A stretch of DNA of 59,341 nt, filler included, from Platydemus manokwari (Eukaryota): assembly GCA_037951405.1 (NCBI GenBank). It is 5 parts of 5 records of this genome, joined end to end, with 100 filler letters (N's around TTAATTAATTAA, not from the genome) between each part and the next. Parts side by side here need not be neighbours in the genome. Positions count along the whole stretch, not along the records: positions 1 to 12,436 come from JBBMOY010137788.1; 4 more parts are not named here. The stretch is one strand, 5' to 3'. Within the stretch, counting starts at the first letter, position 1; every line of letters begins with the position of its first letter. The notes below the pieces were generated by a model that worked only from the letters and a program-made list of their open reading frames with translations, ran no database searches and was not told where the DNA came from. Below are positions 1 through 59,341 of this stretch, in pieces. A program made the translations under genes and the position numbers.

Positions 1-7
1 TAAATTA

Positions 8-222
8 ATTGATCACAATATTGATAACAATATCGCTCACGATACCAATAATTTATTTATCACAATATTGATAACAATATTGATCACAATATTGAAAAAA
101 ATATCAACCACAATACCAATGACTATATCGATCACAATACTGATAAAAATATCGATCACAACATTGATAGCAATATTGATCACAAAATTGATTACAACAT
201 CGATCCCAAATTAACGACAATA
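8..222. repeat. Degenerate 12-bp tandem repeat (consensus ATYGATCACAAT), ~18 units
   Basis: Parses as attgatcacaat|attgataacaat|atcgctcacgat|...|atcgatcacaat|actgataaaaat|atcgatcacaac|attgatagcaat...; two units are 11 nt. Confidence 0.85.
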
Positions 223-2399
223 CATAAACAAAATACTATTTCAAATAAACAAAAAATATAAATTTAATATCGATAATGTCTTCAGATATTTCTCTGCAAA
301 TTTTACACATTTATAAAGTTTGGAAATCGTTAAGATTTTTAACATTATCTAACAGAGGCCCATTAAAAATCCATATACAAATACATGTATATCGTTATCA
401 GTTTCATTAATGCCGCTCTCGACATTTACCAATAGGAGAAGGGAAAAAATTAGCAAAAATTCATGTTGAAAATTATGGATGAAATTTACGATATTCATCA
501 TTTTGATAATGGTTTGACAAGTATTCCGAACGAGATAGGAGATTATAATCCAAAAATTTTAGATGCATCACATACTTGGCTTGATTAATAATAATAAGGT
601 CTGGCCAATATCGATGCTTGTATTCGACCTTGTAAGTTCATTCATCAATAATTATATCAGGGAGATAAATAAATAATTTCGATAGTTGCTATATTTTGAA
701 ATTATTTTACAAATCATGTTTCTTAATTAGAAACCGTTGGATACCAAATATTAATGAAATTTCAAGGTCATTATAGATATATTAAAACAAACAGCGAAAA
801 TTAATATGACACATTCTAGTAATAAATCCATTCGAATATATCGATTGATTTGAAGATAAGGCAATGAAATTATTATAATGACTTACAAACATTCATAATT
901 GATCAATATCTTCTGTACACTGATATGGTATGGTTGGTTTTTATTTACGGTATTGTTCATCCTTAAAAATTGAATGCCTTCATCGGTGGACTCTTTTCTT
1001 TTCATTGAACACGATTCTGCAGCTTTTTCGTTTTTGATAAAGCAACTCGCTTTATGGTTTTCGAAAACTGAAATGAAAATTTATATTTCATCAAAACAAA
1101 TATCCTGTCTCATTGGGTTTTTTTTAATGATGAGAAATGGCGATGATAACGATGACGATATTGACGTTGATGATGATGATATTGATAAAAAATTATTCTC
1201 CAAAACACGGGAAAAAATAAGCAATCTCTGACAAAATTATTGCCATCGATTTACTATGAGAGAATATCGATTATTCCTTAAGCTAAATGTAGTTGGGTAA
1301 TGAAATCATAAAATACATTAATATCAATCTACTCGGTGATAAGACTATTATTGATAATCTCATCATATTATTCCTATTAAAAATCGATAACCAATCAATG
1401 GTACACTTTACAGTTGACGAGTACTGTACACTGAAATGCAACATTTGAAAGGATAGTAAATGTTAATTAATAATCCCATTTTGTGTTCAATGTTGTGAAA
1501 ACAATAAGGTTTAGGAAATTACTTTTTCTACAGCTATTATCAATCTACTGTAGAAACATCAATATTCGATAATTAAAATGCGAAATCTTTGTGATTTCAT
1601 CAGTAATACATTTGTCAACGGTTTTAGTATGAATAGAATAGGAACTGGTCAGCAATGTTGATCAATGAGACCAGTTTTACAATTGATTGGAAACAGACTC
1701 TATTTCGATTTTGATGACGTCATTTTAAATACAAATTATGATTGGTCCGTTATTATGAATGCACACTCATTTTACAAGGAGAATTTCGATGTAATATAAA
1801 TTTATTGATAATCAAACCATCTTAAGTTTAACATCGATATTTTTAATCAATAATGCATCGAATTAATGCTTCTTCGAAATCATTCATTATCTTATATTGC
1901 ATTCAGCTTATGTCAACATATCGAACCGTATATATATTAATAACACATGAGACCAGATATAAAATAACGTTCTCCAATGAAGCAAAGCTGAGATTCCTCA
2001 AATGAAATGATTGAACCCGATGCTTGTGATAAAGTGGGATTAGAAAAATCAGATTCAATTGTTTACAGGTCGTTTTAATCAACGAATATTAATGGATATC
2101 CCTCTACTCACTTGGTTGACGAGATTTTATGATAATGTTATAAAAATATATTTTATACATGTTGGAAAAATATCTGAGATTAAAGGAACAGGAAAACCAA
2201 TTAGAAATTATCTGAAAAATTAAATTAAAAATATTTTGAAATGATTTTCTTTATTAAATTAGGTTGATCTATCGATTTATGATATCCGTTATGATGGGTG
2301 AGATGGGCTTTTAGAGCGATTTAAATCTATATGAAATAGAATTTGAAATTCAAGTTTAGAATGAGTTTTAGAGGTGTTTATTTTTCTTATTATATATGA

Positions 2400-2917
2400 T
2401 GAAGACTTTTGGAATATTCCTTGTAGGTATAGACTCAATTAATGTCAAGGATGTAGGATAGAAATGCAGCCACCAAGGCAGAATCGAAATGGCATTAAGG
2501 AGTATTTCTGATAATAATGATATTACATTGAATTAATACATTAAGGAAAATGGCTCAATTTTTGTAGCATTTCAGCTTAGCCGAAAAGATGATTAGGATT
2601 GTTCGAGATATGGTTGTAACAACTTTGGCATCAGAGAAGCTGGCTTGAGATAAATTATTACCTCGGATAGAATTTATCATCAATGCAACATATCAGAGCT
2701 CAATTCGACATTCTCCTTTTGAAATATTCTTTGGACGACGATTTATTATGCATGGGTTACGATTAAATGAATCATTCCACCACAACCAGATCATCAAAGA
2801 AACGAAAAACCAACTAAAATTGCTGGCTTCAAATTTAAGGAAATTTGATTCTGAAAAAAGAGGTTGTCGAATTTTTGAGATTGCAAACTAAGTTTGAGTG
2901 AAGAAAGAACCACACAA
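2400..2917 (+). mobile_element. Ty3/Gypsy-like LTR retrotransposon integrase relic
   Basis: Translation of ~2580-2745 gives AEKMIRIVRDMVVTTLASEKLA*DKLLPRIEFIINATYQSSIRHSPFEIFFGR, the typical end of the rve core (E..I..(I/V)..M...W...LP...F..N....S...SPFE..FGR). A CxxC remnant (CQGC) lies at ~2443-2454. Contains stops and runs into an N gap. Confidence 0.75.
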
Positions 2918-3266
2918 NNNNNNNNNNNNNNNNNNNNNNNNNNNNNNNNNNNNNNNNNNNNNNNNNNNNNNNNNNNNNNNNNNNNNNNNNNNNNNNNNNN
3001 NNNNNNNNNNNNNNNNNNNNNNNNNNNNNNNNNNNNNNNNNNNNNNNNNNNNNNNNNNNNNNNNNNNNNNNNNNNNNNNNNNNNNNNNNNNNNNNNNNNN
3101 NNNNNNNNNNNNNNNNNNNNNNNNNNNNNNNNNNNNNNNNNNNNNNNNNNNNNNNNNNNNNNNNNNNNAAATGAAAACTTAAAAGTAAATAAAATGCAAA
3201 TACTATTTATAAATATTAAGATAACATTTATTTGTAAAGTAAATAATCGGATTAGTGAAAATTAAA

Positions 3267-3770
3267 TTGATTCACATTATTATTGGCGAGAATAATGATT
3301 GTAATTGCAGTGGTAATCCATTCTCAACAGATTTTACTACTTTAGAAATATCACATGACAGATTATTATTTCTGAGATGTATTTTGTTAGCCGATCCGGA
3401 TGTGCGAATTGCAGAATATTTTTATCAGTGGAGGATGTTTCAAGGATTCGAGGTAGAATAAAAACATTTTCTGTGTTAGTAATCATCGTGTCTCGAGATA
3501 AGATATTTGGATTCCTATTTTTATAGACTGAAGGCATTCTCAAACCTGACTTTATTGTTGACAAGTGAAGTGGCTTTTCTATTTCAGACAAAGTATTTCC
3601 TTTATTTCCACACTATTTATGTTGTGATTTCAATTTAATTACTGGAATATCATTTGTCTGTAATGGATGAGAAATTACATATGAGAAACACATCTCAACT
3701 TTCGAACAGGTGATATCCTGTTGATGATCTTCTTCAATACTTTGTATTGAACTCTCCTCTGATTTCATGA
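3267..3770 (-). pseudogene. Inverted, internally deleted pseudocopy of the 3' half of the 4213-5778 gene
   Basis: The reverse complement aligns by eye to ~5055-5836. ORF 3337-3591 (EIEKPLHLSTIKSGLRMPSVYKNRNPNILSRDTMITNTENVFILPRILE) closely matches the large ORF. It has a frameshift and deletions, including the equivalent of ~5596-5784. Confidence 0.9.
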
Positions 3771-4143
3771 TATTTGCGATCTATATATATCAGCAATGAA
3801 AACAGTTCGAAATGTCATTTTAATATGTGTGCAGGAGTAAATCTTTTCAATGTTGTGTGATTCTAGCAATTTATATGATTTATGGTTTTAATTAAAGAAT
3901 CTCGATCACAATATTATTTATGCATTCCAATTTGGGAGCCATAAGAGAAATATTTACATATCTTTGTGTTACATTCGGAAATAAAAATATAATTGAATTT
4001 TTTAATAATATTAGAAGCCTACATTTAAATATATTTAGCTTTATTTATTGATTTGCCGAATTATTATTATTGTATTCTTCTCGAAGTCTTCAGTGATTCT
4101 CCTGTAAAAGGAAAATCTACGGATAAAATATTCATTGATAAAA

Positions 4144-4168
4144 TGACGTAATCAAATCTTATATAAAA
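4144..4168 (+). promoter_or_regulatory. Possible core promoter of the 521-aa gene: CRE-like TGACGTAA plus TATATAAAA
   Basis: TGACGTAA at 4144-4151 and TATATAAAA at 4160-4168, about 45 nt upstream of an AAAATG start. Weak, because the background is AT-rich. Confidence 0.3.
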
Positions 4169-4212
4169 ATTTGTGAAAATAATAACAAACATAAATAAAC
4201 AACAAACTTAAA

Positions 4213-5778
4213 ATGAATTCAAAAATGCAACAATTGTTTGATGAAATTGATTGTTGTTATAAAGAAATCGATAATATCGACGACTGTATTGAGAATGATC
4301 ACGAATCTCGTATTATTAACGAAATAAATATCGAACAAATCGTAAATGAAAATTCAGACTGGGATATTAATAAAGTGACTGAACAGATTAGAGAGCTCAT
4401 TACATTAGAAAACAATACAAGGAAAAATATTGACGAACTACATGAAATGACATTTGCTTGTATTGACACTAGCTTATCTTTCACAACCCTTCATGAAGAA
4501 TCAATCAATGATAATGATTTTAATGACAGAGACGATTCCAATGATGTTGGACCCATGAAGGATGTAATGACATCAGAACAACATCCAAGAAAAGACATAG
4601 AGGAATTGACACCAACAAATTTCAATTGCATAGGGATTGGCGCACCATTCATAATTCTTCATAAAGAATCAATAAATGATAATGATTTGAATGAAGAGGT
4701 AGTTTCTAATAGTGATGAAAAATGTATGTCAGTAGAGCAGTATTCATTACAAATTATTGAGGAAGTAGATCCACAAGTAAATAATTGCTCAATTATTGAC
4801 CTACCTTTCACACTTCTTCATAACAATTCAATAAATGAAGGCTTTCCCAGTGAAGACTTAGTATCCAAAGATATTCAATCAAATGAAGAATTTATCAGTT
4901 CTGATCTCAATACTTTTACTAAAGTGCAACAATCACCAGTGAAATTATCAACAATTGACTGCTTACCATTCAAAATGGCTTGTGAAGAATCAATAAATGA
5001 CAATAATTACCTCGGAGAGGAACTTTCTCAAAATAATGAACTTTTTGAAGATTTTAAGAAATCAGAGGAGAGTTTAATACAAAGTATTGCAGAAGATCAT
5101 CAACAGGAAATCAACGGTTCAAAAGTTGAGATGCCTTTCTCATCTGTAATTTCTCATCAATCACAGACAAATGATATTCCCGTAATTAAATCAAATCTGG
5201 AAAAAGAAAATGACATAACAAGACTCATTAAGTCTGACAGTGTAAAAAGTGTGGAAATAAAGGAAATAATTTGTGACGAAACTCTAAGTAATGCAGCTTT
5301 ACATACTGTCATTGATAAAAGTAAACCCGAAATAGAAAAGTCACCTCATTTGACAACCATAAAGTCAGGTCTGAGAATGCCTTCAGTCTATAAAAATAAG
5401 AATTCAAAAATCTTATCTCGCGACACGATGATTACTAACACAGAAAATGTTTTAATTCTACCTCGAATCCTTGAAATATCCTCCACTGATAAAAAACATT
5501 CTGCAACTCGCACATCCGGATCAACCAACAAAATACATCTCAGAAATAATAATCAGTCATGTGATATTTCTAAAATAGTAAAATTTGCTGAGAATTCAGT
5601 TTCAGTTGTAAACAACGGTTTTCAGTTTGTTTCTAAAATTCCAAAACTAAAATCAGGTCTTAAGAAGGCAAATCAGAACAAAATTCTTTCTAATAAGTTC
5701 CAAACAATTCATTCAACCGCCCAAAGAACAAAGCATACTCAATTGAGATGCAGTGGTATTCCTAAATTGAAAAAGTAA
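4213..5778 (+). CDS. Intronless 521-aa orphan protein: 4-5 acidic ~55-aa repeats and a basic Ser-rich C-terminus with two SxIP (putative EB1-binding) motifs
   Basis: 1566-nt open frame in very AT-rich DNA. Repeat cores are SFTTLHEESINDND / PFIILHKESINDND / PFTLLHNNSINEG / PFKMACEESINDNN. SKIPKLK (5632) and SGIPKLKK* (5752). An adjacent paralogous pseudocopy exists. Confidence 0.8.
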   Translation: MNSKMQQLFDEIDCCYKEIDNIDDCIENDHESRIINEINIEQIVNENSDWDINKVTEQIRELITLENNTRKNIDELHEMTFACIDTSLSFTTLHEESINDNDFNDRDDSNDVGPMKDVMTSEQHPRKDIEELTPTNFNCIGIGAPFIILHKESINDNDLNEEVVSNSDEKCMSVEQYSLQIIEEVDPQVNNCSIIDLPFTLLHNNSINEGFPSEDLVSKDIQSNEEFISSDLNTFTKVQQSPVKLSTIDCLPFKMACEESINDNNYLGEELSQNNELFEDFKKSEESLIQSIAEDHQQEINGSKVEMPFSSVISHQSQTNDIPVIKSNLEKENDITRLIKSDSVKSVEIKEIICDETLSNAALHTVIDKSKPEIEKSPHLTTIKSGLRMPSVYKNKNSKILSRDTMITNTENVLILPRILEISSTDKKHSATRTSGSTNKIHLRNNNQSCDISKIVKFAENSVSVVNNGFQFVSKIPKLKSGLKKANQNKILSNKFQTIHSTAQRTKHTQLRCSGIPKLKK

Positions 5779-6210
5779 ACAATAGATTACCACTGGAATT
5801 ACAATTGTTATTCTCACCAATAATAATGTGAATCAATATAATTATAACTATTCTTTTTATTAACTACATTATTTATATTTTATATTTACTTTATAGATTT
5901 ACTTTATATAAGTCATTATTATTATTAGTCTGAAACATTTGGAGGTATGAAAATAATCCTAGAATGCCATTACCAGACATTTCAATAATTACAACGATTT
6001 TGCATGTCGGTTGTAAATAACTAGTTTATTTGTATGTATTCTCTGACTACATCTCTTTTTCCTTACATTCTTAAAGCAGATATTGGTACTATTTGTATTG
6101 ACGTGTGTAAAGTTGTGGATTTTCGAAAACCTCTTAATTCCTTTAGATTTTTTATTTCTTTTTTTCTTTTATTAAGTCACGGTGATAAAAGGACTTTATG
6201 CTTACATTAT

Positions 6211-6785
6211 TACACCTTGCGATTCATAAGGCTCCATCTCTTAAATTAAAATAATATAATAGTAATAACAAACTAAGAGTATTGAGTTACTTTAATGCAC
6301 AACAAAACACAATAACAATAAGAACAAATAACGGTAAATAATAAGCAATTTAATAGTAACTGTTCAAAATCTTCATCATCTTGCTCCAAAAAGAGCTTTC
6401 TGAAGCTTGACTAGCATCTTCGGATGATTTCTTGATTGATGTTTATTAATTCATGTGAAAATGTTTCTTCAAGTCAGCTGAGGGTTGTATAATTGTTATG
6501 GATTGCATAAACTCGATATTCCATATAGCTCCATAACCAAAAGTCCAATATCGTGAGGTCTGGAGATTTGGTGGCCACTTCATTCGTAAGCGAAAATTTA
6601 AAATCACCACTTGCTTCCGCCATATTGTAATAATGCAACTGATTAATAAGAAATAAGAAATAAAGTACATTAATCAGTGAATAATAAATGATAACAATTA
6701 GTATAAATATGCAAGTATAAATTATATTGTGCTTTGTTGTTTTATTTTAGTTTTTGAGACGTAGGCTTATGAATCGCACGGTATA
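6211..6785 (-). mobile_element. Internally deleted Tc1/mariner-superfamily DNA transposon with ~28-bp TIRs and TA target-site duplication
   Basis: Left end TA+caccttgcgattcataaggctccatctc (6213-6240) versus right end gagacgtaggcttatgaatcgcacggta+TA (6756-6785), an imperfect inverted pair. The minus strand at ~6500-6580 reads WPP/KSPDLTILDFWLWSYMEYRVY, the WPPxSPDLxxLDFxLW motif of Tc1/Tc3/maT-like transposases. Confidence 0.85.
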
Positions 6786-8059
6786 TAAAGTTGAATTAAA
6801 TATTTTATCGAAATATCACACATTAAAACAATGAGTATAATTCAGAAGTTTCCACTAGAAAGCTATACTTTACTAACGATTCAGGAATTCCTGAGAGATA
6901 CCAGAAAAAATTAACCATATAAATTTCAGATAAACGAAAGATTTTCCATGAATTCACTGGATCATTAATAATCTAAATCTCAATCAATCGTCAAACAGTT
7001 CTAAACGAAATCTGCCCTTGGAAATATACATGCTGTCAACTGAAATTGCAATCTCAATAGATAGAAACTTATCAGTTTTTCATTCTAGTTTCAACTTTAA
7101 TATCTACTGAACCGCTTATGTGAGACACCAATTAGTTTCCCATGGATATTTGAATGCCGTTATTTATTATCCCTTAATTTCACAATCAATCGATGTCGAT
7201 CCCTTTTTGGTTGTGACGTTATGCTCTACCATTTCTATGACAATGATAATAAATAAATCTGTCAGCAAAAAATATCTGAATGATTGATTTTTATTAGCGA
7301 TACTTACGATTACATAACCAATCATGCATTAATCAACGTAATCAATCGCATCTATTTGAGAAGCAGTTCGAAATGCTATGAGAGATTCAGGAGGATTTTG
7401 GATTGAAAGAATAAAATTGATTTTCCAATAGAAAAAATCAATAAATCAATGTTTTTAAAATGAAGATATTTATAATCAATAATAAAATGTGTTGAAATTA
7501 TATTTCGAGGTATATTAATCCGGAGAATTGATTTATTGGAATAAATACCAGAAAAGTTTCTGAATGAATATACATATATATATATATATAAATAAACTTA
7601 TCTTCTTTCCACATATATACTGAAAATATTTCTGAATGAATGTCCATGAATTCCATTAATAATATTAAAAAGCTCCGAGTTGAACAAAAACCCTCTTTGA
7701 CTGCAGTAAGTAGTGAATAGATTTGTGACATTAGCATACAAGTTATTACCAATGAGGATTTCGATATTTCGAGTTCAAACCTCGTTCAATAGATTATCTG
7801 ATATGACTTAATGTTCTGAATAAATCTGTGAGATTTATTGATTTCATAACACCTTGTGAGGATTTAAAAGATTTCATGAATAAGTTTTATTTATTTTAAA
7901 TTAAATAAATGATTTGAAAACTACTTTTGACGTTCTTAAAATCGGTTTCAATCCTAGTCTAATGGAACAGTAAATAGAGCTGAAAATCTTAAAGTTAATT
8001 GGCTGTAATGATACTAATAAGCAATTTTAGTTATAATAAAATCGTTATAAATTTAAAGC

Positions 8060-8886
8060 ATGATAAAACTTATTATACAATGGGAAAGCGGTTTTTGGCG
8101 AACAGATAGCCACCACATTTTTTGTCAGATGATAATAAAGCCCAACAGCGAAAGAATATGTGGTGAATTTTTAGCCATGCACCAACGGAACGACTTTCTA
8201 TCCCAACTCATAACGGTGGATGAGATGTGGGTATATTTGAACAATGCCAATCGATATATTATCACGACTGATTTTGGTACTGTGCCGATGAATCAATCAA
8301 CAACATCAATTCGTCACACCTTGCAACTGTTTTTTGTGGGATGTGGAAGGAATTTCCCAGTGTGATGTACTTCACAAAGGAAAAAACATAAACGCAGAAA
8401 TTTACTGCACTCAGTTGATTCGATTCGAGAAAAAAAGGCACCCGTTGTGTGGAAACTGTTTTGAAAAGTTCCATTTCCTTCACGATAACGCTCGACTGCA
8501 TATGGTACGTTTAACTCAAAATAAACTTGCTGAGACCGGTTTTGCGGTGATACCGCATCCATCATACTCCCCACATCTTGTCACTTTAGGCTATTATATG
8601 TTTTCTTCTATGAAAACTCACTTCGTGGGAAAACGTATCTCTCCGGTGAACAGGTTAACGATGATTTGGAAAAAGTTTGCTTCAAAACCTGTGGAATTCT
8701 ATGAAAACTCCATCAAACAACTTCCAGAACTCAGGCAAAATTGTGTAGAGCTTAAAGGCGACTATTATCAATATTTCAGATTTACAGTCGAGTGATATTT
8801 TGTTTATATTTCTCAATGTACATATTTTCTTTATTGAGTAAATAAATATTATGTTCTATCGGACAAGACTTTCGTTCTAATCATAT
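8060..8886 (+). mobile_element. Mariner-family transposase pseudogene (frameshifted, 5'-truncated)
   Basis: Two overlapping ORFs carry FLSQLITVDEMWVY (first catalytic D), WDVEGI..LHKGKNINAEIYCTQL, FLHDNARLH (second D) and HPSYSPHLVTLGYYMFSSMK (degenerate YSPDLAPxD). Possible right TIR at ~8860-8886. Confidence 0.9.
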
Positions 8887-11800
8887 GATAACTGCGCCTT
8901 GATTGATTATGGTTTTTGTATTTTAATAGATCATTTTATCCAATTAGTTATCTTTGTTATTAACATCCAATCACATATAGTGTGCGATTTTTACATAGAA
9001 TTTTCATTTGCTCTCATCAAATCGCTGTTTGACAAAGCCCAAAAATTACATATCAACATTACTCCATTAAAATCGATATATCAAACAGAACCAAAGTTAC
9101 AAACAATTCACAAATCAAATTATAAAAATGTTTTGTTTCATTTTTTGTCACATTTTTCATGTTTATCAGAAAATCATCCCTCGAAATTGCCAACATTATT
9201 AGATATTTACAATTCCCGTTATTATAGCAGCATGAACAAAAAGATGGAAAATAAGAAAAAATTAAAAAGAAAATATTATTCCATAAAATGAGCTACGCTC
9301 ACTTGTTTTCATCATTTGACTATCATATTTTGTGCGAAACATATTCTTTCAATTTTTTGCCTATTATCACCTTTTCCTCTACTGAGGATAATATGTTTTT
9401 GCTTTAAGCCATGACTATCGTCGCAAGTTAATTAATTATGCGAGGCTTATAAAGGAAAACGAAATATTCAAGAGTAAATCAATATAAATATTGTGTTTCA
9501 TTCATCTAGAAAAAGACATTCATTATGAATTCACGGGAAAGAAATGATTAACGCTTGAAAATTCTAAATTAATAGATATAAGCTTCGTTGAACAGATACG
9601 ACACTTTATGTAGTTAGTGCAAATCAAATCAAGTGCAAATATATTTTCATTACCATTGATCAGACCGCACTTTATTAAATAGAAGCTCATTTTTTCCATT
9701 CAAAGTTTGATGCTAATAAGATTATCGATTTTACTTCTAAGGAAATATCAGTTATTAGACGATATTAAAATCCCTAGGTTTCAAATGAGGAAGTTTCTAT
9801 AAAAAAGTCAAATCAACTTTTGATAATGATATAAATAATTGTCTTTGTATTTTATGAAAATAATTTATGAAAATCACAATGTTGCACTCAAAACCTTCTT
9901 CATTTTATATGGCATGGGTTGCTTAAATTCGACATAAATAGTGGAGTTAATTGAGTTGCCCGTTCCGGTTCATTTTAGACATTTATGTTTCAATAAAGCA
10001 CTTCTCCATATAGTTCGGGACTTTTTAATTTATAAAATTCTTTCAAAAAACCACTAAAATGTTAATCAATATCGGAATTTTCTCGAGTTCATGTTATCGA
10101 TAGCCTATCAAAAATAATTATTTGAAGATATAAATGATGTTACGTTTATTGTTAAAATTAAATACTTAAGATTATAATATTAAAGTAACAGTTCATAATA
10201 AAATTCAATCCGATAGTCAATTCGGAACATTCAGGGATCACACATCAAAGTTACTTAAAGAAATAAAAATTCCAAAAATCAAATGTAAAATTCCCCGGGT
10301 TTCTGCAATCAAAAGATAAAAACAACGTCAGAAATAATCGATCGTAAAAAAACTTTTAATAAGCTTGGTTTGTTGACTTTTTAACCCGCTGCTTTGCTTT
10401 TAATTCGTTAAAATCCACGGAAGACAAGTCTGTTGGGTGTACCTGGTGTAGAGCACAACAAATAGTCGTGAACTAACTATATCTGACACACTATTTGTAC
10501 AAAATACACACAAAGTTCAAACCCTTAGACACGAGTTTGATAATAACGGATCTTGTCCCAGGACAAATCTAAAATTACAAGCCGAAGATCTACTCCTGAT
10601 CTTACTACAACAATTGTTAATACTACCGCAATACAAATAACTATTGTTCGCAACTACTGTCACGTACGTACAATAGAATACAATTTATACGATACCAATA
10701 TTCAGGAATACTATCCTCAACTATCACTTTATCAATTATTAATATTCCTCGAATAATTATAACCGGATTTCTTCATTTCTGAGAATAAGCAATATTTTCG
10801 TTGTTTCTTAATAATTATTCTCTTGATTTCTTAATAATACTGATTTTCAAATTATTTTCATTCAAATAATTCTTCTTTAATATTTTTTTTCTCCTTCTTC
10901 GGATCTTCAATCTGCCTATCTGGTCTGATCATAAAAATTTTGCAAAATGGCAAATCTTAATCGGGTTGTTTTTGTTTTTATATTGGTTGAAATTCGAATA
11001 AAGATTTTTATCGAATTATCGATTAATCGAAAATTTTGATTTTGGTTTACCGTTTTGTTTGTTATTTTCTAAACAATTTATTTTTTAATCAATTGATTGA
11101 TACATTCTGACAATTAATTGCCGCGTATTTAATTCAAATAAAAATTCCAATCTCTTCAACTGTTAAACACGATTGGATATGAATTATATATGAGCTTAAG
11201 CGAGAACTTATCCATCCCACAATCGCGAGAAATATCCTTTCAGAAATACGATCTCGACAGCAATTTTAATTCATTTACAAGATCTGATTACTTGAGATTG
11301 GCTGTTACTATGGATTATTTATGTGCCAGTGGCATTTTATTTGGAAATGTATTTATCATAGATTTTTAAATTATCGAGATTAATAACGGTTTGAATTTCG
11401 AGTTTATTCCGACAATTGTTTATCCGAATTGTTGAATTGCGATTTTAAAATGAACCGATATCATCACACAAGCTGATTTAGAGTGTTTTAACTGGTTAAC
11501 ATGGTCAGATAAAAGATCATATTATTAAATGGAATAAAGCTTTGGGATGAATAAATTCTTGAAGAGAGGCGAGCTTAAACAAATATGTTATGCAGAATAC
11601 AATAATTCTGATTAGAGTTGTTGGGTTTCATAATCAACAATTTAAACCAGAAAATTGTTTTGACCAAAATGTCACAACCTCAACCACAACAATCACAGTT
11701 AAACCTCTTCTCCAATCAAGATAGTTTAACACACACGATGGGACCAACACCCAAAAGTCAAAGACAGAATAGAAAACAACCAAATAGACTGGTTACTGAA

Positions 11801-12436
11801 AGTCACGCAAAGTTATGATTGATACACACGTTGGCGACCAAACAAGAATGCCAGTTACTCACGGACTCAACCTCTTTTATAAATCTATTGAGTGTGTCTG
11901 TCTGATGTCACGGATTTTCGTTTTCCATTTGTCAAATTATTCGTAGATAGGTCTGCTTTAAATTTTCCTCACATCTTTATGCTATTGACAGATGTTTGAG
12001 TTTGCTGCCATTAGTATTAAAACGAATCTGATTGGTTGACGGTACATGTGCTTATTGGATCTGTGAGTGACGACCTTTCTTAGGATTATTTCTTTCGTTC
12101 TTGAAAACCTTTTGGTTGATCTACCCAACGGAATATATGAGACACACATTGAAAGTTCCACTAATTAACGGTGATGACAAAAATAATCCATAAGTAAATC
12201 TAAGGCATGTCATTGGTTGTATCTTCTTTTCGAATAATTATCAAAAACATTAAACGTTTTATACTTTATAGTTACTCTATTAATGTCTTTTTTTCGATTG
12301 ATATGATATTAACCAAATATGTCTCGATTATTTATTTATCTTAGTCATATTTATTGATTTTTAGATATTATTTTGAGAGAGTACACCAAAAAGAGAATAA
12401 AAAGTCAATTGAAAGAAAGATTCTGCAAAAAAGCTT

Positions 12437-12536
12437 NNNNNNNNNNNNNNNNNNNNNNNNNNNNNNNNNNNNNNNNNNNNTTAATTAATTAANNNNNNNN
12501 NNNNNNNNNNNNNNNNNNNNNNNNNNNNNNNNNNNN
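12437..12536. other. Artificial scaffold-join spacer (44N-TTAATTAATTAA-44N)
   Basis: Six-frame stop linker centred in a 100-nt spacer, repeated identically four times in the window. Confidence 0.95.
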
Positions 12537-12755
12537 AACAATAATAACAATTATATAAGTAATAATAATAATAGTCATAATATTAATCATTATAACAGTA
12601 ATAATGATAATAATAGTAATAATAATAATGTTAATAATAATTGTAGTAATAAAAGTAGTGATAATAATAATAATATTAGTAATAATAATGCTAACAATAA
12701 CATAAAGATTCTAATAAAAGTAATAATAATAATTATTATTATACTAATTATTATA
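12537..12755. repeat. Degenerate (AAT)n low-complexity tract
   Basis: Continuous aataataat-like runs with substitutions at a contig end. Confidence 0.8.
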
Positions 12756-41090: not shown

Positions 41091-44000
41091 AAACAGCTAA
41101 AATAATATTGTTTTCTATTGGGGGTTCCATTTATGTTCGTTCATAAACCAAAACCATTTTATCTACATGCTAAATCCATGTACGAATTGCAATTATTACA
41201 GTAGACACAATGTGTGCATATGTGTATATACACAGATAATTACTAAAAATAGATTTGAGGTTCTGTTTAATACTTACGAAGGGAAAGGACTTCAAAACTG
41301 GCTTAACGACAATTCAAAACAATTCAATGCCGATAGGAGGAAGTTATTAGAGTGATGGAGAATGAATCTGCGTGCCAGATATAAGAAGCCTGCCACTTGC
41401 GTTTAGGTCTTGGACTTAGACCAAGTGGTATCAATATTTAAATGTTTTTGTAAATAAATATTAGTTTTTGTTTACAAATAAATAAAATTCGATTTTGTTG
41501 ACATTTTTTAAGCATTTTCATGAAAAAATATATTTTCATTTCTTATCGTTATGCCCCAGATATGGATATAAGTGTTGGGGATATTTGTGGAATTAGACGC
41601 GATAATTTTATAATTATAGCTGATCAAACACATTAAAACGTCATATTAGGAATAACAAAATCATAAACAAAATCATTACAGCACATAATTTCATTTTAAT
41701 GAAGGCAAAGAATAAATTCAAACGCCGATATTTTATAATCGAGATGAGAAATTCGAAAAAACTATTTTTAAAATAAAATTATAAATAATATTTTTGTATT
41801 TTATCACTTGTCGATAAAATATTTTAATGAATTTCATCTCGAAAATATGAGTTAGTAATTTTCATGTCGTCCAGGATTGTTAAAACCGTACAAGCATTTT
41901 GGTCAATGGTTTTGAAGTTGTTCTAAATTTATATATCAAGGGATTTTCAAACCAATTTTAATCAATCATGAACTGGACTACATCATTTCGATTTCGTTTG
42001 TTAAATCTAAATGATGAATCGATTATTCCACATCAAATATAAATATTTATTTTGGACACCATGTTGAAATAAGAAATAAATCAAGCCCAATAAATAGTAA
42101 ATAAAATGGGATTCATGTGGGCACAAACACACGAAAATACAAAGCACGACAACTTTTTAAGAAAAACTTAAAAAATGGTTAAATTTCAAGCCCTCAATTT
42201 GTGACATTTATTTCCATATTCAACATCACACGGTAATACATTCGTATTGTCGAAGAAAACTTACGAATATTGGAATTCCAAGCAAATCACATTCACATTC
42301 AAATCATTATTTTTATCGGAAATTCAGTGGGGTTTTACACCGAATAACTGTTATCGATAAAAACAAATAAATAATCTTTCACTGTTGTATTATAGCAATT
42401 ATTTAGATATTTATCGATGTATTGCAGAACACAGTAACATTCCAGTCAGTATTTTATCGACGATTCAATGGAGCTTTGTTTATACCTTTGGTATTTTATT
42501 CAGTTATTGATTCAGTCACCTTATTATAACATTAACTCCACACATTATCGATTTCTTACAACACAATAACGGCTCTATAATAATGTGAATTCAGAATTAT
42601 TATAGCCATTATATTTTAATAAAATTATATAATCTAGTTAATGAGTATCGTCATTATTAACATTTTCTCGTTAATTAATCTCTTCTCGAATTTCAGATTG
42701 ATTTAAATCAATAAGTTCTCCGATGTTAAATAATAATTCTATCATTTTCTAAAATAATATTAATCTTATTAGTGTTGAAAGAAGCTTTGTATTGCTCGAC
42801 AATCTCATTTGTGATTGACTATGATAAGCATTGCTTTTAACTAAAGGCTTTCTTGTTGCTTAACGAATATTCTAGCCTTGTACAGATGTTCAGACTTCAT
42901 AAATAATAAAGATCAGCTTATAAATAAGAGATTTTAATATTTCATCAATTTATTTTTGTCAAGCAATGACTAAAATCCAAAATTATTTCTTTAAAACACA
43001 AAGAAATACATTTCGTTTCAATACATCTCATTCATCATTATTAAAAATAGCTCATCATTAAAACTTATATAGAAACCGTAGTTAAGGAATAAAATTACCA
43101 AATCAAAACATTCTATGACATTTAGAGCTTTTAATATCACAGATTAATTCAATTGCTACATTAATATTTTCAATGCTTCTTCACCTATAATTGATCAATT
43201 ATAACAAAGAAACAAGATGGCCTGCATTATCGTACATTTCACCATTTTAGTTTATTAAATATTAACACGTTATTGACAGAGTTTTATGACGAAACATATT
43301 TTATAATGCAGATAATCTGAATGTGAAAATATTTGGAGAGAACAAAATTGATTATCTGAATTATGAAAGGTCCATTATAACACAATCAAATTAAAAATGA
43401 CTATCTTGTTTATCATTTAAACAATCCAATCAACAATGATAATTATTTATAATTGAAATGGCACCAAAATATTATTAATTGTGTGATTTTCTTTATTACG
43501 GTAAAACACAATTAAACGGGAAAAATTATTTTATCAAAAATTCACAACGAATTGATAATAATAACTTTATAAACAATTTAGTTGTGAAAATCAATTTACT
43601 TTTATTTTGTCCATCATGTATCGCATATGCCACTGTTTTGTTTTATCGATAACAATATATCACATCGGCATTCTTTGTTTTACTGTTATTTACATCAGCA
43701 CAAATACGTTGCGCTTGAAATTCATAATAATAATGAATTATTAATAAGATGAGAGTATTAAATAATAAATAAAACATTATCTGGAATGTATCGAGAATTT
43801 TGAATTTCACGCTCTAATTTTGATGATGGATTCGAATTGTAATTCATTTATCAATTGGTTGTGGATAATTTTGATAACAAAATAAAATTTGATATCAGAT
43901 TAATTGGATTTTTTTTAATTTTCAAGAACATTATTTTTTCACTCCATTATCAGTCACGATGCATTTCCATAATATTGCTTTTATTATACTCCAATATGAT

Positions 44001-44988
44001 TTGTTCAAATCTCTCAAAGAAAAATATGTTAGAGTCTATCAAATATTAATTGTGTTCAGGATATTGTGATAAATAATAGGTGGCACTGTGATAGTATCTC
44101 TAATGGTAAATCTAAATTTAATATAATTAATAAAGGTGAAAATAATAAAAAGTCAAATGTTAGTCCCAGAAAATCTAAATATCTGATTCAATTTGATTAT
44201 AGAAATATCATCTATCATCTCATAGAAACCGTGCACTTTTTATCCCAATGTTTAAAGTTGTTACTAAAATTCTTTGATATAAAATCAATATCCGATAAAA
44301 TATTCTCCACTAACAAGACAATTTTTTAAGTGTTTCGCTACGATTGATTTACGCTTGATTTTATGGGAAAACACTCCGGAGATCCATTTGCGACATCTGG
44401 CTTTAAATTGATAATGACTATTGTAATAAGATCATAATGACTTTCTCGAATTATCGGAAAGTTATTCCAGGTTGTAATAATTGATTTTCATGGAGGTAAT
44501 TCTATTATTTAATATCTTCAATATGATTCGCGAGTTAGTTTATAGTTTTTATGTGCGATTTGCATTTTATGTGCTATTCCTATACAATTCTACAATATAT
44601 TCATTTATTTAAGCTGTATGTATGTTCCGCATTTGCAGAATTTCACCTTTGATAATTGTGTCTTGAAAAAGCTAACCGGAAAGTCATATGAAAGCTTAAA
44701 ATTATGTTTTTTAAACTGATAAATATGCGCTTGTACTGTACAGTTACCTGGCCATGTGGATTCAACAGCAGTTATATTAGTATTGACATGGCCCTCCTAA
44801 ATATCATGTGCTCACTTGTATTAGCTGAATATCAACAACACGACCATCAATTATGTAAAATTTATAATTAATAAGTTTAATAAAAATTTTATTTTATTGT
44901 AATCAGATATGAGTAATGAGTTGAGAGCAACATTGTCGTTATCAGTCAATAAATAACTAACATTTATTTAGCATCAAATTAGTTTTCT

Positions 44989-47330
44989 CTAGGCGATGGG
45001 AAATCCACTCACGTCGACTTTAATTAATTTTTTTATGTCTTTGTACTTCCATAATAGTTTTTTAATATTTTTTAAATTTTGAATTGAGATTGTTGAGATA
45101 GATTCCAAGAGTACTGAGTTTAGTCGGAGTAGTTTAGTGCTAAGGAATATGGTATGTGACAAATGGACGGTTGATTTGGTAGTGTAACCAGTAAGCATGG
45201 TTGTATCGAGAAGTTGCTTGGTTGGTGGTCACTTGCTTTAAGGTTCTGGCCATGTCATCGGTAAGTAGGATTGTTTGGGTGAATAATTTAATATGAATTT
45301 GATATCTAAGATGATGAAAATCGATAAGTATTTATTAAGTTATTTTTCAGCTGGAAATGTTAAATTGAGTGAAACAAGAAATGATTAATGGTGATGAATG
45401 ACAAAAATATAATTAAGGAGCAGTATTTATTTTCTGACTGAGAAACGGATTTTTGTCCACCAATTTGAGGAAAAGTGTTTAAATGAGGGGATGTTGTCTC
45501 TTAGCCATGAGAGTGCAGAGTGTATGGTGTTTGGGTGAGATAGGTCGAATCTTTTGCCAACATTGTATAGCAGGTGTGATACAATCAATATATTCACGGA
45601 ATATGGGATCAAGACTGGTCAGTTATTGAAAAGAGCAAATTATGGATTATATGGAAAATTCAAGTAGGGATGGCGTGAGTCCCAAACCACCGAGTTTGCG
45701 TGGTAAATAAAAGAAGGGGATGTTTGATTATTTAGAGTCATTCATCTTAAGTATAACTCGGGCAACGTATCGGATTCGTTTGTCGAAGGCTTGAGATTTC
45801 GAGTGGTCTCGTCTTGTATTAGGATACGGGAGTCAACTTGCGTTATTTCGACCTGTTGAATTCTTAAATGAAAGGGTATTCTGGAGTACAGAAAGGTTTT
45901 ATAGGCTTGGAATTTTTGGGATGGGTGTAAGCGGGGTGTTGCAATGTTTTCAAAGTCAGAGAGAATGTCGCCAAGGTTTTTTTGATATGGAGGCACGTTT
46001 GGTTATTGGTTTTGGTAGTCAGTAATTAGGGTTGGGTCATTCTCAAGGGTTTTGGCGGAGTTTAAAGTCCGATGACTCTGGTCTAGTGAGGTAAAAACGG
46101 ATGGTTGACGGGCTTTTTTATTGCGAAGCGTGATGTTTCTAATGTTGTGAATGCAATGCGCACCATTGTGAGTGTGTCACTGAGGTTGGGATTATCTAAT
46201 TCAAAGAGTTTTATAGAATCGTGGAGTATGGGGTGTATCATAATAAAATACAAAATATTAACATTTTTGGATTTCCTAATTTTAAGAATATTGGATATTG
46301 TCTTATTTATTTCGTCCTCGTTGGAATTGAGAATAGAATATTGCGGATTGAAAAGCATAATCCAATATATACTGGATGACGAACCGACTACAATCTGTGT
46401 TGTTCAGTTACTTGGGGGGTTTAGAATTAGTTGCTGTGTTATGGTGATAGTCGATCTTATAGCGTTAAGATTTTTGAATAGGTTCTGTAATGTTTTTCAG
46501 AGGGTGTTTTGAGTGTCACTGAAGAAGATGACGGGATCGATGAAGTATGATGAAGATTTGAGGGCATTAATTACATATGAATTCCAATGTTTGTGTTCCA
46601 GTATGTCAACCAAAAAGCAATCTTACACGAGGTGAGGTATTTAAACGAGAAAGAATGGTAAAGATATTCATAAGTATGGCTACGGCGGGTTGGAGTTTTC
46701 TGAATTGGAGATTATGAATGCCTAAATGACTGGACTTGACAATCATTTGGGGGACAGGTCTTCGGGGTTAATTCTAAATTTTTAAAAGTGCCTTGTGAAA
46801 CATTAACATTGACGCCAGATTTATGCTCATTGTTGTAAAGCTTAAAATTAAATTGTTAGAAAATTTCCTAGAAAACCTAAAAGTCGGTGGGTATATCAAG
46901 GTTATGTTTGCCTGAATAGTGTTTGGGAGCGTTTTCGGTGTTGGTAAGTGGATAGCAGTAGGTTTTATCGCAGCGGGTGCATGTTGCGGATTTGCCATCC
47001 AGAATTAGCATGCGGGTGGTAATATTTGGTGCTAGTGGGTTCTTGTGAATTGAGGTCGATTTGGGATCCATTAAAGGATTGTGGAGGTGATATGGAGTTA
47101 TGAGTGCGCTTGAAGTTGAAATTAGTTGGAAATATATTATGATTATGTAAAAAGTGTGAAAATTGTTCACTGTTAAAAATTTTTAATAAAGAACATATAA
47201 TAAACTATTTAAAACTAGATTCCCAGAGGTTTTGCGATGACAGCCATGCGCCTGTCGACCCCTATATTGGATGCTCTGGGTAGCCGTAAGGGACTATTTG
47301 TCATCGGATCCGGTATTTAGGGTCAGACCG
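44989..47330 (-). mobile_element. Decayed R2-superfamily (Utopia/NeSL-like) non-LTR retrotransposon with most of the RT core deleted
   Basis: Domain relics in the expected order on the minus strand: zinc fingers (CTRC...KHYSGKH; FICN*CPQIF...RH...H at ~46580-46515), post-RT thumb motif (IATPRLHPSQKFQAYKTFLYSRIPFHLR; cf. LxPxQK...YxTFLxPRLxFxLR), SNWWTKIR, CCHC remnant (GYTTKSTVHL) and RLE-like IKVDV. The GC-richer region may extend to ~47990. Confidence 0.7.
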
Positions 47331-48618
47331 AGACTAATCTAGAAGAAGGTAAGAGATTATAGTTGTAATAATTTTTAAAACTAGTCATAGGTTTGTTTTG
47401 TAGTTGCATTTTGTTTTGGGGTTGGACTGGATTGTGTAGGGGGGCTTGGGTATATTTGGAGGAGTTTTGAAGGGTCATTAAGGGAGCAAAGTGGTTGGCT
47501 GAGATAGATCTGTTAGTTGGTGATGAGTGTGGTTGTTGTGGTTCTGTCAAAATAACCATGATTAAGACTAAATGATGAAATATTAGTGTGAAAATCATTA
47601 TTATTATGAGAATTATGTGGACGGTTTCTGGGCTAGGCCTGGTTACCAAGGAGATCCGGTGTGTATCTACCAGTGTACAAGACCGTGAGAGTAGGGGTGT
47701 TGGGTGTATGGGACTCTGTAATTATAATAATTATTATAATAAATGATTTTATTAGAGGAGGTATGTGGCCAAAGACATTGGTATCCATGTGGTTGAGGAC
47801 AAGTGTTCTTTATATGTTGCCGAGAAGGGTTCTCGTATTGATTTTTACTTTCAAACCGCAAGAAGGAGGCCGGAATGTCCTGAATAATAGCATGGTAATC
47901 ATTATTACACACAATGTTACGTTCTAGTAAAGTTAATCGCGTTATATAATAGGTCAGTAGCGATATGGACGGCCTTAATATTTGATTCAAACAAAGTTTC
48001 GTTCGTTAAAAATTCCAAATTCAAAAAAAATAATCAGCTATCGATTGATTGAAACCTTAATTAGTATAAAATATTTAGAAATTGTTTGATGTTTTCAGTT
48101 GTGGTGGATTACAACTATTGAAACAAAGGGAAAATAATTACTGATTCGATGTCAGTAATGTAATTTTTTTCACTTAAATTTGTCCAGAAGTTACTCAGCA
48201 CACAACATTAGAGTACTGCAGTTAAAGATAGTTAACAATAAACTCTACTTTATCCCTTTCAAATGAAAAAGTAAAAATTCATTGATCTCATTAACACATG
48301 ACATAATATGCGATTTTATTGTGCCAAGTTCATTGATTTATTCAGCTATTTATCTGAGCTTTATTTTAAGTTTAATTTTTCAATTTCAGATACGCATCAT
48401 CAATAAGTATTATATTACAAAATGTAAAAGGACTTGGCAAGGAAACCCACCGCTTCTAGCTGCATAACCAATCATTCTAAGTCAATAACCAATCAATCTA
48501 ATATAAAACCTACGTTAATACTGCGCATAAACGAATGTTAAATACCAGGTTGAGTCAAAAGTTGTTCATGTTTTTATGCAGGTATTTTATTAACACAAAT
48601 TGTTATAACGCTGAACAT

Positions 48619-48718
48619 NNNNNNNNNNNNNNNNNNNNNNNNNNNNNNNNNNNNNNNNNNNNTTAATTAATTAANNNNNNNNNNNNNNNNNNNNNNNNNN
48701 NNNNNNNNNNNNNNNNNN
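48619..48718. other. Artificial scaffold-join spacer (44N-TTAATTAATTAA-44N)
   Basis: Same 100-nt spacer. Confidence 0.95.
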
Positions 48719-48757
48719 AGGTTGCTGATTTTAAAATCATGTGTTTTTAACGCAAAT

Positions 48758-48860
48758 GGTGCAGCTAAACGTGCTGTAGTTTATACGACTAAAAATACAT
48801 TTTTATAAAAATGTCATCTGCAGCTAATACGCGCTGCAGCTTATACTCGGGATTTTACAT
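48758..48860. mobile_element. Terminal fragment of a pogo/Tigger-like DNA transposon or MITE
   Basis: Reiterated tgcagct(a/t)atac motifs ending gctgcagcttatactcgggattttac resemble pogo-type right ends (tgcggcttatactcgggaaaatacggTA). The other end is lost at the contig break. Confidence 0.45.
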
Positions 48861-50969
48861 ATATATAATTTATTTAATAATTTGAAATTAGCTCAAATAT
48901 AAAAGCAACATCAACTGATATGGAAAAATGTAAATACCCGATAATTTACTAGGAGAAATATAGTTATCACCACTAGTGAAACATCTCAAATTGTCACAAT
49001 ACCAGCAAGTGATGCGTGGACAAATCATTCTTGAAACACAAACGAAGTGTTGCTTTGTATAATTGAAACTACTGTTGAGAAACAGGTGGCTTATAAAATA
49101 AATATACTAGCTATGCGGAACCAACCATTTGTTGTAGAAAGCAATGGAGCTCAGGTTTTCTAGAAACAAACATACATAATTGTCCAAGTAGCTGTATACA
49201 AGACTGTCAAATTATATTTACCAGAATATCGCACTTTAGAATTTACGGTAGACTGATTGTGTTGTAGAATATTCCCGATATCCAGTGTGAAGTCCTCGGA
49301 CAGTGAGCATAAGGGAAAATTGTTCCTTGATTATAAAATTCATCTTATAAAAATAAACTCCTAATTCTAATGAATTTTCATAGATCAGACGAATTATTTT
49401 GTGAATGGGAAATGATCCGGGCCAAAATTATTGATGAAAAATAGAAATAGATTTTTTGTCATATTGTTGATTCTTTTTCTCCATATAGTTTGTGTATAAA
49501 TGAATTATCAATGAATTATCAATGAATTGATTAAATACTGACTCAATTTTTTCAGTGAACTACAATATATCAAAATCAGATTAACTTAATAATTTCAAAA
49601 TAACTTGATTTTATATCTTTGATAGTTAAGTAAAAGCTGATTCCTAATTTTACTATAACAGTTTAAATTAGAAAATAACCCAAAGTATTTTATTTGAACA
49701 AAGTTAAAGAGGCTGAACTAAAATAAGTTTGGCTTCAGATCATATTTATTTTTAAACTTATCTCGAGATCCAAACACTATAGCATCATGAATTTTAAAGA
49801 TATGTTGTGTATCTACACCAATGAAAATCGACAAAATAACAATTAAAATAACTCTTTCAATCAATATTTCTTTACAACAATCCAAAATCTTCCTGATAAA
49901 TATTGCTTATTTGATAATATAATAATCCATTAACTAAATTGACTGTTTCATTTAATTATATACAATTAACGGGTTTTATTCTGATTTTTAATATAATTTT
50001 TGAGGAGATAATATTATTTTACAAGTATAAATTGTAAGGCGTTTAATGTATAATAGTAATTTAATGAAAAATCTAAAATAATTATAGTATTTATAAACTA
50101 AAGATTGATTATATTATATTTCCTCATTCTATAATCGTGAAGAACTGTGAATGTAAATTGGTGTTTTACCTTAAATTTTAATGTAATTTTTGGAAAATGA
50201 AAGGAAAAACAAAATAAATATCTAATAAAATATAAGCGCCGAACAACCTTCAAAAATAAATATATAATCAAGGCCAGAAATTAGTAGAACAATAAAAAAT
50301 TACTACTTACTGCTTAGCAACGAAAAATTCGAGTCAATAAAAATCAAAGTAAACAAAAGTTGTATAAAAATTAAATATTTTAAATTATCTAAAATTTCGT
50401 CTTCACTTTACTACTGGATAAAACTCATAGCTCACGTATTACGATAATCACAAGATTCGATCGACACCAAGTTTGATTTTGAATAAACATTCTATCACCC
50501 CATCATTATAAACTTTTTTACAATTTGTAATAGATCTCAAAATCAACTTTATATTGTCAATAGATAATTAATCAATCAATTCGTAACTTTTCATTAATTT
50601 ATGAAGAAAATTACAGTTACTGGCACAGAACTAAAGCTATAAACTTGAAATAAGAGGAAGATTGATATTAATTATTTGACTGTAATGGTCAACATATTAT
50701 TAACAAATGACCTTTTGGTTTTTGTTACAGACAAAGTTACCAAGATGTAAATATAGTGGGTTAAAGTAAAAACAAATTTAATTTAACCTATTATATTCTG
50801 TTGAATAGCTTTTAAATATAGTTTATTTACGAAATACTTTCTGTTTTTTTTATTTCTCTAAGCGAAATATAATGGCTGTTTCTGAGTACAAAACAGTGTG
50901 ATAATTTTAGATTAAGCTCACTTTTAAGAAAATGATAAGGATTATTATATTCATCACACAACTTCCTAT

Positions 50970-53660
50970 ATTTTATGTCATCTGCTATCGGAAGTACATA
51001 TTTCTGAAAACCATTCTTCTTGAATCTTGAAATTGTTGAATAGAAGAATAAGAATTATCTGACAAATGAAAATTAACCTAAAATTACTTAGTTGCTCAAT
51101 AAATAATGGAAGGTTTGATGTCAAACTTAAATTTAAATTTACCTTATAATTACATATACCCACTCGACTGAAAATGATCACTTAGATGGTGTCTTTAATT
51201 AGAGAAATTTAAATATCATTATAAATGTAAATGGTTCTAGCTAAGACACATGTTGACATTTAAAATATTATTTCAACAAGAAATCAATATTTCAAGTTAT
51301 TGATTAATTTTTCCATTTCCATTTTGAATTATTAAAAAATATTTATAGATAAAAATCTTTATAATTATTACCCATGGTTATTTTTCTTGAAGTTACAATG
51401 TAGGATAAAAGACACTGCAATAAAACCAAAAACTGAAAGTCTATCTATAATTAAAATATTATCTAAAATCCATTTATAAAAATTTCAATTGGTTGTTTTC
51501 AAAACGATATCCGTTCAGAATTTAACAACGCTTAGTCGTTCGTTGATAAATACTGAATGATAAAAAGATTAACACCGTCCATTTTGAAAAGAATTGCAAT
51601 AATTCCATATAACATCATAGTGTGAAATATTTATCCCGAAAATCACCAAAATAGTACTGAACATATTATTTGATAATCATTTTAATCTTATATGATCACT
51701 TTAGTTTGATTGGGGGTCGCATTGTTAAAATTTAATCTTATATTAATTATATGATTATTATAAAGTAGCCCTGGTTCATTGTTTCCTTTTCGTTAGTTTT
51801 AAGTTTTGATAATTTATTGTGATGAAATATTTATTTAAATATTATACGAATAAGCTAATATTTGATTGAGAAAAACATTAACTTATTTTCAATTAATAAA
51901 ATAGTATTACAAATTAAAATTATAAACATTAATTACTAGTTTATATAGCAGAAAGGTAAAAAAAATAACTCAAATATTAAAGGTACCATATTTCGTGTAT
52001 GGTAAATTAAAACACCGATATCAAAATAAGTCGAATAATATCTAAACTAAAAATGAAATCAATCAATTATTAAATGATGGCTTATTTATTCGAATTTGCA
52101 AGAATAAAATTCACATGATTTATAATTTTACAAAAAATCTCTAACAAACCAATGAAATTATTAATTCATCATACAAATTTTAAAATCCAACATAAAATTT
52201 CATTGATGTTGTGAAACTGAAAAATTCAACTTGTCTCAAACTGATTAATTAGTTGTTGATTGTTAACCAAAACAGAAGAAAATGAATCTATTAACTAATC
52301 TATCGGTTTCGGGAGAAAAAAACTAAATACATCATGGGATTATTTCCATCATTCATCATATTCGAATAGAGATAAACTCCACTGACAAAAAAGCGTTGTT
52401 TGCATAATACCTGTCAGATAACGTTAAAAACTGTATTGATATCATCTAATTTAAACAACGACATAACAGAGTTGATATTTTTATTTTGAAAAGCATGTCG
52501 TGGAAATTTAAAAATACTGTGCTTAATCGTTGATGATATTAATGCATTAAGTACATTTTGAACTGACTATATTTATATGTTAACAACCTAATCGATTCAT
52601 TAATCCACTTGAATCTGTATCGATATCATCTGTTCATAGAATAATCAATATTAAGATCTTAAATTCAATTTGATAATGATAGGAAATTGATGAATTTAAT
52701 AATAGTTCAAGTATAGATTTACTTAAGCCATTCGAATCTCGGGAATCTTTGAAATTAGATACGACTACAAAACGAGGGAAATGGTTTATATTGATTTTGG
52801 GATATTTTTTCAAAAACAATTAAATTAAATTTGGGTCACAGTAAATAATTAGAATATTATATATATATAATTTCAATCTTTTGTAAGCCACAAAATATAT
52901 CAAGCTGATTAAACTCAATGCAAATTTTATTCTGATAATGTATTCGAAGAGAGCTAACAACTGATTATCGGGTCCGCACTGCCCGCTGATACCCACACAG
53001 TATTTGGGATTCAATATCAAGCAACTCCACATAGTTTTTCTCTTGAAAAAAATCATTTAATTTATTATTTTAAATTTAATTTATTCTAATTTTAATTCTA
53101 ACATAGATACGGTTAGACAACATTGATTATCTTTGTCCTCACTAATTTTATGACATTAACCATCTATCGATATATCTACTTTTATTTATTTTGAATACGA
53201 AAATCAGTTGTGGATAAAAAATTTCTCGAGTATAAGTTTATATGATTTGGTTTGAAGATAAAATTATATTAATACTCTGACATCCTATTGAAAGTCCAGT
53301 GATTGAATTCATCATGCCATGATCCAGAAATCAATCATAATTCAATAATAGTAGATTACTACAAAAATTTCGATAAAAATACCAAAACAATTTAAATATG
53401 TTTATTATTGAACGGGTTTGGAATCAAGTTCGTTTTAATTTTATTTTCATTTTCCTGAAATAAGATGTAACGAATCAACGATTATTTTCCAACGTGATAG
53501 TGGCTTTGAATCATTAATAATTAGACTTTCTGAGTAATGGCCGTTACTTCCTTTTACATTACGAAACAAAGTTCTGGACGCAATTCTTAACTTGTTTGAC
53601 TGTTTAATGTTATGGCAAATTCGCAACTGAATTATTTTTGTGGCTCCTAAAAGCACTTGA
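50970..53660 (-). pseudogene. Possible decayed receptor-type tyrosine phosphatase paralog (copy 2)
   Basis: FN3-end-like RIASRTLFRNVKGSNGHYSESLII (~53590-53515), then LRIHYQNKICIEFNQL (~52955-52905), which parallels ELHYQNIKA in copy 1. Weak later motifs (WINES, QQFQ). Many stops. Confidence 0.25.
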
Positions 53661-54699
53661 ATACCAGATTTAAAGCACTCAAAAAGTATTTTCTAATTAA
53701 AAAATATTGTGTATGCCAGAGTCTATTAGATTTTGATAACTGCCAAAGTTACAGCGACAAGATATAATTGTAGTATTTTAACTTCTGAAAATTAAATAGA
53801 ATAATTTTTAAAATCAAAATTAGAGAATACAGCTCAAACAGCATATAACCAGTGCGTTTTAAATTTATCTTTTTAAAGTTCTAGCTAGACCAGAAATATA
53901 TTTATTACCTTTGGAACTACATCGAGAAGAGGAAACAATACTTCTAAGAACATTTATTAGATACTTCGTACTATCTAAATGAAAAGTATTTAAATTCCTT
54001 GGTGATATACACGCATCAGAGTAACCGATTTGATAGATTTTCTTATATATTGTAGCTTAATTATTAGCTATATTGTCAGATTGAAAAACAATTTACCATA
54101 TTTCTCTTTCTTATTGAGATAAAGATAATTAATATCGACGCTTGATCTTTATTTTTCATTGTTTATCGAATTTGTTTAATTGAAAACATTCAGTTTGTAA
54201 ACTTGATACATTACTGCTTGGTACATGTGTTCCTTAAGATTTAAAGTAGCTTTTCAGCCATTGGTGGAGGTGGTGTTGAATTCCTTTTCTTTCGACCCTA
54301 TATATATTTCCATGTGCTATTTATTAAATTATTTAAGTACGAGTTGTCTAAAAACATCTAAATTTAACAAAATTTATTATAAAATTACAAAATCAATATT
54401 GAAGTCCTGGAGCCCATATTTTTGCCTCATTAGCTTAATTAAATCTTCTTCATTAAAATTCCAAGCCACAAGTTATATTTACAAAATTAATTTATCTAAC
54501 CACACTCATTACGTTATTCCCAAGGAGATCGATTTTCCTCCCTTTAAATGATTTCGAAAGGTGATAATTTTGTCATATTTTATTATGAAACATTGACACA
54601 GAATTACTATTATCAATTTTTTAGGTAATTCAAATCAATATATTTCATTTCACTTTCCTTTAGTGAAGCTGGTATCATGTCTAAAGTTGCTCAAATCAC

Positions 54700-56660
54700 C
54701 AATAGTACAAATCCGTTAGATCAAAGAAAATACCAGACTTTAAACACGCCACCTACATAAATATAATTTTAAAAAAGTTTATAATCGTTTGTTTAAATAA
54801 TTTTGAGTATTGTGGGATTTATATTTGGTGGTAAACGTACACCACATCAAAATATTATTTATTGTTGTTTACAAGCAGTTCAGAAAAAAAACTGTCTTAC
54901 AAATAGTCAAAAGTTTTATAGATTTTAAGTGACGTAGATTTCACATAAACGACACTTTCTCTTGTGGTTTAAAGAACTAGAATGATTTTTTTCTATAACT
55001 TCCTGGTCTGATATTTTATCGTGATCTTCTTCAGACTGTCAGTATACTCACATTATATATATATGTGTGTTTGTGTAAATCACGATGTCCTTAAATTTTA
55101 GGCCTTCTTAAACTTGTGCATCAAGCTGGATGACCTATCAAAACAAGACTGATCAACCCAAGTATTAAAACTATGTACTCAACGACCAAAACTCAACATG
55201 ATAGTATGGTTGTTAGTATTCATTTAATAAAAGTATGTCATGCCCTCGAGGACAGGAAAACTATTTTCTCTGTCAAATATCCATTAAATCTATTTTCTTT
55301 CCAACAATAACAATAATAATCTTACGAACTTTACGTACTCTGTCAATAAAAATCTTTACAGCGTCTTCAATTTTCACTTCAATTTGCATGGGTTGTCTTT
55401 ATGTTATTGAGTTTCCATTGATAATGCTGAAATAAGATAATTATTTTACATAAATCGGATTTATAACACCAAGACAAAATTATATTATCGAATGCCCTTA
55501 TCATGTTCTTAAGTTTCTCACCAGTATCACATTTGGTTGTTCTCACTGTATACTTTATTCTATCTTCATCTGTATATTGTTTCAAAATTTTCGATGAATT
55601 CAATGATTTTAAATACTTGCACCTGAAGACCAAAAGTATTCAAAAAACCTGTCAATGAAATGTAAGAAATTGAAAATTTAAATCTAACTTGTTTAAATAA
55701 TTGTTCTTAAATAGATAACTTGTTATCGTGACTTTTCAGCTCTTTTTCAATGTGTGCTTTCTAAAATCGTAGCGGCTTACAAAAAGCATTGCATATTATT
55801 GAACTACGTTGTACTGAATCTAGTTAACTACATAATTGTTTTAAAATTTACCTTCTGATCCAAATTTTGTTCCTCTTAGTTAGATAAAATACAAGTTTAA
55901 GTTTTATCTTACAATTATTCCTATAATCTCTCCTTTTTTGGTTTTAGTACTCTTCTAGTAATTTGATTCATTTGACACGATAATTTTCCTCACACAGAAT
56001 TAATGTGATGTTCTGTCAATATCGTCACTGTTTCGGATAAACTTGGTGTTTATAATTGATTCTACCTGTGATCATCATTCAAAATTTGATTTCTAACTGA
56101 TTGACTTACCTTTAAATTGACTTTCCTTTTAACCAAAGATATTCTGTCTCATTGTCGATTTCGCAACCTGCAAACAGCAGTCTATTTGAGCAGCTTTGAT
56201 ATTCTGATAATGCAGCTCTTGACTAGATAACCTCTTCTCAAGAATCTTGCTTGTAAATGTGATTTCCAAAATATTTTATTATTAATATATTTAATGAAAT
56301 ATCCTTCATTATAATTCAATTGGTCACAATTCGATTCATAAAATTGAATTATTTAAACATTTCTTGCACTTACCAAAACAAACATTAGTACTGCTATCAA
56401 TACAAGTGGCCCCAAAACCATTATGAAATGATGGTTTACATAAAAAATGCCAATGGGTATTTTTAAGGGTTCGGAGTCTTAAAACAATTTCATATCGCTT
56501 AAATTTCTCTCGGTAAAGTCAACGGTTAATATGAAATAATTGCAACATCAGTGTTGAAAAGAATTTAAAGAATTCTCATTTAATTATTAACACATTGTTA
56601 AATCCACAAAGAATCCTTCAAAAACATCTTCAAACCACTTCTGAGAAAACTCATTAGTCT
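54700..56660 (-). pseudogene. Possible decayed multi-exon receptor-type protein tyrosine phosphatase (copy 1)
   Basis: Order on the minus strand: SEPLKI, TM-like FIMVLGPLVLIAVLMFVL (~56430-56374), juxtamembrane ELHYQNIKAAQ..ETEYLWLK, RY*QNI..EENYRVK, YTVR..GEK..IRAF..SW, KIFIDRVRKV. Short GTAAG..CAG introns at 56066-56109 and 55270-55325. No recognisable HCxxGxxR motif; several stops and frameshifts. Confidence 0.35.
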
Positions 56661-57850
56661 GTTATAAATAAATATTTTTTCATATATTTCAATAGTCAAA
56701 CAGATTTTGGCTAAATCGAACCATTTTTATTTATTTATCCTTTATAAATTATTGATAGCTTCATTTCAAATTTACTTTTTAAAATGAAAGTAATTTGTGA
56801 ATGGCGAATTAAAAATCCAAATCTAATTTTTGTTTCACTTCTGATTTATAAATTTTTTATTAGTTTTATTGTTAAATAGACTTACCGTACCATACATAAA
56901 TGTAATTATTTATTTTAATTGATATAGAAATCGATTGGTAAATCTTTTTTTATTTAATAACCCCAGAAAAAGTATTGTTTTGATTAATTAAATAATAGGT
57001 TGTAAATTGCGGAATAAACAGAGTTTTCCAGACATTTGAAATTTTAGATGACATAACATAAATATTTAAAAATTAATTTTCCAAATAAATACTCTCCGTA
57101 TATACCTTAAGTAAAAGTTTATCATCTGTATAACTTATGAAACATTGATTTAAAGTTTGATTTCGTTTAGAATTCTGAAAAATACAGCCCAACCTAAAAA
57201 ATAAATTAAATCAACATGTTTAATTTGTTCATAGTCCTGTTTAATTAATATCATTAAATCTTTCATCACATCCAATAATCTATTGCTTTTTGAAATGTCA
57301 AAATTCATTTTAAAATCACAATATCAAAAAAGTTATAGCTTAATAAAGTTGAATTTATAAGTTTTAATCAAATTTTTAGTTGTTCAACAAATTGTAAAAT
57401 AGTGGTAGTTTAATTTTAATTAGGTACGTATATTTACATTTTCAAAACTAAATTTCTCAATTCAAGGTTATATTTCAGTTTGTTATAAATTCATAAATTT
57501 ATCTCATTGATGTAATGAAAATGTAAGATGGGTTGACACAAAAATTGTCAAAAGAAAATTTATAAAATTTCAGATAAGCCTGTGATATTTCGTAAAGTCT
57601 CATTGTATTGTGAAACCAATTCAGGGCAAAATTGAGATTTTTAATGTTAAAATTATAATTTCCGATCTTACAGGAAATCAAATGTTAGAACAGATGATTT
57701 CATTTAAATTTTACTGATCATATTATCGTTGTTCTCCACTCAGCATCGAAAAAAGGCAATTGGGAATTATCATCCATTGAGTACTTTTATTTAATATAAC
57801 AATTCACAAACTATGTGTTTCGCGCTGGTGTTTAAAACATGTTTTACAAT

Positions 57851-57904
57851 TTACAAATACACACACACACACATATATATATGTGTGTGTGTGTATATTT
57901 GTAA
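57851..57904. repeat. Palindromic (AC)n(AT)n(GT)n microsatellite with complementary flanks
   Basis: ttacaaat-(ac)7-(at)5-(gt)6-at-atttgtaa forms a near-perfect hairpin. Confidence 0.85.
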
Positions 57905-59341
57905 GTAAATATATACTATTATTGATTTCTAGAGTAGAACACATTAATCTGGGATTATTTTTAAAATAATACAATACATCTCAAATTCAATACAGTGGCT
58001 AGGTTCATTCTTATCAACAGTCACAATCGCTTATGTTTAACTTTGCTTATTTTCATGTGTGTTTACAATTCACCATCCTTTGAAATTTACGATTTTTTAT
58101 GATGGTAATTATCCACTCTGTGTTTATTAATTGTGTGAGTGTGTTTTTCAATGAATAACATTTTTTGGTTCGTCTTGATTTTTATTAGGCATTGAGTGTG
58201 TTGTGCATTGGTGCAAGCATCGTGGTTATAGTTGGTAAAATAAGAATTCCAAGCTGTAAATATTTGTTATGTATTGTAGCACTCTCCCATACTTCCACAA
58301 TAATATTGATAAGTAATTCAAAAGTTTGAAGATATATTATAATCATTATAACGAATTAAAAAGCATTATACTTGAAACAAAAACAATTTTTCTCAAAGCT
58401 AGCTAATATCTACTAAATGGTATCACTGAAGTCTGATTTTCTACTCTTGAATATGTAAATACAGCTAGTCAAACTTGTTTGTTAATAATAATTAAAATGT
58501 ATTTATTCACACATTTATTTTAATTAAAAATATTTAAATTTCGTTTTAAATATAATTTTATTATCATTTTTTTCTCTTTAGGTGAACATATCAATCTCTA
58601 TCATTTTGTTTAGAATATAGAATGAGCAAAACAAAATAAACCTATTTTAATTTTCAATCTAGAACTAGTCTTAATAATTGAAGGATTTGAAGTTATTTTT
58701 GCAAAAGCCAATTTTTAAATCAATTATGAGTTTTTCAAAATTTTCAAAATTCACTGAAATAAAAAATAAATAAACATTAATTTATGTTTATATTTTATCT
58801 TTTAAGTGTTTTAAGTGTTTCAATGATGGACCAGGTTAAATATATTTACATGATTTCAACCAGCGTTGGTGGTCAATGAATTTCTTTATATATAACATGG
58901 CAATACTAATGTCATTATTATTATTGCTTTTATATTCTATTTATATGAACTCCTATCAAAATATTCAACACGAAATTCAAACTATGAAAATTAACACAAG
59001 ACTTTATTTCTTTGATATTATGACTCAAACATTGACAAAAATTATGTTTTCATGACGCTTAGTATAAATTTTATTGGAAAAATTATCGCAAATAAAAATA
59101 TTTAAACTTAAGTACCTATATCTATAAAACAGCTAATTCTCAGATTACAAAAATCCAAAACACTTCATTAAAAAATCAATATAATGCATTGACAATATAA
59201 TTTCAAAATTTTTCAATATTATTTGTTTTTATTTATTCACGTATTTTAAATTTGAACTATTTGAAGTTTTGGTTTGAATAAATTTTAATTTCATTATTAA
59301 ATTTAATGAATCATTGTCATAATATAACCATGTGAGTAAAT

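What the first reader, a model, noticed from the sequence alone, without database searches (positions are those of the whole stretch)
4213..5778. Intronless orphan gene with an unrecognised ~55-aa acidic repeat and tandem SxIP motifs: candidate lineage-specific microtubule plus-end tracking protein
Seen: an intact 521-codon frame among decayed transposons. There are four full and one partial repeats (T/S-x-E-Q...I-E-E...C...P-F-x-L-L-H-E-E-S-I-N-D-N-D) over ~4400-5180, then a switch to a basic Ser/Thr-rich tail with KSGLRMPS, SKIPKLKSGLKK and terminal SGIPKLKK. Known: SxIP motifs in basic, Ser-rich disordered context bind EB1-family proteins. Inferred: an acidic-repeat scaffold or spacer tethered to microtubule ends, which I do not recognise as any named family. 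Other genes here have short introns, so the lack of introns could point to retroposition or carriage by a mobile element.
Basis: partly seen in the sequence, partly recalled or inferred. Interest (0 to 1): 0.7.

Follow-up and report, generated by a model that had tools for sequence, protein, structure and literature searches.

The report
Flatworm disordered repeat protein, possible microtubule-tip binder
The 521-codon frame is a real, selectively maintained gene of a small, single-exon, flatworm-restricted family of disordered proteins (acidic repeats plus a basic tail that always ends in GIPKxKK); that the tail binds EB1 at microtubule ends is plausible from the motifs but untested.

Summary
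Observation confirmed. Window 4213-5778 (+) is an intact 521-aa frame (chance about 4e-20). It has four ~55-aa acidic repeats plus a degenerate fifth, then a basic Ser/Thr/Lys tail with SKIP (aa 474), terminal SGIPKLKK (aa 514-521) and two KSGL motifs.

It is not a lone orphan. The same assembly holds two long intact paralogs (1446 aa with 13 repeats; 1018 aa without the array), a partial close paralog (68% aa identity, dN/dS about 0.55) and several decayed copies. One decayed copy is an inverted duplicate of this gene's 3' half at 3238-3773.

An exhaustive profile search of 1.84 billion proteins found one outside relative, a 686-aa UniParc protein ending RGIPKLKK. There is no Pfam or PDB match. 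AlphaFold2 predicts disorder throughout. A bestrophin gene linked to a paralog places the source among flatworms; the assembly is a mix of animals.

Every intact family member is a single-exon frame and copy number is low, so retroposition or transposon carriage is not supported.

On EB1 binding: the terminal IP is invariant in seven copies and every intact member has at least one canonical [ST]x[IL]P in an acid-free basic context. However, the Ser of the terminal motif occurs only in this lineage and the internal motifs shift position. The complex prediction gave no verdict and no RNA data exist.

The parts
4213..5778 (+). Complete single-exon coding sequence, 521 aa plus TAA stop
   Evidence: The start Met and the first residues (M-x-S/F-x-x-Q-Q) are shared with paralogs L002 and L013. 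Logan contigs of run X1 tile 3517-6100 with no differences on the main path.
4020..4212 (+). Upstream region (putative promoter/5' UTR) conserved with the closest paralog
   Evidence: The DNA match to C1779662 begins at window 4020 and runs to about 5004 at 79% identity, so it covers 193 nt upstream of the ATG.
4213..4392 (+). N-terminal acidic segment shared with the family (I-V-x-E/Q-x-S-D ... D-I/L)
   Evidence: Alignment A1. L022 and P0001 carry the longer form, which includes S/T-S/I-D-W-L.
4387..5040 (+). Four acidic repeat units of about 55 aa (4387-4551, 4555-4719, 4714-4878, 4876-5040); conserved core L-P-F-x-I-L-x-K-E-S-I-N-D-N-D-F-N-E-E-V-V
   Evidence: In a 21-unit alignment the Ser of E-S-I-N is invariant and L, I and N are at least 90% conserved. 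AF2 on a unit with that alignment gives pLDDT 56 and no secondary structure.
5119..5181 (+). Degenerate fifth repeat unit (core M-P-F-S-S-V-I-S-H-Q-S)
   Evidence: Read from the translation and from its position in alignment A1; below the profile threshold.
5317..5775 (+). Basic Ser/Thr/Lys-rich tail (aa 369-521), predicted disordered
   Evidence: Charge profile, composition K 14% and S 13%, pLDDT 25-34.
5359..5391 (+). Family-conserved motif I-K-S-G-L-R-M-P-S-V-Y (L-x-x-P-S/T, a partial resemblance to the LxxPTPh EB-binding motif)
   Evidence: Identical apart from R/K in L013; reads K-S-G-L-R-L-P-T-A-S in L022. The LxxPTPh comparison is a resemblance only (PMC6122986).
5632..5667 (+). S-K-I-P-K-L-K-S-G-L-K-K: canonical SxIP followed by the second KSGL motif
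   Evidence: No acidic and four basic residues within +-9. The aligned paralog sites read SGIP in L022 and SKVA in L013.
5752..5775 (+). C-terminal S-G-I-P-K-L-K-K; family-wide terminal motif x-G/S-I-P-K/T-x-K-K/R
   Evidence: Terminal motifs: SGIPKLKK (window, L025), FGIPKSKK (L013), RGIPTFKK (L022), RGIPKLKK (P0001), YGIPKLKM (L026), YSIPKLKRM (L017).
5779..5865 (+). 3' UTR segment conserved among family copies
   Evidence: 92% identity to C1323951, 80-81% to C1619295, C1141354 and C1189000, and 85% to the inverted copy at 3238-3322.
3238..3773 (-). Decayed inverted partial duplicate of the gene's 3' half (equivalent to 5051-5865)
   Evidence: Inverted repeats I1-I4 and I6 are 85-94% complementary. 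Relative to the gene it lacks about 38, 52, 1 and 185 nt, the last removing the SKIP...SGIPKLKK coding end, and it carries a TAA. A 1277-nt contig (3727-5003) bridges the junction. An assembly gap (N, 2918-3168) lies just to its left.

Best explanation
SHOWN. This is a real protein-coding gene kept open by selection. It is a short member of a small, single-exon, flatworm-restricted family of intrinsically disordered proteins. Family members share four elements: an acidic N-terminal part, a basic Ser/Thr/Pro/Lys tail, a conserved K-S-G-L-K/R-x-P motif, and an invariant C-terminal x-G/S-I-P-K/T-x-K-K/R. In one subfamily (this gene, C1779662, C1299983) a ~55-aa acidic segment with the hydrophobic core L-P-F-x-I-L-x-K-E-S-I-N-D-N-D-F has been amplified in tandem: 4 to 5 copies here and 13 in the 1446-aa paralog. 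The locus has undergone a local inverted partial duplication. Its 3' part appears to have exchanged sequence with the closest paralog.

INFERRED (about 0.3). The protein acts as a multivalent adaptor. The basic tail would dock onto the EBH domain of an EB1-family protein, and/or onto the acidic microtubule surface, through its SxIP-type motifs (SKIP at 474, terminal SGIPKLKK). The tandem acidic L-P-F motifs would present several copies of a short linear binding site for a partner. This would make it a functional analogue of lineage-specific EB1 cargo adaptors such as insect Sentin, not a homologue of them.
For: Real and selected gene:
- Chance of the open frame is about 4e-20.
- The closest paralog is 82% identical in DNA yet also open. 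179 random substitutions would create about 9 stops, and none of 5000 simulations had zero stops.
- pS 0.33 against pN 0.19, Z = 3.4, dN/dS about 0.5.
- The start codon and N-terminus are conserved.

Family:
- Paralogs found.
- Outside relative P0001 found by the word search at E = 1e-25 and confirmed pairwise by BLASTP at E = 4e-33.
- Nothing else among 1.84 billion representatives.

Disorder: AF2 mean pLDDT 31 for the whole protein and 56 for the repeat unit. The Atlas model of P0001 has pLDDT 0.37.

Flatworm origin: the bestrophin gene on the paralog's contig has Protopolystoma and Macrostomum as its best named hits.

For EB binding:
- Two canonical SxIP motifs in acid-free, basic context (P = 0.016 by shuffling).
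- Each intact relative has at least one canonical [ST]x[IL]P in such a context: TKLP in L013, SQLP and TQLP in L022, SKIP in P0001.
- The terminal IP is invariant in seven copies.
- Insect Sentin likewise tracks plus ends through its last 142 aa. This depends on a TGIP motif and on the last 12 residues (PMC3115803).
- Both the window protein and P0001 have the same arthropod clusters, including 'ssp2' (Sentin), plus the GTSE1_N and CKAP2 families as nearest neighbours by language-model features. Scores are only 0.84-0.85, so this is a lead only.
- Three EB1 genes exist in the assembly.
Against: - No expression data: no RNA run holds the sequence.
- The Ser at position 1 of the terminal motif is replaced by F, R or Y in the other lineages, and SKIP(474) is SKVA in the 1446-aa paralog. 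Aptamer screens show a strong preference for Ser and tolerate a deviation only in an optimal context (PMC3967968).
- [ST]x[IL]P arises easily in Ser/Pro/Lys-rich disordered sequence. In L013's tail the count is not significant (P = 0.10).
- There is no detectable sequence homology to any known +TIP.
- A basic C-terminal tail could equally be a nuclear localisation or nucleic-acid-binding element.
- dN/dS of 0.5 is weak constraint.
Confidence: 0.3

Rival explanations
1. A nuclear or chromatin-associated acidic-basic disordered protein. The basic Lys-rich tail, including the terminal P-K-L-K-K, would serve as a nuclear localisation or nucleic-acid-binding element. The acidic repeats would bind basic partners such as histones. 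The SxIP matches would be incidental.
For: Bipartite acidic/basic charge layout. Complete predicted disorder. The most conserved terminal element is I-P-K-x-K-K rather than S-x-I-P. No homology to any microtubule protein.
Against: There is no classical K-K/R-x-K/R cluster longer than two residues at the terminus. The invariant G/S-I-P before the lysines has no role in known import signals (my own knowledge). Language-model neighbours are microtubule-associated families rather than chromatin proteins (weak).
Confidence: 0.2
2. A disordered scaffold or multivalent adaptor acting in some other flatworm-specific context (for example cilia or germ cells). The conserved K-S-G-L-K/R-x-P and terminal G-I-P-K-x-K-K would be ligands for a partner other than EB1.
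For: K-S-G-L-K/R is better conserved across the family than SxIP. The family is lineage-restricted. Repeat number varies from 0 to 13 between paralogs, as is typical of fast-evolving multivalent scaffolds.
Against: No positive evidence for any particular alternative partner. The I-P dipeptide in a basic context is the hallmark of EBH ligands (PMC3967968).
Confidence: 0.3
3. A retrocopy, or a gene carried or captured by a mobile element, as the reader suggested from the lack of introns.
For: The frame is a single exon. Transposon remnants lie nearby (mariner-type at 8057-8792). An inverted repeat flanks the 5' half of the gene.
Against: All intact family members are single long frames, so there is no intron-bearing parent. 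No poly(A) tract follows the stop. There are only a few loci in a 911-Mb assembly. No transposase or RT domain is present in or next to the frame. The 'inverted repeat' is a decayed copy of the gene's own 3' half.
Confidence: 0.05
4. A non-functional relic: a recently duplicated, rearranged short copy that is still open by chance.
For: It is the shortest family member and lacks the conserved helix-like segment (G-I-Y-x-L-A-x-K-E-E-E-N-L-K-K-H) of the long members. It sits in a rearranged locus next to a decayed inverted duplicate. dN/dS of 0.5 is weak constraint. No RNA evidence.
Against: Two copies that differ by 18% in DNA both remain open, where about 9 stops are expected. pS is significantly above pN. 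By contrast, copies that are clearly dead show indels and stops.
Confidence: 0.1

Closest known systems
Sentin / ssp2 (Drosophila EB1 cargo protein)
   Same: Both are large proteins with no recognisable domains and a narrow lineage range. Sentin's plus-end tracking maps to its C-terminal 142 aa, needs a T-G-I-P motif, and also needs the last 12 residues (PMC3115803). Here there are x-G-I-P motifs in a basic tail, one at the very C-terminus. An arthropod 'ssp2' cluster is among the nearest language-model neighbours of two family members.
   Different: No detectable sequence homology: the HMMER profile search over 1.84 billion proteins returned only P0001. The Atlas scores of 0.84-0.85 are in the range that shuffled sequences often reach. 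Sentin has no tandem acidic L-P-F repeats as far as I know. I could not obtain a Sentin sequence to compare directly.
SxIP-motif +TIPs in general (APC, MACF, CLASP, GTSE1, DDA3/PSRC1, SLAIN2)
   Same: [ST]-x-[IL]-P embedded in a basic, Ser-rich, acid-free, disordered region, often in tandem copies (PMC3967968).
   Different: This class is defined by a short motif plus experimental EB binding, not by homology, and binding is untested here. The Ser at position 1 is not conserved in the family's terminal motif.
LxxPTPh / 'PT' EB1-binding motifs (Kar9, NOD)
   Same: The family-conserved G-L-R/K-M/L-P-S/T-V/A-Y/S has Leu at position 1, Pro at position 4 and Ser/Thr at position 5, with neighbouring basic residues. 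Variants of the motif still bind Drosophila EB1 (PMC6122986).
   Different: Position 6 is V or A rather than Pro. The match is partial and was compared by eye only.

Membership tests
SxIP-type microtubule tip localisation signal proteins (EB1 cargo) | At least one [ST]-x-[IL]-P motif | tested here: met
   SKIP at aa 474 and SGIP at aa 514. Two observed against 0.22 expected in the tail, P = 0.016.
SxIP-type microtubule tip localisation signal proteins (EB1 cargo) | Motif lies in a basic, Ser/Pro-rich, acid-free, disordered context | tested here: met
   0 acidic and 4-6 basic residues within +-9 of each motif. pLDDT 25-34 over the tail.
SxIP-type microtubule tip localisation signal proteins (EB1 cargo) | Motif conserved in relatives | tested here: inconclusive
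   The terminal I-P is invariant in 7 copies, but position 1 is S only in the window lineage (F, R or Y elsewhere). The site aligned to SKIP(474) is SGIP in L022 and SKVA in L013. Canonical motifs occur in every intact member but at shifting positions.
SxIP-type microtubule tip localisation signal proteins (EB1 cargo) | Direct binding to the EBH domain of EB1 and EB-dependent plus-end tracking | not testable with these tools
   The complex prediction gave no verdict. This needs pull-down or ITC and live imaging.
Sentin/ssp2 family | Sequence homology to insect Sentin | tested here: not met
   The exhaustive HMMER profile search found only P0001 at E <= 0.001. The only link is language-model similarity of 0.84-0.85.
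Any curated protein family (Pfam, PDB chains) | Significant profile match | tested here: not met
   Pfam: nothing below E = 2 for the window protein, and nothing for L013, L022 or P0001. PDB profile searches were blank.
Processed retrocopy | Intron-containing parent gene, poly(A) tract and target-site duplications | tested here: not met
   All intact paralogs are single frames of 1018-1446 aa. No poly(A) tract after 5778. Target-site duplications were not systematically searched.
Transposable-element gene | High copy number, terminal repeats of the element, transposase/RT/integrase domain | tested here: not met
   About 8-10 loci with any similarity in 911 Mb. No such domain. The inverted arms are the gene's own 3' half.

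The most novel reading that the evidence does not exclude
Flatworms have evolved their own non-homologous counterpart of the insect Sentin and vertebrate SLAIN2 class of EB1 cargo adaptors. In this reading, a disordered protein family is anchored to EB1 through a C-terminal G-I-P-K-x-K-K tail (an SxIP variant with a relaxed first position). One subfamily has multiplied an acidic L-P-F linear motif 4 to 13 times to recruit several copies of a partner, for example a microtubule polymerase, to growing ends.
Probability: 0.2. Interest if true: 0.6.

Novelty: new member of a known kind. Interest (0 to 1): 0.3.

Why it matters
EB1 cargo adaptors that control microtubule dynamics (Sentin in insects, SLAIN2 in vertebrates, Kar9 in yeast) are lineage-specific and cannot be found by homology. 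The equivalent proteins in most animal phyla, flatworms included, are therefore unknown. If this family binds EB1, it would give flatworm cell biology a candidate plus-end adaptor. It would also give a natural test of how far the first position of the SxIP motif can vary, because the family keeps x-G-I-P-K-x-K-K at the C-terminus with S, R, F or Y before it. If it does not bind EB1, it remains an ordinary case of a fast-evolving, lineage-restricted disordered repeat protein, of modest interest.

Tried and rejected
- Complex prediction. I folded two copies of the single EBH exon of an EB1 gene from the same assembly (L041:1471-1620) with tail aa 466-521. The result was 'no answer', score 0.02, which is no evidence either way. 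Expression could not be tested. Laying X1's contigs only confirmed the assembly.\n- AF2 models had too low confidence (pLDDT 31 and 56) for any fold search, so none was run.\n- Organism identification through COX1 failed. The assembly carries at least four different full-length animal COX1 genes, 64-87% identical to each other.
Full report
**1. The observation**

The window holds an ATG-to-TAA frame of 521 codons at 4213-5778 on the + strand. An in-frame stop lies six codons upstream. The window is 71% A+T, so a random codon is a stop with probability 0.081. A 527-codon open stretch therefore has a chance of about 4e-20.

The repeat finder reports four direct DNA copies spaced 168, 159 and 162 nt apart across 4476-5040. 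At protein level these are four ~55-aa units sharing a core L-P-F-x-I/L-L-H-K/E-E-S-I-N-D-N-D, and a degenerate fifth unit lies at aa 303-323.

Net charge is -3 to -8 per 40 residues up to about aa 360 and +2 to +9 after that.

**2. Surroundings and local history**

The inverted copy is dead. Relative to the gene it lacks about 38, 52 and 1 nt. It also lacks about 185 nt (5596-5780) that encode the SKIP...SGIPKLKK end, and it carries a TAA. An assembly gap (N, 2918-3168) lies just to its left and was not touched.

Contigs of the one public run that holds this sequence (coded X1, probably the source sample) tile 3517-6100 without differences on the main path. One 1277-nt contig (3727-5003) bridges the junction between the inverted copy and the unique 5' half. 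The arrangement is therefore not a scaffolding artefact, although this is not independent data.

The only verified transposon remnant is a broken mariner-type transposase at 8057-8792 (Pfam Transposase_1, E = 2e-6).

**3. It is a family, not a lone orphan**

Six-frame searches of the window's own assembly (911 Mb in 1.99 million contigs) found the following copies:
- C1779662: a partial copy cut by the contig end, 68% aa identity over 351-358 aa and open throughout.
- C1323951: probably the 3' end of that copy, with an identical H-T-Q-L-R-C-S-G-I-P-K-L-K-K stop.
- C1299983: a single 1446-aa frame with 13 repeat units and the same tail motifs, ending F-G-I-P-K-S-K-K.
- C1742509: a single 1018-aa frame without the repeat array, ending R-G-I-P-T-F-K-K.
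- Decayed copies on C1433769 (ends Y-S-I-P-K-L-K-R-M, with stops), C1619295 (ends Y-G-I-P-K-L-K-M, frame broken) and C1859500.

A profile of 21 repeat units finds the unit only in the three repeat-bearing genes plus the C1859500 fragment. DNA searches show fewer than ten loci, so this is not a repeat-family element. A stretch of the 3' UTR is also conserved among copies.

**4. Relatives elsewhere**

- The word-based search with the window protein was blank.
- The same search with the 1018-aa paralog found one protein, P0001 (686 aa, UniParc UPI0006070AF3; E = 1e-25).
- P0001 shares several family blocks with the long paralogs (the BLASTP comparison is with the 1018-aa one): an N-terminal acidic block, the S/T-S/I-D-W-L block, a conserved N-P-L-N-R-T-F-D-R-E block, a G-I-Y-x-L-A-x-K-E-E-E-N-L-K-K-H block, and the terminus R-G-I-P-K-L-K-K (pairwise BLASTP E = 4e-33).
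- An exhaustive HMMER search with a four-sequence profile against 1.84 billion representative proteins returned only P0001.
- Pfam and PDB-sequence searches were blank.

The family is real but very narrowly distributed in current databases.

**5. Source organism**

The contig with the 1446-aa paralog also carries a bestrophin exon (Pfam E = 3e-51). Its best named relatives are from the flatworms Protopolystoma xenopodis and Macrostomum lignano. I therefore place the source among Platyhelminthes.

The assembly is a mixture. It contains at least four different full-length animal COX1 genes, 64-87% identical to each other. From memory only, three look gastropod-like, one arthropod-like and one flatworm-like; I did not test this. 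It might indicate a predator with prey or a parasite with hosts.

**6. Selection**

Against C1779662, the first 280 codons give pS 0.33, pN 0.19 (Z = 3.4) and dN/dS about 0.5. Placing the observed 179 differences at random creates about 9 stop codons, and none of 5000 simulations stayed open. Both copies are therefore held open by selection, with the weak constraint typical of disordered proteins.

From codon 280 onward the two copies are 97% identical in DNA, against about 80% before it. Codon 280 is also where the inverted duplicate starts. This suggests recent sequence exchange (gene conversion) of the 3' module; that is inference.

**7. Structure**

AlphaFold2 gives mean pLDDT 31 for the whole protein using the three-sequence alignment. 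For a repeat unit with the 21-unit alignment it gives pLDDT 56 and no secondary structure. The Atlas model of P0001 has pLDDT 0.37.

The protein is best read as intrinsically disordered. Its conserved pieces would then be short linear motifs: the hydrophobic-acidic L-P-F...E-S-I-N-D-N-D-F core in the repeats, K-S-G-L-K/R-x-P, and the C-terminal G-I-P-K-x-K-K.

**8. The EB1/SxIP idea**

In favour:
- Both SxIP motifs sit in acid-free, basic, disordered context. Two are seen where 0.22 are expected (P = 0.016).
- Every intact relative has at least one canonical [ST]x[IL]P in such a context near its C-terminus: T-K-L-P in the 1446-aa paralog, S-Q-L-P and T-Q-L-P in the 1018-aa paralog, and S-K-I-P in P0001.
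- The I-P of the terminal motif is invariant in seven copies.
- The conserved G-L-R/K-M/L-P-S/T resembles the second EB-binding motif, LxxPTPh, variants of which bind Drosophila EB1 (PMC6122986).
- Insect Sentin tracks plus ends through a domain-less C-terminal 142 aa, a T-G-I-P motif and its last 12 residues (PMC3115803).
- Language-model neighbours of both the window protein and P0001 are the same arthropod clusters, including 'ssp2', plus the GTSE1_N and CKAP2 families. At scores of 0.84-0.85 the tool itself calls these leads only.

Against:
- The Ser at position 1 of the terminal motif is found only in this gene's lineage; it is F, R or Y elsewhere.
- SKIP(474) is S-K-V-A in the 1446-aa paralog.
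- The internal canonical motifs are not at aligned positions.
- Aptamer selection shows a strong preference for Ser at position 1, with single deviations tolerated only in an optimal context (PMC3967968).
- Such four-residue motifs arise easily in Ser/Pro/Lys-rich sequence.

Three EB1 genes exist in the assembly. I folded two copies of the single EBH exon of one of them with tail aa 466-521. The test returned no verdict, so it counts neither way.

I put EB-dependent tip binding at roughly 0.25-0.3.

**9. Retroposition or mobile element**

This is not supported. All intact family members are long single frames, so there is no intron-bearing parent. No poly(A) tract follows the stop. Copy number is low. 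No transposon domain is present in the frame.

**10. Verdict**

The gene is real and belongs to a previously unannotated, flatworm-restricted family of disordered proteins. Its lineage-specific acidic repeat array is confirmed. The +TIP reading is a reasonable hypothesis with mixed motif-conservation evidence and no functional data.

Novelty is modest: a new lineage-specific candidate within the known class of motif-defined EB1 cargo, or simply a fast-evolving disordered repeat protein.

Noticed in passing
window 8-209: A 12-nt minisatellite (consensus ATTGATCACAAT, about 17 copies, 69-75% matches). It reads in one frame as N-I-D-H-N-I-D-N repeats and lies at the very start of the contig.
   Followed up: no
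window 8057-8792 (+): A mariner-type transposase remnant split over at least two frames (Pfam Transposase_1 E = 2e-6, DDE_3 E = 0.01). It contains the H-D-N-A-R-L-H stretch.
   Followed up: partly
window 2649-2888 (+) and 6449-6746 (-): Short open frames that look by eye like the C-terminal part of a retroelement integrase and a piece of a Tc1/mariner-type transposase. Neither gave a Pfam match, so this is unverified.
   Followed up: partly
G000 contigs C1514745, C1389203, C1344449, C1440324, C43481 (L044-L048): The assembly carries at least four different full-length animal COX1 genes (64-87% aa identity; all open under the invertebrate mitochondrial code). It is therefore a mixture of several animal species, not one genome. 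Which one belongs to the flatworm was not established.
   Followed up: partly
L013 720-1652 (-): A 310-aa single-exon piece of a bestrophin chloride-channel gene lies about 1.5 kb upstream of the 1446-aa paralog, in divergent orientation. Its best named relatives are flatworm bestrophins.
   Followed up: yes
window 5051-5287 versus L002 1-237: DNA identity to the closest paralog jumps from about 79-80% to 95-97% exactly at codon 280, the same point where the inverted partial duplicate begins. This suggests gene conversion or a shared recombination breakpoint.
   Followed up: partly
L026 (C1619295), about 1480-2190 in locus coordinates, minus strand: A decayed, much shortened family copy. It keeps the N-terminal acidic block and a tail ending K-K-I-P-K-L-R-P-Y-G-I-P-K-L-K-M, and lies near an exon that looks like aldehyde dehydrogenase.
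   Followed up: partly
L041, L042, L043: Three EB1-family genes (EBH domain, Pfam PF03271, 44-65 bits) occur in AT-rich contigs of the assembly. All have the EBH domain on one short exon flanked by introns, unlike the intron-free family studied here.
   Followed up: partly
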